Positions 1 through 64,000 of a stretch of DNA of 64,000 nucleotides are shown here, in pieces; position 1 is the first letter of the stretch; each line of letters begins with the position of its first letter. Below the pieces are notes generated by a model, which saw only the letters and a list, made by a program, of their open reading frames with translations, did not search any database and was not told the DNA's origin. The translations under genes were made by a program, and so were the position numbers. The stretch is from Terriglobia bacterium (GTDB lineage Bacteria; Acidobacteriota; Terriglobia; 2-12-FULL-54-10): assembly GCA_963666975.2 (NCBI GenBank), contig CAXVYR010000004.1:1152001-1216000 (forward strand). Reading direction: 5' to 3'.

Positions 1-366
1 GCTGCCGGTTCTTCAGAATATTGACTCGCAGCATGGGGCGGAAAAGTTATGAGCAGCGCCCAAAAGCACAGCAAGAAAATAGGCAAAAAGATGGAAAGGC
101 GGGTTCGTTTTCGCATAAGGCTCCTTTAAGCAAAGAGGGCCGGTTGAACGCCCCCAGACCCTGGGATATGCACGCCACGAAGGGAGTGGGAACCTCAACG
201 ACAAACGATGAAGACTACAACAGAATCCGTGGGTGCCCCTGGCTCATATTACTATAGATGCGGATTGTTGTCATTCGGTGCCTGTATAATTCAGGCAGGT
301 TGAAGCCACCGCGCTTCAGACGCATCCATAAGGCGAGGAGCCCCTTTTCGGGGGGACTATCGGCAT

Positions 367-1782
367 ATGCGCAGAACAAAGATCGTTTGCACGCTGGGTC
401 CGGCCACCCACAGCCGCGACGCCATCCAGGAGTTAATCCGGGCCGGGATGGACGTGGCCCGCTTGAACTTCTCCCACGGCACCTATCGGGAGCATGCGAT
501 GAGCGCGCGCTGGGTGCGGGAAGCATCGAAAGAACTGGGCCGCCCCGTCGCCCTGCTGCAGGACCTGTGCGGCCCCAAAATTCGCACGGGACGGACCCCA
601 AACCGCAGGCCCATTACTCTGAAGCAAGGGCAGAAGCTCCTGCTGACCTCCCTCAACGTGCAAGGCTCAAACCAGCGCATTTCAATCAGCTATGCGGGGC
701 TGGCCAGAGATGTTCGGCGGGGGAATACCATCCTGCTGAATGACGGGCTGATTCAGTTGCGCGTGCTCGGAATCTCGGGAAAGAACGTAGAGACGGAGGT
801 GATCCACGGAGGCCTCCTGGGAGAACACAAAGGCGTCAATCTGCCCGGCGTGCGGCTGCGCCTGGACGCGCTCACGCGCAAGGATGAAGCCGACTTGCGC
901 TTCGGGCTCCGGCTGGGGGTGGACTACGTGGCCCTTTCCTTTGTCAGGAAGGCGTCCGATGTCCGCCGGGTGAAAGACATTCTGGCGCGGGAAAAGGCGC
1001 AGACACCGGTGGTGGCAAAGCTCGAAAAGCCGGAAGCGGTGGAGAACCTGGACTCCATCCTGGCAGCGAGCGACGGCGTTATGGTGGCACGGGGCGATCT
1101 GGGCGTGGAGATGCCTCCCGAGCAGGTTCCTTTGATCCAGAAAAAAATCATCCGGAAGGCCGCGGCGGCTCAAATTCCCGTGATCACCGCCACGCAGATG
1201 CTGGAGTCGATGACGGACAATCCCCGGCCCACCCGCGCCGAGGCCAGCGACGTGGCCAACGCCATCTTTGACGGAACCGATGCCGTCATGCTCTCCGGGG
1301 AAACGGCTGTGGGCCGCTATCCCACCCAGGCTGTGGAAATGATGGCCCGCATCGCCATAGAGGCCGACAGCAGCACGCAGGAAACTTTTCTCCGCCGCAA
1401 ACACCGCCCCTCCAACATCGCCGAAGCCATCAGCGAAAGCGTCGTCTATGTCACTCATATGCTGAACGTCAAGGCGGTGGTGGTCTTCACGCAGAGCGGA
1501 TCGACGGCCCGGCTGATCTCTACCGGCTACCGCCCGCCTTGCCCTATCTATGCCTTCTGCCACCGAGAGCACATCAGCAACCGCGCCGCGCTCTACTGGG
1601 GCGTGGTTCCTTTCGCAATGCCTCTGGAGATGGACGCAGATGCCACCCTCGCTCAGGCTGAAGCGGAACTGCTCAGCCGGAGGCTGGTCTCGCGGGGTGA
1701 TATCCTGGCTGTCGTCTCCGGGATTCCCGGAAAGCCGGGCCAAACCAACCTGATGAAGTTGATCCGGGTGGGAGACGGTTAA
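367..1782 (+). CDS. pyk: Pyruvate kinase
   Basis: RRTKIVCTLGP N-terminus, ARLNFSHG, DGVMVARGDLGVE, ATQMLESM and DAVMLSGETA motifs; GGGGGA RBS upstream. Confidence 0.97.
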   Translation: MRRTKIVCTLGPATHSRDAIQELIRAGMDVARLNFSHGTYREHAMSARWVREASKELGRPVALLQDLCGPKIRTGRTPNRRPITLKQGQKLLLTSLNVQGSNQRISISYAGLARDVRRGNTILLNDGLIQLRVLGISGKNVETEVIHGGLLGEHKGVNLPGVRLRLDALTRKDEADLRFGLRLGVDYVALSFVRKASDVRRVKDILAREKAQTPVVAKLEKPEAVENLDSILAASDGVMVARGDLGVEMPPEQVPLIQKKIIRKAAAAQIPVITATQMLESMTDNPRPTRAEASDVANAIFDGTDAVMLSGETAVGRYPTQAVEMMARIAIEADSSTQETFLRRKHRPSNIAEAISESVVYVTHMLNVKAVVVFTQSGSTARLISTGYRPPCPIYAFCHREHISNRAALYWGVVPFAMPLEMDADATLAQAEAELLSRRLVSRGDILAVVSGIPGKPGQTNLMKLIRVGDG

Positions 1783-1821
1783 AAGTTTTTTACGTGCATT
1801 GGAATCGGCAGCGAATGCGGC

Positions 1822-2646
1822 CTACCGCTGCGGCATCATCATGTCGGTCTTCTGCAATCCCGGCGGCAGCGTAAATAAGTTCCCGTCCAGAGAGCGCCGC
1901 TCGACTTCCACCATCTCCCATTCCGAGGTCACATTCTGTCCCTCGTAGTTCCGCCAGCGCACAGGGAACCCGTCCATCTGCAAGCCTCCGGGCATTCCCC
2001 ATTTCGCCTCCGGATTGTTGCGGCTTAGCGGCCCGTAAAACTCGGCCATGGCGCGGAACGTCTCGAACTCGGCTTGCTGGAGTTGCGCTTGGTCCAGAGG
2101 GGTTACCCAGACCTCGCTGGTGCGCTGGCCGTCGGTCAGCACTTCGTAGAGGGTGCAAGTATAGGGGCCTACTCGCTCCCCTCGGCTCTTGACCTCGGCC
2201 GTCACCTTCGGGGCCGGCGCGCTCTGCGACTGCGGCATCCGTCCCTTCATCATCTGTTCGACCATGGCGCGCTGCTCGGGCGGCATGTTGGCGAGTTCCG
2301 ACTGCATCTGCTTCATGGCCTCTGCCATTTGGCCCATGGCTTGGTCCATGCTCTGCTTCATTTTTTGGATATCGGCAGCGGTCATTTCGATATAGGTGCC
2401 TTCGCCGGGCTGAATCATCCAAACCGTTTGCCTGCCCTGGTCGAAGATCATCACGAAGTCTTCGTCCCCGGAACTGTTGCCCTCGATGCGCAGTTTGCCC
2501 GCGTCAATATACAGAGTGACCTGCTGGGCAGGATTCTGGCTGCCCGGCTCCCGCTCAACCTGCCGGACAACCACCCCGGCCTGTGCCGTGATGACGAACC
2601 AGATCAGCCCAGCCAGGCAGAGTAAGCTTTGAAGCATTGTTCTCAT
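1822..2646 (-). CDS. Secreted protein, DUF4412-like
   Basis: Signal peptide ending AQA, beta-rich N-domain, Met/Gln-rich helical insert, C-terminal LFTLPPG motif; AAGGAG RBS. Confidence 0.65.
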   Translation of the reverse strand: MRTMLQSLLCLAGLIWFVITAQAGVVVRQVEREPGSQNPAQQVTLYIDAGKLRIEGNSSGDEDFVMIFDQGRQTVWMIQPGEGTYIEMTAADIQKMKQSMDQAMGQMAEAMKQMQSELANMPPEQRAMVEQMMKGRMPQSQSAPAPKVTAEVKSRGERVGPYTCTLYEVLTDGQRTSEVWVTPLDQAQLQQAEFETFRAMAEFYGPLSRNNPEAKWGMPGGLQMDGFPVRWRNYEGQNVTSEWEMVEVERRSLDGNLFTLPPGLQKTDMMMPQR

Positions 2647-2911
2647 AAAAGTCTCTCCTTTCGGCGTCCCAACCTACGGAAAAATCTTACGCTCCCACTG
2701 TGCGGAGGTCAATCGGCGCATTTTTATTCTCGCCACCTCTTCCCTGCCTTGTTGCGCCCGCCCAGATGCAGTCACTGATGCAGTCCCGAATACAGTTCCA
2801 GATGCGGGCATTTTGCTTGTTTTTATCGCGATACCTCGGATATACTAGCATCTTCCGCGTAACCCATATTTGACGAGCTTCCCCCAAATCTGTATCTAAA
2901 AGAGCCACCTG

Positions 2912-5866
2912 ATGGGCAGTTGGATGCCGGGGCGTTCCCCGCGTATTGCCAGAGTTGTTATTGCGTGCCTGCTTGCTGTATTGGCGCTTGCGCCCTCCCT
3001 TGTTTTTTCACAAACCGCACCGCCGCAGAACACGGCCGGCCCGTCCTCCGGATGGGAAGAGTGGTTCTTCGGCCAAAGACGCTATGGATTGGGATATATT
3101 CCGGATGATGCCCTGGCCAGTGCGGTAGCGCAACGGGACGGTTCAAGCTACGGTCTCGAAGCCCTGCGGCCAAGGGAAATCCACGACAACCGCTGGATCA
3201 GCATCGGCCCCGTAGGGATCAACTCCCTCAAGAACGATTTGGTGAGCGGCCGGATTCCCAGCCTGGCCATTGATCCCCTCAATCCCTCCACCGTGTACCT
3301 GGCGGCGGCAGCGGGAGGAGTTTGGAAGTCCACCAATCGCGGAAAGAACTGGACTCCCCTGACGGACCAGCTTCCCTCCCCGGCCTCCGGCGCAGTTGCC
3401 GTGGACCCCTTTTCCGGAGAGGTCTGGTACGGGACCGGGGAACTGAATTTTTGCCGCGACTGCTTCTACGGAGCGGGCGTTTACCGGTCTCCGGACGGCG
3501 GGACCACCTGGAACCGCGTCAACCCGGAAAGCTTTCTTTCCTCGCCCACCTCCGTCGTTCGTTTTGACCCTCGCAACCAGGGAACGTTGTTCATCGGGCG
3601 CTCCTCGGCTCTGTGGAAGTCCAGCGACGGCGGCCAGAACTGGCGCTCAACCCTGCTCGGGGTCGTGACGGATTTCCTTCTCCATCCCATCGACAGCTCC
3701 ATCGGCTACGCCGCGATCGGAAATTTTGCCGGAAGCCCCGAAAACGGAGTCTACCGCTCCACCGACGGTGGCGAGACCTGGACCCGCCTGGGGGGAGGGC
3801 TGCCGGAACAGGCCACTATGGGACGCATTGCGCTGGCCACCGATCCGACGGCTCCCTCCATCGTTTACGCGCTGATCGTGCGATCCAGCGACTTCAATCT
3901 CAACGGGCTGTACCGCTCGCTCGACGGCGGAGATAGTTGGAGCCTGCTCGGCAGCCTTCCGGAAGACCTCTTTATGGAAGCCGGCCGGGGGCAAGGCCTC
4001 TTCAATCTCTTCGTGGAAGTCGATCCAACCGACGGCGCGGTGATCTATGTGGGCGGGATCGACCTATGGAAATCCACCGACCACGGCGCAAGCTGGCAGA
4101 ACCTCAGCACGGCGGCCGGGCTGCACGAGGACCAGCGGGACATTGTTTTTGATCCTTCCGACCCGCAGACTTTTTACCTGATCAACGACAGCGGCGTGTG
4201 GCGCTCCTCCGACGGCGGCCAGCGCTTTACCAACCTAAACGGCTCGCTGGCTGTGACACAATTTCAAACCGTAGGCTTGCACCCCGGCAACCCCAGCCTG
4301 GCGGTAGGCGGAACCCAGGATAACGGCACAATCCTGTACCGGGGCGGCTTCGCATGGGACCAAGGCCGGGCAGGCGACTCCGGGGCCGCCTTCTATGAAA
4401 GTTCCAATCCCAAAACAATCTATACGGTCGCCAACAAACTCTCTTTGCGGCGTTCCGACGACGGGGGCCAGACCTTCCATTCCATCTCCGAAGGCCTCGA
4501 TCCTGCCGACCGTGTCCTGTTTTATCCTCCCTTTTTGGCCGATTCCAGCCAGCCCGGCTTGCTCTACTTTGCCACTCACCGGGTATGGCAAAGCCGGGAT
4601 CAAGGCGACCACTGGACACCTCTTTCCAGAGACCTGACCGGCGGCGGCTCGGCCACGATCAGCGCTTTGACTCTGGCTCCCAGCGGTTCTCAAGTGCTCT
4701 ATGTGGGCACCAGCGACGGTCGGGTGCAGATCTCCAGAGACGGAGGAAGAAGCTGGTCTCCCTCCTCCCCTCTCCCGGACCGTTTTGTGACCTCTATCGC
4801 GGTGGACCCGCAGTCGCCGCAGCGCGCTTTTGTGGGGCTCTCCGGCTTCGGCACCGGCCACGTCTTCCGCACGGAAAACCGCGGAGGAAACTGGATCGAC
4901 ATCAGCCGCAACCTGCCCGACATCCCCGTGAATGCGGTGCTGATCGATCCGGTTGCGCCGCAGACGGTGTACCTGGGAACCGACATCGGCGTTTTTGTTC
5001 TGGCCGAAGACGGCACATGGTCCCCGTTCAACCAAGGAATGCCTAACGTCATTGTGCTGGGACTCTCCATCAACCCCGCCACGGGCCTGATGGTCGCCGC
5101 CACACACGGGCGAAGCGCATTTGGGCTGGCGTGGGGAGAGCCTGCCCGGAGCGCGCCCCATCTGGGCGCGATACTCAATGCGGCGGGCTTTGAACGCGGG
5201 CCCCTGGCGCCGGGCATGGCGGTGGCGCTGTTCGGGTCGAATCTGGCGTCTACCACCGCCTCTCCGGCGAATCCCTTTCCCTTTCCTGTTCCCTTCCCTA
5301 TTCCCTTTGTGCTGGGCGGCGTGGCAGCCTCGGTGAACGGCGTTTCCGCGCCGCTGTTTTTTGTCTCTCCCGGCCAGGTAAACCTTTTGGTGCCGTACGA
5401 CATCCAGGGACCGATGGCGGAGGTGAAGCTTCGCAACGAAGGCGGAGAAGCTTCCGTCAGGATTCCTCTGGCCGCTGCCAGCCCCGGAATTTTTCAGAGC
5501 GGAGCGGAGGGGAGCATTTTCCACGGCGACGGCAGGCGCATCTCCGAAGCCGCTCCCGCTCAGCCTGGAGAGATACTGGTCCTTTTCGGCGGCGGGCTGG
5601 GCGCGGTGGCGCCTGCTGTTGCCAACGGGTTTCCTGCTCCGTTATCTCCGCTGGCCAAAACCACGAACCTGCCGGTTGTCACGGTGGGAGGCATCCCGGC
5701 CGAGGTGCTCTTCTCCGGCTTGTCACCCGGATGGATCGGCCTCTATCAGATAAACTTCGTCGTCCCCGCAAGGCCCTCTTCCGGCAGCGTGCCGGGCGTT
5801 GTCCCGGTCGTTGTCGAGGTCGCGGGATCCTCCAGCAATTCGGTCACGATCCATATGCTGCCGTGA
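2912..5866 (+). CDS. Secreted BNR/Asp-box beta-propeller protein with Acidobacteria-type (TIGR03437-like) C-terminal domain
   Basis: Signal peptide; repeated SxDGGxxW Asp-boxes; C-terminal NAAGF..LAPG..LFGSNL, VSPGQVN and GLYQINFVVP motifs. Confidence 0.85.
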   Translation: MGSWMPGRSPRIARVVIACLLAVLALAPSLVFSQTAPPQNTAGPSSGWEEWFFGQRRYGLGYIPDDALASAVAQRDGSSYGLEALRPREIHDNRWISIGPVGINSLKNDLVSGRIPSLAIDPLNPSTVYLAAAAGGVWKSTNRGKNWTPLTDQLPSPASGAVAVDPFSGEVWYGTGELNFCRDCFYGAGVYRSPDGGTTWNRVNPESFLSSPTSVVRFDPRNQGTLFIGRSSALWKSSDGGQNWRSTLLGVVTDFLLHPIDSSIGYAAIGNFAGSPENGVYRSTDGGETWTRLGGGLPEQATMGRIALATDPTAPSIVYALIVRSSDFNLNGLYRSLDGGDSWSLLGSLPEDLFMEAGRGQGLFNLFVEVDPTDGAVIYVGGIDLWKSTDHGASWQNLSTAAGLHEDQRDIVFDPSDPQTFYLINDSGVWRSSDGGQRFTNLNGSLAVTQFQTVGLHPGNPSLAVGGTQDNGTILYRGGFAWDQGRAGDSGAAFYESSNPKTIYTVANKLSLRRSDDGGQTFHSISEGLDPADRVLFYPPFLADSSQPGLLYFATHRVWQSRDQGDHWTPLSRDLTGGGSATISALTLAPSGSQVLYVGTSDGRVQISRDGGRSWSPSSPLPDRFVTSIAVDPQSPQRAFVGLSGFGTGHVFRTENRGGNWIDISRNLPDIPVNAVLIDPVAPQTVYLGTDIGVFVLAEDGTWSPFNQGMPNVIVLGLSINPATGLMVAATHGRSAFGLAWGEPARSAPHLGAILNAAGFERGPLAPGMAVALFGSNLASTTASPANPFPFPVPFPIPFVLGGVAASVNGVSAPLFFVSPGQVNLLVPYDIQGPMAEVKLRNEGGEASVRIPLAAASPGIFQSGAEGSIFHGDGRRISEAAPAQPGEILVLFGGGLGAVAPAVANGFPAPLSPLAKTTNLPVVTVGGIPAEVLFSGLSPGWIGLYQINFVVPARPSSGSVPGVVPVVVEVAGSSSNSVTIHMLP

Positions 5867-6056
5867 TCGGTGCGGGCCCACATTAGACCCTCTCTCACAC
5901 CCCTGCGACACAACGCAACCGCTCCAAGCGCCATCTAATTCCTTGCTGTCTGCCGTGCGCATGGCAAAAGGCAAAGAAAGCATCGACCTGTTTGTTCAAT
6001 CTTTGGTAAGGTAAGGGAACAGAAAACGGAACGCAGAGAAGCAGGAGGGCACCACC

Positions 6057-7433
6057 GTGACGGGCTCCACGATAAATTTGCATACCCGGAATTTGCATAC
6101 CGGGAACTTACATGCCGGAAAATGGAGCGGGTTGGTTTGCGGGGTTTTAGCGTGTTTGCTGGCCGTAACGGCGCTGGCCAACTCAGCATTGGCGAATGTC
6201 CAAGCCGAGCAGAACCTGAAGGACCCCGAGCCCAAAGTGCGCGAGCGGGCCGCACAGGAGCTGGGCGAGGGAGGCAATCCCGCCTACGTGACGGTCTTGG
6301 CAACCGCCGTCCGGGATAAAGATGAAAAAGTGCGCATGGCGGTGGTGAAATCCCTGATCCGCCTGGGAACCGAGGCCAGCCTGGAGCCGCTCTTGCTGGC
6401 GGTGCGGGATTCGATTCCGGAAATCCGTGACTGGGCGATCAACGGACTGGTGAATTTCTATCTTCCCGGATACGTGGACACGGGAGTCAGAGGCTTTTTC
6501 CGCTCGATGCGAGCGCGTGTGGGAGACTTTTTTTCCGACGTGGACACGGTGGTGGTTGATCCCGACGTGCAGCCGAGCGCAGAGGTGGTCCGGACGCTCG
6601 GCCAAACCGTGACCGGCGCTCCGTATATGCAAACACGGGTTCAGGCCGCGCGGGCGCTAGGAATCCTCCGGGCGAAGGCGGCCGTTCCGGACCTGATCGA
6701 AGCCGCCTTTGCCGACGATGTGGATCTCATCCTGGAGGTCTTGCGGGCGTTCCAGAAAATCAAAGAGACCTCCGTGGGACCGCGAATTTCTTTCCTTTTG
6801 AACTATCCGCAAAAGAGCGTACAGAGCGCGACAGCCGTCACGCTGGGACTGCTGCGAACCGAATCGGCCATCCCGGAACTGCAGAACCTGCTCGAAACCA
6901 CCGGAGAGAAGGATGTCCGTGTGGCGGCGCTGGATGCTTTAGCCTTCATGCCCCAGCCAGAAACCGGACCTGTATTTTTAAGATACCTAGAGAACAAAGA
7001 GAAGCTGCTGCGTGCTGCGGCGGCTTTAGGTCTCGGCAGGCTCAAAGAACTCCGCTACCCCGGCGCCCTGGAGCAGGCGCGGCAAATGGAACGAGACCGC
7101 AGCGTCCGCCTGGCGCTCGATTTTGCTCTGGTGGCGCACGGAAACATGGATTATCTGGAAAATGTGGTTTCCGAACTCGATTCCCGCGTGCGGCGAGGCG
7201 AGGCCCGTCCCTACCTGATCGAGCTGGCGCGCGAGCAGCACATTCGCGAGGCGCTGCGCCCGCACCTGTATTCCACCGACGCCGACATCCGCAAGAACCT
7301 CTGCATGGTGTACGCGGCATCCGGGACCAGCTCGTCCATCAGTTACCTGGAGGTTCTCCTGGACGACTCCAACGCAGAAGTAGCTGAGGAGGCCAGCCGC
7401 GCCATCCGCATCCTGCAATCCCGCGGCCTGTAA
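6057..7433 (+). CDS. Exported HEAT-repeat protein
   Basis: N-terminal hydrophobic signal; repeated VRxxAAxxLG HEAT units; AGGAGG RBS before GTG. Confidence 0.8.
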   Translation: MTGSTINLHTRNLHTGNLHAGKWSGLVCGVLACLLAVTALANSALANVQAEQNLKDPEPKVRERAAQELGEGGNPAYVTVLATAVRDKDEKVRMAVVKSLIRLGTEASLEPLLLAVRDSIPEIRDWAINGLVNFYLPGYVDTGVRGFFRSMRARVGDFFSDVDTVVVDPDVQPSAEVVRTLGQTVTGAPYMQTRVQAARALGILRAKAAVPDLIEAAFADDVDLILEVLRAFQKIKETSVGPRISFLLNYPQKSVQSATAVTLGLLRTESAIPELQNLLETTGEKDVRVAALDALAFMPQPETGPVFLRYLENKEKLLRAAAALGLGRLKELRYPGALEQARQMERDRSVRLALDFALVAHGNMDYLENVVSELDSRVRRGEARPYLIELAREQHIREALRPHLYSTDADIRKNLCMVYAASGTSSSISYLEVLLDDSNAEVAEEASRAIRILQSRGL

Positions 7434-7500
7434 CGGGCGCGGATTGACAGGTTGCTGCCTGCGGTTTCCGGTTTAGCCTGACGTTCAACGGCACCCTCGG

Positions 7501-8157
7501 TTGCAGAACAGCGGGAAACTGCTGGCATCCACTTTCCGTTTTCTCTCTGTGGTAAAATCTATAGTTTCAAGCAATGGAAAACAGGCCGGGGCCGCGGGAC
7601 CAGCCGGAAGCCCCGGAAGGGAAACGCTTATTTCGGCTTTTGCATCGGCAGAGACACGGATTCTAGCCATCGATCCGGGTTCCAAAAGAATGGGCTTGGC
7701 CGTCAGTGATCCTTTGGGACTCACGGCGCAGGGCCTGCCTACGATGGCTAGAAGGAACAAAAAGCAGGACCTGAACTTTTTGAAGTCGTTGGTGCGCAAG
7801 TACGGTGTTTCGTTGATTGTCCTGGGCAACCCCCTGCAGATGGACGGCAGCGAAGGCGCGCAATCGGAAAAGGTGCAGGATTTCGCCAGGCAACTGGAGC
7901 AGCACCTGCTGGACCAAAACCTGGGAGTGACGGTGCGGTTGTGGGACGAGCGACTGACCAGCGTGGAAGCCACTCGCGTGCTGCGGCAATCGGGAGCGGG
8001 AACGGCCGAAAGGGGAAAAGCCGTAGATCAGATAGCGGCGGTGTTGCTGTTGGAAAATTTCCTGGACTCGCAGCGGCACTCCCGGCTTTCCGCATCCCCC
8101 GATTCCGAGCCGGATCCAGAGCGCAAGTCAGAGCGCAAGACAGAAAGTGAAGCATGA
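7501..8157 (+). CDS. ruvX: Holliday junction resolvase-like protein RuvX/YqgF (true start probably downstream of ORF start)
   Basis: RILAIDPGSKRMGLAVSD, WDERLTS and VDQIAAVLLLE motifs. Confidence 0.92.
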   Translation: MQNSGKLLASTFRFLSVVKSIVSSNGKQAGAAGPAGSPGRETLISAFASAETRILAIDPGSKRMGLAVSDPLGLTAQGLPTMARRNKKQDLNFLKSLVRKYGVSLIVLGNPLQMDGSEGAQSEKVQDFARQLEQHLLDQNLGVTVRLWDERLTSVEATRVLRQSGAGTAERGKAVDQIAAVLLLENFLDSQRHSRLSASPDSEPDPERKSERKTESEA

Positions 8158-9152
8158 CCCAAACGAGGGCCAAAATCTTGGGGACCACAATGGCCGGGGC
8201 CTTGTTGTGGGGAATGTGGATTCTGGCCGACGGCACCCGGCCCTACCTGCGCGGGAAGGCCCCGAAGCAAGTGGAGATTCAGAGGGGAACCGGCATATCG
8301 CAGATTGCGCGGCAACTCCAGGAAGCGGGGGTGATTCGCAGCACGCAGACGTTCCTTTGGCTGCACTACCTGCGGCCGGGTCAAACCCTGAAGGCGGGTG
8401 AATATGCCTTCCCTGGCCGCGTCTCGACACTGGAGGTGCTGCGGAAGCTGATTCGGGGGGATGTCGCTTACGATCTGCTGACGATTCCGGAAGGGTACAA
8501 TCGTTTCGAGATTGCCGGCGCTGTGTCGGCTCAAGGGCTGGCGACGCGCGAAGAATTCCTGGAGGCGAGCGAGGATGCAAGCCTGCTGGCGGACATAGAC
8601 CCGGAGGCCACCGACCTCGAGGGCTATCTGTTCCCCGACAGCTATCACTTTTCTCCCCGGCTCGGGGCAGCCGGGATGGTTCAGGCCATGGTGGACCGGT
8701 TCCGCGAAGTGTACTCCAGCCTGGCGCCAACAGGCGAAAAGCGCCCGATCCGCGAAATCGTCACGATGGCCTCTTTGGTGGAAAAAGAAGCTAATGAGCC
8801 GGAAGAACGGACGCTGATTGCGGCAGTTTTTTATAACCGCCTCGAACGGCGCATTCTGTTGCAATGCGACCCGACGGTCATCTATGCGGCGATGCTCGAA
8901 GGCCGCTACGACGGGAAGATTCGGCAGTCGCACTTAAACTCGCCGTCTCCTTACAATACGTACAGGCACCGCGGCTTGCCGCCGGGCCCGATCGCCAATC
9001 CGGGAAAGGCGTCCCTGAGCGCTGCCCTGCGCCCAGCCTCCAGCGATTACCTTTATTTTGTGGTGAACCACAACGGAGGGCACACCTTTTCGAGAACCTT
9101 GGGAGAGCACAACCAGGCGGTCAGCCTCTACCGGAAGGGCTGGAGCCAATGA
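8154..9152 (+). CDS. mltG: Endolytic transglycosylase MltG
   Basis: TIPEG, LEGYLFPDSY, ASLVEKE, LQCDPTV and SPYNTY..GLPPGPIANPG motifs; ATGA overlap with ruvX. Confidence 0.95.
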   Translation: MTQTRAKILGTTMAGALLWGMWILADGTRPYLRGKAPKQVEIQRGTGISQIARQLQEAGVIRSTQTFLWLHYLRPGQTLKAGEYAFPGRVSTLEVLRKLIRGDVAYDLLTIPEGYNRFEIAGAVSAQGLATREEFLEASEDASLLADIDPEATDLEGYLFPDSYHFSPRLGAAGMVQAMVDRFREVYSSLAPTGEKRPIREIVTMASLVEKEANEPEERTLIAAVFYNRLERRILLQCDPTVIYAAMLEGRYDGKIRQSHLNSPSPYNTYRHRGLPPGPIANPGKASLSAALRPASSDYLYFVVNHNGGHTFSRTLGEHNQAVSLYRKGWSQ

Positions 9153-9221
9153 GAGTTTCCTCCCGGGCCGCTTCCCGGAGATGCTAACCTGGCGGCCAGC
9201 AAGAGGCCGCATGATCGAGGA

Positions 9222-10241
9222 ATGGGTCATTCATTGAAACTTAGTTACGATGACGGTTTTTCGCGCCACTGGAATCCCCACTGGAATCCAATGACGCCTT
9301 TCGTTCGCCGAAGCTCGTGTCCCACCGGCAAAGACGCAGGCCGGTTGCAGGCCCGCTTGCCGGCCTTATTGCCCGTATTGTTGCTTGTGCTGCTGGCAAC
9401 CTCCGGCTGCGCGGTGCAACGAAGACAACGGCTGCCCGATGCAATACAGGCGCCTGCGCTGCAACAGGCAACGCTGGAAGAGTTGCTGGAGAAGATTCAA
9501 ATCCAGCAGGATGCAATCCAGACACTGGAAGCAACTGTGGAGCTCGCGCCTTCGGTCACATCGCCGGACCAGGGGGAAATTGTGCAGTACCGGGATGTCC
9601 GGGCTTTTATTCTGATCCGCAAGCCTGCTTTTCTTCGGATGATCGGACAGTATCCCGTTGTGCGGAGTACGGCGTTTGATATGGCTTCCGACGGAGAAAT
9701 GTTCCGCCTCTATATTCCCTCCAAGAACCGGTTTATTATTGGAAAGAGCCGCGAAGGGCGGCGCTCCAAATCAGCGCTGGAGAACTTGCGCCCGCAGCAC
9801 ATCCTGGACGCTCTGCTGGTGAGCGGGCCGGAGCCGGGACGGGAACAGGCGGTGCTGGAAGTCGCATCGGAGGTCCGGAACAGTTTCTACATCGTCCACG
9901 TTCTCCGCACAGACGCAGACGGGAAATTGTCGCTGGCCAGAAAATTTTGGTTTGAGCGGCAGGGGCTGTCGCTCGCGCGTTTGCAGATATACGATGAAAG
10001 CGCGGAGGTGGCGAGCGACGTGCGTTACTCCAACCACGCCGAGTTTTCCGGCATCTCTTATGCCCGGCGAATCACCTTGGACCGGCCCAAAGACCGGTAC
10101 GGATTAAATCTGTCGATCTCCAAAATGGAGTTCAACCGGCCGCTCGGCGAAGAAAAATTCTCCATGGAACAGCCGCCGGGCACAGAAATGATTAACTTGG
10201 AACAGCAATCGCTGCCGGAGGGAGAAACAGACGTTGGTTAA
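9222..10241 (+). CDS. Lipoprotein with LolA/LolB-like fold (DUF4292-like); start uncertain
   Basis: Lipobox-like ATSG-C after hydrophobic stretch; beta-rich body; C-terminal F..EQPPG as in LolA-fold proteins. Confidence 0.6.
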   Translation: MGHSLKLSYDDGFSRHWNPHWNPMTPFVRRSSCPTGKDAGRLQARLPALLPVLLLVLLATSGCAVQRRQRLPDAIQAPALQQATLEELLEKIQIQQDAIQTLEATVELAPSVTSPDQGEIVQYRDVRAFILIRKPAFLRMIGQYPVVRSTAFDMASDGEMFRLYIPSKNRFIIGKSREGRRSKSALENLRPQHILDALLVSGPEPGREQAVLEVASEVRNSFYIVHVLRTDADGKLSLARKFWFERQGLSLARLQIYDESAEVASDVRYSNHAEFSGISYARRITLDRPKDRYGLNLSISKMEFNRPLGEEKFSMEQPPGTEMINLEQQSLPEGETDVG

Positions 10242-11334
10242 CCGAATAGTATTCGCGAACTTGATCACGCGTCCCGTGCGGACGCTGGTAGCGGTGATAG
10301 CCGTGGCGGTGGAGGTTGTCCTGATTCTGATGGTGGTGGGACTCACCAGCGGCCTGCTGGAGGAGGTGGCCAAGCGCACGCAAGGAGTCGGCGCCGACAT
10401 CATGGTGCAGCCGCAGACCACTTCCCTTTTCATGGGATTCACCGGAGCGCCCATGCCCATTCAGATCCGGGACCGGCTGGCCCAGGTGCCGCAGGTCGAG
10501 GCGGTGGCCCCTGTCATGTTGCAGATGAGTTCCGTCGGCGGCGTCAATTTGATTTACGGAATCGACGTGGAGAGTTTTGACCAGGTCACCGGCGGCTTCC
10601 GGTTTCTGGAGGGAAGCGGCCTGGAGCAACCCGGCGATGTGCTGGTCGATGACATCTTCGCCCGCTCCCAGGGTCTGCATGCGGGCGAGAACCTGGAGCT
10701 GCTGAATCACACTTTGCGGCTGGCGGGCATTGTAGAACACGGCAAAGGCGCGCGCATCTTTATGAAAATCGATGCGCTGCAGGAGATGATGGGAAGCGCG
10801 GGCAAAGCCTCCGTCTTTTTCGTCAAGTTGAGCGACCCGAACCATACGGGTAACGTCCTGGCGCAATTTCGGGAAATCCTGCCGAACTATCAACTGCGCG
10901 ACATGAGAGAATACCTGTCGCTGATGACCTCCAGCAACATTCCGGGGCTCGGCAATTTTATCAACGTGATGATCGGGCTGGCCGTCTCCATCGGACTTTT
11001 GGTGATCTTCATTTCCATCTATTCCACCGTCGTAGAGCGGACGCGGGAAATCGGAATTCTCAAGTCGATGGGCGCCTCCAAGACATACATCGTGAACTTG
11101 GTGCTTCGGGAAACCACCTTGCTGACGGTCTTGGGTATCGGGTCCGGCATCGGACTCAGCTACCTGGTGCGCAGCCTGATCGTGCATACTTTCCCAACCA
11201 TGACTATCTTGCTTACGGGGGAATGGATGTTGCGGGCCGGCCTGATTGCCATGGTGACCAGCCTGCTGGGCGCCAGCTATCCCGCCCTCAAGGCAACACA
11301 GCAAGATGCGATTCAGGCCCTCGCCTACGAGTGA
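10234..11334 (+). CDS. ABC transporter permease, FtsX/MacB/LolE family
   Basis: One N-terminal TM, periplasmic domain, ERTREIGILKSMGA motif, three C-terminal TMs, ALAYE end. Confidence 0.9.
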   Translation: MVNRIVFANLITRPVRTLVAVIAVAVEVVLILMVVGLTSGLLEEVAKRTQGVGADIMVQPQTTSLFMGFTGAPMPIQIRDRLAQVPQVEAVAPVMLQMSSVGGVNLIYGIDVESFDQVTGGFRFLEGSGLEQPGDVLVDDIFARSQGLHAGENLELLNHTLRLAGIVEHGKGARIFMKIDALQEMMGSAGKASVFFVKLSDPNHTGNVLAQFREILPNYQLRDMREYLSLMTSSNIPGLGNFINVMIGLAVSIGLLVIFISIYSTVVERTREIGILKSMGASKTYIVNLVLRETTLLTVLGIGSGIGLSYLVRSLIVHTFPTMTILLTGEWMLRAGLIAMVTSLLGASYPALKATQQDAIQALAYE

Positions 11335-11384
11335 TCTTTTTCGATAGCGGCCCTGTCACCGCTGCCATGGCATATTGACGGTTC

Positions 11385-12062
11385 ATGAGTGAAATGATTC
11401 AAGTAGAAAACCTTCGGAAGATTTACCGCCTCGGCAGCGTCGACGTGCCTGCGTTGCGGGGGGTGAACCTCAGCGTCAAGGGAGGGGAGTTCGTGAGCAT
11501 CGTGGGCCCCTCCGGATGCGGAAAATCCACCCTCCTCTATGTGATCGGCGGCCTCACGGGACCCACCTCCGGCAGAGTGATTCTGGATGGCGTGGACCTG
11601 GGAGAACTGAAGGAGGGACAACGAACCGAGCTTCGGAAACAAAAAATCGGCTTCATCTTCCAGCGTTTTAACCTGCTTCCCACCCTGACGGCCTTCGGCA
11701 ATATCGCCCTGGCGAGCGATATCGCGGGCACGCTCAACGGCACGACGCGACACGAGATGACTGAAGTGGTCCAAATGCTGGGACTGCAGGACCGCCTGAA
11801 GCACCGTCCCGGCGAGCTCTCCGGAGGCGAACAGCAAAGGGTCGCCATCGCGCGCGCCGTGGTCAACCGCCCCAAAATCCTGCTGGCCGACGAGCCCACC
11901 GGCAACCTGGATACGCAAAACTCCGAGCTGGTGCTGAACATGCTCAAGGAGTTGAACCACAAATTCGGGCAAACCATCCTGATGATTACCCACAATCCGG
12001 AAGTCGCCACCTACAGCGACCGAATCGTGAACATGAGGGACGGGCACGTCCTCGACCATTAA
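11385..12062 (+). CDS. ABC transporter ATP-binding protein, LolD/MacB-like
   Basis: GPSGCGKS Walker [26 protein letters not shown]. Confidence 0.95.
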
Positions 12063-12190
12063 CCCAGAACCTATAACAGCGTCCCTTAGCGGCAACCATG
12101 GAAGCCGGAGCATTCCGGAGGACCGGCCGGGGGTCTTCCCTCCGGGTTCTCGCTCTGCCTCTACCCAAAGGACGCTTCTTCGCGTAAACT

Positions 12191-12571
12191 GTGGCTATGC
12201 TGAGGAAACTAGGCCGGGCCATCTACCGGGGAGTCTTTTGGGCGCATATTCGCGGAAGCTGGCAGTACGACATCATGGCCATTCTGATCCTGGCCTTTAT
12301 CTTCCTGACACCCCGCCACTGGTTCGACGACAGACCGGTCCCCGCCACGGAGCCGGCCTCTGACGTAGTGCTTCTGGAAAACGGCGCGACGCACAAGGTC
12401 TATCAGCTCCGCGCCGCCTTGCTCAATCCCCTGGCGGACCGCACGCTGGAGCAAAGCGCGCTGCAGTTTTTGCGAGACTATACAGGAAAGGCACTGGAAA
12501 TTACCCGGATTGAGCCAACCCGGGACTCTCAAGGACAGGTGGTCAGCTATGCCGTTTGGGTGCGAGAGTAA
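12191..12571 (+). CDS. Small membrane-anchored hypothetical protein
   Basis: RGSWQYDI followed by a TM segment and FLTP; co-oriented inside the operon. Confidence 0.7.
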   Translation: MAMLRKLGRAIYRGVFWAHIRGSWQYDIMAILILAFIFLTPRHWFDDRPVPATEPASDVVLLENGATHKVYQLRAALLNPLADRTLEQSALQFLRDYTGKALEITRIEPTRDSQGQVVSYAVWVRE

Positions 12572-13358
12572 AACAGCACGGAGTACATTCCTGCGGTTTG
12601 CGCTTCCGGCAACGGTTTGGATGGGTGCAGTTTGGATAGGCGCAGTTTGGATAGGATTGTTGCTCGGGAGCTTTTCCCCGGCGAGGGCATCCAGCCATCG
12701 CCATTCCTCGGAAAACGAATCGCCGGCGGGTGTGGGGAAGCTTGCGAAAGTGCTTTCCGGCATGGACCGGGCCGCGGCCAATTTTTCCAGCATGGCCGGG
12801 CACCTGGACTACACCAAAGTAACCGTGATCGTCGATGACCACTCCACCGAGAGCGGCGATATCTTTTTCGAGAAGTCGAAGGGTCAAACCCGGGTCATGA
12901 TCGCTTTTCGGGAGCCTGCGGAAAAATATGCCCTCTTCGCCGACGGAAAAGTTTTCTTGTACCAGCCGAAAATCGCGCAAGTTCAGGAGTATCAACTCTC
13001 GAACCGGCAGGACCTGCTGGAGCAATTTCTACTGCTGGGATTCGGCACGGGCGGCGAGGAAATACAACAAGCCTATCGCATCTCTTATCTTGGTGAAGAG
13101 ATGCTCGACGGCCAACAAGCCTACCATCTGGAGCTGCTGCCGAACTCCGCCAAGGTCTCCACTCAACTGGACCGCATCGAGCTTTGGATATCACCGGAAA
13201 GCTGGCAGCCCTTGCAGCAAAAGTTCTTTGAGCCGAGCGGCGACTATCTGATCGCCCGCTATACCGCCGTAACAGTGAATGGAAAGCTGCCGGGGAAAAC
13301 TTTCCGCCTGCCGATCCAAGGGAAAGTCCAAACCATCCGGCCTCAGAACCCCGAATAA
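12510..13358 (+). CDS. Outer-membrane lipoprotein carrier LolA-like protein (true start probably near 12621)
   Basis: Signal peptide ending ARA; ESGDIFF, DGKVFLYQP, YHLELLP and IELWI strand pattern of the LolA fold. Confidence 0.75.
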   Translation: MSQPGTLKDRWSAMPFGCESKTARSTFLRFALPATVWMGAVWIGAVWIGLLLGSFSPARASSHRHSSENESPAGVGKLAKVLSGMDRAAANFSSMAGHLDYTKVTVIVDDHSTESGDIFFEKSKGQTRVMIAFREPAEKYALFADGKVFLYQPKIAQVQEYQLSNRQDLLEQFLLLGFGTGGEEIQQAYRISYLGEEMLDGQQAYHLELLPNSAKVSTQLDRIELWISPESWQPLQQKFFEPSGDYLIARYTAVTVNGKLPGKTFRLPIQGKVQTIRPQNPE

Positions 13359-13397
13359 ACTTTTTCATCGCCTGCTGCTCCCGTTCCCATTTTCCGC

Positions 13398-13445
13398 TTG
13401 ACGGTGATCGTCGGCCCGTATATAGTTAACCATATGGTTAACTAT
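13398..13445 (+). promoter_or_regulatory. Sigma70 promoter plus 24-bp palindromic operator of the ArsR operon (likely leaderless transcript)
   Basis: TTGACG(13398)-17 nt-TATAGT(13421); perfect palindrome ATAGTTAACCAT/ATGGTTAACTAT at 13422-13445 covers the -10 and the ATG at 13434. Confidence 0.85.
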
Positions 13446-13883
13446 TCTCCAGGCTCGCTGGACGGAACTTTTGCCGCTCTGTCCGATCCGACACGCCGGG
13501 CCATCCTGGCCCGGCTGGCGCAAGGCGATGCATCCGTAACGGAACTGGCGGAGCCGTTCGACGTTTCCCTTCCCGCGATTCTGAAGCATCTCGCCGTGCT
13601 GAGGAACGCCGGGCTCCTCACCCGCCGCAAAGAGGGAAGGATGCAGCGTTGCCGGCTTGCTGCCCGTCCATTGAGGAATGCAGCCGGATGGCTTGCCCGT
13701 TACCGGCTCTTCTGGGAAAAGCAATTCGACTCGCTCGCCCGATATCTGGCAGAATCCAAAAAGGAGGAAGAATTTTCATGGCAACCCCGCAAGCCACACC
13801 CGAAACCACTCTCACGATCCGCAGGACATTCCAGGCCCCGCGCGAAAAAGTCTTCCATGCCTGGATGGACCCGGAAACACTGA
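13434..13883 (+). CDS. ArsR/SmtB family transcriptional regulator
   Basis: FAALSDPTRRAIL, VTELAEPF, KHLAVL..AGL motifs. Confidence 0.93.
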   Translation: MVNYSPGSLDGTFAALSDPTRRAILARLAQGDASVTELAEPFDVSLPAILKHLAVLRNAGLLTRRKEGRMQRCRLAARPLRNAAGWLARYRLFWEKQFDSLARYLAESKKEEEFSWQPRKPHPKPLSRSAGHSRPRAKKSSMPGWTRKH

Positions 13884-14227
13884 AGAAGTGGTGGGCACCG
13901 GAAGGATATGGAACGCCGGAAGCCGAAGTGGATTTGCGCGTGGGCGGACGGTACCGGCTGGGCATGAGGAAGCTCCCGGACGGAGAAGTCTTCTATCTTT
14001 CCGGCGCCTTCCGCGAAATCTCTCCCCCGGAACGGTTGGTGTACACATGGGCCTGGGAGCAAGCCTCTATGGATGTGGGGGAAACGCTGGTGACTATTGA
14101 ATTCCGCGAAGCGGGCCCGTCCACGGAGGTTATTTTAAAACACGAACTCTTCCCCGATGAGGCAGTGAGAGAGCATCACAATCAGGGATGGAACGGCTGT
14201 CTGGATAAACTGGCCAAACTCCTGTGA
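13778..14227 (+). CDS. SRPBCC/AHSA1 (START-like) domain protein
   Basis: APREKVFHAW, DLRVGGRYR, PPERLVYTW and GWNGCLDKL motifs; AAGGAGG RBS. Confidence 0.92.
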   Translation: MATPQATPETTLTIRRTFQAPREKVFHAWMDPETLKKWWAPEGYGTPEAEVDLRVGGRYRLGMRKLPDGEVFYLSGAFREISPPERLVYTWAWEQASMDVGETLVTIEFREAGPSTEVILKHELFPDEAVREHHNQGWNGCLDKLAKLL

Positions 14228-14272
14228 AGCTTCATTGATGGTACTCAGCAAGGAAAACTCTGTGAGGAAAAA

Positions 14273-14977
14273 ATGCCGGGCAAATTTCATGACAAAACCT
14301 TTCCAGGCGAAAGCAGGAAATACCGGGCCGTGCGCGACCATCTCCTTGCCGAGGAAGTGAAGCTGCGCCGCCAATTACAGGCAGTCGCGGCCTTGCGCAG
14401 GAAGTTGCCGCTGGGAGGAAAACTGAAAGAAGACTATCTGTTTGAGGAGGGCGGGGCCGATTTACGCGACCAAAAGAAGGCTCATCGCATCAGCTTTTCA
14501 AAGCTATTTGAAAAAGGCAAAGGAAGCTTAATCGTTTACAGCTTCATGTACTCTCCGGATGCAAAAACGCCGTGTCCGATGTGCACCTCGCTGCTCGACA
14601 GCCTGAACGGCGCCGCCCCGCATGTCCGGGACCGTGTCAATCTCGTCGTCGTCGCCAAAGCTCCGATTCAAAAAATCCGCCGCTGGGCGAAGAGCCGGAG
14701 ATGGCAGAACCTCAGGCTGCTGTCATCGGGGGCTAACACCTACAACTCCGATTATTTTGCGGAAGCGCCCAACGGCTCCCAGATGCCCGCGCTCAACGTC
14801 TTCCGCAAGACCAAAGGCGGCATTTATCACTGGTATAATGCCGAACTGTTTTACACCACCCCTGAAAAGGGGCAACATCCCCGGCACCTGGATATGATCT
14901 GGCCAATGTGGAACCTGTTCGACTTCACTCCGGAAGGCCGCGGGGAAAATTGGTATCCCAAATTTTCCTATGACTAG
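14273..14977 (+). CDS. DUF899 family thioredoxin-like protein
   Basis: RRKLPLGG, CPMC motif, WNLFDFTPEGR C-terminus. Confidence 0.88.
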   Translation: MPGKFHDKTFPGESRKYRAVRDHLLAEEVKLRRQLQAVAALRRKLPLGGKLKEDYLFEEGGADLRDQKKAHRISFSKLFEKGKGSLIVYSFMYSPDAKTPCPMCTSLLDSLNGAAPHVRDRVNLVVVAKAPIQKIRRWAKSRRWQNLRLLSSGANTYNSDYFAEAPNGSQMPALNVFRKTKGGIYHWYNAELFYTTPEKGQHPRHLDMIWPMWNLFDFTPEGRGENWYPKFSYD

Positions 14978-15008
14978 AGCGTTTTACTACTGCTGTATCC
15001 TCCCTGGC

Positions 15009-15095
15009 TGTCATCCCGAGCGCAGCGAGGGATCTGCTTTTCTCTCTTCGGAACGACCCACCGCTTGGAGGAAAAACAGATCCCTCAGGATGACA
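15009..15095. repeat. REP-like palindromic element
   Basis: TGTCATCC...GGATGACA outer and GAGGGATCTG...CAGATCCCTC inner inverted repeats. Confidence 0.75.
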
Positions 15096-15185
15096 TACTC
15101 AGAGGCGCGGTGCAGGATACAGCAACAGGAAAACCGCTCTACACGTTTTCCTACGACTAACTATGACTAAAAGGAGAAAATCATT

Positions 15186-15686
15186 ATGGCGCGCATGATC
15201 GATCCATTGCTGGCGGAGATGGAGCAGGAAGCCGAGACGACCAAGCGGGTGCTCGAAAGGGTTCCGAACGACAAGCTAAGCTGGAAGCCTCACCCGAAGT
15301 CGATGTCGCTGGGCCAACTGGCCCTGCACGTCGCCACGATTCCGGGTTCCGTCTCAGAACTTCTCGCCGAGGACGTTTTTGAGTTTCCTGAACGCACGCA
15401 GCCTGCGGCCAACTCTGCTGCCGAACTGATCCCGGCGCTGGAGGAAAGTATTAAAACCGCCAAACGGGTGGCGGGCGGCTTCGACGACAAAAAAGCCATG
15501 GGGACATGGAAGCTGGTGAAGGACGGCAAAGAGATCATAGCGGCGCCGCGCATCGCGCTGCTCAGGTCCTTTATGCTGAACCATTGGTTCCACCACCGGG
15601 GCCAGCTTTCGGTTTACCTGCGCTTGCTCGATGTTCCTGTGCCTTCGATCTACGGCCCGAGCGCCGATGAAAATCCGTTTGAGTAG
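15186..15686 (+). CDS. DinB family protein
   Basis: WKPHPKSMSLGQLALH and NHWFHHRGQLSVYLRLL..PSIYGPSADE motifs; AAGGAG RBS. Confidence 0.92.
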   Translation: MARMIDPLLAEMEQEAETTKRVLERVPNDKLSWKPHPKSMSLGQLALHVATIPGSVSELLAEDVFEFPERTQPAANSAAELIPALEESIKTAKRVAGGFDDKKAMGTWKLVKDGKEIIAAPRIALLRSFMLNHWFHHRGQLSVYLRLLDVPVPSIYGPSADENPFE

Positions 15687-15790
15687 AAGGCAGGAGACAG
15701 AAGCCAGCAGTCAGAAATCAGAAGAAAACATGGTTACTGCCTGAATGCTTTTCTCTCGATGTCGAAAGCTGATGTTGGAAGTTAACGTTC

Positions 15791-15807
15791 GCGGCTGACC
15801 AGCCGCC
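15791..15807 (-). promoter_or_regulatory. Candidate bacterial SECIS element
   Basis: UGA + 11 nt + GGCGGCU-GGUC-AGCCGC hairpin; same spacing and loop as E. coli fdhF SECIS. Confidence 0.7.
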
Positions 15808-15809
15808 TT

Positions 15810-15998
15810 CTACCGCGCTCAGGTAAACCGACTGGAAGCCGATGTCCCGCATCCGCCGGTGGAAAAGGCCGAAAGCATCCGCTCGACCTCCTCAGAGTTG
15901 CATCCAGGGCAATTCATCTCCCTGTCGGCATCCTGCATCCGGCGCAACTTTTCAAAGCTGGTGCCGCAGCAACGGCACTGGTATTCATAGAGTGGCAT
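15810..15998 (-). CDS. FmdB-family zinc-ribbon protein, candidate C-terminal selenocysteine (59 aa to TGA at 15819-15821; 62 aa if read through to TAG)
   Basis: Hand translation, absent from ORF track: MPLYEYQCRCCGTSFEKL...CPGC...SAFSTGGCGTSASSRFT-TGA-GCG-CGG-TAG; TATAAT 6 nt before ATG (leaderless). Confidence 0.88.
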
Positions 15999-16322
15999 AC
16001 TTTAATTATAATACAAAGACGGGAAATCTGAGCCGCCATAACGCTGGCGTGATACACATAGCGGCTACCTTCATCGCCACCCGGGCAAACGGCAGGAGTC
16101 CGACCTCATGCGTTTTCCCTCCTGCCTCTCTGGCAAACACTATCATCGCTTCTCTGTCCTTACCTATTGCAACAACGTATCGAGGATGTCAACAGAGCCA
16201 CACAGACTCTACAGTCCCGCTCCTTCCCTGGATGCCCAATAAGCCGCCTGAAGTTCATTCTGGCACTCTGTCATAAGTTTATCGTCGGGAGGAGCATTGC
16301 GGCCGAATTCAGACAAAAGCTG

Positions 16323-18482
16323 CTAGGCAAGGGGAAGAGGACTGCGGCTCAGGCTGAGGAGCACCGCTTTGCGCACAGCATGGATCTTGCTGCCATCCGG
16401 CAGAATCCTCCCGAGCGCCGTCACAGCGTTCTTGGCAGGAATAGCGCCCAGCACCATGACGACTTTTTCTAATATGGGCGTTTTGTCGCTGCTTCCCTCA
16501 AAGATAAATTGCTCCAGAGGAGCAACCGTTGCGGGATCTTTCCGAAAGATCAATTCATCCAGTGCGACCTCCTGCAAATGCACCTGCAGAGACGGCAAGG
16601 CTTTGGCCAGCATCTCCCCAAGACCGGGAGCATGGCTTTTTATCATGGATGTGACCGCCGCTTGTTGCACCCTGGCGTCTGGATGGCAAAGAGCTCCTAT
16701 CAATTGCTGGGGGAGTTCCTGGTCGCCCAGGTCTCCCAAAACGTAGCAGGCGTTCCGCACCACGTACCAGCGTTCATCGCTCAGTCTCTTTCGTGTCGGC
16801 TCGATGGAGTGGGAGCCGAGTTGCCCGGTCAGGCGGATCAACCGCATGCGGTTGGCGGCTGAGGGTTCCTCCTCGATCCGCTGGAAGGCGGCCTCCGCCC
16901 CCTGCGCTCCCGCCCACTTCAGCAAGGAAGTCACCGTCCGGAGCCAGCCGGGGTCGTCGCGCTTCTGAAGATACAATTCGATCAAACGCTCAATGGAGGC
17001 CGGCGTGAGCAGGTTTTCCAGAGCCTTGCCGCAACACTCCGCGTGTTGCGCGCGGTCTGTTGCGAGAGAGCGCTCCAGATCCATCCCGATCTGGCGGACC
17101 GCCTCGAAATCTTCGTACAGGGCCATAACCTGCACCGCGCCCGTCAGGCAGTTCGCCACGTACGGGTGGCACTGCCAATCCATTTGCTTCGGCTCCAGCA
17201 GTTCTCTGCCCAAGCGGGCGGCAACCGTGTGCAGAAATTCGAGAGTCTGGAGGCTCGATAGGGCGCGGAGAAGCTCCGGCGCTCTGGTCAGTTCCTTGAT
17301 CCGGGTATCAGGCGAAGCCGCCTCCAGCAACGAGAAGTAGTGCCCGGCGACCTCGGTAACCTCGCCGAAGTTTCCCTCGTTTCGCATCTCTTCCGTGTAC
17401 TGGACAAGATACCGGAATTCCTGGCTGCTGAAGCGTTGCAAGCTCATCAGGTGAGCATGCTTCTCCTCCGGGGAGAGCGAAAACCACATCAGTTCGTTCC
17501 GGATGCGATCTGTGACCTCTGCCGACAGGTTCGCCGCCTCGAAAAACTGCGATAACTTCAGCAGGAAACGCTGCGCCATCCGCGTGGTCTGCATAGCTCG
17601 CGTCAGGACTCGGATCACTTCTTCTTCCACAGCCGCCCCTGCGGGAGCGGCGGATAATCGCTGCACCGACCACTCGACGGCCATATCTTCCGCCAGATCG
17701 GAGGCCACTTCCTGCGGGGAGCGGCCGCGCAACTCGTTCTGCTTGCCGACGGGCAGCAAGGAAATCAGGGAATCCGGTTTGACCTCTTCGAGCAGGCGGG
17801 CCAAAGCCAGCACTGTTTCGCCGGGATTCCGCTCCGGGTCCGCCCAGGCGGCCTGGATGGCTTTGGTTGCCAGGTCGTAGATCTCGCCGGTGCTCCCGGC
17901 AAAACCGGACGGCTTTTCCATTCCCGCCGACTGGAGAAGCATCTCCAGACCCAAACCGGATACGCCGGTTCCGGGCTGCGGCGGCAGGATTGCCTGCGCC
18001 ATCAGGTAGGACTGGGCGTCCATTTCCAGCACCGTGTCCTCGTCCGGGCCTCCTTTCCTTCCTGCCGGCAAAACCTGCATTCCCTCGATGGGATTTCGAT
18101 TCAGCAACGCCTTGATCCCGCCATTTTGTTCAATGGCTTCTGGTTTTGTGGAGAGAAGCCCCAACCCTCGCCTGAACTCCTTAAAAGTGATCCCCGCCGA
18201 AAAGCAGACGGCTGCAATGCCCCGCTTGGAGAACTCAACCTCCATAGGAGCCAGAGAGTTGTCGGATGTGAGGATGTTATTGAGCAGGACGCGCTGATTC
18301 AGGAAGCCGAGGGTAAATCGCGTGGTTTCCTTCAGCAGCGGGTTCAGCGAGGCGTAAGTTTGCTGTAAGGGCCTCTCTGCCGCGGGGTGCTCCGCCGAAT
18401 ACAGGAGCGCGATCTTATAAGCCCTCTGCAGGGAACGCCCCAGTGCCAAACCCTGTGCCTTTAATTGTTTTTTGTCGATCAT
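16323..18482 (-). CDS. Large HEAT-repeat protein; frame continues 37 codons past the TAG to 16209
   Basis: LSDERWYVVRNACYVLG and HPDARVQQAA HEAT units; N-terminal LYSAEHP motif. Confidence 0.8.
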   Translation of the reverse strand: MIDKKQLKAQGLALGRSLQRAYKIALLYSAEHPAAERPLQQTYASLNPLLKETTRFTLGFLNQRVLLNNILTSDNSLAPMEVEFSKRGIAAVCFSAGITFKEFRRGLGLLSTKPEAIEQNGGIKALLNRNPIEGMQVLPAGRKGGPDEDTVLEMDAQSYLMAQAILPPQPGTGVSGLGLEMLLQSAGMEKPSGFAGSTGEIYDLATKAIQAAWADPERNPGETVLALARLLEEVKPDSLISLLPVGKQNELRGRSPQEVASDLAEDMAVEWSVQRLSAAPAGAAVEEEVIRVLTRAMQTTRMAQRFLLKLSQFFEAANLSAEVTDRIRNELMWFSLSPEEKHAHLMSLQRFSSQEFRYLVQYTEEMRNEGNFGEVTEVAGHYFSLLEAASPDTRIKELTRAPELLRALSSLQTLEFLHTVAARLGRELLEPKQMDWQCHPYVANCLTGAVQVMALYEDFEAVRQIGMDLERSLATDRAQHAECCGKALENLLTPASIERLIELYLQKRDDPGWLRTVTSLLKWAGAQGAEAAFQRIEEEPSAANRMRLIRLTGQLGSHSIEPTRKRLSDERWYVVRNACYVLGDLGDQELPQQLIGALCHPDARVQQAAVTSMIKSHAPGLGEMLAKALPSLQVHLQEVALDELIFRKDPATVAPLEQFIFEGSSDKTPILEKVVMVLGAIPAKNAVTALGRILPDGSKIHAVRKAVLLSLSRSPLPLA

Positions 18483-18534
18483 AGACGATAGACGGATGCT
18501 AATTACACGAATTCCCTTACAGACAAGGAACGAT

Positions 18535-18590
18535 CATTATTGGATTTTACTGCATAGCCATTATTGGATTTTACTGCATAGGGGGGGGGG
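18535..18590. repeat. 23-bp tandem direct repeat followed by G10 tract
   Basis: CATTATTGGATTTTACTGCATAG at 18535-18557 and 18559-18581; G run 18581-18590. Confidence 0.9.
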
Positions 18591-18677
18591 CCTGCCAAAT
18601 ATACAGTACTGTGGTTGTGGCTCCAACTATTTTCTGTGTGCGGATTCAATCAAGTTCAGGATTGGTGAATACAGAAA

Positions 18678-18959
18678 CTAAAGCGGTTTGCAACGAATGC
18701 TGGTGGGAGGCGACTGTGAACAGCGAAAGCTCTCTGCCCGGTTTCCGGCCAGGACGGAGCAGGCGTTGTCCTTGGCGGTCTGGATCGCCAGCTGTTCATC
18801 TTCTGCTTTTACAGTCATGCAATTGGTCTTCCCGTCGATCTCGACGCAAACCTCGCATTCATACTGCCGCATGCCCATGGTCTGAAAGATAATCGCAAGC
18901 AGAAACAGCACTCCAAATACGATCCCAACCAGCGTTCCTTTTGAGAGAGGTGGCTTCAT
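18678..18959 (-). CDS. Small membrane-anchored Cys-rich protein (93 aa)
   Basis: Basic N-terminus, one TM, then CEVC plus four more Cys. Confidence 0.7.
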   Translation of the reverse strand: MKPPLSKGTLVGIVFGVLFLLAIIFQTMGMRQYECEVCVEIDGKTNCMTVKAEDEQLAIQTAKDNACSVLAGNRAESFRCSQSPPTSIRCKPL

Positions 18960-19321
18960 CTGTTCCAACACTCGACGGTCATTGATGCGAGCAAGACACC
19001 CTGCGTTTTCACAGCGCTTGGGCCGCTGCAAACAGGCTCAGGCTAGCACAGTTGGCGGGATCGCGGCAATGTGTTGGCAGCGTGATCTTCCCCGGTTGCT
19101 TGCCAACGCCGGGCCTGTTTCCTGCATCCAATGGAATTGATTTGGAAAGATGCCTCTTTCTCCACTATGATCGTGTAAATGGGAAGACAGGGCGGACAGC
19201 CCTTTCCTTCGATAGGGTTGCAACGGAAGGCAGGGTTGCCGCAGGCGATCACCAATCCGGTGCGGATGCGGGGTCGGGGCCTTCACTCAAAACGGAAGCA
19301 TGAAAATGAAAGGGTTCTAGC

Positions 19322-20920
19322 ATGAGGAATTTCCGCAAGCTTTTCTTGGCGATTTGGCTTTTATTCATCCCCGTCGCCTTGAGCGCCCAAAACGTGGGGC
19401 TCGACGTCATCGAGCGCTCCCTCGGTAACGGCATGAAGATTTTGATGGTCGAACGGCACGACTCGCCCACCGTTGCGCTCTATCTGCGTTTCCGCGTGGG
19501 GGGCGTCGATGATCCGCAGGGACGAACCGGCATTGCGCATCTGCTGGAACACATGATGTTCAAGGGAACCAAAATTTACGGAACCACTGGCTTCCCAGCA
19601 GAGGTCCCCTTGATGGAGAAGATCGACCGCGCTTATGCGGAGCTGGACCGCGAGCGCCGCAAACGCGGTTCCGCCTTTGAGGAGCCGGATGAAGCCAAGC
19701 TCAGTCAGCTCGAACAAGAGATGGCGGATGCCTTGCAGCAGCAGAGGGAATACATCGTCAAGGATGAACTCTGGCAGACCTACCAGCGGCTGGGCGGGAC
19801 TCGGTTGAATGCTTCCACCGGCCAGGACTCCACCCAATACTTCGTCCAGTTGCCTTCCAATCAACTGGAGGTGTGGGCCTTTCTGGAGTCGGACCGCCTT
19901 GCCAACCCCGTCTTCCGCGAGTTTTATCCGGAACGGGACGTGGTGCACGAAGAGCGGCGCATGCGGACCGACACGCGTCCGAGCGGCCTGCTCTGGGAGG
20001 TCTTCAACTCCACGGCGTTTCAGGCGCATCCCTATCGCAATCCGGTCGTCGGGTGGGCTGGCGATCTGGACAACATGACGCGGGAGGAGGTGCTTGAATA
20101 CTTCAAGACCTTTTATGCGCCAAACAACGCCATCGCGGCCATCGTGGGCGACATCGACCCGGACAAGACCATGGCCATCATGAAGAAATACTTCGGGCCG
20201 TTGCAGGCTCAAACCCTTCCCCGGCGCAGCATCACCCAGGAGCCGCAACAGCAGGGCGAGCGGCGCGTGACGATTTCCTTGGACGCCCAGCCGCAGATGC
20301 ATATCGGGTATCACATTCCGCAGATCGGCCACGAGGACAGCTACGCGCTGGACGTTCTGGGCCAGCTCCTCTCCGGCGTCTCCAGGGAATCACGCACCGG
20401 GCGGCTCTACAAGAGCCTGGTCCTGGAGAAGAAAGTGGCCCTCCAAGCCGACGCCGGGCCCATGACCAGCCTTTATCCCAGCTTGTTTGTCGTCTCCGCC
20501 ACCCCGGCCCGGGGAAAAAGCTCCCAGGAATTGGAGGAGGCCATCTACGAAGAGATCGGCAAACTGCAACAAGAGCCTCCCAGCGAAGAGGAACTGACCC
20601 GCGTCCGCAACGCCGTGGATGCCTCCGCGATCCGTTCGCTGCGGTCGAATTTCGGCATTGCCAGGGTTATTGCCGCCTCCGAGCACTTGGCCGGAAGCTG
20701 GCGCTACGTGCTGGAGGAGAGGGAAAAGCTGAAGGCCGTGACTGCGGTGGATGTGCAGAACGTGGCGAAGAAATACTTCGCGGAGGAGAACCGCGCGGTG
20801 GCGGAGCTCAAATCGAAGTCCCGGCCGGGCGGCGCGGCGACCCCGCCGCCTCCTGCTTCCGCCGGACGTTTGCAGAGCACACCCGCGCAGGGCATACCCG
20901 GAGATTTGGAGAACAAATAA
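19322..20920 (+). CDS. M16 (pitrilysin/insulinase) zinc peptidase, catalytic subunit
   Basis: GIAHLLEHMMFKG (HxxEH), NAST, ERDVVHEERR; signal peptide. Confidence 0.93.
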   Translation: MRNFRKLFLAIWLLFIPVALSAQNVGLDVIERSLGNGMKILMVERHDSPTVALYLRFRVGGVDDPQGRTGIAHLLEHMMFKGTKIYGTTGFPAEVPLMEKIDRAYAELDRERRKRGSAFEEPDEAKLSQLEQEMADALQQQREYIVKDELWQTYQRLGGTRLNASTGQDSTQYFVQLPSNQLEVWAFLESDRLANPVFREFYPERDVVHEERRMRTDTRPSGLLWEVFNSTAFQAHPYRNPVVGWAGDLDNMTREEVLEYFKTFYAPNNAIAAIVGDIDPDKTMAIMKKYFGPLQAQTLPRRSITQEPQQQGERRVTISLDAQPQMHIGYHIPQIGHEDSYALDVLGQLLSGVSRESRTGRLYKSLVLEKKVALQADAGPMTSLYPSLFVVSATPARGKSSQELEEAIYEEIGKLQQEPPSEEELTRVRNAVDASAIRSLRSNFGIARVIAASEHLAGSWRYVLEEREKLKAVTAVDVQNVAKKYFAEENRAVAELKSKSRPGGAATPPPPASAGRLQSTPAQGIPGDLENK

Positions 20921-20922
20921 TA

Positions 20923-22431
20923 ATGAAACGCTTCCTCTTAATTATTTTCTCGGTTGCGATTGCCGTGGGCGCTCTGTCGGCTCAGATGGGCGAGCATGGC
21001 GGAGCGTCGGCTACCCGCGGCGACAGCCATTCGGCAGGCTGGGACCAAGCCATGAAGTTGAAGGGTCCTCCGATCGCTCCCACCTTTCCAGAGGTGGGCA
21101 AGGAAATCGAGCGCGTGGTCTTCGATAACGGCATGATCGTTTATATCCAGGAAGACCATCGCCTTCCGCTGCTCGATGTAAACGTGCTGGTGCGGACCGG
21201 CAGCTACTACGAACCGGCCGGCGAACTGGGGACCGCCGCGCTGGCAGGCGAGTTGCTCCGCACGGGCGGCACCAAGAACTATCCCACCGAGCAACTGGAG
21301 GAGCGGCTGGACTTCATCGCCGCCGAACTCTCGGCCTCGATGGGAAGGGAGCAGGCGAACGTCTCGCTGAACGTGCCGCAGAAGGATGCCGACGAGGCTC
21401 TCCGCATCCTGGCCGACGTGCTGCGATACCCGGCCTTCGATGAATCCCTCCTGGAGCTGGCCAAGCAGCAGACCATCTTTTCCCTGCGCCGCTCCAACGA
21501 CACTCCCGGCTCCATGCTCCGGCGGGAGTTTTCGCGGCTCCTCTATACCGAGGAGCACCCCTCCGGACGCACTCCCACACCGGAGCGCATCGGCCAGATC
21601 AGCCGTGATGACCTGATTCGGTTTCACAGCAGGTATTTCCACCCGAACCAGATCATGCTGGGCCTGACGGGGGATTTCGACAAAACCGAGATGCTCCTAA
21701 AGCTGCGGGAACTGCTGGGCGACTGGTCATCCGGCGAAGTCAGCCTCCCCCTGCTGCCCATGGCCAATCAGCAACCGAAGCCCGGTGTTTATTACATTCC
21801 CAAGGAGGTCAACCAATCGAACCTCCGCATCGGCCACTGGGGGACGAACCGGGACAACCCGGACCGCTTCGCCATCAGTTTGATGAACTCCATTCTTGGC
21901 GGGTCGGCCTTCAGCTCCCGCATCTCCCAGCGCGTGCGCACCGAGGAGGGATTGGCATACAGCGTCGGCACCGCCTTCCCGACCAGCCAAAGAGACATCA
22001 GTTTTTTCCTGGCCGCTGCGCAAACCAAGACGGAGTCCACGGTTCAGGCCATTGATTCGATTCTGGACGAGGTCGGCAAGATCGGCGCCGAGCGGGTTTC
22101 CCGGAATGAGTTTGACACCGCCAAGGAGATGTTTCTCTACGGCTATGTCTTTCGTTACACCGATCCGGCTCGGTCGCTGGCCGCGCTGATGCAGGTGGAG
22201 TATGACGGCCTGCCCTCCGACTACCTGCAAAAACAGTTTGCGGGATACCAGGCGGTGACGCCGGAAGACATCCAACGCGTGGCCCGGGACTATCTCCGCC
22301 CGGACCAGTTGACGATCTTCGTCGTAGGCGACTACCAGAAATTCGCAGACGAGTTGAGCCGCCTCGGTGAGCCGCAGGAAATCCAACCCCTCCAGTTTGA
22401 AGACGAGAACCAGCCCAGGCAAGGACGGTAA
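20923..22431 (+). CDS. M16 peptidase, non-catalytic partner subunit
   Basis: M16 fold motifs (ILGG..FSSR, RTEEGLAYSV) without HxxEH; starts 2 nt after partner. Confidence 0.9.
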   Translation: MKRFLLIIFSVAIAVGALSAQMGEHGGASATRGDSHSAGWDQAMKLKGPPIAPTFPEVGKEIERVVFDNGMIVYIQEDHRLPLLDVNVLVRTGSYYEPAGELGTAALAGELLRTGGTKNYPTEQLEERLDFIAAELSASMGREQANVSLNVPQKDADEALRILADVLRYPAFDESLLELAKQQTIFSLRRSNDTPGSMLRREFSRLLYTEEHPSGRTPTPERIGQISRDDLIRFHSRYFHPNQIMLGLTGDFDKTEMLLKLRELLGDWSSGEVSLPLLPMANQQPKPGVYYIPKEVNQSNLRIGHWGTNRDNPDRFAISLMNSILGGSAFSSRISQRVRTEEGLAYSVGTAFPTSQRDISFFLAAAQTKTESTVQAIDSILDEVGKIGAERVSRNEFDTAKEMFLYGYVFRYTDPARSLAALMQVEYDGLPSDYLQKQFAGYQAVTPEDIQRVARDYLRPDQLTIFVVGDYQKFADELSRLGEPQEIQPLQFEDENQPRQGR

Positions 22432-22459
22432 AGACCCTGGGTCCGGCTTGACTCTCCCC

Positions 22460-23467
22460 TCAGCTTCCGCTCGTGTAGGCATAAAGAAGCCCGATAGCTG
22501 TGAAGTAGACCAGCAGCATGAGGACGCTGCCGGGCTCGAACAGCGGAAAACGCCGCTTGCTGCGGAAGACGATAGCGGCAAGACCCAGAGTCGTCAAGAC
22601 AACGGCGAACAGGCCTGTGACGGCGTGAATGGGCTCCAGCGCCCCGAAGATCGGGCCGCCCGGATGCGCCAGGTCCATGGCGAAAAAGACCGCCATATTG
22701 AAGGCGTTCGAGCCGAAAAGGTTCCCTACCGCCAGGTCAATGGCTCCCAGCCGCACCGCAGCGAAAGAGGTGGCGAACTCAGGCAGCGAGGTGGAGAGTC
22801 CCACCAGCAAAGTTCCCACAAAGGTCGTTCCCAGTCCGGATAGCTCGGCGATCTGTTTGGCCGATGCGGCGAAATAGGGGGCGGCGATAAAAATGCCTGC
22901 CGCGCCCAGGGCGAACACCGCCAGCGCGCGGCGCAGTGAGGTCTTCGCGCCCTGTTCGTGATGAGAGGAGGCCTCCGTTGCCGGGGAGCCGGGCTTAACA
23001 ACCGTATGGAGGTAAACCGCGCGTGTCCCGAACACAAAGACGATCAGGAGCAAGGCGGATTCGGGACCCACGCCCAGCAGCGTCCTCTCAGTGTGTGTCA
23101 GCACGAAGAGGGTCCCGAGGCCGTTCAGGATGATGGCTAGACAGGCGGCCATGGCATGATCGGAGGACGCCTCGCGGAAGACGCGTCCGGCCGGCGACAG
23201 CAGGCCGAGCAGGGCCAGCAGAAGCATGTTGGCGAGGCTCGAGCCGAACAGGTCTCCGGCAGCCAGATCCGGGACGCCCAGGCGCACCGCCGCGACATCG
23301 GTAGTCAACTCCGGAAGCGAGGTGGCCCCGGCCAGCAGCACTGACCCGATCCAGACGCGCCCGAGGCGGGTGTGCTCCGCAATGGCGTCACCGCTTTTCG
23401 CCAGCACGGTTCCGGCGGCGACGATGACGGCGCCGCTCGCGAGAAATCCCAGCAGCGCAGCGGTCAT
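22460..23467 (-). CDS. Sodium:calcium antiporter (CaCA family)
   Basis: Two alpha repeats: ATSLPEL and STSLPEF..GNLFGSN; AGGAG RBS. Confidence 0.9.
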   Translation of the reverse strand: MTAALLGFLASGAVIVAAGTVLAKSGDAIAEHTRLGRVWIGSVLLAGATSLPELTTDVAAVRLGVPDLAAGDLFGSSLANMLLLALLGLLSPAGRVFREASSDHAMAACLAIILNGLGTLFVLTHTERTLLGVGPESALLLIVFVFGTRAVYLHTVVKPGSPATEASSHHEQGAKTSLRRALAVFALGAAGIFIAAPYFAASAKQIAELSGLGTTFVGTLLVGLSTSLPEFATSFAAVRLGAIDLAVGNLFGSNAFNMAVFFAMDLAHPGGPIFGALEPIHAVTGLFAVVLTTLGLAAIVFRSKRRFPLFEPGSVLMLLVYFTAIGLLYAYTSGS

Positions 23468-23575
23468 ATGCGGTGCTCCTGCTGAAAGCGCGTGCCGAGC
23501 CAGGGAGCAACGGCGAAGACGTTGTTTTTTCCGGAAGGATTAAAATGATTCGTATTCAATATTCTTCCTGGTGTT

Positions 23576-23640
23576 TGCATCTTGGTGTTTGCATCTTCGC
23601 GTTTGCATGCTGGTGATTGCATGCTAGAGTTGGCGTCTTG
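23576..23640. repeat. Degenerate heptamer/14-mer tandem repeat
   Basis: TTGCATCTTGGTGT-TTGCATCTTCGCGT-TTGCATGCTGGTGA-TTGCATGCTAGAGT. Confidence 0.75.
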
Positions 23641-23669
23641 TTGCCGGGCCCGCATCGTGGTGGTATGCT
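23641..23669 (+). promoter_or_regulatory. Putative sigma70 promoter for the DAACS transporter
   Basis: TTGCCG-17 nt-TATGCT with extended -10 TG. Confidence 0.55.
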
Positions 23670-23880
23670 AGCATAGCTGATTTTTGCAGAGAGCTTCAAA
23701 TCATCCGGTTGCTGTGGGTGTCGCAGAGTGTTCGGGCGCCGGCAGCCGGTAATTCCTTCCCTCTCCCAAAATCCGTTTCACAGTTCCCGGCCGTGATGTA
23801 GACTCACTCCGGGGCGCGAAAACAGCCGGCTGATTTTTGCTTGGCGGCGTGCCCCGAAGACGGGAGAAAAATCATCCATC

Positions 23881-25170
23881 ATGCGCAGGCTGAAACTGCA
23901 TTGGCAAATCCTCATCGGCATTGCGCTGGCGTGTATTGCCGGAACGCTCACGGGGACTGACGCGGGACTTTTTGGCGTCACCTATTACCAAGCCTACGAT
24001 TTCATCGGCACACTGTTTCTTAACGCTTTGAAGATGATTACTGTGCCGCTGATCCTGTCCGCCATCATAACCGGAATAGCAGGGATTGGCGGCGAGACTG
24101 GCCTGGGGCGTCTCGGTGTAAAAACCGTTCTCTATTACATGCTAACCAGCATGCTGGCGATACTCGTGGGCTTGGCGCTTGTCAACGCCATCGCGCCGGG
24201 GATGGTGGATGGCGAGCCGGCGGGCCTGCGCCTGGGCCTGGCAGAGGGTACAGAGGCCGCGCTGCAAGGTGTCGAAGGCAGGGGAGCCGGCGATATTGCA
24301 GAGGTCTTTCTGCGGATGGTGCCGCCCAATATCATCGCGGCTGCTGCTGAGGGCCAGATGCTGGGGCTGATTTTTTTCAGCCTGCTGTTCGGTTACTTTA
24401 TGACCCGCATTCAGCCGGACTATGCGGGATCACTGAAGCGGATATGGAATGGCATCTTTGAGACGATGATGCAGATCACTCTATGGGTGATGCGCTTTGC
24501 GCCTGTTGGTGTGTTCGGGCTGGTGGCGATGACGGTTTCCACAACAGGGTTTGAGGGCTTTGTTCCTTTGCTTTCCTTCTTCGTGACGGTGCTGCTGGCG
24601 CTGGCGATTCACACATTGGTCACCCTTCCCCTGTTGCTGCGTTTGGCGGGCCGTGTCAGTCCCTGGCTGCATTTTCGGGCGATGTCCCCGGCTCTGCTGA
24701 TGGCATTCTCCACGTCCTCCTCTTCCGCGACGCTGCCGATGACCCTGAAGTGCGTGCAGAAGAACGCCCGTGTTTCCAACCGCACCAGCAGTTTTGTCTT
24801 GCCGCTGGGCGCGACGGTCAATATGGATGGGACGGCGTTATACGAGTGCGTGGCGGCGATGTTCATCGCGCAGGCCTACGGGATCGAGTTGAGCTTTGGC
24901 CTGCAATTCACCATCGTGTTCCTCGCCTTGCTCACCTCCATAGGGGTAGCGGGCATCCCGGCGGCGAGTCTGGTGGCGATCATCGTGATTTTGGGCGCGG
25001 TCGGCCTGCCGGTTGAGGGTGTCGGGCTGATTTTAGTCACAGATCGCATCCTGGATATGTGCCGCACCGCAGTGAATGTCTTCAGCGATAGCTGCGGAGC
25101 TGTAATTATCGCAAAGACAGAGGGGGAAACCGGTGTGTTAAGTAAAGAGGTCGCGGAAACTCAGGGGTAA
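23881..25170 (+). CDS. Dicarboxylate/amino acid:cation symporter (DAACS, GltP/GltPh-like)
   Basis: AFSTSSSSATLP, LPLGATVNMDGTALY and DRILDMCRTAVNV motifs. Confidence 0.95.
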   Translation: MRRLKLHWQILIGIALACIAGTLTGTDAGLFGVTYYQAYDFIGTLFLNALKMITVPLILSAIITGIAGIGGETGLGRLGVKTVLYYMLTSMLAILVGLALVNAIAPGMVDGEPAGLRLGLAEGTEAALQGVEGRGAGDIAEVFLRMVPPNIIAAAAEGQMLGLIFFSLLFGYFMTRIQPDYAGSLKRIWNGIFETMMQITLWVMRFAPVGVFGLVAMTVSTTGFEGFVPLLSFFVTVLLALAIHTLVTLPLLLRLAGRVSPWLHFRAMSPALLMAFSTSSSSATLPMTLKCVQKNARVSNRTSSFVLPLGATVNMDGTALYECVAAMFIAQAYGIELSFGLQFTIVFLALLTSIGVAGIPAASLVAIIVILGAVGLPVEGVGLILVTDRILDMCRTAVNVFSDSCGAVIIAKTEGETGVLSKEVAETQG

Positions 25171-25205
25171 TCGCCGGGGCGACTGCATTCCGGCGGAACG
25201 AGCGA

Positions 25206-26579
25206 TCAGACGCCGTGTTTTTTGGCGTAGTGGCGGAAGGAGCGATAACTCATCTGCAACAACTCGGCGGCCTTGGTGCGGACCCCGAGGGAGCGAGCCA
25301 GGGCGGCCCCCAGCATTCCCCGCTCAATTTGTTGAATGTACTGCTCCAGGTCCAGGCCCTCTTCCGGAAGCTGCGACAGAATGCTTCGGTTGGATTTGAC
25401 GTCTATTTCGTGGACTACCCGTTCGGGCAGCGAATCCGGAATTATTTCCTCTCCTTTTTCCAAGGCCACCGCCCGTTCGATGGCGTTCTCGAGTTCCCGC
25501 ACGTTGCCCGGCCAGGGATAATTCTCCATCAGGCGGATGGATTCGCTGCTGATCTTGTGAATGGATTTCCCCATCTGGCCGCTGAATTTTTCGAGGAAAT
25601 GGAAGGCCAGCAAGGAAATGTCGCTGGGGCGGTTTCGCAAGGGTGGAATGTCCAGGGGAATCACGCTGATGCGATAGAACAGGTCCTCGCGGAACGTTTT
25701 TTCCTCGACCATCTGTTGCAAGTCCCGGTTGGAAGCGGCAATCACGCGGACATCCACGTCAATCTCCTCGTTGCCCCCTACGGGACGAATCTTGTGTTCC
25801 TGCAGGGCGCGCAGCAGCTTCACCTGCATGGGCTGGCTCATCTCCGCGATTTCATCCAAAAAGAGGGTTCCCCCGGAGGCGTACTCGAACAGGCCTTTTT
25901 TGTTCGTGGTTGCTCCGGTAAAGGCTCCCTTCAGATATCCGAACAGCTCGCTTTCGAGCAGCGTCTCTTGAAATGCGCTGCAATTGATGGAAACGAAAGG
26001 CTGCTTGCTGCGCATGCTGTGCAAGTGAATGGCGCGCGCCACCAGTTCCTTGCCTGTTCCGCTTTCTCCCAGGAGCAAGGCCGTGCTGTTGGCGGGGGCG
26101 ACGCTGAGGATCAACTCAAAGAGCGTCTTCATCGGGGAGCTTTGTCCCACGATGTTCTCCAGGCCCCCTTGTTTCCCCAACTCGCGCTTCAGAGAGACGT
26201 TTTCTTGTCTGATCCGGTGGATTTCCAGCGCCAGCTCGACTTTGAATTTCAGCTCATCCACCAGCGACGGCGTCTTGATCAGATAGTCGAAGGCCCCCAT
26301 CTGAACGGCTTGGACGGCTGTCTCGACCGATTCGTGGCCCGTGATCAGAATCACCAGCGCATCCGGCTGGGATTCGCGAACGTGCTGGAGTAGGTCCAGC
26401 CCGCTGGCCTGGGGCATTTTCATGTCGGAGATGATCAGGTCGTAGATCTGGCCCTCGATCTTTTGGAGCGCCGCCGGAACGCTGTTGGCAGTATCCACAC
26501 GGTGGCCCGCCTTCCGGAAGGTGATGTCCAGCATCTCGCAGATGGACTTTTCATCATCGACCACTAATAATTTCGCCAT
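25206..26579 (-). CDS. Sigma54-dependent response regulator, PilR/NtrC-like
   Basis: REC domain (LVVDDE, SDMKMP), GESGTGKE, GAFTGA, WPGNVRELEN, C-terminal HTH with SYRSFRH. Confidence 0.93.
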   Translation of the reverse strand: MAKLLVVDDEKSICEMLDITFRKAGHRVDTANSVPAALQKIEGQIYDLIISDMKMPQASGLDLLQHVRESQPDALVILITGHESVETAVQAVQMGAFDYLIKTPSLVDELKFKVELALEIHRIRQENVSLKRELGKQGGLENIVGQSSPMKTLFELILSVAPANSTALLLGESGTGKELVARAIHLHSMRSKQPFVSINCSAFQETLLESELFGYLKGAFTGATTNKKGLFEYASGGTLFLDEIAEMSQPMQVKLLRALQEHKIRPVGGNEEIDVDVRVIAASNRDLQQMVEEKTFREDLFYRISVIPLDIPPLRNRPSDISLLAFHFLEKFSGQMGKSIHKISSESIRLMENYPWPGNVRELENAIERAVALEKGEEIIPDSLPERVVHEIDVKSNRSILSQLPEEGLDLEQYIQQIERGMLGAALARSLGVRTKAAELLQMSYRSFRHYAKKHGV

Positions 26580-28227
26580 GGGCTTTTGCCGTGGGGGCCT
26601 CGCTTTCCGGAAGATGGGGGAGGGAGGGCAGCACGATGCGAAATACGGTTCCGTCCCCGGTGGACTCGGCGTGGATGGTCCCTTTATGCGCCTGGATGAT
26701 CTGGTAGACAATAGCCAGGCCCAGCCCCGTCCCCCCCTCGAAGCTGGACTGAAACGGTTCAAACAGTTTCTCCACCTGCCGGGGAGACATCCCGTTGCCT
26801 GTATCGCAAAAAAGAATTTGCAGGTGTTGTTCCCCCGCAACGACCTCGACGGAGAGGGTGCCGCCGCTGGGCATGGCCTTTACAGCGTTGTCCCCGATGT
26901 TCCAGAAGACCTGCCGCATGCGGTCGGCGTCCAGCGGGGAAAGGACCGGCTCCCGGGGAAGCTTCTTTTCGACCCGGTAGCGGGCAGCAAACTGCGGACG
27001 GTTTTCAAGCAGCGTCAGCGTCTCCTCCAAAATCTCCACCACGTTGACCGGTTTGAACTGATAGGTTTTTTCCCGCGAGTACAATAAAAAATCCGTCAGG
27101 ATCGCGTTCAGCCGTTCCGACTCTTTCAGGACAATCCCGATCAGGCGTTGCTGGTCCGAATCCAAGTCCGCCATGCCGGAAAACAGCTTCACCGATCCGG
27201 CGATGGAAGCCAGCGGATTGCGGATTTCATGCGCGATGGCCGCCGCCATCCGCCCGATGGCCGCCATACGGTCTTTGAGCTGGACCTCCCGTTCCAGGTT
27301 CTTCATCGGGGTGACGTCCTGGAAGCCGTACACATAGCCTACTGTTTCCCCGTTGCGGCTTAACGGGGAAACACTCAGACCCAGGAATTTTTCATTCCCT
27401 CCGGCGCCCGTATAACAAATCTCTTGCCGCGCTTTGGAAAGATCGGGCTGTCCTCCCGCCATAACTTGCGGGAAGAGCGTCTCGATGGTCTTGCCTTTGA
27501 GGGAGGAAAAAGGAAGCCCCAGGATGTCCGCTCCCGGCGAATTCAACAGGATGATCTGCCCGGTCAGGTCGGTCGTAATCAGCCCGCCGCGCATGCTTTC
27601 CAGGATGTCCTGATTCAGAGCTTGCAAATCCTCTAATTCTTCCTTTTTGTCTTCCAGTTCGACGCCGGTCTTGCGCAAAATCACCGCCAACTTGCTGGCC
27701 AGGTACGCCACCGCCATAAACGCCACCAGGTTGGCCGCTATATTGATTTGCAGGCTTTTCAGGTCCGGTTGGGTCAGGGCGTAGGCGGGAATGATGTTGT
27801 AATAGGGAAGCTCCAGTATGACTCCCGCCTGAATAAAGCAAAGGCTGGCGATCAGGAACGCGCCTCCCCGCGAGAGGACAATGCTTCCCATCAGGATCGT
27901 TAATGGATAGAGGAAGTAAAAGTAACTATCCAGGCCGCCGGTGAAGTAGACCACCAGCGTCACCATGGAGGTATCCAGAATCATCTGAATATAGGCTTGC
28001 TGTGTAGCGTCTAATTTGATCTTCAGCAGGATGTGGTGGATCAGATCCAGCACGCACCAGAACAGCAGGACGGCCAGAAAGTACTTCATCGGAACCTGCA
28101 CAACGGTCAGGTTCTGCAACTGCGCCATCTGCTGAATGGTGAGCTCGATGCCCAGCAGGAAGGTGATGATGACAATCCGCACGCGGATCAGCCAGGAAAG
28201 CCACTGTCTCTGATCCATCATCTCCAT
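26554..28227 (-). CDS. Sensor histidine kinase, PilS-like
   Basis: Multi-TM N-terminus, PAS, AHEIRNPL H-box, GTGLGL G-box; overlaps the regulator. Confidence 0.9.
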   Translation of the reverse strand: MEMMDQRQWLSWLIRVRIVIITFLLGIELTIQQMAQLQNLTVVQVPMKYFLAVLLFWCVLDLIHHILLKIKLDATQQAYIQMILDTSMVTLVVYFTGGLDSYFYFLYPLTILMGSIVLSRGGAFLIASLCFIQAGVILELPYYNIIPAYALTQPDLKSLQINIAANLVAFMAVAYLASKLAVILRKTGVELEDKKEELEDLQALNQDILESMRGGLITTDLTGQIILLNSPGADILGLPFSSLKGKTIETLFPQVMAGGQPDLSKARQEICYTGAGGNEKFLGLSVSPLSRNGETVGYVYGFQDVTPMKNLEREVQLKDRMAAIGRMAAAIAHEIRNPLASIAGSVKLFSGMADLDSDQQRLIGIVLKESERLNAILTDFLLYSREKTYQFKPVNVVEILEETLTLLENRPQFAARYRVEKKLPREPVLSPLDADRMRQVFWNIGDNAVKAMPSGGTLSVEVVAGEQHLQILFCDTGNGMSPRQVEKLFEPFQSSFEGGTGLGLAIVYQIIQAHKGTIHAESTGDGTVFRIVLPSLPHLPESEAPTAKAHGEIISGR

Positions 28228-28439
28228 AGGGCTCTAAGGCTCCTGCGGCGTTTGATTGCGCCCGCGAACGATTTCCGGTCACGAGGCGCGTATACGCACG
28301 AATGTACTCGAAAAAGCGTGGGAAGAGCAACCACCTTGCTTGCGTTCCGGGAGCAAGGTATCGAGTGAGAGAACGGCTGCGGTATGGTGGGTCGCTGGAA
28401 AAGGGGAGCCTCTGTGGGTTGGGTTGCTGCTTCCAGCCT

Positions 28440-29771
28440 TCACTCCAGCATTTCCAGTTTCACACGCGCCACGCGGCGATGTTCCATCTCCAGCACGGTA
28501 AACTTGCGATTTTCATAAACGAAGGTTTCACCTCCCTGCGGGATGTGGCCGAGTTGCTGGAGCACGAACCCCGCCAGGGTTTCAAAGCCCTTGTCCCGGG
28601 GGAGTTGAACCTGGTATTGATCCTCCAAATCCAGGATGTTGACGTGGGCGTCCAGCACCAGCGTGCGTTCCCCGAGACGCAGGCCGGGGGGCATCTCCCA
28701 GTCATACTCGTCCTCGATTTCCCCGACGATCTGTTCCAGCACGTCCTCCACCGTCACCAGACCGACCGTGCTGCCGAATTCATCCACCACCAGGGCCATG
28801 TGCCTGCGCTGCTTCTGGAAGTCTTGCAAAAGCTGGTCAATCGGCTTGGTCTCCGGCACGACCTGAATCTCTCGCAACAGGCTGCGCAATACGAATTCCC
28901 GTGGTGTGCGGCCTGCTTCCCAGGTCGCCTGCTGCTCCTCGGCGACTTTCAGCAGGTCCTTGGTGTAGAGAACGCCGATAATCTGTTCGGGAGAGTCCTG
29001 GTGGACGGGAAGCCGCGAGTACTGGTCCTCGGTGACGATCCGCAGCAGCTCTCCCAGAGACAAATCCACGGAAATCGAGACGATGTTGGGCCGGGGAACC
29101 ATTACTTCCCTCACCAAGATCTGGCTCAGGTCAATGATGTTGTGAATCATGTCCTGCTGATAGGCGGGCAAAGCGCCGCTGCGATAGCTGGCGGTGACCA
29201 GCATCTTGAGTTCTTCTCCGGTGTAGGAGTGGGATTGAGGCCCCCCAGCCGTGGCTCCCAGGTGCCGGGCCAGGAAAAAGGAGCAGGCGTCCAGGACCGC
29301 CAGAGGCCCGCGGACGAACTTCATGAAGAAGGTCATGGGCCAGGCAACCACTAAAGACAGCCGCTCGGCCCGCTCCAGGGCCACCTGCTTCGGAACCAGC
29401 TCCCCGAGGACCACATGGAGGAAAGTGATCATAAGGAATGCCAGCGCCAGGGCCAGGCTGTGGGTCAGCACCGGGCTATCTACGTGCAACCAGGCCAGTG
29501 CAGGCTGGATCATCGCCGCCAGGGTGATTTCACCAATCCATCCCAGAGCCAGGCTCGCCAAGGTGATGCCCAATTGTGTCCCGCTGAGGACGCTGTTCAG
29601 ATTTCCAATCAGCTTCAGGGCAGCCTCGGCCCGTGCGCTACCCTGCGAAGCCCTTTGCTGCAACCGGGTTCGCCGGACGCTCACCAGGGCGAACTCCACC
29701 GCCACAAAAAAGGCGTTGGCCAGCACCAGGAGGACAATAGTTAAAACGCGTAAAAACGGAAAGGCAGGCAT
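28440..29771 (-). CDS. Hemolysin/CorC-HlyC family CBS-domain membrane protein
   Basis: NAFFVAVEFALV, GELVPK, VREVMVPR, VVDEFG..G.VT.ED..E.IVGEI.DE. Confidence 0.93.
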   Translation of the reverse strand: MPAFPFLRVLTIVLLVLANAFFVAVEFALVSVRRTRLQQRASQGSARAEAALKLIGNLNSVLSGTQLGITLASLALGWIGEITLAAMIQPALAWLHVDSPVLTHSLALALAFLMITFLHVVLGELVPKQVALERAERLSLVVAWPMTFFMKFVRGPLAVLDACSFFLARHLGATAGGPQSHSYTGEELKMLVTASYRSGALPAYQQDMIHNIIDLSQILVREVMVPRPNIVSISVDLSLGELLRIVTEDQYSRLPVHQDSPEQIIGVLYTKDLLKVAEEQQATWEAGRTPREFVLRSLLREIQVVPETKPIDQLLQDFQKQRRHMALVVDEFGSTVGLVTVEDVLEQIVGEIEDEYDWEMPPGLRLGERTLVLDAHVNILDLEDQYQVQLPRDKGFETLAGFVLQQLGHIPQGGETFVYENRKFTVLEMEHRRVARVKLEMLE

Positions 29772-29933
29772 AGTCGCTCCCCGCCATGTCGTCGCTCCCG
29801 GCGGGATGCGGAGCTATTCTAACACGGGATGCGCGCCTCCAGGGAAAGAGAACGCTTGCTAGATAAGCCGCTTCCAGAGAACACTGCTGGCGAGGGACTG
29901 CCGGGTCTGGTAACCTTTTTTCGGGATGATACG

Positions 29934-31772
29934 ATGATACCCGCAGAAAAACTCGCCACAGTGCCTGCCGCCCCGGGCGTCTATCAATTTCTCAATGCTG
30001 CTGGGGAAGTAATCTACGTGGGAAAGGCCAAATCCCTGCGGCAACGAGTGCGATCTTATTTTCTGGAGGCGCGAGCGGCGGAGGCGAAGACGGACACCCT
30101 GGTCCGCGAAGCCATTGCGGTCAGCACGATACTTGTCGACAACGACCGCGAAGCTCTGGCTCTGGAGAACAACCTGATCAAGCAGATTCAGCCGAGGTTC
30201 AACGTCCTGTTGCGGGACGATAAAACCTATCCCTACATCAAGCTGACAGCCTCGGAAAAATACCCTCGCATTTATGTGACACGGCGGCTGAAGAAAGACG
30301 GGTCAGCTTACTATGGCCCGTATTTTCCGGGCGGCCTAGCTTACCGCATTGCCCGCTTGATCCATCGGTATTTTCTGGTGCCTTCCTGCACGGTGGACTT
30401 GGCGCGGGCGCATCCCCGGCCTTGTTTGGAATATTACATTCAGCGCTGCCAGGGACCCTGTGTGCCCGGACTCACCACCGAGGAGCGATATGCACAGGCG
30501 GTGCGGGACGTGAAAATGTTTCTGGAGGGCCGTCACGGCGATTTGGTCCGGATTCTTCGCAACCGAATGCAGGAGGCTTCCGATAGCGAGCGTTTCGAGG
30601 AGGCCGCCGCTTGCCGGAACTTGATCTCTACGGTGGAGCAGTTGCAGGAGAAACAGAAGGTGGCAGCAGCAGCCGGCGATGACCGGGACGTCTTAGCCCA
30701 TCACCAGGAAGGCCCCCTGGTGGCCGTGAATGTATTCCACATGCGGAGGGGCCGCGTGCTGGATCGCCGGGAATTTTTCTGGGAAAACCAGGAGATGTTT
30801 GACGCCAGCGATTTTTTTTCCTCCTTGCTGAAGCAGATTTATCTGGAGCAGCAATACATCCCGGCGTTTGTCCATATCCCGGTCGATTTTGAAGACCGCT
30901 CGCTGCTGGAAGAGCTGCTTTCGGAAAAACGCGGCCACAAGGTGGAGATCCTCACTCCCCAGAGGGGACAAAAACGGGCGCTGCTGGAGCTGGCGGAAAA
31001 AAATGCGGCGCACTCTTTTGACCAGCGTTTCCGGGTTTTGAAGCCGACCAGCCGCGCCATCCTGGAGGCGTTGCAGGAGGCGCTGGGCCTGCCCGAGCCT
31101 CCCGTCCGGATTGAATGCTTCGACGTCTCCCACTTTCAAGGAACCGACACGGTGGCCTCGATGGTGGTCTGGGAAAACGGCAAGATGAAGAAGGCAGGGT
31201 ACCGCAAGTTCATCCTCCGCACGGTGGAGGGAAATGACGATTTCGCCAGCATGCGGGAGGTCGTGGAACGCCGCTGCCGCCGGTTGCAGGAGGAGCGTCA
31301 GCCGTTGCCGGGGCTGATTCTGATCGACGGCGGCGTGGGCCAGTTGCACGCCGCGGCAGAGGCCCTGGAGAAGCTGGGGATCATCAATCAGCCGCTGGCC
31401 AGTATCGCCAAGAAAGAAGAGATTCTCTATGTCCACGGGCAGGAGTCCGACCCCATCCGGCTTGACCCGCACTCTCCGGTGCTCCATCTCATGCAGCAAG
31501 TCCGGGACGAGTCGCACCGTTTCGCCGTCAGCTTCCATCGCCAGCGCCGCGACTCCCGCAGGCTGCGCTCGGAGCTTTGCGAGATTCCCGGCGTGGGGGA
31601 GAAAACGGCTCGCAAGTTGCTTGAGAATTTCGGTAGCTTGGAAGGAATCCGGTCCGCTTCGGAAGAAGATCTCCAGCGAATCCTGCCTCGCCGCCAAGCC
31701 GCCCTGGTGCGGGAATTTCTGGCCCAAGGAACGCCTCCAGCGTCCCCGAATGCACATAGTTCTGGAGGGTAA
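29934..31772 (+). CDS. uvrC: Excinuclease ABC subunit C
   Basis: PGVY..YVGKAKSLR GIY-YIG domain, RIECFDVSH, LIDGGVGQ, RDESHRFA, HhH IPGVG. Confidence 0.97.
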   Translation: MIPAEKLATVPAAPGVYQFLNAAGEVIYVGKAKSLRQRVRSYFLEARAAEAKTDTLVREAIAVSTILVDNDREALALENNLIKQIQPRFNVLLRDDKTYPYIKLTASEKYPRIYVTRRLKKDGSAYYGPYFPGGLAYRIARLIHRYFLVPSCTVDLARAHPRPCLEYYIQRCQGPCVPGLTTEERYAQAVRDVKMFLEGRHGDLVRILRNRMQEASDSERFEEAAACRNLISTVEQLQEKQKVAAAAGDDRDVLAHHQEGPLVAVNVFHMRRGRVLDRREFFWENQEMFDASDFFSSLLKQIYLEQQYIPAFVHIPVDFEDRSLLEELLSEKRGHKVEILTPQRGQKRALLELAEKNAAHSFDQRFRVLKPTSRAILEALQEALGLPEPPVRIECFDVSHFQGTDTVASMVVWENGKMKKAGYRKFILRTVEGNDDFASMREVVERRCRRLQEERQPLPGLILIDGGVGQLHAAAEALEKLGIINQPLASIAKKEEILYVHGQESDPIRLDPHSPVLHLMQQVRDESHRFAVSFHRQRRDSRRLRSELCEIPGVGEKTARKLLENFGSLEGIRSASEEDLQRILPRRQAALVREFLAQGTPPASPNAHSSGG

Positions 31773-31798
31773 CGCGAATCCACCGGTCCACTGGTACT

Positions 31799-33358
31799 AT
31801 GTGCAACGAGAAGAATATGAGAGGAAACCACATGACGCAGACGCCACAGTCCACAAATTCCTCCCCCAAGCTCATTTCCTTGCTGGCGCTGTTAGTTTTC
31901 ACAGCGGTATCCGCAGGCTATGCGCAAAGCAGTGATTTTCCAGTTACGCTATCCCAAGGAGTGATGGCGGGCGAGGTGACGGAAACCAGCGCCATCATGC
32001 AATCGCGGCTTACTTCCGCTAATCCGCTGGTGGACAGCCGCTGGTCGGGAATTCCAGGGAGTCCCGGGGTAGCGCGCTTTGAAGTGTCCTCAGCGCCGGA
32101 TTTCAGAGGTTCCTTCCTAACAGAATGGATGGAAGCCGTTCCGGAATACGATTACATCGTCAAGATCAAAGTTCCGGGGTTGCAACCGGGCACGCGCTAT
32201 TACTACCGTCTGCTGTACGGTCCCGATGAGGCGAGGATTCGAGAATCACAAACGGGCACGTTTCGGACGCATTCCGGAAGGGAAGCGGCCGGCGAGATTC
32301 GTTTTGCCGTGGTCACTGGAATGAACTACTCCCGGTTCCATTATATGGGGGGACGGTTCGACCCGCCTTATCGCGGGACGGATAAACATCTCGGATACCC
32401 GGCGCTCGAATCCATTCGCAAGCTGAAACCCGATTTTTTCGTGGGGACGGGGGACAACGTCTACTACGATACCCCCGCTGCCGGCCGCGCGGTAACAGAA
32501 CATCAGTTGAGAAAGAAACACCATGAGCAGTATTCCCAGCAAAGATTTATTCAGTTATTTCGGGAAGTAGCCACGTACTGGATGAAGGATGACCACGATT
32601 ACCGGTTCAATGACGCCGATCCCATTAACCTTTTCCCCGATCCCGGAGGATATGAACCTTCGCACGAATTGGGCATCCGGATTTTCCGGGAGCAACTGCC
32701 GGTCGTCGATCCAAACGAGGAGAAGGCGGCAACCTATCGGACGTATCGGGTGAGCCGGTTGCTCCAGGTCTGGTTCGTAGAAGGGCGGGACTACCGAAGC
32801 CCGAATGAGATGGTGGACGGTCCGGAGAAATCCATCTGGGGCAAGGAGCAAAAAGAGTGGCTGAAACGAACGCTTCTCGAAAGTGACGCGACCTTCAAAA
32901 TCCTATTTTCACCCACGCCTATGGTCGGGCCCGACAGCACGGATAAGCGGGACAACCACGTCAACCCGGCAGGGTTCCGGCAGGAAGGAGACGAGTTCTT
33001 CCGCTGGCTCCAACAACAAGGGTTCTTAACCAAGAACTTTTATATTATCTGCGGCGACCGGCACTGGCAGTATCACTCGATTCATCCTGCCGGTTTTGAG
33101 GAGTTCTCTACAGGAGCGTTGGTCGACCAAAATGCCTTTCAGGCGATACTCCCCGGCGACCCGGGCTCGTCCGATCCGGAAGCCAAAATCCGGCAGCCCT
33201 ATCACTACAACCGGCCGACGGGTGGCTTCCTGATCCTCACGGTGGGACCGGGGCCAGAGGACAACGGCGCGCAAGCGGAGTTCACATTTTATGACGAGAA
33301 TGGGGAAATGCTTTACAGCCATACCAAGCTGGCCGGAATCCTGGAAGATGGAAGATAA
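31799..33358 (+). CDS. Alkaline phosphatase D (PhoD) family protein (start may be 31832)
   Basis: Signal peptide; GLQPGTRYYYR, GDNVYYD, KDDHD and GDRHW metallophosphatase motifs. Confidence 0.85.
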   Translation: MCNEKNMRGNHMTQTPQSTNSSPKLISLLALLVFTAVSAGYAQSSDFPVTLSQGVMAGEVTETSAIMQSRLTSANPLVDSRWSGIPGSPGVARFEVSSAPDFRGSFLTEWMEAVPEYDYIVKIKVPGLQPGTRYYYRLLYGPDEARIRESQTGTFRTHSGREAAGEIRFAVVTGMNYSRFHYMGGRFDPPYRGTDKHLGYPALESIRKLKPDFFVGTGDNVYYDTPAAGRAVTEHQLRKKHHEQYSQQRFIQLFREVATYWMKDDHDYRFNDADPINLFPDPGGYEPSHELGIRIFREQLPVVDPNEEKAATYRTYRVSRLLQVWFVEGRDYRSPNEMVDGPEKSIWGKEQKEWLKRTLLESDATFKILFSPTPMVGPDSTDKRDNHVNPAGFRQEGDEFFRWLQQQGFLTKNFYIICGDRHWQYHSIHPAGFEEFSTGALVDQNAFQAILPGDPGSSDPEAKIRQPYHYNRPTGGFLILTVGPGPEDNGAQAEFTFYDENGEMLYSHTKLAGILEDGR

Positions 33359-33429
33359 AAGATAAAAGCTGAGAGCTGAAAGAAGAAAGCTGAAAACCGA
33401 TGAGCGCCACAGGCGGCGGTTTGTGACCG

Positions 33430-34095
33430 CTACGGAACCAGTAAGCCGGTCCCGATCATCCAAACCACGCCCAGAGCGCAAGAGCCGGCCCCAATCACCG
33501 GCTGCACCCATCTTTCCAGCAGCGCGTCGGAGAAAGTCCGAATCAGCCCACCCAAGGCCAGGCAGTAGCCCGCCATGCCAAGCATCACTCCCAAACCGAA
33601 AGCGCTCAGGTAGGCTCCCATGAGCCATGGCGACTCCATAGCGGCGATGGGGAGCAGAGCCAGCGCGGGCACGGCCCCGGCCAGTCCGTGGATGGCCCCC
33701 GTGACGGTGGCGGCGTGGTTGTCGAAATGCTCCTCGCCGTGGACGTGCGAGTGCAAATGAGAGTGGACCAGTGAGCCGTGGCGGTGCTGATGAAAGTGCA
33801 GCTTCCGGGCCCGGAACGAGCGCCGCAGAGAGATGCCCCCCACAAAGACCAGTACTAAGCCAACTAAAAATTCCGCATACGGTTCAAACCGTTCGGGGAC
33901 GGGGACAGCCAAGGCAGCGATCAGCACGCCCAGCAGCAAGACCGCCGCCAGATGACCTACTCCCCAACGCAGGCTCACCATCAGGGCGGAGGAGAGCCGC
34001 CGCCGCTGGCTGACAAAGGTGCTCACCGCCGCCAGATGGTCCGGGCCAAAGGCGTGGAGGATGCCTAACAGGAATGCGGTAGTGAATATCAACAA
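33430..34095 (-). CDS. Nickel/cobalt transporter, UreH/NicO-like, with His-rich loop
   Basis: GILHAFGPDHLAAV, WGVGH, HFHQHRH..HSHLHSH, GAIHGLAG; AAGGA RBS before TTG. Confidence 0.8.
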   Translation of the reverse strand: MLIFTTAFLLGILHAFGPDHLAAVSTFVSQRRRLSSALMVSLRWGVGHLAAVLLLGVLIAALAVPVPERFEPYAEFLVGLVLVFVGGISLRRSFRARKLHFHQHRHGSLVHSHLHSHVHGEEHFDNHAATVTGAIHGLAGAVPALALLPIAAMESPWLMGAYLSAFGLGVMLGMAGYCLALGGLIRTFSDALLERWVQPVIGAGSCALGVVWMIGTGLLVP

Positions 34096-34205
34096 GAGAA
34101 GCGTTTCCTTATCGTGATCTATAGCTGGGCGGGTGCAGACAACCCTGCGTGCAGAGAGGTCAAGGTTATCACAGCTCCGGCAGCTTGATCCAACTGCCGT
34201 GCTAG

Positions 34206-34538
34206 TCAATCCTTGGTCAGTTCCACACCGTCCATAACCATTTCCCATCTGCCGCCTTCCTGGTAAGGCGGCTGGGAGACGACGAAGGTGGTGGAAATAA
34301 ACCAGATGCCAACAGCGAAATCATCGCCTTGGAACTCTTGGAGCGGCCCATCAATTGTCGTTCTGGCGGTTCCCCTATGCCGTTCGTAATCTATGCTCCC
34401 GTCTTGCGTAATGGACAGACGTATTTCCGGTGATCTCCACACGCCGACGTAGTCAGCTTTGTCCGCCGGAACGGGCGTGCCGCAACCGGATAGCAAAAGC
34501 GTGAGAAGCAGAATTGCTGGGATTGGGCGAATGTTCAT
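34206..34538 (-). CDS. Small lipoprotein (probable gene cassette)
   Basis: Lipobox LSG-C; follows attC-like site. Confidence 0.75.
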   Translation of the reverse strand: MNIRPIPAILLLTLLLSGCGTPVPADKADYVGVWRSPEIRLSITQDGSIDYERHRGTARTTIDGPLQEFQGDDFAVGIWFISTTFVVSQPPYQEGGRWEMVMDGVELTKD

Positions 34539-34560
34539 TGGGCACTTTCTGATACGAGCG

Positions 34561-34625
34561 GCTTAACGTCTGGCGATCCCCTGCGATCCGTGAAGCAGAT
34601 CGTCAGGCGCATCGCCTGATTGGAC
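34561..34625 (-). other. attC-like integron recombination site
   Basis: GTCCAAT-CAGGCGATGCGCCTGACGATC...GATCGCAGGGGATCGCCAGAC-GTTAAGC: 65-bp imperfect palindrome, near-RYYYAAC start, GTTRRRY end. Confidence 0.7.
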
Positions 34626-34641
34626 CGTCGGTGAATGAACA

Positions 34642-35628
34642 CTACAATGTCACCAGCACCCGCCCGACTGCACGCTGGCCCTCGACGCACTCGTGGGCCT
34701 CAGCAATCGAGCGCAGCGGAAACCGCTCCGCGATCTTAAAACCTGGCCATTCCCCGTCAAGCGCCGCAGTCAGCCCTGCTGCGGCAACGGTCTTCGCTTC
34801 GGTCGCGAAGTCGTCGCTTCCGAGAAAGAACAAGCGGATATTCTTGAATACGAGCGGCCAGAACGGGATTGACGGCGACGGATCTCCTGTCGCGTACGTG
34901 GCGATGGAGCCACCCAGCGCAAGCAGTTCCACGTCGGTCGCAAGGTTTGCGTGAAAAGCAACCTCGACCACGTGATGGACGCCGTCGGGGGCGAGGGCGC
35001 GGATACGTTCAACCACCTCGTCGGCAGAGATCCCATCGGTGCGGACGACCTCGTGTGCGCCGGCCCGGTCTGCCACGGCTGCACCGCGCTCCGATCGGAT
35101 GGTCGCGATCACATGCGCCCCGCCGTACCGGGCGAGTCCGATGGCGCACGAGCCAACGGCGCCCGCCCCGCCCTGCACGAGCAAGGTGCGCCCCTCAACT
35201 GGACCGGCCACATGCACGGCACGATGGGCGGTAATTCCGGGAATGCCGAGGCACGCGCCTTGATCGAAAGAAACTTTAGGTGAAAGCGGAACGGCTTGGT
35301 CGGACGGCACGACCACATACTCTGCTGCCGTTCCGAACGGCCGGTAACTCTGTGCGCCGAAGCACCACACCCGCTCGCCTGCACGCCGTGCAGGAACGGC
35401 TTCGCCAACCCTGTCGATCCTACCCGCGCCGTCGCTGTGGGGAATCACCCTTGGGAAGGGCAACCCGACGCCAAAAGTGTCCTGGCGCTTTATCACATCA
35501 CCAGGGTTGACGCCGGAAGCGGTCATACGAATGCGCACCTCGTCCGGTCCCGGCTGAGGGTCTGGCATCTCGCCGACGATCAGCACTTGAGCGGCAGGCC
35601 CCTGCTTTTCGTACCAGGCTGCTTTCAC
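34642..35628 (-). CDS. NADPH:quinone reductase (MDR/zinc-binding ADH superfamily)
   Basis: VKAAWYE..GPA, SGVNPGD, PHSDGAG, GGAGAVG; GGAG RBS before GTG. Confidence 0.9.
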   Translation of the reverse strand: MKAAWYEKQGPAAQVLIVGEMPDPQPGPDEVRIRMTASGVNPGDVIKRQDTFGVGLPFPRVIPHSDGAGRIDRVGEAVPARRAGERVWCFGAQSYRPFGTAAEYVVVPSDQAVPLSPKVSFDQGACLGIPGITAHRAVHVAGPVEGRTLLVQGGAGAVGSCAIGLARYGGAHVIATIRSERGAAVADRAGAHEVVRTDGISADEVVERIRALAPDGVHHVVEVAFHANLATDVELLALGGSIATYATGDPSPSIPFWPLVFKNIRLFFLGSDDFATEAKTVAAAGLTAALDGEWPGFKIAERFPLRSIAEAHECVEGQRAVGRVLVTL

Positions 35629-35659
35629 ATCGAAGCTCCGAGTGACGTTGGGAAGGGCG

Positions 35660-35722
35660 GGCGAACGGTGCGTTGAGCTGCGGACGGCGTGAGCCGGCCG
35701 TCGGCTCAAGCGGTTGCCAGGC
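35660..35722 (-). other. Degenerate attC-like site
   Basis: GCCTGGC-AACCGCTTGAGCCGACGGC...GCCGTCCGCAGCTCAACGCACC-GTTCGCC, 63-bp imperfect palindrome overlapping the upstream gene's stop. Confidence 0.55.
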
Positions 35723-36404
35723 CGCCTCCGACAGTTGTGCCACGGCGCCACATAAGAGCACCCACGGAAATAACCCAAACGAGGATCAGTAAACTGGCGG
35801 GCATATTGACCGTCATGGCTAAGCTCGAAAAACCAGTGTACGCCATTACAACTCCCCCAACCAAAGTGGGGATACCTCCCAGCAGGGCAAGTACTGCGAC
35901 CCAGCGGGGATAGTGTCCGCTGTTCCATAACGCAATTCCGTACAGCGTAACTGTGAGGCCGAAGAACATACTCATGACACTGGCGAGCCCGACTTCGACC
36001 TGACGGACGCCGAATGCTGCATGAAACAAACCGGCCTTTTCCGAGGACTCCGCCCCAGCCCATGCGTCAACCATCACTTTAAGTGCGATGCCATCCACCG
36101 CCTGAAGAACGGCGGTCAGCGTCAAGCTAGCGATCGCTCCCCCAGAGGCGATGCGGGGAAGACCCGCTCGGCCACCGGAGTCCAACTCGTTGGCGAGCAC
36201 TAAGAGCGCGCCAACAATGAGAGCAACTCCAGCGAGCTGTGTTAAATGACTGGCAACCCAATGTCGATCGGCCGCGTACTCCGAGAAAGCAGCAACAGAG
36301 TCGTTCGGATCTGCCTGCATTGGGTGTAGCGAGGTTCCGGCAAAGAGAAGTACAGCACCAAGCACGGCGCTCATAGCGCCAAACTTATAACTACGACTAC
36401 TCAT
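35706..36404 (-). CDS. Multi-pass membrane protein, DUF4386-like
   Basis: About six TM segments; LHP, AVDGIALK and YPRWV motifs. Confidence 0.7.
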   Translation of the reverse strand: MSSRSYKFGAMSAVLGAVLLFAGTSLHPMQADPNDSVAAFSEYAADRHWVASHLTQLAGVALIVGALLVLANELDSGGRAGLPRIASGGAIASLTLTAVLQAVDGIALKVMVDAWAGAESSEKAGLFHAAFGVRQVEVGLASVMSMFFGLTVTLYGIALWNSGHYPRWVAVLALLGGIPTLVGGVVMAYTGFSSLAMTVNMPASLLILVWVISVGALMWRRGTTVGGGLATA

Positions 36405-36554
36405 GACTAAGACCCTTGCCCACCTTCCTGTCCGTCGGTCTAGCTCCTGTTTAGGCTGATCCTCATAAAATCCGTCCCGGTCAGCGTAAGACGAAACCGC
36501 CACGGAAGGGCAGCGTCTACGGGCAATTATACCGGATCGAAAGATGCCGCAGAG

Positions 36555-36839
36555 CTAGTGCTTTTTGCCGGCCCGCTGCAACGACCGTTTAGGCGTGGTG
36601 TCGAGGTCTTCTATCCTGACGCCTCGGCCTTCCCGCAAGCTATGCCGCGCTGATTCAATCCGGGCCAGAAATCGGGGGTCATTTTCCAACCGGTAATCAA
36701 ACCAGTCGTCTTCGGACTCAAAACCAATGAGCACTCCTGCCGGTCTGCCGTGCCGCGTGATGACCACTTCTTCCTTTTCCGCCGCTCGCAGAAACTTGGA
36801 CAAATCGTCTTTGACCTCTGAAAGCGCAACTTTTTTCAT
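36555..36839 (-). CDS. Phd/YefM family antitoxin (no adjacent toxin)
   Basis: LSEVKDDLSKFL..AE.EEVVITRHGRPAGVL. Confidence 0.9.
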   Translation of the reverse strand: MKKVALSEVKDDLSKFLRAAEKEEVVITRHGRPAGVLIGFESEDDWFDYRLENDPRFLARIESARHSLREGRGVRIEDLDTTPKRSLQRAGKKH

Positions 36840-36945
36840 TAAGACCCCTGAATGTCGGTAGTCACGGTGAGCGCTTTTTCTTGCCCTGGGTTCTTCTCTC
36901 GACAGGATACCAAAATAAAAAAGCCTGCTTTATCCTACCAGCGGC

Positions 36946-39279
36946 TCAAGCAGATCGGGCGTTACTGATCTGCACCAATTGCGGTTCGGCGCGGACTGTG
37001 CCGAAGCTCAGGACATCCATGGGGCAGACGGTGACACAGACGCCGCAGCCGATGCAGGAGGAGTTGGCGTTGGTGATGGGCTCCTGTTTCAGCGCGAAGC
37101 TCATCACGTCGATGCCGACCAGGCAGTAGCGGCTGCACTCGCCGCAGGCGATGCACTTCTCGTTAGCGCTGATGCGGTATTGGCTGAACCGCAGCTTCTC
37201 GTAGAGGTGGCTCAGCAGCTCCATCATCTTGGCCAGCGGGCACCAGTAGCGGCACCAGACTTTCCCGCCCAGGAACGGGTAGAGCGTCAGCGGCAGAATG
37301 CCCACCAGCCAAATGTCTGCGACAATGCGATAAGCGTATAGCCCCCGTTCGGCGGGCGTACGGAGAGCCTCGAACACGTCCCGGCCCAGCATCATGACCG
37401 TGATGAGGACCGCCGCGATAAAGACCACCAAGGTCATCTTCTTCTCCCAGCGATGGCTGGCTTTTCCCTTCGGCGCCAAGTGGCGCCAGCGGTCGCCCAG
37501 CGTTTCGGCCAGCCCGCCGCAGCCGCAGATCCACGAACAGTAGCGTTTGCCGTGCCAGACGACCATCACCGGGATGATCCCAAAGGCCAGCACAACCCCC
37601 CAGATAATCCAGATCTGATGAGGGTCATAGAAGAACGTGTAGAAGAACAACGGCCAGGCGTAGACGATGCCGTAGGCGCGCCAGGGTTGCTCTGCGAACT
37701 GCGGGTCCGTGGCCAAGCGCTCGCCCACCCAGCGGTATTCAACCGCCCAGCGGAAGAGAAATTCCGGCACTATAAAAAAGAAAATCCACTGAAAACTGAT
37801 CAGGCTGGAGAAGCGCCAGATCTGGAATTTGTCCCGGCGGTCCAGGCCCCATCGCTTGAGCGCCTGGATTCCGAAAAAAGTCATCACCACGGTGTAGAAC
37901 ACCGTGTACCAGAATTGCAAGGGGCGGTCGGCGAATCTAAATAGCTCGTAAGCCCAACCGGTGTAGGGCCAAAATTCCTGCCCCGCACCCAGTTTGATGC
38001 CGTAGAGGGAATAAAAGCCGAAGAAGCCCGTGCCCAACCACGCCCAGCGTTGGCCGCGCACGGCCGTCGCCAACAGACCGGCGAAGGCCCCCGCCGCCAC
38101 CACGCCGCCAAGCCACTGGGGGATCTGCTGTACCAACTCCATCGAAGCGTTGCCCCCCAGCGCCCACAGGCCGAGCAAGGTGGCCAGCGTCAATAGGGCC
38201 GAGCGGGCCATACTGCCCGACCATTCATTTTCCATCTTCAACCCCAGCGACTTCAGAAACGCGGTCGGAACTTCAGAGCCGATCAGCACGAAGGCGTGGT
38301 CATAGGGGAATTTCTCGGTGGTCTGCTTGCCGTCTTTTTCGATTTGGAGGGTGGCCTCTCGGTCGCCGAACTCAGTGACCTGGGAGTTGAAGAGGGGCTT
38401 GATAGACCCGCTGCCGATCGCTTCCTGGAGCTGTCGCTCGTTGTCTTTGAAAATCCGGTAGAGCTGCTGGCCGCGATAGCTGAGCGTAACCTGGTTGCGC
38501 TGGCTCAAGGTGAGGGCGGCCTCGGCGGCCGTGTTTCCCCCGCCGACCACCAGAATCCGCTCGTCGTGGTACTGCTTGGGGCTATAGAGGCGATGATAGA
38601 CTCGCTCCTGGTCCTCGCCCGGTACGACCAGCTTGCGCGGGTTTCCCCGTTGCCCGGTGGCGAGGATGACGTTGCGGGCCTTGTACTGCTTTCCCTGCTC
38701 GGTCGTGAGGGTAAAGCTGTCGTCTTTGTTGCGGGTGAGGGATTTCAACCCATCTCCGGTGCGGACATCCAGGCCGTTGTCGCGGATGATCTGGTGCCAG
38801 CGCCCGATGAGGTCTTCCTTGGTGGCGCCGTCCAGCCAGAGTTTGCCCTTGGGCGGGACTTGGTCCGGCTCGGCGTAAATCCACTTTCCCTCCGGGAAGT
38901 CTTCAATGGTGTTGGCGATTTTGTTTTTTTCGAGGACCACGCACCGGAGGCCTTTGTCGGTGGCCGCCAGCGCCGCGTTCAGCCCGGCCGCCCCGGCGCC
39001 GACCACGACGGCGTCATAGGCCTCCGTGTCGTTCGATCCGGTGTCGCGCTGGCGGCCTTGCTGACCGCCGTGCTGACCGCCATACTGACCAATGATTTGC
39101 TCGATCACCTCCACGCCCTGTTCCATCGCCAGCTTAATCACCGGCGCCCCAGCCAAGTCCCCGATCACGTACAGGCCACGGAGATTCGATTCTCGTTTGG
39201 AGTCCATCTGCGGCCGTCGTGTGGGCATGTTGGCGGTTTCGAAGATTCCCTCGAACCACCGCTGGAGTTTGGTGAGCAT
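36946..39279 (-). CDS. TrxB-like FAD/NAD(P)H oxidoreductase fused to a polytopic membrane 4Fe-4S (NapH/NosR-like) domain
   Basis: VVVGAGAAG, ILATG, VVGGGNTA; YCSWICGCG, WCRYWCP; two CxxCxxCxxxC ferredoxin motifs. Confidence 0.85.
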   Translation of the reverse strand: MLTKLQRWFEGIFETANMPTRRPQMDSKRESNLRGLYVIGDLAGAPVIKLAMEQGVEVIEQIIGQYGGQHGGQQGRQRDTGSNDTEAYDAVVVGAGAAGLNAALAATDKGLRCVVLEKNKIANTIEDFPEGKWIYAEPDQVPPKGKLWLDGATKEDLIGRWHQIIRDNGLDVRTGDGLKSLTRNKDDSFTLTTEQGKQYKARNVILATGQRGNPRKLVVPGEDQERVYHRLYSPKQYHDERILVVGGGNTAAEAALTLSQRNQVTLSYRGQQLYRIFKDNERQLQEAIGSGSIKPLFNSQVTEFGDREATLQIEKDGKQTTEKFPYDHAFVLIGSEVPTAFLKSLGLKMENEWSGSMARSALLTLATLLGLWALGGNASMELVQQIPQWLGGVVAAGAFAGLLATAVRGQRWAWLGTGFFGFYSLYGIKLGAGQEFWPYTGWAYELFRFADRPLQFWYTVFYTVVMTFFGIQALKRWGLDRRDKFQIWRFSSLISFQWIFFFIVPEFLFRWAVEYRWVGERLATDPQFAEQPWRAYGIVYAWPLFFYTFFYDPHQIWIIWGVVLAFGIIPVMVVWHGKRYCSWICGCGGLAETLGDRWRHLAPKGKASHRWEKKMTLVVFIAAVLITVMMLGRDVFEALRTPAERGLYAYRIVADIWLVGILPLTLYPFLGGKVWCRYWCPLAKMMELLSHLYEKLRFSQYRISANEKCIACGECSRYCLVGIDVMSFALKQEPITNANSSCIGCGVCVTVCPMDVLSFGTVRAEPQLVQISNARSA

Positions 39280-39295
39280 TGTGCTGAATTGTGTT

Positions 39296-39862
39296 TTATT
39301 GGATGAACTGCTGCTTGCGCCAGCGGACGGCCTCGGATTCAAACGCCGGGATCGTCTGTCCGCCGCAGCCCAGGCAAGCGTCCCCGGAAGGGTGGTTGTA
39401 GTAGCCGCAGTGGGAACACTCCTCGGAATAGTGGGTGCACGGCACTTTCCGAAGGCCGCGAGGAATGCCGGCAGGAAATTGTCCGGCATCGCCCGGTGCG
39501 CGAGTCAGCAGGATCAGATAGCCCGCCGCATTCAGAAAAAACCCCAGAAAGAACCACGGAATCGGCGATAGAGCCTTATGCACCGCTGCTTGCGCGCAGG
39601 CTCCGGCGAAGATTAACCCGGCCAGGACGTAAACTCCGAGCATGAGCCATGCCGGCGACAGCGGCTGGCTGCTGGGTCCCTGCTCGCTGAACAGCGCGCC
39701 GCTCGGGCGGTCCGGGTCCGCTGGGGATTGCTGCGCCAGCGCAGCAAAAGGATTGATCAGGAAAACAGCAGTCAGGAAAACTGCGGCAAGACACAAAATA
39801 GAAAGACGCAAGCTTCTCGGCCCTCTCATGAGTTTTCTCCTGTTCTCAACGGCCGCTTTCAC
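39296..39862 (-). CDS. Membrane protein with C-terminal zinc ribbon
   Basis: Signal plus two TMs; CSHC...CLGC; ends 16 nt before the oxidoreductase start. Confidence 0.7.
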   Translation of the reverse strand: MKAAVENRRKLMRGPRSLRLSILCLAAVFLTAVFLINPFAALAQQSPADPDRPSGALFSEQGPSSQPLSPAWLMLGVYVLAGLIFAGACAQAAVHKALSPIPWFFLGFFLNAAGYLILLTRAPGDAGQFPAGIPRGLRKVPCTHYSEECSHCGYYNHPSGDACLGCGGQTIPAFESEAVRWRKQQFIQ

Positions 39863-39977
39863 TGAGATGCCCGAATTAGCTTAGCGATTCACCCCGTGAA
39901 AAGAAAGGGGAATGGGGAAAGACAAAAGCCAGGTGGAACGGAAAGGGAAAGGAGCAGAGCGCGCCTCGCTGGGAATG

Positions 39978-40979
39978 TCACCCGGGAACTTCTGCGCCGA
40001 CCGTCTTCAAAACCAAATCCGCCATGGCCTGGATAAACTTCGGCGAATCGTTCAGTCCGGGCATCATCTCAAATTGCCGGAAGCCGGCCTGTAGCGCCTC
40101 CTCGCGCGCTTCGATGTCAATCTCATGCAGCGTCTCAATATGATCCGATACGAACGAGACAGGAACAACCAGCGCGTTCCTCACTCCCTCCGCGCCCAGC
40201 CGTGCAATGACCGCGTGCAGAGTGGGACCCAGCCAGCGCCCTGCTCCCACCCTGCTCTGGTAGCAGATCGTATGAGGAAAGGGCCAGCGGCCTCGTTCGA
40301 GGAGCAGCCGCACCGTGGCTTCCACCTGTTCCTGATAGGGGTCTCCGGCCTTAATGACGCTGATCGGCAGTCCATGCGCGCTGAAAATCATGTGTAACCC
40401 GCCCGGATGGGCGGATGAGCCGGCAAACTTTCCCACGCTCGAGTTTATTATTTCCACCACGGAATCGATATATCCCGGATCGTCGTGGAAGTCTTGAATC
40501 TTCCGGACGGGAACATTAGAGAAGGAGGAAGCTGGAAACTGCCTTCCCCATTCATTGAAGCTGCTGCCGGTGGTGGTCTTGGAGTATTGCGGATAGAGGG
40601 GCAACAGGATCAATTCGCTCCAGTCATCTTTGGCCAACTCGCGGAGGGCCTCGTCCGTCAAGGGATGCCAATAGCGCATCGCCACAACCACGCGGGCGTC
40701 AATGGACTTTTGCAACGCTTCTTCCAGCGCACGGGACTGCCTGCGGGTCCACTCCACGATGGGAGACTTGCCGCCGATGGCAGCGTATAACTTTTGAACT
40801 TTCTGGGCACGGCTTTTGGCCATCCGCCGGGCGAGGGGTTTACGAGCCAGCCTGGCCAGCGGAAAGTCGATGATATCCGGGTCCAAAAACAGGTTATGGA
40901 GAAAAGGCTCCACGGCCTCCAGGGAATCCGGTCCGCCCAACTGAAACAGCACAACGCCGACCTTTTTTCCCTCAGCCAT
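39978..40979 (-). CDS. hemH: Ferrochelatase
   Basis: QLGGP, AMRYWHP, LYPQYS..TTGSS, FSAHGLP, FVSDHIETLHEID. Confidence 0.97.
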   Translation of the reverse strand: MAEGKKVGVVLFQLGGPDSLEAVEPFLHNLFLDPDIIDFPLARLARKPLARRMAKSRAQKVQKLYAAIGGKSPIVEWTRRQSRALEEALQKSIDARVVVAMRYWHPLTDEALRELAKDDWSELILLPLYPQYSKTTTGSSFNEWGRQFPASSFSNVPVRKIQDFHDDPGYIDSVVEIINSSVGKFAGSSAHPGGLHMIFSAHGLPISVIKAGDPYQEQVEATVRLLLERGRWPFPHTICYQSRVGAGRWLGPTLHAVIARLGAEGVRNALVVPVSFVSDHIETLHEIDIEAREEALQAGFRQFEMMPGLNDSPKFIQAMADLVLKTVGAEVPG

Positions 40980-41174
40980 TTCTCCCCAACCAATTCCTCT
41001 CCACCGTATTCCCCTGATCGCAGTCCCGGAAGAACCGGGGTCCCCCCGTTAGCAGTTTTTTTTATAGCTAGGGATTCCAGGATTGCCGGCCGCACTCAGT
41101 GGAAATAACCGATTCCGCCCGCCCGGGAACTTGTTGCGAAAAGAATCCGATGTGCCCGGAAGCGGCCAGAAGCG

Positions 41175-41600
41175 TTAGATGGGTTTGATCATTACCAAGA
41201 TCAAGATTCCAAGAAAAACCGCCGCCACGCCTGCGCGCAAGCCAACACACTCGCCTCGCTGCATCTCGACCTTGCCCGATTGAAAGGCCTTTGCCCGGAA
41301 GTAAATCCGCAAATCCAGCCCCACCAAAAAAACAACCAGAAGAAGTTTGGCGTGCAGCCAGGGCGCCCGCATATAAAATCCGGGATCGGTGAGAACCAGC
41401 AGGATTCCCGTGATCACCATCAGGGCCGCCCCGGGATGGACGATTCCTTTGAAGATTTTATTCTCCAGGCGCGCCAGGGCCTTGCGCGCCTCCATACCGG
41501 CCTCCTGGCAGTGGGTGGTCAAGACGAAAGTTACAACCAGCAACGATCCAATCCATAAAACCATGGCCGGCAAGTGCAACACCAGCAACCAAGCTTGCAT
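41175..41600 (-). CDS. hemJ: Protoporphyrinogen oxidase HemJ-like (CopD family)
   Basis: Four TMs, LH..AMVLW and WLHAKL motifs, K-P C-terminus; upstream of hemH; GAGGAGG RBS. Confidence 0.75.
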   Translation of the reverse strand: MQAWLLVLHLPAMVLWIGSLLVVTFVLTTHCQEAGMEARKALARLENKIFKGIVHPGAALMVITGILLVLTDPGFYMRAPWLHAKLLLVVFLVGLDLRIYFRAKAFQSGKVEMQRGECVGLRAGVAAVFLGILILVMIKPI

Positions 41601-41852
41601 GCTCTTGTATCCTCCTCAGAGACAGGGGATTGCCACCGGGACATCCTGCAAACGGGCGCAGACCGGCTATGATACTCCAGACCGGGTATCGCTCCATCTC
41701 TTTTTTACAAGAGATTCATCCGGCTTCCAGCAAGGAGTGAACATCGTCTTCCCGATGATTGATTTTACAAACCGCGCGTTTTAGCTTAGCATTCCTACGG
41801 GGCATTCATACGGGAAGCAAGAAGGAAACTTGGTTGCAGGCTGAGGGGAACT

Positions 41853-42893
41853 ATGACACGTTTCTGGGAGCATGCAGCTGGGGTTGCAGCGGCGACCTCC
41901 GCCACCCCGACAGAGCCGTTCGAATGCACATGGGAGAAAGCCCAGGACTGGTGCAATTTTGTTGTACTCCGTCCGGACTGGCTCCCTCCCGATTGCCGTC
42001 TGGGGAAAGTTTCCGTGCGCCCGGAAACCGCGCGGCATCCGAGCAGCCTTCGGATGAGCGTAGAGGGCAAAGGGCGCTCGATGCGCCTGAAGCAGTTCTA
42101 CATGGACTGGTGGCTTCCCACCTCATCGGACATGAACCTTACCGCTCCGGGAACGGTTTTTGTGGCAGCCGGGATCGTGGGTTACCTGGGGCGCGACTAC
42201 AAAGGCCAGGAAGCGGCTTGCACGCACCGTTTCGGCGCCCTGTTAGAACTCTCGGTGACCAATGGACGCTTCCAGGCGGACGAGATTACAGCTTTTTTTG
42301 AGAACCTGCAGCCACAGGTCCCCGAGGCGGTTCGGAAACTCGGGGCGCTTCCCTTCGCCCAAATCAGCTACTATGCCCGGAAGGGACCCAACCCGGGCCC
42401 TGTAAACAACGATCTGGTAACCGGCTGCCAGTGGAGTGCCCAACGGCAAGAATTGCAGAACGCCTTCCAGCCAGGACAGATCTACTACCCGCGCCAGTTC
42501 CCCGCCTCCTACGCCTTTGACTCCTTAGGCACCCGTCACGAACGCTCCAGCAACCACTGGGAATACCAACTGCTGTTCCGCCATCAGGACAATTTGACCG
42601 ACAACATCTGGCTTCGGGCCGTGGGAGAAGAAACCGAAAAGCTCGTCTGGATTTCGCCCGGGCTGGATCAGCGGATGGGCATCCAACTGAAAAGGGTCAA
42701 ACTGCAGAACCGCACCCTAGGCGTGGGCTCCACCTCCGAGCCTTACGGAGAAAGAGTGGCCCAATGGGTGGAAAAGAAGATTGCTTGGGAGGTGCATGCC
42801 CGTGCATCTCTGCACATGAACGAGAAGGATTTTTTGTTCTTTTTGGACTCGCTTTCTCCTGAAAAAACGTCTCCGGCTGGACCCTCCAAATAA
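41853..42893 (+). CDS. Hypothetical protein
   Basis: 346-aa ORF with GAGGGG RBS; no family recognised. Confidence 0.7.
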   Translation: MTRFWEHAAGVAAATSATPTEPFECTWEKAQDWCNFVVLRPDWLPPDCRLGKVSVRPETARHPSSLRMSVEGKGRSMRLKQFYMDWWLPTSSDMNLTAPGTVFVAAGIVGYLGRDYKGQEAACTHRFGALLELSVTNGRFQADEITAFFENLQPQVPEAVRKLGALPFAQISYYARKGPNPGPVNNDLVTGCQWSAQRQELQNAFQPGQIYYPRQFPASYAFDSLGTRHERSSNHWEYQLLFRHQDNLTDNIWLRAVGEETEKLVWISPGLDQRMGIQLKRVKLQNRTLGVGSTSEPYGERVAQWVEKKIAWEVHARASLHMNEKDFLFFLDSLSPEKTSPAGPSK

Positions 42894-43184
42894 CACTGGC
42901 CAAAGCAGTGGGCACATGCTCGCAGGGCCAGCCTCACCTAAGCTGTCCGGATATGACCACGAGAGCACACCGTCCTCCCTCGGCATTCCAGCACAACCTT
43001 TATGACCGGAGTGAAAGGTAACATGACGTATCCGGGTCCCAGACTTTCCGAAGAATTTCAGGCCAATTCCGCAAAACTTTTGTTTAGGATAGCTGTTACT
43101 AGGAACCTTGGCTATACCCGTTTCAGCGTTGGTGTAGAGTCGGTGTAAAGTTACGTTGTTGGCGAATCCATCCGAGCCGCGAGA

Positions 43185-43222
43185 GCCTGCCCTGAGCGAA
43201 GCCGAAGGGAGCTTGCCGAAGG
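43185..43222. repeat. REP-like short palindrome remnant
   Basis: GCCCTGAGCGAAGCCGAAGGG between convergent genes. Confidence 0.45.
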
Positions 43223-43255
43223 ACGCGCGGCTCTGACGATACACGAGTTGCGGCC

Positions 43256-44218
43256 TTACTCGTTGCCGCCCTCGCCCGCGAGGACCTCCATCAGCGAGAG
43301 GGGGTCCACACGCGCTCCGCTCAAACGGAGCGTCCAGTGCAGGTGGGGTCCGGTGACCCGCCCCGTGGCGCCCACATAGCCGATTATTTCTCCCGCCGCG
43401 ATTTGCTCTCCCTCCGAAACTGCCCGGCTGGAAAGATGGGCAAAATAAGAGTACATCCCCATGCCGTGGTCCAGGATCACGACATTTCCCGAGTAGTACT
43501 GCTCGGCGGCCAGCATGACCTTCCCTGCATTGGGCGCTTGTACCGGCGTCCCTTCCCCGGCACGGAAGTCCGTTCCGCTGTGAGGGCTGCGCGGCTGCCC
43601 GTTCAGAATGCTTCGCTTGCCAAAACTGCTGGTGGCCGCGCCGGGCACCGGGCGCAAGAAGGCCCCGCTCCAGAACCGGTCCGGCGAGGCTTTGGCGAAA
43701 ATCGCCGCAACCTGCCGCGACTCCCGCCGGATGCGCTCCAGTTGTTCCGCCGGTGGATTCACGAACCCTTCTTTTACCGTCAGCCGCCGGGTAGGAAATT
43801 GCTTGTCTTTCACGGCGAGATCATAGTCGGCTTGAAAGTTCACTCCATCCCGGCGGGTAACTGACAACCGGACTTGGTAATTCTTTGGCTCCACATTCAG
43901 GTCAATCCCCACCAAGCCGCTCCAGGCCCTCGCGCTTTCGCCCGGGAAGAAAAGAAATGTTTTGCCAAACGCCTTCGCCTCAATCTTTTCCAGCGGCAAG
44001 GGGGAGGCAACCCTCATCAGAACCACCTCGCCCGGCTGCAGAGAGCGCGCCTCGTGCGTAATGTTTAGATCAATTTCCGCCGGAGCGAGGCGGCCGCCGG
44101 CCCAGGCGGATAAAGCTGCCAAGGCGAGTACCAATCCGAACAGCCGGCCCAGGCGTGCTTTCTGGACGCAAAAACCTCGGACGGCTAAATGGTTAGTCCC
44201 TTGGTTTGTCATTTTCAT
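43256..44218 (-). CDS. M23 family metallopeptidase
   Basis: HSGTD (HxxxD), YFAHLS, GATGRVTGPHLHW. Confidence 0.93.
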   Translation of the reverse strand: MKMTNQGTNHLAVRGFCVQKARLGRLFGLVLALAALSAWAGGRLAPAEIDLNITHEARSLQPGEVVLMRVASPLPLEKIEAKAFGKTFLFFPGESARAWSGLVGIDLNVEPKNYQVRLSVTRRDGVNFQADYDLAVKDKQFPTRRLTVKEGFVNPPAEQLERIRRESRQVAAIFAKASPDRFWSGAFLRPVPGAATSSFGKRSILNGQPRSPHSGTDFRAGEGTPVQAPNAGKVMLAAEQYYSGNVVILDHGMGMYSYFAHLSSRAVSEGEQIAAGEIIGYVGATGRVTGPHLHWTLRLSGARVDPLSLMEVLAGEGGNE

Positions 44219-44248
44219 CCGATGCTTCCTAAAAGCGCTCGGCGTTCC

Positions 44249-45671
44249 TTAGGGAAAGTTCGCGACACTTCGGGCCTCTCCTGTTAACTCCAGAATATGC
44301 ATGCCGGTGTTGGCGCGGTCAACTATGTAAATATACCCGCGGTCGTCCACTTCAACGTTATTGGTCTGGATGGCCACTTTGCACCGCTCCTCCCCGTCCA
44401 TTGTCACACAACGCCGGTCCGTATTCGCGGTGGTGGCCGGTATGTAGTAAGCGATCTCTTTTGGGGTGGAAGGGGTCCCGAATGTCCAGCGCGCGGACCC
44501 CCGCATTGAAGTAGGAGACAAAAACGATCCGCTTGTAATAGATCGGCGTGAAGGACTCGTTGGTGGCGTGCGGGCCGAAGCGCCCGCCCCGCTGGCAGAA
44601 TTCGCCCTCTGACTCAGGCACCTGATAGGTCGATACAGGCGTGGGCTTGGTTGGGTCCGTGATATCGATGAAGAATACAGCGTGACGGAACTCCTGGCAC
44701 TCATTCTGGGTGGATTCCGATGGCATCACAATGAAGTCCCGAACTTTTCCATACAGGTTGTCCTTGAAATCGGGAATCTCAATCCCCAAGACGGGGAAGG
44801 TAGTATGCCCTCCCCATGCAGGATTCATGTCTATGCGGCCGATTTGGGGATAGAGCAGGTTTTCCGGCGTCGGCTCGGGAGCCCCTCGCAGAAGTTTGTC
44901 CCGGTCTACGATCTGGATAATAGCGCCGCTCGATGAGCCGTAACCAAAGTAGACGCGGTCGTCCAGCACGATGGGTCCATGAAGGTCGGTGGGCACCTTC
45001 TCCATCTGCGAACCCGGCTCTTGGCCAACCAAACCGAAGTCCCGGATCAACACCGGCGCCTCCGGGTTGCTTAAGTCGAAAATTTTTGTTCCCCGGGCCC
45101 GCCAATCCGGGTCAGCGGAAACAATGTAAGCAATTCCGGTATCGCACTCCCACCAATTTTTGTGGATGCTCTTCATCCCGTCGACTACCTTGCTCAGGAA
45201 TTGCGGCTCGCTCGGAGAGGTGACGTTCCAGAGCTCGTGCCCCGCCGAGCCGATGCTGCGGAGCAGGTAGGCCTTCCCATCGATCATACAGGCGCGGTTC
45301 ATCTGCGCGCCGCTGCTCCCCCTGGTGATTGTTGCATCGCCGGGGATATGGGAAAGGCCCTGCGGGTTCCGAGGGTGGGTCACGTCCACGATCATCGTGC
45401 CGTTCGGCTCGACCGTCCCGCTCACGGGGTTAAAGGAGCTGCCACCCAGCAAGCCGATATAGGCGATCCAGCGGTTACCCTGCTGCAGGATGACGGGCTG
45501 GTAGGCGGAGCGGCTCTGGAGATCATGAAAACCCACGACTCGCATGTTCTTGCCTTCCGATCCGTGGCCTCCCAGACTTTGCTGCGCCGCCGCATCGCCC
45601 GCGCTCCAGGCCAACACGACGAAAAACACTGCTGTGGAAAAAAGCAATCCTCCCGGCAATCGTCGCGTCAT
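44249..45671 (-). pseudogene. Secreted LVIVD-like beta-propeller protein with +1 frameshift at about 44459-44462 (pseudogene or sequence error)
   Basis: IVDVTHP/IFDLSNP/IDITDP/LDIRDP repeats; removing one A from CCC-AAAA-GAG joins DPFHPK to EIAYYIPA in ORF 44249-44704. Confidence 0.8.
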
Positions 45672-45773
45672 CGTCTCTCCTCCCCCGGACACTTGAATGA
45701 GCACCTGAATCGCTGCATAAATTATCGGGCGTCTGATGCCTCGTCCTATCACTCGCCGGTACCCGCAGCCGCG

Positions 45774-48038
45774 TTAGAAAATTTCCGGGAAATAATACGT
45801 CATCACGGCATTGAGATACTTGTCCGAGACGATGACGGTCTTGTTCTTGGCGTCAAAAGTCACCCCGCGCGGCTGGCGCAACATCCCCTTTGGCCCTCCA
45901 ATCTTCCACCGCGGCGGAACGTCCCCGTTGTCCTCGAGGATGCTCCATACGCCCACAAAGGCCTCATTGGACGAAAGTCTTTCGCCCGGCCCGGACCCCG
46001 GACCCGGGACAGCCGCCAGGACCAAGCCACGGGGCGGATAGACCTGGATTCGCTGCGTTCGTGTGATACCTGTCTTGGGGCCGCTGATCACAGCTTTCGG
46101 TTTCACGTTACCCTCGTCGGTGCGGTTAAAAATCATCAGACCCCTTCTGCTGTCTCCTCCTTCCTCCCAGCTCGCCGACACGACAAGCAAGTTGTGGACC
46201 GGGTCCACGGCGACCTCGGTGGGACTCCACGGCGTGCCGGGGCCCTCCAGGATCCGGACCGGCGCTGCATTTCCATTTGCCTCCCGCGCAAAAACCAGGA
46301 CCCGGCTTGCCCCTCCCGCCTCAGGAACGAAAATCTCGTTGTGCACCGGATCGACCGTCACCTTGTCGGGATTCCTTAACAGCGTGCGGAGCCCCTGGAT
46401 TACCCGGATCGGGGACTCCTCCCCATCGGCTCCTCCACGGAACGTCATCACCGACTGGGAGAACGGCTGCGGCACCGTGATTTCATCATGGATCTCATCG
46501 TAGAAAATGCCGTGCATCGTCCGGCCCAACATTGTTTTTTGTCCCTCAATCTTCCGGTTCGCTGTGGCTCCCCCTTCCGCCAGCCTGGCGAAAGCCGCAA
46601 TCTGCGGGTGGGCCACTCAGTTGGGCACCAGTATCTCTGCCCGCTTGGTGTCATAGGTTACAGCGCCCGGATTGCCAATCATCAAAGACGGCTCGCCAAT
46701 CGGCGCGCTGCGGATCGTGCGCAGAGGCGGCGTGTCGCCCTCCGCTGTGGGTTTATAGACGGTCGCCGAGTGATTGCCGAAGTTGGCCACCCACAGCTCG
46801 TCATTCTTAGTGTCCAAAAACAGGCCCGTGGGATTTTTGATGCCGCTGTTGGGGCCTTTCAACACCCGAATGGGAGCCACGTCACCATTGGCAGTCGCGC
46901 GGAAGACCAGGACGGAATCTCCCTGGTCATTGGCAACAAACAGTTCCCCTCGCTCCGGGTCAACGGCAATTCCCGCCGCCCAGTTCAATTGGGTCCGGGA
47001 ACCTTCGATCACCCGCAACGGAGCAGCATTCCCGCTCGCGGTCCGGGAGTACACCGTGATCGAAGGCGGCACCGTCGTGCCCGAACCGGGGATCGCTACG
47101 TCCTCGCCCTTCGGCCAATTCGCTTTCCCTTTGGCTCTTCCGAGAGTTCCCTCCCCGTCGGCGTCCGCGCGATGTTGCCGGACCGAGCCGTGATTGGTGA
47201 CGTAGATGAGATTATTCTTCGTATCCACGGCAATGCCGTGGGGGTCCGCCAGGCGAGTGCGATCTCCCTGAAGCAGGCGGATGGGGGCATCGTCGCCTTC
47301 GGCCATCTTGTTGTATACCACCACCGCGTTGTCGTGCTGGATGGTGAGGAAAAGCTCCTCCCGCTGTTCATCCACCGTAATGCCAAAAGTCCCGTGCGGC
47401 GTGGCCAGCTGCCGCGTCGGAGGCACGTCCCCGTTGGCCTGGCGGTCAAAAATCACCAGTGTGTCCACCGTGTCGTTGTTGACGGCGTATATATCCCCGC
47501 TGGCCGGGTCAATATACAGGCCGCACTGAAATTCGATTCTCGTGTGTTCTCCCCCGATCTTGCGCTTTGGTTCGGTCATGGCCGCGTTGGGGGGCGTATT
47601 GTCCAGCCGGTCGTAGACCATAATGTTGAAGAAGCTTTCGTCCGTCATGACAACTTCCCCGCGCACCGGGTCCACCGCAACAGCGCTGTAGGAGGAATAG
47701 GGATCCCGAATGACCCGAAGCGGCGCTCTCGGGGCGGTTTCCTCGCCGCTGTTCTGAGCGACAGTCCGTGCCCCGCTGCCAGCGGAAAGCCTTTCCTGCC
47801 GCATGGCGGCCAGCAGCGTAGTGCCGGTGCTGGCGGGCACCCACTCGCACATTACCCCGTCCATCGCCGGCAAAGGCTCCACGGAGATCAGTTGAGGAGA
47901 CCCAGTAGGCCTCCGAGCCAAGACCGACAGCCTTTCGCCGGTGACCCCGCTGGATAGCACGAATCCGGCAAGAGTCCCGGTCACTGCGAGAATTGCAATC
48001 AGCAATGCCTTCCGTCGCAAATAAGATGCTTGCGCCAT
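45774..48038 (-). CDS. Exported multi-blade beta-propeller (NHL/lactonase-like) with in-frame TGA at 46617-46619; candidate 754-aa selenoprotein
   Basis: ORFs 46617-48038 and 45774-46616 are in the same frame with zero gap; repeat register continues across EILVPN*VAHPQIAAF; AGGAGGAGG RBS at first ATG, none at the GTG. Confidence 0.8.
46564..46616 (-). promoter_or_regulatory. Candidate SECIS-like structure immediately 3' of the in-frame UGA
   Basis: GUGGC...GCCAC basal stem enclosing CCGCA-GAU-UGCGG and CUUUCGCCA-GGC-UGGCGGAAG hairpins. Confidence 0.5.
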
Positions 48039-48145
48039 GTCAGTTCCTCCTCCTTTAATCTTTTAACCTTAGTTCGCAATCGGGTCGCTTCTAAGTTCCG
48101 TCAGCGGCTTCCAACTCATCGGCGATGGCGATATTGTCCCGCGCG

Positions 48146-49594
48146 GAGGGTGTCCCATACATAGTTGAAGGTTGAACGGCGGTTCGGCCCGAATCGAATA
48201 GAATCGGGCCAAGCCTAAATCCTATAGAAGGAGAACCGCCGAATGAAGGGAAAATATCACGTTTTGGAACTGGGTTCCAAGGGAGCCGAAGAAACCATCC
48301 AGAAGTTTTGCCAAACCAACGGACAGATGCTGTTGCCGGTGGTGGATCTGATCACGGAGGCGCGTCTGGCGGTGGATGAGGTGATTGATCGGGCCGGGCG
48401 AGGTTTGATTGAAACGATTCTGAGCATGAGCGCAGAGCAAATCGCGGGGCCAAAGAGTCCCGGGAAGGCGAGCGGAGAGGTGCGCTGGCATGGCCGGCAA
48501 TTGGGGAGGGTGAAACTGGCCGATCGCCAGCTGCGGGTGGAGCGGCCCCGGCTGCGCCGGAAGGGCGGAGGGGAAGAAGCGGTGCCGGCCTACGAAGCAC
48601 TGCGGAAAAGCGAGAAGACGGGCGAGGAGATGTTCGAGGCACTGTTGAAAGGGGTTTCGACGCGGAACTACCGCGAGGTGATCCCGGAGATGGCCAACAG
48701 CGCTGGGGTGTCGAAGTCTCAGGTGAGCCGGGAAGCGGCCGAGCAAGGAGCGCGGCGGCTGGAAGAACTGTTGGCGCGGCGCTGGGAGGAGGTCGAGATT
48801 CTGGTGATTTACCTGGACGGAATGCGGTTCGGCTCCCACCACGTCATCAGCGCCGTGGGCGTGGACAGCGAGGGCCGCAAGCATGTGCTGGGGATTCAAC
48901 TGGGCGCGACCGAAAACGCCGCTGCGGTGAAAGACCTTCTCACCCGCCTGCGCCAGCAAGGTTTGCGCACGGATCAGCGCTATCTGTTTGTGATCGACGG
49001 CGCCAAAGCGCTCCGCGCGGGGATCGAGGAAGTATTCGGCAGCAATCAGCTGGTGCAGCGTTGCCGTACTCATAAGCTGCGCAACGTGGCTGAGCGGTTA
49101 CCAAAGGGCGACAAAATGCTGGCGAATCAGGTGCGGTCGCTGATGCGCGCCGCCTGGCGATTGCCCCAAGCCGAGGAAGGCATCGTGCGCATAAAAAAGC
49201 TCGCTGGGATGATCGAGTGCGATCATCCGGCAGCAGCCGCCAGCTTGCGCGAAGGGTTGGAGGAGACCTTTACGATCAATCGAGCCGACGTTCCTCCCAG
49301 CCTCCACCGCTGCCTGGCAACCACGAACCTCATCGAGAGCCCGCAGTCGGGCGTGCGGAAAAAGACTGGCAATGTTTGCCGCTGGCGCGACGGCGAGATG
49401 ACGTTGCGCTGGGTGGCAGGAGCGTTTCTGCTGACCGAGAAGAATTTCCGGAAGATCATGGGTTATCACGATCTCTGGGCTTTGGCATCGATTCTCGGCC
49501 GAAGTCCAAACGCTGCTTCCTCTCACAAGGAGGAAGTGGCGTAATATGAACTCAACCCGCCGTCCCAACCTGCAACTGAGTTTGGGACACCTTC
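48146..49594 (+). mobile_element. IS256-family element, copy 1 (1449 bp)
   Basis: TIRs GAGGGTGTCCCATAC/GAAGGTGTCCCAAAC; 8-bp TSD CCCGCGCG at 48138-48145 and 49595-49602. Confidence 0.95.
48243..49544 (+). CDS. IS256-family transposase
   Basis: GVSTRNY, IYLDG, VIDGAKAL, QRCRTHK and TTNLIES motifs. Confidence 0.95.
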   Translation: MKGKYHVLELGSKGAEETIQKFCQTNGQMLLPVVDLITEARLAVDEVIDRAGRGLIETILSMSAEQIAGPKSPGKASGEVRWHGRQLGRVKLADRQLRVERPRLRRKGGGEEAVPAYEALRKSEKTGEEMFEALLKGVSTRNYREVIPEMANSAGVSKSQVSREAAEQGARRLEELLARRWEEVEILVIYLDGMRFGSHHVISAVGVDSEGRKHVLGIQLGATENAAAVKDLLTRLRQQGLRTDQRYLFVIDGAKALRAGIEEVFGSNQLVQRCRTHKLRNVAERLPKGDKMLANQVRSLMRAAWRLPQAEEGIVRIKKLAGMIECDHPAAAASLREGLEETFTINRADVPPSLHRCLATTNLIESPQSGVRKKTGNVCRWRDGEMTLRWVAGAFLLTEKNFRKIMGYHDLWALASILGRSPNAASSHKEEVA

Positions 49595-49723
49595 CCCGCG
49601 CGCGATACACCTCACCCATGCCGCCCGAGCCTATTGAACATTTCATAATATAGTGACATTTCCACAGGCTACAAAAGCCCTATAGAAGGCCGCCCAGCGA
49701 ATCTAAGTGTCACTATATTATGT

Positions 49724-51053
49724 CACTGCTGTCCGGCTAAAATTTCAGAACAGCCAACAAGTCTCATGAGAGCAAAAGGTTACGGGCATTGGAGCATTTT
49801 TCGATTTGAAATCCGCGAGGGCGAAAAATGGCTTTGAACGTAAAGACTGGGGTAGGCGACAGAAGAGTGCATGAACATCGGTCGCACCGTTTTCGCTCAG
49901 CTTATGGATCACGTGCCCTCGTACGAGTTTCACAAATGCGTCACGCGCTACCGTGGCGACGATCATCTGCGAAGCTTTTCTTGCTGGGACCAGTTTCTGG
50001 CGATGGCGTTCGCTCAGTTGACTTACCGCGAGAGTCTCCGCGACATCGAGGCGTGTCTGCGTTCCATGACCAGCAAACTCTACCACATCGGATTGCGCGG
50101 CAACGTGGCGCGCTCGACACTGGCCGATGCCAACGAGTCGCACGACTGGCGCATCTACGCGGACTTCGCCCAGGTGTTGATCGGCATCGCACGGCCTTTG
50201 TATGCGCGCGATCCGATCGGCGTCGATCTGGATCAGAGCCTGTACGCGCTGGACTCCACCACCATCGACCTCTGCCTCTCGCTGTTTCCGTGGGCACGAT
50301 TCCGCCAACACAAGGCTGCCGTCAAACTGCATACGCTGCTGGACCTGCATGGCAACATCCCCACGTTTCTCCGCGTCACGGCCGGTGCCGTGCACGATGT
50401 CAACATCCTCGACGAGATCGTTCCGGAAGCGGGCGCGTTCTACGTGATGGATCGCGGCTACATCGACTTCGAGCGACTCTTTGTCTTCACACTCTGCTCC
50501 GCATTTTTCGTCGTGCGGACGAAAGAGAACGTCTTGCTCCAACGCCGCTATTCTCATCCAGCAGACAGAACCAGCGGCTTGCGATCCGATCATACCGTGA
50601 TCCTGACCGGGAACGCCTCGGCCAGGGCATACCCCGATCCGCTACGGCGCGTTACGTACTTCGATGCAGAAACAAACAAGCGCCTGAAGTTTCTTACCAA
50701 CAATTTCGTGCTACCCGCACTCACTATCGCTCAAATCTACAAGTGCCGCTGGCAGGTGGAACTGTTCTTCAAATGGATCAAGCAGCACCTGCGAATCAAG
50801 GCATTCTATGGCACCAGCCAAAACGCCGTGAAGACTCAAATCTGGATCGCCGTTTCGATCTATGTACTCGTGGCCATTGTCCGGAAGCGTCTCGGTTTGG
50901 AAGCCAGCCTTTACCAAATTTTACAGATTCTCAGTGTTACTCTTTTCGAGAAAGTACCCATTTTACAGGCCTTGGAAGCATCGGGCTCCCCAGACGATTT
51001 AGTCAGAAATCCCAACCAGTTGATTCTGTTCGAGTTTTAACCGGACAGCAATG
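49724..51053 (+). mobile_element. IS4-family element (1330 bp)
   Basis: TIRs CACTGCTGTCCGGCTAAAA/CATTGCTGTCCGGTTAAAA; 9-bp TSD ATATTATGT at 49715-49723 and 51054-51062. Confidence 0.95.
49871..51040 (+). CDS. IS4-family transposase (DUF4372 N-terminus)
   Basis: ALDSTTIDL, VMDRGY, YKCRWQVELFFKWIKQHL (YREK). Confidence 0.95.
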   Translation: MNIGRTVFAQLMDHVPSYEFHKCVTRYRGDDHLRSFSCWDQFLAMAFAQLTYRESLRDIEACLRSMTSKLYHIGLRGNVARSTLADANESHDWRIYADFAQVLIGIARPLYARDPIGVDLDQSLYALDSTTIDLCLSLFPWARFRQHKAAVKLHTLLDLHGNIPTFLRVTAGAVHDVNILDEIVPEAGAFYVMDRGYIDFERLFVFTLCSAFFVVRTKENVLLQRRYSHPADRTSGLRSDHTVILTGNASARAYPDPLRRVTYFDAETNKRLKFLTNNFVLPALTIAQIYKCRWQVELFFKWIKQHLRIKAFYGTSQNAVKTQIWIAVSIYVLVAIVRKRLGLEASLYQILQILSVTLFEKVPILQALEASGSPDDLVRNPNQLILFEF

Positions 51054-51235
51054 ATATTATGTAAACCTCAATAAGTGGCTCAGGATTTCGTAAGCGCCCA
51101 AGTGCTGGACTGGAAAAACAACCACGTTATCGTCCTCGCCTGATTGGAACTGCTGGTAGATTACAGGAGGTGAAACGGCAAATCAATTGCTACGCAGGAA
51201 GGAGACCCCCAGGAAACAAGAAAAGCGAAAAGGGA

Positions 51236-51264
51236 TTGCACTGAAAGAGCGGGCAGCGTATGCT
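51236..51264 (+). promoter_or_regulatory. Probable original sigma70 promoter of the HU gene
   Basis: TTGCAC-17 nt-TATGCT, about 65 nt before the HU ATG once IS256 copy 2 is removed. Confidence 0.65.
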
Positions 51265-51323
51265 TTGCACTCACAATGACTGAAACCTGAAATTTTGAAT
51301 TTGACTAAATTTTTTCCTAAAGG

Positions 51324-52860
51324 GAAGGTGTCCCAAACTCAGTTGCAGGTTGGGACGGCGGGTTGAGTTCATATTACGCCACTTTCTCCTTGTGAGAGGA
51401 AGCAGCGTTTGGACTTCGGCCGAGAATCGATGCCAAAGCCCAGAGATCGTGATAACCCATGATCTTCCGGAAATTCTTCTCGGTCAGCAGAAACGCTCCT
51501 GCCACCCAGCGCAACGTCTCGCCGTCGCGCCAGCGGCAAACATTGCCAGTCTTTTTCCGCACGCCCGACTGCGGGCTCTCGATGAGGTTCGTGGTTGCCA
51601 GGCCTCATCTCGCCGTCGCGCCAGCGGCAAACATTGCCAGTCTTTTTCCGCACGCCCGACTGCGGGCTCTCGATGAGGTTCGTGGTTGCCAGGCAGCGGT
51701 GGAGGCTGGGAGGAACGTCGGCTCGATTGATCGTAAAGGTCTCCTCCAACCCTTCGCGCAAGCTGGCGGCTGCTGCCGGATGATCGCACTCGATCATCCC
51801 AGCGAGCTTTTTTATGCGCACGATGCCTTCCTCGGCTTGGGGCAATCGCCAGGCGGCGCGCATCAGCGACCGCACCTGATTCGCCAGCATTTTGTCGCCC
51901 TTTGGTAACCGCTCAGCCACGTTGCGCAGCTTATGAGTACGGCAACGCTGCACCAGCTGATTGCTGCCGAATACTTCCTCGATCCCCGCGCGGAGCGCTT
52001 TGGCGCCGTCGATCACAAACAGATAGCGCTGATCCGTGCGCAAACCTTGCTGGCGCAGGCGGGTGAGAAGGTCTTTCACCGCAGCGGCGTTTTCGGTCGC
52101 GCCCAGTTGAATCCCCAGCACATGCTTGCGGCCCTCGATGTCCACGCCCACGGCGCTGATGACGTGGTGGGAGCCGAACCGCATTCCGTCCAGGTAAATC
52201 ACCAGAATCTCGACCTCCTCCCAGCGCCGCGCCAACAGTTCTTCCAGCCGCCGCGCTCCTTGCTCGGCCGCTTCCCGGCTCACCTGAGACTTCGACACCC
52301 CAGCGCTGTTGGCCATCTCCGGGATCACCTCGCGGTAGTTCCGCGTCGAAACCCCTTTCAACAGTGCCTCGAACATCTCCTCGCCCGTCTTCTCGCTTTT
52401 CCGCAGTGCTTCGTAGGCCGGCACCGCTTCTTCCCCTCCGCCCTTCCGGCGCAGCCGGGGCCGCTCCACCCGCAGCTGGCGATCGGCCAGTTTCACCCTC
52501 CCCAATTGCCGGCCATGCCAGCGCACCTCTCCGCTCGCCTTCCCGGGACTCTTTGGCCCCGCGATTTGCTCTGCGCTCATGCTCAGAATCGTTTCAATCA
52601 AACCTCGCCCGGCCCGATCAATCACCTCATCCACCGCCAGACGCGCCTCCGTGATCAGATCCACCACCGGCAACAGCATCTGTCCGTTGGTTTGGCAAAA
52701 CTTCTGGATGGTTTCTTCGGCTCCCTTGGAACCCAGTTCCAAAACGTGATATTTTCCCTTCATTCGGCGGTTCTCCTTCTATAGGATTTAGGCTTGGCCC
52801 GATTCTATTCGATTCGGGCCGAACCGCCGTTCAACCTTCAACTATGTATGGGACACCCTC
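51324..52860 (-). mobile_element. IS256-family element, copy 2 (1537 bp, with 88-bp internal duplication)
   Basis: Same TIRs as copy 1; 8-bp TSD CCTAAAGG at 51316-51323 and 52861-52868. Confidence 0.95.
51369..52763 (-). pseudogene. IS256 transposase with frameshifted C-terminus
   Basis: Near-identical to copy 1 up to WRDGEM; 88-bp duplication at 51517-51604 shifts the frame. Confidence 0.85.
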
Positions 52861-52874
52861 CCTAAAGGAGGATT

Positions 52875-53201
52875 ATGGCTACAAAAAGGATGACTCAAAC
52901 GCAGTTGATTCGGCTTCTAGCCGAGCGTTGCGAGCTAAGCAATAAAACAGCGCGTCAGTTTATGGAGGCGTTGGCGGAAACCGCACTGAATGAAACCAAG
53001 AAGCAAGGCGTCTTCGTCCTGCCCGGCATCGGACGGCTGGTCAAGTCAAACCGCAAGGCTCGCATGGGACGAAACCCGGCCACCGGGGAGGCCATTAAGA
53101 TTGCTGCCAAGACCGTGGTGAAGTTCCGGGTTGCCAAGGCAGCCAAGGACGCCATTGCACCGACCAAAGCAAAGCCGAAAGCGAAGAAGAAAAAGAAGTA
53201 G
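52875..53201 (+). CDS. hup: HU family DNA-binding protein with Lys-rich tail
   Basis: LPGIGRL, RKARMGRNPATGEAIKI..K.VVKF; AAGGAGG RBS. Confidence 0.93.
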   Translation: MATKRMTQTQLIRLLAERCELSNKTARQFMEALAETALNETKKQGVFVLPGIGRLVKSNRKARMGRNPATGEAIKIAAKTVVKFRVAKAAKDAIAPTKAKPKAKKKKK

Positions 53202-53565
53202 CAGTGGCTCGAACCGCAAGCATTGACTATGGCGGGAGCCGCCCGTTCAACTCCCCCCCCAAAGCGCCCGTCTGTCCCGGAATGCCGTGCCGGTTTTCCA
53301 GGAAAGGCGAGTTTTGCAAGTGAGCACGCCTTTCGCCCAGCAACGGTACGACGGTCCGGAGATCCCGGAGGCACCCTTCTTCTCGGAAGAAGACCGGGGT
53401 CTGGACAACGTCAACAACGGATCGTGTTGTAGTTTTTTTCAGGTCCGGCTTTGAGAACTCTGCTGCCCTGCCAGGGCAGCCAGGAAACACTCACTGCCGG
53501 GCCCGCCGATCCATGCAAAGCCGCCGGGATTCCTGTCGAAATCGATTTTCCGTTGAATAAAAATT

Positions 53566-53616
53566 TGGTGGCGGCGACTAGACTTGAACCAGTGACCTAG
53601 GGATTATGAGACCCTC
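53566..53616 (-). repeat. Duplicated 3' part of tRNA-Met (att site of island)
   Basis: 48/51 identity to 62573-62623, from the anticodon arm to CCA. Confidence 0.92.
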
Positions 53617-53732
53617 TATAGGTCTCATGCACCACGGTGCGCGAATCTGCCGAAAAGCGCAATATAAGCTCAAGGCCGCTTATACACAGGCCTCCTTGAT
53701 GGGCCCATAGTACAGCAAGACGCCGATGGCCG

Positions 53733-53910
53733 CGCACTACCCACGTCATCGAGCGCTGTTTCATGGAGGTACGGCGCCGTACCCGACCCATGGTTTGCTT
53801 TGTCAATGTTCAGAGCGTGGAGCGAATCGTGTTCTCGATCTTTAACCGCATGAACCCACAACGGAAAAACCGTACCCTCCACCTTTTTACACATGCAGCT
53901 TGACATCACC
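53733..53910 (+). pseudogene. C-terminal relic of a second, unrelated IS256-type transposase with its end
   Basis: Hand translation RTTHVIERCFMEVRRRTRPMVCFVNVQSVERIVFSIF...FTHAA*. Confidence 0.7.
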
Positions 53911-53926
53911 CCTAAATGATCTGGGC

Positions 53927-53955
53927 TTGAGTCGACGGGGCCACAGGTGTAGAAT
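53927..53955 (+). promoter_or_regulatory. Putative sigma70 promoter of the SulP gene
   Basis: TTGAGT-17 nt-TAGAAT. Confidence 0.6.
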
Positions 53956-54013
53956 CGCGCCCCGTGCAGATATTGGAATCGGTAATTCCCTTTGAGATAA
54001 GAAACCTGTCAAC

Positions 54014-56269
54014 ATGCCGCCTTTAGTCCCCGTGGCTCAGCGAAGCTCCAGTCTCCCTTCGCAGAGATTCAGTCCCGCCCTGATCCTACCGGTTTTACTG
54101 ACGGGACTCATCGCCGCCACGGTTGTGATCACCTTCAGCATTTCCTTTAGCGGGCTCGTCTTCCCGGGGCCGCTGGCAGCCCATGCGTCGGCCGGTGTCG
54201 GGCTTGCGCTGCTTGGGACCGTCATTCTCAGCGTAGTGATTCCCTGTTTCAGCACCTATCCCGGTACGATTGGCGGCATCATCTCCTTGCCTGCCATTGC
54301 GCTTGGAGTGATTGCCACCTCGCTCGCCTCCACGGTGAGCAGCGACCAACTCCTGCCGACCATTTTCGTTTCCATCATGGCAGCCGGACTGTTTACCGGA
54401 CTGGCCATGTACCTTTTCGGGGTCTTCGATCTCGGCAAGATCGGGCAATACGTGCCGTACCCCGTGATCGGCGGCTTTATTGCCGGGCTGGGGATCATCC
54501 TGGTAAAGAATTCGCTTTCCTTCGGGCTCTCAGCCGATTTTAGCCTGGCCCGGATCGCTTCGCTCGACGCCGGCGGCATTCGGTTTCTCCTCTCCAACCG
54601 GGATCTGCTGCTGATTTCGCTTGTCGCTCTGGTCGGCATCTGGATATGGACTGCTGAAATGGCTGGATCCTCGAAATACAACATCCCTCTCATCCTGGCG
54701 GCGGTGACATCTGGCTTTTGGGTGATTACCTGGTATTTCGGCATCACGCCGGGGGAGTTACGGGAAGGGGGCTGGCTTCTGGGACCGTTTCCGGAAGGCC
54801 GCTTCTGGACACCGGCACAGAACTTTGCAGCGCTGGCCAATGCCGATTGGTTCGCCTTGTTTTGGGAGATACCTAAAATTCCGGTGGTCTTGCTGCTCGT
54901 TCTGATTCCTGCGCTGATGGATGCAAGCAGCTTGGAACTGGCCGTGAAGCAGGACATCGATCCCAATCGCGAGATCAAAGTTGCCGGTGCCGGAAACATT
55001 CTGTGCGGGCTGGCCGGCGGATTTCTGGGAGCAGCTTCCTTCAGCGCCACGACCATGGTCGCCAGGGCGCGTGTTCCTTACCGCATTGTGGGCCTGGTTT
55101 CGGCAACGTGCTGCAGTCTCGTTTTCTTTTTCGGGGCGGAAACGATATCGTACTTGCCGAAGTTTCCCATTGCCGGATTGTTGTTCTACATCGGCATTGA
55201 CTTCATGCGCGAGTGGCTCTATTCCTCCTACGGCAAAGTCTCGAAAGTTGACTACGCGACGATCCTGGCGGTTTTCTTTGTCGTCATCGTCTTCGGGTTC
55301 ATGGAGGGATTTTTCGTTGGCCTTGTTCTGGGATTTATTTTCTTCGTGCTGACCTACAGCAGCCTGCCCGTTGTACGCTATGCGACCACGGGAGCCTACC
55401 AGTTCAGCAATGTCGAGCACCCGGAACAAGACCGGAACTACCTGAAGAGCGTCGGTGAGCGCACGGTCATATTCAAACTGCAAGGGTTCATTTTTTTTGG
55501 AACCGCGCGAAGACTGCTCGACAGGGTGCGCGCGAAGATGACGGCGGCGGAACTGCCCCCGCTGGACTATCTGGTGCTCGATTTCAATCTAGTGGACGGC
55601 CTGGACTCTTCTGCGATGGTCAATTTCCAGAAGATCGTGCAGTACGCAGAGACCGGAGGATTTCTCCTCGTCCTTTCCCACTGTTCTCCGGAACTCACCA
55701 CCCGCTTCGCAAAACACGGGATTCGGAACGCTGATTCGCAGCACGTCGAACTCTTCCCCGACATGGACCGCTCCCTCGAATGGGTGGAACAAAGGCAAAT
55801 TGCGGTGCGGGACGCCAAAGGGCCGACGGGTGGAGGAAGTGGAAGCTCCCTCAAGGATCTATTCTCCTCGGCGGCGATCTATGACGCCTTACTCTCCTAC
55901 TGTGAAACTTGCACTTTCTCTTCCGGAGATTTTTTGGTCCGGCAAGGAGAGGAGGCCAACGATATTTTTCTGGTCCAGGAGGGTGAGGTGTCTGTGTACT
56001 TGGAGGTCGCGGATGGCAACCGGATTCGGCTGCGCAAGTATCTCGCGGGCACGGTGGTCGGCGAGGTGGCCATTTTGCTCGGTATTCGGCGCACCGCCTC
56101 GGTGATCGCCGGCACCAACATGACGGCCTATCGGCTGTCGCGGACCGCGATGGCGAGGATGAAGACGGAGCGGCCTGAGATCGTCGTGGAATTTGAGGAA
56201 GCCCTGCTGAAAATGACTGCCGCGCGTCTCCAAGATGGCAACAGACTCCTTCGCGAGTTGGCTGACTAG
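54014..56269 (+). CDS. SulP/SLC26 anion transporter with STAS and cNMP-binding domains
   Basis: YVPYPVIGGFIAG, LQGFIFFGTA STAS, LDSSA, C-terminal GEVA..RTASV. Confidence 0.92.
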   Translation: MPPLVPVAQRSSSLPSQRFSPALILPVLLTGLIAATVVITFSISFSGLVFPGPLAAHASAGVGLALLGTVILSVVIPCFSTYPGTIGGIISLPAIALGVIATSLASTVSSDQLLPTIFVSIMAAGLFTGLAMYLFGVFDLGKIGQYVPYPVIGGFIAGLGIILVKNSLSFGLSADFSLARIASLDAGGIRFLLSNRDLLLISLVALVGIWIWTAEMAGSSKYNIPLILAAVTSGFWVITWYFGITPGELREGGWLLGPFPEGRFWTPAQNFAALANADWFALFWEIPKIPVVLLLVLIPALMDASSLELAVKQDIDPNREIKVAGAGNILCGLAGGFLGAASFSATTMVARARVPYRIVGLVSATCCSLVFFFGAETISYLPKFPIAGLLFYIGIDFMREWLYSSYGKVSKVDYATILAVFFVVIVFGFMEGFFVGLVLGFIFFVLTYSSLPVVRYATTGAYQFSNVEHPEQDRNYLKSVGERTVIFKLQGFIFFGTARRLLDRVRAKMTAAELPPLDYLVLDFNLVDGLDSSAMVNFQKIVQYAETGGFLLVLSHCSPELTTRFAKHGIRNADSQHVELFPDMDRSLEWVEQRQIAVRDAKGPTGGGSGSSLKDLFSSAAIYDALLSYCETCTFSSGDFLVRQGEEANDIFLVQEGEVSVYLEVADGNRIRLRKYLAGTVVGEVAILLGIRRTASVIAGTNMTAYRLSRTAMARMKTERPEIVVEFEEALLKMTAARLQDGNRLLRELAD

Positions 56270-56499
56270 TGCGCCTGTCAAAAACTCCGGCCGCAGTTTA
56301 GCCCTGAGGAGGCCAACTGCCTCCGAGGCCTGGAATCCATCCCTTCCCCTAAAACCAGTTTCACAGCCCCAAGCTGTGATGTAGATTTTCACTGTCACTG
56401 GTACAAAATATCGGGCTGGGCAGACGCGGCTAAACTTTGGAATGTCTGTTGCCGATATATGCCTTTGTCCAGTCCTCGAACGAGACGGTCTATGGACAT

Positions 56500-57088
56500 G
56501 GGGCTGTCCTAGCTAAGGGTGATTCTGTCTCGATTTGATCCATGCAGCAGTGTCCGGTGGTTACATTGAAGCGCCATTCGCACAGGAAGAGGTGAAAACT
56601 CTGTTTGGGCACCCCTACGAAGATGCCGCTTTGCCTGGTTCCAGAAGTTCTGATCCCAATGTGGTTCCGTTCGTCGACGAACCGTTCCGAGTGGGATCCG
56701 AACGTGACACATCCAAATTCAGTCGTGTAGACGATGCTTCGGGCTGGATAGGCGCTCCTCTTGTTCGCATTGGGGACTCACCTAGACCCTTCTGCTTCAA
56801 AAGCCCGAAAACCGGGACTTTCCCGCCAGCACCACGACCGCGTTTGCCCTTGCGGCGACCACCGAAGTAACTCTCGTCCACTTCGATTTCGCCGCAAACC
56901 GAAGAGGCTTTCTGGGTCTCCTCGGCAATCACCGTGCGAATCCGTGTATAGAACGAAGCGGCCGTGTTCCGATGAACCCCGACAAGCTCAGCCGCCGCCC
57001 GTGCCGTCGTCCCGGCAACGAAGTGCTCCACCAACCGATCCCGCTTCGCCTTGCTCACTGCAGATACGGAACAATGTCTGCTACACAA
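56500..57088 (-). pseudogene. IS1595-family (IS1016-like) transposase relic
   Basis: EHFVAGTTARAAA, EVDESYFGG.RKGKRGRGA.GK.PVFGLLK; separate FHLFLCEWRFN remnant near 56565-56605; GGGGCTGTCCTAG end at 56500. Confidence 0.8.
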
Positions 57089-57101
57089 TTGACAATCGGA
57101 G

Positions 57102-57863
57102 GTGGGTCGTGAAATTCAGTCCCGAGCTCTCTTTTCGCTACTCTTTCTGCTTTCTTCCCTTAATGCTTCCGAAAAACCTCGGGTCTTTATTACTGACAGC
57201 GATTCTTGGGAGATGTCGGGAGGATTCGCTACGAGTGATGGGGTAGGCGCTGGTGCTTCCAGGGGCGGGGCTAGACCCCAAACCGGAGAAATCATGAAGA
57301 CGTTTGGAGAGCGTTGTCCTGGAATTACAGTTACGATAAACCAAGAGAAGGCAGACTACGTAGTGCTTCTCGATCATGAAGGGGGTAAGGGCGGCCTTAT
57401 GAGGGACAACAAGGTTGCTGTCTTTAACAGAGATGGCGATATGATCCACAGCGGATCAACCCGAAGTCTCGGCAATGCAGTAAAAGATGCCTGCCAAGCC
57501 GTTGCTAGTGCTCCTGTGGTTTTAAGAGAAGAGCGTAGAAGTTCCTTTCCTACAAATACTGGCGGTGCCTCCGTCTCGCTAATTTCAAGTGCGCAGCGGG
57601 TCGAGCCTGCCACCGTGGTTATCAAGTCCACACCAGAGGGGGCGGAAATTACTATTGACGGGAACTTTGTCGGGAGCACTCCCTCTACGCTCCAACTGAC
57701 TCCCGGAGATCATGAAATTGTAGTCCAAAAGAAAGAGGAAAGCCTGAGAAGTGTCGGGGTCGGGAAAGAAAGAATCCCTGTCAATTGGATGTGGCGGCGT
57801 ACCCTAACGGTAAATCCCGGCAGTATCATAACTGTTGACGCGACGCTTGAGAGAAAACAATAG
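57102..57863 (+). CDS. PEGA domain-containing exported protein
   Basis: IKSTPEGAEITIDG..VG.TP..L.LTPGDHEI motif; hydrophobic N-terminus. Confidence 0.8.
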   Translation: MGREIQSRALFSLLFLLSSLNASEKPRVFITDSDSWEMSGGFATSDGVGAGASRGGARPQTGEIMKTFGERCPGITVTINQEKADYVVLLDHEGGKGGLMRDNKVAVFNRDGDMIHSGSTRSLGNAVKDACQAVASAPVVLREERRSSFPTNTGGASVSLISSAQRVEPATVVIKSTPEGAEITIDGNFVGSTPSTLQLTPGDHEIVVQKKEESLRSVGVGKERIPVNWMWRRTLTVNPGSIITVDATLERKQ

Positions 57864-58182
57864 GACTCTCTTCATACGATTTTTTTGTTCGGCACTTTGC
57901 TGTTGATATGTCCACGGACTTTAAGAGTCATTAAGCAAATTGTGAGCGTGCTTCCGCAATCTAGTGTTGTTAAGGCTTGCCTATCTCCAACAAACAAAGT
58001 GGCTTATTCTGTATTTGCCGCACTTCAGGACTGCTAGCGCCATTTCTTGCCCGGAAACAGATCGTTGATTTGCGCCGCAGGGCCGAATTCAGCGCCCCGA
58101 CGGTCCTGGACTTTTCCCTCCGGGGTCTGGCACTCCTCACCTATGCCGCCAGACTCGAAAGAAAAATCAACCTCGCCAGTAA

Positions 58183-59484
58183 TTACTGCGATGTCTCGCC
58201 GGTCCACCGTGCCCTCAAGGCGGCGCGGTCAACTTCCGTTCCGCGGAGATAGACTGCGGCGATTCGCCGCGTATTCGTGATGTCGTCGAGCGGATTCGCG
58301 TCCAGCACGATGAAGTCCGCGCTCTTGCCCGCTTCCACCGTGCCGACGTCAGTGAGTTGCAGCAGGTCGGCCGAGTTGCGGGTCGCAGCCGTGATGACCT
58401 GAGCCGGCGTCATTCCCGCCGCCACCATGTTCGCCATCTCGACATGCGGCTCCCAAGGGATGCTACCGTCGGTGCCAAAGGCGATCCGAACGCCCGCCGC
58501 ATGGAGCTTTGCCAGATTGCGTGCCTGGATTCCGAACGTCTCCTGGACGGCCGGGCGGTCCGTGCTCGCCTCCTGAAGTTGCTGCAACTCTTCGGCGGGG
58601 ACGGTCTCGCCGAGCCAGCTCATGTCCACGGCCACTCCTCGATCGGGAAGGTTCGGCACGAGGACCACGTTCGGGCGCTCCCGGAACAGCTCGACGATCT
58701 CCTCGTCGATATCCCTGTCCCGGACTCCATGAGCGAATGCGTCGACGCCCGCCCGGAGGAGCCCCTTCGCATCCTCGAGCACGAAGATATGGGCCGTGAC
58801 GCGGAGGTTGTGCTTGTGGGCCTCGTCGATGATCGCGCCATACAGCGTTGGGCTCAATTTCTCGTACTGGCCATTTCGGTCGTCGACCCAGATCTTGACC
58901 AGATCGACCCTCCTCTCGGCCAGTTCCTGGACGGCCGTCCGGGCCTCGTCTTCGCTCGTGATCCAGTACGGGACCTCCGAACGCCCCGGCTCCGGCCCCG
59001 TAAGGCCGCGTCCTGCGGTGAGCAATCGCGCGGCGTTGGGGATCGTTTCTTCCCGCAGATGGAACGCCAGATCGCCTTCATCCTGGCCGAGGCTTATCGC
59101 TGCGCCGACCCCGTAGTACGCCAACTGCTGCAACAGATCGACGATTTCCTCTCGAGTCCCCCTCATATGCTTGTGAGTGTCAATCACCGCCGGCATGACG
59201 GTCTTGCCGGTTAGATCCACGTGCGCCGCGCCCGCCGGAACGTCGAGCTGCCCTCTTTGGCCGACAGCGGTGAACCGATTATTCTCAACGATGAATATGG
59301 CATTCTCGATGGGCTCGCTGCCGTCCCCGACAATGAGCCGCGCCCCCTCGAACACCGTCACGGCTGTCGCCTGCGGTGACTCGACCGTCTCTGGCGTTGA
59401 ACAACCCGTCGACAAGAAGACGGCGATAGAAAATAGACCCGCAAGGAACTTCACATGGCGCGATTCCGAATTTACGCGGTGCAT
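58183..59484 (-). CDS. Amidohydrolase family lipoprotein
   Basis: Lipobox STG-C; MPAVIDTHKH, VTAH, AFGTD, GTVEAGKSADFIVL; AGGAGG RBS. Confidence 0.9.
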   Translation of the reverse strand: MHRVNSESRHVKFLAGLFSIAVFLSTGCSTPETVESPQATAVTVFEGARLIVGDGSEPIENAIFIVENNRFTAVGQRGQLDVPAGAAHVDLTGKTVMPAVIDTHKHMRGTREEIVDLLQQLAYYGVGAAISLGQDEGDLAFHLREETIPNAARLLTAGRGLTGPEPGRSEVPYWITSEDEARTAVQELAERRVDLVKIWVDDRNGQYEKLSPTLYGAIIDEAHKHNLRVTAHIFVLEDAKGLLRAGVDAFAHGVRDRDIDEEIVELFRERPNVVLVPNLPDRGVAVDMSWLGETVPAEELQQLQEASTDRPAVQETFGIQARNLAKLHAAGVRIAFGTDGSIPWEPHVEMANMVAAGMTPAQVITAATRNSADLLQLTDVGTVEAGKSADFIVLDANPLDDITNTRRIAAVYLRGTEVDRAALRARWTGETSQ

Positions 59485-59611
59485 AGAAACCTCCTGCCTG
59501 AGACTGAATTTGCGATTGTCAGCGAAACCTCGAACGGCTCTGCTCGCGCATGGATGCCGCCAATATTTCCCCGTTCCCTGAACCGGGATGGCGTCATAGG
59601 CACGGCTGGCA

Positions 59612-60160
59612 TCATTTACGACCCCGCAGGAGGTCATCGAATTCTTTCTCGAACTTCTCCACCTTGGGATTGATTACAAATCGGCAATAAGGCTGCTCAA
59701 AATTGTTTTTGTAGTATTCCCGATGGTATGGTTCAGCCGGGTAGAAATGTTCTAGCGGGTTTACTTCCGTTACGATGGGATTGGAAAAGGCATGTGATTC
59801 TTGGAGGCCGTCGATGAAAGCCTCGGCTTCGCGCCTTTGATCTTCATTGGCATAGAGAATGATGGACCGATACTGCGTGCCCTGATCATGGTCCTGCCGA
59901 TTCAGGGTTGTCGGGTCATGAGTGCCAAAAAACACTGCCAGGAGGCTTCTGTAGGAGATCTGCGACGGGTCAAACTCAACTTGAATTACCTCCGCATGCC
60001 CCGTGTCGCCGCTACAGACCGGCTGATAGGTCGGATCAGCCGTGCGACCGCCCGCGTATCCCGGCAGAACGGATGTGACCCCCTGTAACCGCTCGAATAC
60101 CGCCTCAATGCACCAGAAGCATCCGCCTCCAAACACAGCTGACTGTATATCCTGCGTCAT
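59612..60160 (-). CDS. msrA: Peptide methionine sulfoxide reductase A
   Basis: GGGCFWC, GHAEV, HDPTTLNRQ, QYRS, AE.YH..YY. Confidence 0.96.
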   Translation of the reverse strand: MTQDIQSAVFGGGCFWCIEAVFERLQGVTSVLPGYAGGRTADPTYQPVCSGDTGHAEVIQVEFDPSQISYRSLLAVFFGTHDPTTLNRQDHDQGTQYRSIILYANEDQRREAEAFIDGLQESHAFSNPIVTEVNPLEHFYPAEPYHREYYKNNFEQPYCRFVINPKVEKFEKEFDDLLRGRK

Positions 60161-60294
60161 GCAATACCAGCTAAGAAACCGTGATTAAAGCGGAATTTCC
60201 GATATTGACCTTCCCCTTCGCCCAAAAGCACACCCCAGCCGTCCTGTAGTTGCAATCATGTGTTCCGATCCCATGCCTGCAACGGGAAACGAAC

Positions 60295-61113
60295 TTAGGG
60301 CCCCGCCCGGAACTCAGACAAGGTCGCCTCGGGCGCGGTGAAATAGCGGTCTTCCACTTCCGCGTAGATGCCGATGTTTCGGTGCAGTATTTTTCGGCTC
60401 GGATCGCTCGGGGAAATTCGGTCCGCGGCAAGCTGCACGCCACCATAATCCCGCCAATCAGACCACTTCATGAATGTGCGCGGCACCTGTCTTCCCTTTA
60501 GCACGTAAGCCCACTGGTCCATTAAGCGGGTCTGCTTGTTGACATAACCCCAAAAGGTGTCTTCGGGAGTCAAGCCGACATTGTCGTAGGTCAACCGAAC
60601 CACGTCGTAGGCCTGGCCCTCAATTTGTTCCTCCCCTTCATATTTCAGGCTGACTCCGGGGTCCTTCCACTTGAAAGGCATGTAAAACCAGTAGCCATCG
60701 TTAATGAAGCGCCCGTAGCCGAAGTCGAGCCATTTCTGATTGTCTTCGGCGGAAACCGGCTGTCCATCCAAGTAAGCCGTGCCTTGTTTGGAGTTCACAT
60801 TGAACAGGACCGTCAGCAGCTTTCCTTCATTCATGCCCTCCACGCGATACCGCCCGGTGTGCTTATCCCAAAGATGTTGATAGTTGCGAACAGTCCCGCC
60901 ATCCCGCTCCACGATCCAGTCGTAGCGCAGGAAACGAGCGCGCCTCCAGGCATCCATGCCGCCCAGAGCCTGCGCCAGTTCATCCGCGACCTGAATGGCG
61001 CGGGCGTCTGAGCCGGAAGGGTCAAATGCTTGCGGCGGAGCTTGCTGCCCACTGGTTCCTACGACTCCCGCCAAGCCGCACAGAACCACTAGCAGGGCCC
61101 GTTTTACTTGCAT
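60295..61113 (-). CDS. Secreted beta-rich hypothetical protein
   Basis: Signal peptide; ALGGMDAW, MPFKWKDPGV, VGLTP.D; AAGGAGG RBS. Confidence 0.75.
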   Translation of the reverse strand: MQVKRALLVVLCGLAGVVGTSGQQAPPQAFDPSGSDARAIQVADELAQALGGMDAWRRARFLRYDWIVERDGGTVRNYQHLWDKHTGRYRVEGMNEGKLLTVLFNVNSKQGTAYLDGQPVSAEDNQKWLDFGYGRFINDGYWFYMPFKWKDPGVSLKYEGEEQIEGQAYDVVRLTYDNVGLTPEDTFWGYVNKQTRLMDQWAYVLKGRQVPRTFMKWSDWRDYGGVQLAADRISPSDPSRKILHRNIGIYAEVEDRYFTAPEATLSEFRAGP

Positions 61114-61343
61114 GCGGAACCTCCTTCTTTTCTGAAGTACGAAGTGTTAGGAAACGTTTGCTATCATACCGGAGGCACGGAGGAGAGGCAAGCTGTCCGT
61201 AGTTTCATGCATGGAGGCAGAAGGCCGCGTCTGCCGGGCAGACCAGGAGAGGGCCATAGAAAAATAACCGGGTTTGAGATTTTGACGCAGATCTCAGCCT
61301 CCCTCGATACACCAATTTGAAATATGCTCTAGACGGGATGACG

Positions 61344-62141
61344 TCAAACCCGTGGCGTCGCGTGCTGTACCATCTCGATCAAAACCGTTCTCGTTTCCTG
61401 TGAGTTTCCCACTTCACGGGTGAACGGGATCCGGACGGCGTGCACGCGGACTGCCGTTTTCATCCGTAAGTGAAAGCCGAGGCGATCGACTGACGTCATC
61501 GTAGCTTCCTCCGCTTCTACCCCGGCAAAGCCCCGGGCCAGAAGAACCAGGGCATCAGCATGGTCAGCGTTCATGTGCTGGATGATTTCAGATGCGGTGT
61601 CGGCCAGTGGATCGGCTTCTGCTCGGGCGTATTCATCAGCCGCCACCCAACCCATCACGCCGAAACCACCCACGTAGTAGACATCGACGATCTCCATTCG
61701 ATAGAAGTCGAAGTCTTTGAAGTCCACCCAATACTTGGCGTCCTCGTACCGGCCCAGATAGAGGTCTCGCACCTGTTTCACCTCTTCCTCCGGAACTCTT
61801 GCAGTCTTTCCCATAAGCGTGAGCCGGGCGGCGCCCAACGGATCCCGACTCGCGTCGGGGTGGGTTAGCAGCAGACTGGCGCGGGAGTCACCCAAAATAT
61901 TCTGGGTGTGCATGGCCATGGTGCTAATGAGAAAGGAAGGCCTGCCGAGTTGATCCAACCCGTAGGGCATCACCGAACCGAACGGCCAGCCCGGTCGTTT
62001 CTGGGAAAGAGTTGACAAGCTTCCAGTGCGACCGAGGTGCACCAAGGTGCGTGCGCGTTCAGCGTAGGAGGGCTCTGGAACCGGGCGTTCGTCAGTTGAC
62101 GATCCGGGGCTGGCGTGTTGTCGGGAAGAGCGATTGGACAC
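61344..62141 (-). CDS. Pyridoxamine 5'-phosphate oxidase-like/HugZ family protein with DUF2470
   Basis: LSTLS..G.PFGS, HTQNI, VGGFG.MGWV, HMNADH, VDRLG; AGGAGG RBS. Confidence 0.88.
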   Translation of the reverse strand: MSNRSSRQHASPGSSTDERPVPEPSYAERARTLVHLGRTGSLSTLSQKRPGWPFGSVMPYGLDQLGRPSFLISTMAMHTQNILGDSRASLLLTHPDASRDPLGAARLTLMGKTARVPEEEVKQVRDLYLGRYEDAKYWVDFKDFDFYRMEIVDVYYVGGFGVMGWVAADEYARAEADPLADTASEIIQHMNADHADALVLLARGFAGVEAEEATMTSVDRLGFHLRMKTAVRVHAVRIPFTREVGNSQETRTVLIEMVQHATPRV

Positions 62142-62572
62142 TCAGTCATTCCTCCTGTTACCGCTATCCTGATCGGACGTCTCGGTTAACTATTTTACTC
62201 TCCACCAATACGGATTTTCCATTCATGATAAGGAAGATCGTACGGGGTAGTTAGTCTTCATTAGGCCGCATCCTCAGTCAAGTCAACGCGAACGGTCCCA
62301 CTCTGGGGCGCAGGCCTTTGCCTCACGGTACGGTAACGATTGGGTGCTTCCTCCGTCTACTGTTGCTGACTCGCCCCCATCTCCTTCTGAAGAAGGCGCT
62401 TATACCCGATCTGAAGCAAAACAGAATTATTGATGACGCCGAAATCGGCTGTAATATCTTGCGCCCTAAAGCGATAAGCCCATTCCAGCAACACCCAATG
62501 ACAGAAACACCCTCCTACTAGCACCAGCCACTTTGCAACATAGCTGGAATATCCGTAATTTATTGAGAAGTT

Positions 62573-62648
<76 letters not shown>

Positions 62649-62807
62649 CCGAAGGAAGCGGATGTGAAGGGAAGCAACCAGCTAATCATGCCATCATCCA
62701 GCCGTTAGCCAGTGTAACCCAAAAGCAAGCTACAAGAAAGATGCTCGTGCCAGAAAGAAGCGGAACCATTCATCCAACTGTTTGCCTGCCGGACGTTTAG
62801 AACGGCC

Positions 62808-64000
62808 TTACCCGGCGCTCATGGAGGCGAGGAAGTCGGAGTTAGCTTTGGTTTTGGAGAGCTTGTCCAGCAGCAGTTCCATCGACTCGGTCGGCGACAG
62901 CTGATTCAGCAACTTCCGCAGCACCCACACACGGTTCAGTTCATCCTTGGGCAGCAGCAACTCCTCCTTGCGCGTCCCCGAGCGGTTGATGTCGATCGCC
63001 GGAAACACCCGCTTGTCCACCAGCTTCCTCTCCAGGATGATCTCGCAGTTGCCCGTCCCCTTGAACTCCTCGAAGATCACGTCGTCCATGCGGCTGCCGG
63101 TGTCAATCAGCGCCGTGGCGACGATCGTCAGGCTGCCGCCCTCTTCGATGTTCCGCGCCGCCCCGAAGAAGCGCTTGGGCCGCTGCAAGGCGTTTGAATC
63201 CACGCCGCCGCTCAAAATCTTGCCCGACGGCGGCACAATCGCGTTATAGCCCCTTGCCAGCCGCGTGATCGAGTCCAGCAGAATCACCACGTCCCGGCGG
63301 TGCTCCACCAGCCGCTTGGCTTTTTCCATCACCATCTCGGCCACTTGCACGTGACGCGCCGCCGGCTCGTCAAACGTCGAGCTGATCACCTCGCCCTGCA
63401 CCGACCGTTGCATGTCGGTTACTTCCTCCGGGCGCTCGTCAATCAGCAGCACGATCAGGGTGACCTCGGGATGGTTGGTGGTGACGGAGTTGGCGATGGA
63501 CTGCAGCAGCATGGTCTTGCCGGTTCGCGGCGGAGAGACGATCAGGCCCCGCTGGCCTTTTCCGATCGGCGTCATCAGGTCCATCACCCGCCCGGAGAGG
63601 CTTCCTTTGTCGGTCTCCAGCCGGAGCCGGTCCTGCGGATACAGAGGCGTCAGGTTGTCGAAGAATATCTTGTTCCGCGACTCCTCCGGCGACTCGAAAT
63701 TCACCGCCTCCACTTTGATCAGGGCGAAGTAGCGCTCCCCATCTTTGGGAGGCCGAATCTGCCCGGAGACGGTGTCGCCGGTGCGGAGGTCAAAGCGGCG
63801 GATCTGCGAGGGGGAGACGTAGATGTCGTCCGGCCCGGGCAGGTAGTTGTAGTCCGGAGCGCGGAGAAACCCAAAGCCATCCGGCAAGGTTTCCAGCACC
63901 CCCTCGGAAAAGATCAAACCATCCTTTTCCGTTTGCGCCTGCAGAATTTTGAAGATCAACTCCTGCTTCCGCAACGCAGTGGCTCCTGGAACGTCCAACT
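62808..64000 (-). CDS. rho: Transcription termination factor Rho (5' end outside window)
   Basis: [48 protein letters not shown]. Confidence 0.98.

Follow-up and report, generated by a model that had tools for sequence, protein, structure and literature searches.

Proteins of the FmdB family are recognised by about 50 residues that start at the initiator methionine, with two CxxC motifs spaced about 17-19 residues apart, and by a degenerate, low-complexity tail. Selenoproteins have already been predicted in this family: passages of PMC2398784 place selenocysteine (Sec) within a CxxC of the ribbon (CxxU), in two GOS reads set beside 807 Cys homologues, and the selenoprotein form was later given in portions of two reviews as U/CxxU or UxxU. 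An unrelated protein, formylmethanofuran dehydrogenase subunit B, is what passages of PMC11227280 mean by FmdB. Selenoproteins carrying Sec at the C-terminus, the so-called UXX-star proteins, are likewise already in print, at least in a review table. In these proteins Sec stands two or three residues before the stop, which leaves room for the SECIS only beyond the true stop codon.

The minimal SECIS of E. coli fdhF, reportedly defined by Liu et al. in 1998, comprises 17 nt and begins 11 nt after the UGA, and a bulged U in its 5' arm is a determinant for SelB. Mammalian thioredoxin reductase ends in Gly-Cys-Sec-Gly and has reportedly been made in E. coli by means of an engineered SECIS downstream of the stop. 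Selenoprotein gene finders usually expect the SECIS in the coding region and, in addition, a Cys homologue. The minimal fdhF sequence is printed in the Methods part of PMC10945757, and passages of PMC13188914 give a bSECIS consensus: the loop has 3-9 nt and the stem 4-16 bp, the loop is 16-37 nt away from the UGA, the minimum free energy (MFE) is -7.5 kcal/mol or lower, and the first two positions of the loop include G, usually as G[G/U].

Here we analyse an FmdB-type gene in a 64-kb stretch of DNA (64,000 nt in full, hereafter the window). We consider it highly likely that this is a selenoprotein gene whose product ends in FT-U-A-R and whose SECIS lies in the 3' UTR, and the gene very probably represents a large multi-phylum set that is annotated as truncated. 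Like the published GOS FmdB selenoproteins, the window protein is a two-CxxC zinc ribbon and a predicted selenoprotein with a bacterial SECIS. In the published forms, however, Sec replaces a ribbon Cys, whereas here it would stand in the tail, third from the C-terminus, and the GOS prediction has Cys homologues while no direct Cys orthologue was found for the window form. An earlier note on this DNA had cited FmdB selenoproteins predicted elsewhere as a precedent; the family is indeed the same, but with the published Sec in the CxxC of the ribbon and not in the tail, the precedent is one at family level only. The UXX-star families (NCBIfam NF041211 and kin) share the third-last position of Sec, which would be U-A-R-stop here, but are unrelated in sequence.

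As for the RNA element, the note had called it fdhF-like. The GGUC apical loop, the short G+C-rich stem and the 11-nt spacer agree with the fdhF minimal SECIS, but the bulged U of the 5' arm is absent, the window stem being a perfect 6 bp with an extra 5' G left unpaired; moreover, the fdhF element lies inside the reading frame, whereas the window element would be untranslated. Mammalian thioredoxin reductase is alike in that a flexible tail carries a redox-active Sec close to its end, with a Cys nearby as partner, and in its expression with a bacterial SECIS behind the stop. It differs in that Cys adjoins Sec instead of standing 10 residues away, in that fold and host are unrelated, and in that its SECIS arrangement was engineered whereas the one proposed here would be a natural bacterial arrangement. 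In the literature searched, which includes passages of deep-Sep and BSepDB and, for the UXX-star proteins, a review table, there is no description of a C-terminal-Sec form of FmdB.

Results

A four-cysteine zinc ribbon with an in-frame extension behind its UGA

The standard-code ORF lies on the minus strand at 15819..15998 (59 codons, 59 aa, MPLYEYQCRCCGTSFEKLRRMQDADREMNCPGCNSEEVERMLSAFSTGGCGTSASSRFT) and ends in ...GGCGTSASSRFT-TGA, after which GCG CGG TAG follow in frame. Read through the UGA (15819..15821, the proposed Sec residue 60), the full proposed CDS (15810..15998, minus strand) would hold 62 sense codons, Sec being codon 60 and the last two, GCG for Ala and CGG for Arg (15813..15818), preceding the stop codon UAG at 15810..15812. 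On the same strand, in what would be the 3' UTR, a hairpin of the bSECIS type occupies 15791..15807. The earlier note had described exactly this 59-codon gene ending UGA-GCG-CGG-UAG, and each base and coordinate (15998..15819, minus strand) is correct; its 17-mer was likewise found in place 11 nt past the UGA, with the spacer at 15818-15808 and GGCGGCT-GGTC-AGCCGC at 15807-15791.

The assignment of the product to the FmdB-type zinc ribbons, also proposed in the note, is backed by two models that both score above their curated cut-offs, namely Pfam PF09723 (Zn_ribbon_8; 52.8 bits against a cut-off of 34.4, E 4e-14), the match of which spans residues 1-41, and TIGR02605 (61.4 bits against 31.3, E 6e-17). 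The ribbon starts at M1, runs from C8xxC11 to C30xxC33 and passes into the tail GGCGTSASSRFT, an arrangement that matches the description of the family. All four cysteines of the two CxxC motifs are encoded by ordinary Cys codons and form invariant columns in an alignment of close homologues. A further Cys in the tail, Cys50 (codon TGC, 15849..15851, minus strand), stands 10 residues before the proposed Sec and is conserved without exception across the 49 sequences of alignment A1.

Structure prediction with AlphaFold, in which U was read as C, yielded a confident zinc-ribbon core (residues 1-41, encoded at 15876..15998, minus strand; pLDDT 74-85) and a disordered tail, with a mean pLDDT of 70.9. 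Foldseek searches against the PDB returned generic zinc-ribbon or rubredoxin-like matches only (E>=0.03), which therefore give no functional lead, and the matches in the ESM Atlas were confined to clusters named 'FmdB family zinc ribbon'. No NCBIfam selenoprotein model matches the window protein: with C in place of U it is recognised at E<=10 by TIGR02605 and generic zinc-finger models only, and by none of the UXX-star models. These models also match none of six other members of the group, and none appeared among the first 25 of 82 families obtained for 49 members.

Relatives with the same tail always stop at TGA

Relatives were picked solely by the N-terminal peptide patterns MPLYEY[RQL]C and FE[KM]LRRM.., and the selection is therefore blind to the stop codon. 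Out of 80 loci fetched, 79 were usable (L038 was left out as its contig ends inside the gene) and gave, together with the window, 80 rows that span several phyla. The ORF ends in F[TSGRKV] in 41 of the 80 rows, and the stop is TGA in all 41 and TAA or TAG in none of them. The remaining 39 FmdB rows, which have other tails, use TGA 23 times, TAA 12 times and TAG four times. Among 163 long ORFs (>=200 aa) in the same 40 loci the counts are 65 TGA, 56 TAA and 42 TAG, corresponding to about 40% TGA, and 12 of 39 ORFs in the window stop at TGA. Fisher tests for the TGA enrichment gave p values of 2e-14 and 1e-6, and those of the comparison of relatives range from 1e-6 to 5e-29; since they treat the loci as independent, which they are not, the significance is overstated. 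Set against this, the rows come from several phyla and the codons in front of the TGA are saturated with synonymous changes (Thr as ACC, ACT, ACA or ACG, Phe as TTT or TTC), and still the stop never switches. Relatives that use TAA or TAG at this codon while keeping the hairpin had been named in the note as an argument for a terminator; the same-tail relatives include none.

Protein searches extend this picture. They returned 48 close homologues, most of them exactly 59 aa long, and in 47 of these the annotated stop is preceded by F[TSGRKV] even where the length of the tail differs. The same ending is found in 84 of the 146 short proteins among the best 150 representatives of 26,083 HMM hits. 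The constancy in 47 of 48 homologues is the signature of a putative systematic truncation in the annotation. As the close homologues all end at UGA in the databases searched, a widespread small selenoprotein would be on record without its Sec.

A second stop, a conserved hairpin and selection on the codons behind the UGA

Behind the UGA, a second in-frame stop follows after one codon in 10 rows and after two codons in 27, and thus within two codons in 37 of the 41 same-tail rows, compared with 17 of 163 long ORFs in the background. The residue directly after the UGA is Ala in 23 rows and Gly in 14 (37 of 41), encoded by seven different codons (GCG, GCC, GCA, GCT, GGG, GGC and GGA), and in the acidobacterial group the next position is Arg in 11 rows through all of the six codons CGA, CGG, AGG, CGT, AGA and CGC. 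Synonymous changes of this kind, including switches between CGN and AGR, followed by a stop, are what protein-level selection past the UGA would produce, and an untranslated spacer would lack them.

Using a filter for hairpins with a stem of at least 5 bp, a loop of 3-5 nt and a start 9-16 nt after the stop, we found such a structure in 37 of the 41 rows, in all 37 with a G[G/T] loop. Four relatives (L004, L031, L070 and L072) fail this strict filter. In the background, seven of the 163 long ORFs pass, one of them with a G[G/T] loop, as do two of the 16 FmdB loci with TAA or TAG. In the relatives 16-23 nt separate the UGA from the start of the loop, within the published range of 16-37 nt. The loop itself changes with the lineage: Acidobacteriota and 'Deltaproteobacteria' have GGUC, Chloroflexota have CGUG(N) and Thermoanaerobaculia-like loci have CGGG(N), as expected if the SelB of each lineage reads a loop of its own. 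Taken together, the conserved hairpin and the nearby second stop that the note had suggested looking for in homologues are each present in 37 of 41, which, along with the invariant TGA and the G[G/U] loops, supports its reading of a product ending FT-U-A-R with a SECIS.

Within the group of GGUC loops, a covariance model (R1) and an alignment (A5) were built from 14 of the 16 sequences, L033 and L060 being left out. In these 14 sequences both partners have changed in four of the six stem pairs, and pairing is kept in 84 of 84 cells, a percentage that is partly built in, because the rows were picked by a pairing-based finder. Across 634 kb, R1 scored its 14 seeds at 24.8 bits or more and the next best site at 21.1 bits. 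Its single match in the window is the hairpin behind the FmdB gene, which has the third-best R1 score overall. A dispersed genomic repeat, considered as another origin of the element, was ruled out by R1, which found it only behind these genes in the 634 kb.

The hairpin of the window taken alone

In the window copy, 15806-15801 pair with 15796-15791 around the loop GGUC (15800-15797), and the 5'-most G is unpaired at the base. The hairpin begins 11 nt and its loop 18 nt after the UGA. In loop (GGUC, 4 nt), stem (6 bp), spacing (18 nt) and energy (-10.9 kcal/mol) it conforms to the bSECIS rules. A simple hairpin satisfying these rules also follows 103 of the 1697 TGA trinucleotides on both strands of the window, or about 6%. 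Folding the 42 nt from the TGA onward gave z=0.13, and the MFE structure there is an alternative pairing of the Ala-Arg codons with the 3' arm. For the 28 nt from the hairpin onward, that is with the first 14 nt taken off as if buried in a ribosome holding the UGA in its A site, a removal that follows from the known ribosome footprint, the GGUC hairpin forms at -10.9 kcal/mol and makes up 85% of the ensemble (z=-1.71), and 12 of 200 shuffled sequences fold as well. By itself, the window hairpin is therefore unexceptional and weak evidence, within the range of chance, and its significance comes from the relatives. No Rfam SECIS family was matched, either in the whole window at gathering thresholds or in 15700-15900 at E<=10.

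Does the organism use selenocysteine?

The 64-kb window holds no tRNA-Sec, and no selA, selB or selD was recognised among the 50 ORFs scanned in it, so that the Sec trait of the organism has to be deduced by another route. Its main basis is a second candidate in the same window, a beta-propeller ORF of 754 codons (45774..48038, minus strand) that is open only if its TGA at 46617-46619 is read. At this position, within ILVPN-C-VAHPQ, 85 of 120 homologues have Cys; the remainder comprises one with Trp, one with Arg and 33 without a match to the search motif. The TGA is followed, at a distance of 31 nt, by a 9-bp hairpin whose loop is GGC. With the propeller TGA aligned to Cys and the FmdB gene carrying a putative Sec-UGA, the two candidates support each other, in line with the claim of the note that the small gene strengthens the propeller candidate. 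The FmdB and propeller genes together would mark this acidobacterial genome as that of a Sec user. Acidobacteria are known to use Sec, and passages of PMC1794560 record that selenoproteins were counted in the phylum in 2006.

Discussion

Proposed decoding of the UGA

Starting from the anatomy of the gene, from its conserved UGA, second stop and hairpin and from the protein-level selection past the UGA, we infer SelB binding, Sec insertion and a chemistry of the tail. When the UGA (15821-15819) enters the A site, the 11-nt spacer would fill the mRNA channel and the GGUC hairpin would stand at the channel entrance. There, SelB.GTP.Sec-tRNA(Sec) would bind the hairpin and deliver Sec in competition with RF2, after which Ala and Arg would be read and translation would stop at the UAG. 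As translation would end there, two codons on, the SECIS would lie wholly behind the true stop and thus in the 3' UTR. The predicted product has 62 residues, with the four-cysteine FmdB ribbon at the N-terminus and a flexible Gly/Ser-rich tail ending ...C50-x9-U60-A-R. Without the action of SelB, or without selenium, RF2 would instead release a 59-residue product that lacks U-A-R.

Alternative explanations

An obvious alternative is that the UGA is an ordinary stop of a 59-residue protein and that the hairpin is a transcript-end structure, such as a terminator without U-tract or an RNA stabiliser, shared with a convergent DinB-family gene. The gene does converge with such a gene (15186-15686), which makes a 3'-end structure between the two plausible, the public annotations all end at the UGA, and the hairpin alone is statistically unremarkable. 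Furthermore, L045, which has a Cys-rich tail and a TAA stop, is followed at 13 nt by a similar hairpin (one such case is roughly what 16 loci should yield at the 4% background rate), and in L066 a true terminator-like hairpin stands equally far downstream. An ordinary stop leaves unexplained, however, why the stop is TGA in 41 of 41 relatives, why a second stop follows in 37 of 41, why Ala/Gly and Arg are conserved through synonymous codons and why the G[G/U] loop is kept at a fixed distance from the UGA. The terminator scan also found no terminator-like site, and in 11 Chloroflexota loci the hairpin lies within the short spacer before a co-directional gene, inside an apparent operon. We regard termination at the UGA as highly unlikely on these grounds.

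Translation past the UGA could also occur without Sec, if the hairpin aided near-cognate decoding (as Trp, Cys or Arg) or slowed RF2 and a 62-residue product were made independently of SelB. What the relatives indicate is indeed translation past the UGA and not the identity of the inserted residue, and the window shows no sel genes. Against this, loop, spacing and energy of the hairpin all agree with the bSECIS consensus of the SelB type, its GGUC loop is that of the fdhF minimal SECIS, the loops shift by phylum (GGUC, CGUG, CGGG) as lineage-specific SelB predicts, and a second gene in the window carries TGA where a Cys is conserved, as is typical of Sec; decoding without Sec appears still less probable than an ordinary stop. 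The least probable of the readings considered is that the hairpin is a SelB-binding regulatory site or a decaying remnant and that Sec is no longer inserted in this organism. There is a parallel for a regulatory role, as a SECIS-like regulatory element has been described in the leader of E. coli selAB, but the window copy is intact in its TGA, Ala-Arg, TAG, 6-bp stem and GGUC loop, its hairpin is the third-best scorer of R1, and the propeller gene would need Sec decoding as well.

Genomic context and putative function

The genomic context of the relatives might give a hint to function. Of 48 Sec-type loci, 13 have a co-directional gene for an OsmC-like peroxidase, with both catalytic Cys invariant, immediately next to the FmdB gene; it lies upstream in four Acidobacteriota and downstream, past a gene for a CsoR/RcnR-family repressor, in nine Chloroflexota. 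The search profile had 10 of these 13 loci among its seeds, and within each phylum the loci are related to one another. The repressor gene is present in 11 of the 48 loci, and neither gene was found at any of 32 other FmdB loci (p about 0.001-0.002). This adjacency hints at redox chemistry. A complex prediction for the OsmC dimer of L005 with its standard-code FmdB protein returned 'no answer' with a score of 0.00, and carries no weight on binding either way. The window copy has no OsmC or CsoR neighbours; it is surrounded by genes for a HEAT-repeat protein, DinB, DUF899 and ArsR/AHSA1 proteins, and no conserved synteny of these neighbours was found among the relatives. Elsewhere in the window, another protein carries a Solibacter-type C-terminal domain, which, along with the best loci, points to Bryobacterales-like Acidobacteriota.

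As to the tail itself, our guess is that Cys50 and Sec60 may form a selenenylsulfide, or that the tail may serve as a chalcogen- or metal-binding arm on the zinc-ribbon scaffold. A wider proposal would be that FmdB ribbons ending in Cys-x(6-10)-Sec-x(1-2) constitute a large unannotated selenoprotein family, with the SECIS wholly in the 3' UTR, in at least Acidobacteriota, Chloroflexota, Armatimonadota, Myxococcota and 'Deltaproteobacteria', in which the tail is a selenenylsulfide arm and serves OsmC-type peroxidases that CsoR-family repressors control as their dedicated electron relay or sensor partner. As a whole we hold this proposal to be rather unlikely, but if true, the partnership with OsmC would be the first mechanistic function for the enigmatic FmdB/COG2331 family. 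The Cys50/Sec60 pair, the neighbouring OsmC gene and the CsoR-type sensor would offer direct handles on the function of the family.

Independent of such a role, the proposed reading would correct a systematic annotation error, with relatives from several phyla annotated as truncated, and would place the reactive residue of the common and functionally obscure FmdB/COG2331 proteins in the C-terminal tail. It would also provide a natural bacterial SECIS that acts behind the true stop with the textbook 11-nt spacer, which would be useful for SECIS models and selenoprotein gene finders alike.

The earlier note had further suggested aligning FmdB homologues for Cys at the position of Sec. Cys in place of the putative Sec (F[TS]-C) occurs in 0 of 48 close homologues, and also in 0 of the 146 short proteins among the best 150 of the 26,083 HMM hits, which counts against the selenoprotein reading. 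In most of the F-ending representatives the last Cys stands 7-11 residues before the putative Sec. The closest analogues are the tails of paralogous FmdB proteins, which are rich in Cys and have their last Cys 2-7 residues before the C-terminus; being of low complexity, they are not reliably alignable. One of them, L064, ends in ...GCGCAR and thus has a Cys at -3, giving C-A-R like the proposed U-A-R.

Tail diversity and hairpins among FmdB relatives

Eight loci from our collection of FmdB relatives, which had been picked by N-terminal peptide patterns (L015, L021, L023, L026, L032, L053, L067 and L068), carry tails other than F[TS] before the TGA (e.g., ...SGGG, ...GPVG and ...GTPT); here too the TGA is followed by a short in-frame extension, and most of them have a hairpin with G-G/U in its loop. 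Many FmdB database representatives end in ...GGG, ...GST or ...PVG, and FmdB genes with a hidden Sec codon probably include more than those with an F[TS] tail. A hairpin also occurs behind an FmdB gene of Acidimicrobiaceae with a Cys-rich tail and TAA as its stop codon (L045), where GCAGCC-CGGGC-GGCTGC (L045:4180-4201) lies 13 nt downstream of the TAA. This hairpin is similar to the SECIS-like one in L046 and may be a chance occurrence, a relic or a terminator. The top non-FmdB matches of the covariance model built from 14 GGUC-loop hairpins behind FmdB genes, scoring 16-21 bits, fall in Nitrospira and Thermoanaerobaculia loci (L043:1920-1941 and L044:1926-1947, both on the minus strand, and L056:995-1016), and may either serve other genes as SECIS elements or have arisen by chance.

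Genomic context of the FmdB genes

Of the 48 Sec-type loci, 13 have an OsmC-like peroxidase gene directly beside the FmdB gene and in the same orientation; it lies upstream in L005, L007, L008 and L013 and downstream in L020, L027, L030, L031, L035, L040, L048, L054 and L077. In Chloroflexota a CsoR/RcnR-family repressor gene (PF02583) precedes the OsmC-like gene, and a repressor gene of this family is found in 11/48 Sec-type loci, L070 and L072 among them. None of the 32 non-Sec FmdB loci has either gene. Neither adjoins the zinc-ribbon gene of the window (15810..15998, minus strand). Within 16000-16020 (minus strand) a TATAAT hexamer lies about 7 nt upstream of its ATG, and there is no obvious Shine-Dalgarno sequence, which suggests a leaderless mRNA or one with a very short leader; a promoter scan gave no full -35/-10 match on the minus strand.

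Further genes in the window

A YncE/lactonase-like beta-propeller ORF of 754 codons (45774..48038, minus strand) is open only if its single in-frame TGA (46617-46619) is read. Cys occupies this position in 85 of 120 homologues (context ILVPN-C-VAHPQ), and a hairpin with a 9-bp stem and a GGC loop follows 31 nt downstream. The ORF is probably a second selenoprotein gene of the window, presumably the "propeller candidate" of the earlier note. The N-terminal part of MsrA (59615-60160, minus strand) weakly matches the NCBIfam family "VPGUxxT family thioredoxin-like (seleno)protein, type 2" (E 3.4e-6, below cut-off). Two IS256-family transposase genes (48243-49541, plus strand; 51372-52763, minus strand) are inverted relative to each other on either side of an ORF at 49828-51051, and since the TGA-plus-hairpin contexts at 48377 and 52627 are identical, the two copies are near-identical.

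Follow-up and report, generated by a model that had tools for sequence, protein, structure and literature searches.

The locus and its reading frame

One reading frame interrupted by a single TGA lies on the minus strand of the window (the whole 64,000-nucleotide stretch of Terriglobia DNA that was analysed), with a second gene close behind it. The features of the locus are as follows.

45774..48038 (-), whole candidate selenoprotein gene: 754 codons and a TAA stop, with a single in-frame TGA at codon 474
47961..48038 (-), N-terminal hydrophobic helix (signal anchor or signal peptide), residues 1-26, following an RRK motif; AlphaFold2 helix 2-26
47847..47849 (-), codon of Cys64, in a low-confidence tether (residues 28-99, pLDDT <50)
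47706..47717 (-), clasp strand 108-111, which seems to close the last blade of propeller 2
46710..47690 (-), propeller 1: blades 1-6, residues 117-443, six-bladed NHL (AlphaFold2, structural and Pfam matches)
46617..46619 (-), UGA codon 474, predicted to be read as selenocysteine (column conservation, Cys homologues)
46595..46607 (-), hairpin H1 (CCGCA-GAU-UGCGG), 9 nt past the UGA, conserved
46574..46594 (-), probable bSECIS hairpin H2, in which an A-U pair closes a GGC loop on a 9-bp stem; the loop lies 31 nt after the UGA
46512..46523 (-), codons for the R-T-M-H stretch from Arg506 to His509, on the loop entering blade 8; co-conserved with Sec/Cys474
45792..46658 (-), propeller 2: blades 7-12, residues 461-749; blade 7 carries the predicted Sec in its B-C loop
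44358..45752 (-), downstream gene, 21 nt past the selenoprotein stop: 464-aa exported protein with no Pfam family

The first-pass annotation had described two ORFs that abut in the same frame and are separated only by a TGA, and the ORF coordinates on the minus strand agree: the first ORF begins at an ATG and encodes 473 aa (48038-46620), ending at the TGA at 46617-46619, and the second frame (46616-45774, 280 aa) follows directly 3' of it. The read-through product has 754 residues with U at position 474, and homologues align to residues 1-754 as one frame. The blade register had likewise been said to run across the stop; internal repeats (...ELFVAN-D.GDSVLVF...) do align with ...EILVPN*VAHPQIAAF (tblastn, residues 431-530). 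As also claimed, the second ORF lacks a ribosome-binding site, there being no Shine-Dalgarno-like purine run upstream of its GTG on inspection by eye, and it would start in the middle of a blade, residue 474 falling between strands B (468-473) and C (479-484) of blade 7 in the AlphaFold2 model. The candidate GTG start corresponds to Val475, which is conserved in all homologues, including the uninterrupted Cys forms.

Compared with its orthologue L033, the gene differs downstream of the UGA at 30 first, 21 second, and 66 third codon positions; the same third-position bias is seen 3' of the UGA in six of six comparisons, and many positions past residue 474 are invariant. The bias and the invariant residues, in the same frame, indicate that coding constraint continues after the UGA.

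The TGA at 46617-46619 is retained in contigs from three studies (runs X2, X4, and X6), which span 46602-48038 or 46602-47659 and differ from the gene at 0-2 positions; stretches without cover in run X19 carry no weight. Contigs from RNA libraries were considered as evidence for expression of 45774-48038 and rejected: being 90-95% alike to the gene, they represent genes of a relative, and possible carry-over of DNA means that they do not prove transcription.

A conserved UGA column paired with cysteine

At column 474 (LVPN-U-VAHPQIA), all 122 distinct homologous genes carry either TGA (110 genes) or a Cys codon (TGC in 11, TGT in one), and Cys occupies the position in 119 of the 120 best full-length database homologues, as expected from the first-pass reading; the remaining homologue has Trp, possibly a TGA read as Trp. 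The TGA is kept in all 25 distinct Sec copies of the window's family, and 29 copies in named Acidobacteriota MAGs, at 36-95% identity, likewise have it there. Exactly one TGA is present in 148 of the 150 genome matches listed. The recurrence of a single TGA at one column in 110 distinct genes is far beyond chance. Cys is the classic replacement partner of Sec. Among diverse representatives that cover the site, 19 of 98 have Cys, and the others are generic NHL proteins.

Gene callers split the Sec forms at codon 474: among the representatives of a library clustered at 50% identity, 24 have ...LVPN as their last residues and four start at V-x-HPQIA. In public catalogues the genes accordingly appear as pieces of ~470 aa and ~280 aa, labelled 'hypothetical', 'lactonase' or 'YncE'.

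Protein architecture

The AlphaFold2 model (pLDDT 89, pTM 0.85) is one continuous double propeller of twelve blades, which answers the first-pass call for a structure prediction. Propeller 1 matches the NHL domain of TRIM2 over residues 112-432 (Z 29.9, rmsd 2.3, 250 aligned), and the Pfam NHL model (PF01436) reaches 45.4 bits, its cut-off being 20. Propeller 2 matches the Lin41 NHL domain (Z 28.3) and the peptidyl-alpha-hydroxyglycine lyase PAL (Z 26.1), both matches spanning approximately residues 95-750. Blade 12 has three strands only (DSSP), and matches to single propellers span approximately residues 95-754; since the N-terminal strand appears to complete the last blade, a product ending at residue 473 would be unable to close propeller 2. 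A Foldseek search of the PDB with the whole protein was uninformative, giving generic tandem propellers only (TM 0.16-0.31); the search of representatives resolved the two NHL propellers.

The hydrophobic helix at the N-terminus suggests that the protein is extracytoplasmic. Export by the Tat pathway through the RRK motif was considered and rejected: RR occurs within the first 40 residues in 20 of 46 Sec-family sequences and in 36 of 83 sequences of alignment A1 (some starts being guessed), and the NCBIfam scan matched no TAT model.

That the UGA is a true stop, leaving two proteins of 473 aa and 280 aa, a broken gene or an assembly error, is how gene callers annotate the family (representatives ending in ...LVPN and others starting just after it), and atlas clusters of ~430-500 aa and ~273-303 aa agree with them as a lead only. 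This explanation is barely credible, however, for a stop whose alignment column is unchanged across 110 distinct genes, some only 36% identical, with selection against amino acid change persisting past it. Nothing upstream of the second piece resembles a start context, and its first residue would fall inside a blade; blade 12 appears to be completed by a strand (108-111) that belongs to the first piece. There are also uninterrupted Cys forms, and the TGA recurs in contigs of three studies.

Hairpins downstream of the UGA

A hairpin meeting the published description of bacterial SECIS elements lies 31 nt downstream of the UGA and shows covariation, in line with the bSECIS check proposed in the first-pass annotation. 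The quoted criteria are a loop of 3-9 nt with G in its first two positions, a stem of 4-16 bp, a spacing of 16-37 nt after the UGA, and an MFE of -7.5 kcal/mol or lower (PMC13188914, section 5); the 9-bp stem, GGC loop, 31-nt spacing, and -11.1 kcal/mol (z -3.06) of H2 are all within these bounds. The smaller H1 has -5.3 kcal/mol (z -3.6).

Stem pairing in 50 sequences is found in 92.6% of cells versus 34-49% when the partners are slid. H1 pairs in 87.2% of cells, with double changes from CG to AU and from AU to GC, and H2 in 95.6%; pair 33-45 of H2 is CG in 31 sequences and UA in 19, both positions being synonymous. Changes on both sides of a pair occur in 56 cells versus 21.3 in shuffles, with none of 500 shuffles as high, although the sequences are related paralogues, so that their independence is overstated. 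The H2 loop is GGN in 106 of 110 TGA genes; the Arg codon in the loop is AGG in the same proportion of TGA genes (106/110), against an AGG share of Arg codons of 9% in eight paralogues and 8% genome-wide.

Hairpins thus do follow the UGA as first described, but the outer GUGGC/GCCAC stem then thought to close them occurs in the window copy only and is absent even from 89%-identical orthologues (alignment A2); the functional SECIS is probably the second hairpin, H2, rather than that outer stem. Taken as a single sequence, the region 3' of the UGA has an ordinary folding energy when folded whole (z -0.44 over 76 nt, z -0.86 over 46 nt), so the case for the RNA element rests on conservation and covariation. 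No Rfam model matched 46450-46700 at E values up to 10; we know of no Rfam model for such a bacterial SECIS, and the missing match is hence uninformative.

Selenocysteine machinery and the genetic code

The genome encodes the complete set of Sec genes that the first-pass annotation had proposed to look for, all with profile scores above curated cut-offs: selD (349.5 bits), selA (563.5 bits), selB (371.8 bits), and tRNA-Sec (72.8 bits), the last also reported by ARAGORN as tRNA-SeC with anticodon TCA. The selD gene of this genome contains a TGA of its own. TGA terminates 305 of 821 long ORFs and is therefore a normal stop codon in the genome. The search for selA drew a blank in two genomes, G001 (95% complete, ~22 TGA copies) and G007 (78% complete), each of which does encode selB and a selD with a TGA; a tRNA-Sec (74 bits) is present in G001. 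Co-occurrence with selA was dropped as a discriminator: 35 of the 41 genomes in the class have selA, with or without the family.

Read-through without Sec, for example by near-cognate Trp or Cys, would leave the hairpins as mere aids to read-through or as followers of the conserved peptide. In its favour, at least eight of the nine H2 pairs are kept in 10 of 12 Cys-codon genes, the stem being lost only in the more diverged L050 and L051, and one database homologue has Trp at 474. Persistence of the stem in Cys genes may in part be a by-product of the conserved peptide F-A-R-L-A, or may reflect recent Sec-to-Cys conversions. The loop behaves differently: GG is retained in 106 of 110 TGA genes versus six of 12 Cys genes, as expected of contact with SelB. 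The uninterrupted homologues carry Cys (119/120 and 12/12), H2 fits the bSECIS geometry, and the full Sec machinery is present, which together make read-through without Sec very improbable.

The TGA/Cys column, the hairpin, the Sec genes, and the fold all favour the single 754-residue protein with Sec at position 474 that was first proposed, and it is highly likely that 48038-45774 (-) encodes one such selenoprotein working along the following lines, selenium incorporation itself being a prediction. H2, with its 9-bp stem and GGN loop 31 nt past UGA474, would recruit SelB carrying Sec-tRNA(Sec); Sec would be inserted at UGA474 and 280 further residues translated. The product would consist of an N-terminal membrane helix, a flexible tether of ~75 residues with Cys64, and two clasped six-bladed NHL propellers. 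Sec474, in the strand B-C loop of the first blade of propeller 2 and beside the loop bearing Arg506 and His509, would act, like the Cys of many relatives, in redox catalysis outside the cytoplasm, possibly with Cys64 as the resolving residue.

Copies, distribution, and gene neighbourhoods

Full copies of the gene number eight in the window's genome; in a relative whose 3.8-Mb genome is a single contig, 27 copies contain the TGA. The family is present in Acidobacteriota MAGs from groundwater and soil, and Cys homologues number at least 1843. In a phylum-wide sample with two candidates scored per genome, one of 400 other genomes matched at E 1e-50, a figure that describes patchiness within that sample.

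The product of the downstream gene at 44358-45752 has a weak match to choice-of-anchor B (28.5 bits versus a cut-off of 100). The gene was rejected as a family-wide operon partner: it is single-copy in the genome and lies beside the closest orthologues only. Recurrent neighbours at loci L022-L077 (flanks of 1.5-3 kb) include, as context only, outer-membrane barrels of the TonB-dependent type with CarboxypepD_reg (12 loci), as well as DASS symporters (five loci), LigXa-like Rieske oxygenases (five), and class II aldolases (four). Amidohydro_3 proteins are encoded near family copies in four neighbourhoods in the window's genome.

Conserved residues and proposed function

Arg506 and His509 are at least 97% conserved in 46 Sec-family sequences (His509 in 46/46). 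Among the diverse representatives listed, rows with Cys474 have Arg506 in 18 of 18 and His509 in 17 of 18 cases, and rows without Cys have His509 in none of 27. Cys64 is present in 40 of the 46 Sec-family sequences, is nearly invariant in alignment A1, and is the only other conserved Cys; with Arg506 and His509, this tether residue co-varies in presence with Sec/Cys474. The Cys of IEFQCG (C172), put forward in the first-pass annotation as a possible partner of Sec, is not conserved (C in 29, A in 16, and S in one of the 46 sequences).

By propeller convention, the B-C loop that holds residue 474 lies on the face that usually bears the active site, and loop topology suggests that Sec474 lies close in space to Arg506 and His509. 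We infer an extracytoplasmic redox enzyme in which Sec474 is catalytic; Cys64 may be the resolving partner, and the substrates are probably compounds imported by the TonB-dependent outer-membrane transporters that are often encoded nearby. Tentatively, the Sec-His-Arg centre on a tandem NHL propeller could represent a previously unrecognised class of extracytoplasmic selenoenzyme that carries out redox or metalloid chemistry on TonB-imported compounds.

Alternatively, in a genuine selenoprotein that has no redox nucleophile at this position, Sec474 and His509, perhaps joined by His267 and His423, might bind a metal or metalloid. PAL, a structural neighbour, is a metal-dependent propeller enzyme. 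The three histidines are strongly conserved in the Sec-family sequences (His267 in 45/46, His423 in 44/46, His509 in all), the surroundings of residue 474 lack a CxxU or UxxC redox motif, and many catalogued selenoproteins are metal-related (FDH, hydrogenase, metal-binding; PMC13188914 Table 1). His267 and His423 belong, however, to propeller 1, unlike residue 474, which is part of propeller 2; Arg506, which accompanies Cys474, fits the handling of a substrate or anion better than metal binding; and the recurrent neighbours include no metal-site motif or cofactor-maturation gene. A ligand role is thus unlikely, and the catalytic role of Sec474 is preferred.

Significance

By the Sec/Cys-pair principle, reportedly set out by Fomenko and colleagues in Science in 2007, such pairs mark catalytic redox residues; residue 474 would then be one, giving a first functional handle on the 1843 or more Cys homologues. 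Catalogued prokaryotic selenoproteins are mostly small proteins of thioredoxin fold (PMC13188914, section 7), in contrast to a membrane-tethered double propeller of 754 residues with Sec in a blade loop, no CxxU or UxxC motif, and up to 27 copies per genome. The most selenoprotein-rich bacteria are predominantly anaerobes (PMC13188914, section 10), and the record per bacterial genome is 57-63 selenoprotein genes from all families (PMC13188914). If the reading is true, 8-27 Sec paralogues per genome would place an uncultured soil and groundwater Terriglobia family among the most selenoprotein-rich bacteria by means of one protein family, and selenium supply would be a major overlooked constraint on the physiology of these Terriglobia. 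With a near-identical cassette of UGA and SECIS in the paralogues, a single SelB might suffice for dozens of genes. Because the genes are split at the UGA in public catalogues, the family is invisible to surveys that seek known selenoprotein families.

Comparison with known systems

The first-pass statement that no characterised bacterial selenoprotein family is known to have such a fold agrees with a 2026 compilation of 119 families of prokaryotic selenoproteins, which has no propeller, NHL, lactonase or YncE entry (PMC13188914, Table 1). The terms 'propeller', 'NHL', 'YncE', 'lactonase', and 'Acidobacteri' do not occur in PMC13188914 or BSepDB, and the same terms are absent from deep-Sep save for 'Acidobacteriota' once in its genome list. 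A scan of the protein with NCBIfam release 20.0 matched no selenoprotein model, and literature searches found no paper describing a propeller or NHL selenoprotein. The families of Haft & Tolstoy (2025) are included in the PMC13188914 table and in NCBIfam, neither of which matched the propeller family. As described in PMC13188914, Deng et al. (2026, Cell Rep 45:116760) applied deep-Sep to 44,000 groundwater MAGs and reported 'potentially novel candidate selenoproteins', among which the propeller family may be included. Relative to the selenoprotein catalogues examined, the family, which very probably carries Sec, is new.

In fold, the protein resembles the NHL propellers of TRIM2/TRIM71/Brat, the PknD sensor, NHLRC2, SOQ1, and PAL (Z 26-30, rmsd 2.2-3.0, ~250-276 residues), from which it differs by having two clasped propellers in one chain after a membrane helix and by a sequence identity of only 14-24% to the solved structures. 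Generic NHL proteins differ in sequence at the site: [NS]-[UC]-V...R-x-x-H characterises the 18 listed Cys474 representatives (18/18, with His509 in 17), whereas none of the 27 generic ones listed has His509. Unlike NHLRC2 and SOQ1, the protein has no Trx-like Pfam match, the structural match being to their NHL domains only.

Lactonase propellers of the SMP-30/gluconolactonase/PON type share weak Pfam similarity (PF10282, 24.6 bits over residues 343-429; PF01731, 24.8 bits), but these matches cover one or two blades, and the structures score Z 22-25, below the NHL domains. Database names of the Cys homologues ('YncE', 'lactonase', 'SMP-30/gluconolactonase/LRE') reflect similarity at the level of the repeat, not function; the YncE model (NCBIfam NF052280) gives 21.7 bits against an equivalog cut-off of 400.

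The formate dehydrogenases of E. coli are the classic case of bSECIS decoding. Shared with bSECIS-decoded selenoproteins are a UGA aligned with Cys, a small G-containing loop 16-37 nt downstream within the coding region (PMC13188914, section 5), and the presence of selA, selB, selC, and selD; the present case differs in its family and fold, both new to the catalogue, in having two conserved hairpins instead of one, and in an element that is near-identical across dozens of paralogues in one genome. The envelope selenoproteins in PMC13188914 Table 1 (a FCYXU-motif TonB-dependent receptor, DsbA/DsbG-like proteins, and thiol:disulfide interchange proteins) place Sec outside the cytoplasm, as is predicted for the propeller family, but the fold described here is unrelated to theirs and has no UxxC or CxxU motif. 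The FCYXU-motif receptor shares with the propeller family a link to TonB-dependent uptake; in the propeller family, the transporter is the neighbour and not the selenoprotein.

Reading frame across the in-frame TGA

The candidate gene and the elements that follow its in-frame TGA are:

45774-48038, minus strand: ATG-to-TAA frame with TGA at codon 474
46617-46619, minus strand: the in-frame TGA (UGA474)
46595-46607, minus strand: first hairpin (H1), CCGCA-GAU-UGCGG, -5.3 kcal/mol
46574-46594, minus strand: second hairpin (H2), 9-bp stem with a GGC loop closed by A-U, -11.1 kcal/mol, z -3.06

The first-pass annotation described two abutting ORFs split only by a TGA, and this is correct as written: the frame from 48038 reaches the TGA after 473 codons and runs on to the TAA at 45774-45776. 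The read-through product has 754 residues with U at 474 (...AEILVPN-U-VAHPQIAAFARLAEG...); Pfam finds only NHL and β-propeller repeats in it (PF01436, 45.4 bits), and an NCBIfam scan gives no specific model. At the codon itself, contigs assembled from three DNA runs, each from a different study and one possibly the assembly's own source, show no difference. Comparison with six homologues shows that changes beyond codon 474 fall preferentially at third positions (30, 21, and 66 differences at codon positions 1, 2, and 3 in the comparison with one of them, L033). Many residues there reach 97% conservation or more among 46 sequences of the family, including R495, G499, R506, H509, D518, and E519. 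Translation is thus predicted to proceed beyond UGA474.

In the metagenome contigs of these three studies, the segment holding the UGA and hairpins (46534-46685, ~150 nt) behaves as a short high-copy repeat, with contigs ending at ~46602 and a summed depth of 190-370 vs ~10 on both sides, because dozens of paralogues share it nearly letter for letter.

Conservation of the TGA in homologues

Searched in six frames, the genome to which the window belongs (98.9% complete; 4.23 Mb in 4 contigs) contains eight full-length copies, at 57-63% identity and with a single TGA apiece. It also contains several fragments and one copy with an internal deletion. The deleted copy (L030, C4:2003482-2005033), probably a pseudogene, joins residues 7-204 to 450-754 and keeps the TGA and both hairpins. 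Two copies (L023 and L028, C3:768183-772940) form a tandem pair with 280 nt between them, an arrangement seen again in several metagenome-assembled genome (MAG) loci (L061, L062, L064, L065, and L073). Among 40 relatives searched, strong matches occur in 11 of 13 same-family genomes (up to 31 per genome), the other two having a weak hit only and none; no strong match occurs in the 27 genomes that belong to the class but to other families, and one of them gives a weak hit (E 4.6e-6). The matches listed from these relatives number 150, of which 148 have one TGA and two have none.

When residues 431-530 are aligned to the fetched loci, the TGA falls at the identical column in 25/25 distinct Sec copies, and two uninterrupted copies (L050 and L051) have TGC there. 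The TGA is also in place in all 29 further copies on named MAG contigs (36-95% identity), assigned to Terriglobia, Vicinamibacterales, Acidobacteria gp2 and gp6, and one bin labelled Betaproteobacteria. The contig of that bin (JACQOK010000314.1; 54% identity, TGA and both hairpins) could be mis-binned or reflect transfer beyond Acidobacteriota.

The first-pass annotation had looked to Cys or a conserved TGA at this position as support, and both are found. After addition of 80 metagenome loci, all 122 distinct gene sequences carry TGA (110) or a Cys codon (TGC in 11, TGT in one); a collection of 5.8 billion proteins contains 1843 matches to residues 400-754 at E <=1e-10, which are 414-1320 residues long, and the best 120 of these have Cys at 474 in 119 cases and Trp in one. 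This pattern is the standard Sec/Cys signature. Moreover, a library clustered at 50% identity adds 149 new representatives, of which 24 stop exactly at ...LVPN and four start at [MV]-x-HPQIA, so codon 474 is where public gene calls cut the Sec forms.

Hairpins downstream of UGA474

The hairpins proposed by the first-pass annotation are present as H1 and H2, and the outer GUGGC/GCCAC stem that it drew around them is not conserved. H2, the probable bacterial SECIS element, has a loop that begins 31 nt downstream of the UGA and agrees with every bacterial SECIS criterion quoted in PMC13188914 (section 5). The folding energy of the whole region after the UGA is unexceptional (z -0.44 and z -0.86).

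Covariation was assessed in 50 TGA-bearing sequences, comprising the 25 family copies and 25 of the 29 MAG copies (four were duplicate rows). Paired cells make up 92.6%, vs 34-49% when partners are slid by 1-3 columns; double-sided changes number 56 cells vs 21.3 in shuffles, a value reached in 0/500 shuffles, although this control is generous because the 50 sequences are related. At pair 33-45 the sequences divide into 31 with C-G and 19 with U-A, and the two columns are third codon positions where the change is synonymous (TTC/TTT and GCG/GCA). H1 varies as CCGCA/UGCGG, CCGAG/CUCGG, CCGCG/CGCGG, and CCAG/CUGG. The Arg codon that supplies the GG of the H2 loop is AGG in 106/110 TGA genes; the share of AGG among Arg codons is 9% in the eight paralogues and 8% across the genome.

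Among the 12 Cys-codon genes, 10 still form at least eight of nine H2 pairs and six keep the GG loop; both hairpins are lost only in L050 and L051, the two more diverged. The 10 others are metagenome loci (L130, L134, L138, L140-L144, L154, and L156) with an almost intact H2 stem, several with the loop GG degraded by AGG to AGA or CGA changes, and look like recent Sec-to-Cys conversions carrying a decaying SECIS relic.

Selenocysteine machinery

The genome encodes the Sec genes that the first-pass annotation proposed to look for: selA (563.5 bits), selB (371.8 bits), selD (349.5 bits), and a tRNA-Sec (72.8 bits; called by ARAGORN as tRNA-SeC, anticodon TCA). The selD gene (C4:1360322-1361257) has one in-frame TGA, hence is itself a selenoprotein gene. 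Of 821 ORFs with 500 codons or more, 305 end in TGA, and therefore the standard code applies. Decoding of UGA474 as Sec is predicted to be canonical. Across the class, selA is found in 35/41 genomes; it is not found in two relatives with TGA copies, G001 (95% complete) and G007 (78% complete), which we take to reflect assembly gaps. Each of these has selB and a TGA-containing selD, and G001 has a tRNA-Sec (74 bits).

Predicted fold and surroundings of residue 474

An AlphaFold2 model built with 83 sequences (pLDDT 89, pTM 0.85) places two elements ahead of the propeller region:

residues 2-26: helix
residues 28-99: low-confidence tether

Twelve four-stranded blades are predicted, except that blade 12 has three strands only and strand 108-111 is spare; single-propeller structural matches span residues 112-445 or ~95-754. 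The protein is therefore modelled as two six-bladed NHL propellers, the N-terminal strand clasping the second, so that propeller 2 would stay incomplete in a protein that stops at 473.

By β-propeller convention, B-C loops and D-A loops lie on one face. In blade 7, strand B (468-473) ends right before residue 474, and R506 and H509 sit in the D-A loop that comes next. Among the diverse representatives listed, rows with Cys474 have R506 in 18/18 and H509 in 17/18; non-Cys rows have them in 3/27 and 0/27, respectively. C172, named as a possible partner in the first-pass annotation, is not conserved; apart from position 474, conservation of cysteine is seen only at C64, within the tether (40/46 Sec-family sequences).

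Distribution and genomic neighbourhood

Within the phylum the family occurs patchily, with a match at E 1e-50 in 1/400 of the other genomes sampled, and it is expanded where present: 27 TGA-bearing copies in G003 (a single contig of 3.8 Mb) and ~22 in G001. Its commonest recurrent neighbour is a TonB-dependent-type outer-membrane barrel. A redox-enzyme function may be inferred from the pairing of Sec with Cys, from the Arg and His conserved alongside, and from transporter-rich neighbourhoods.

Near the gene, the window contains:

36946-39489, minus strand: 847 aa, pyridine-nucleotide-disulfide oxidoreductase domain and 4Fe-4S ferredoxin domains
39978-40979: ferrochelatase gene
44358-45752, minus strand: 464 aa, exported, signal-like N-terminal segment
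48243-49544, plus strand: Mutator-family (PF00872) transposase
49828-51054: 408-aa ORF of no family
51369-52763, minus strand: second Mutator-family transposase

The 464-aa gene starts 21 nt past the selenoprotein stop and is conserved only beside the closest orthologues; its product has no Pfam family and only a weak choice-of-anchor B match (28.5 bits vs a cut-off of 100). The 408-aa ORF, between the two upstream transposase genes, recurs next to another paralogue pair, at C3:778804-779943. The 847-aa oxidoreductase gene adjoins the ferrochelatase gene and has no evident tie to the selenoprotein.

Comparison with known systems

Table 1 of a 2026 review (PMC13188914) gives 119 families, none of them propeller, NHL, lactonase, or YncE-like. 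Words for propeller, NHL, lactonase, YncE, and 'Acidobacteri' are absent from the review and from BSepDB, and from the deep-Sep paper save for 'Acidobacteriota' once in a genome list. Full-text literature searches return no description of a propeller or NHL selenoprotein. The deep-Sep survey of groundwater MAGs by Deng et al. (2026), as cited in PMC13188914, reports unvalidated novel candidates and might include the family. On the sequence evidence, this is predicted to be a genuine bacterial selenoprotein family, uncatalogued as far as checked. Its best structural match is the TRIM2 NHL domain (Z 29.9), with TRIM71, SOQ1, NHLRC2, PknD, and PAL (Z 26.1) also among the best and lactonases scoring lower (Z 22-25). 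Among selenoproteins, the family is unusual in fold, size, location, and number of copies.
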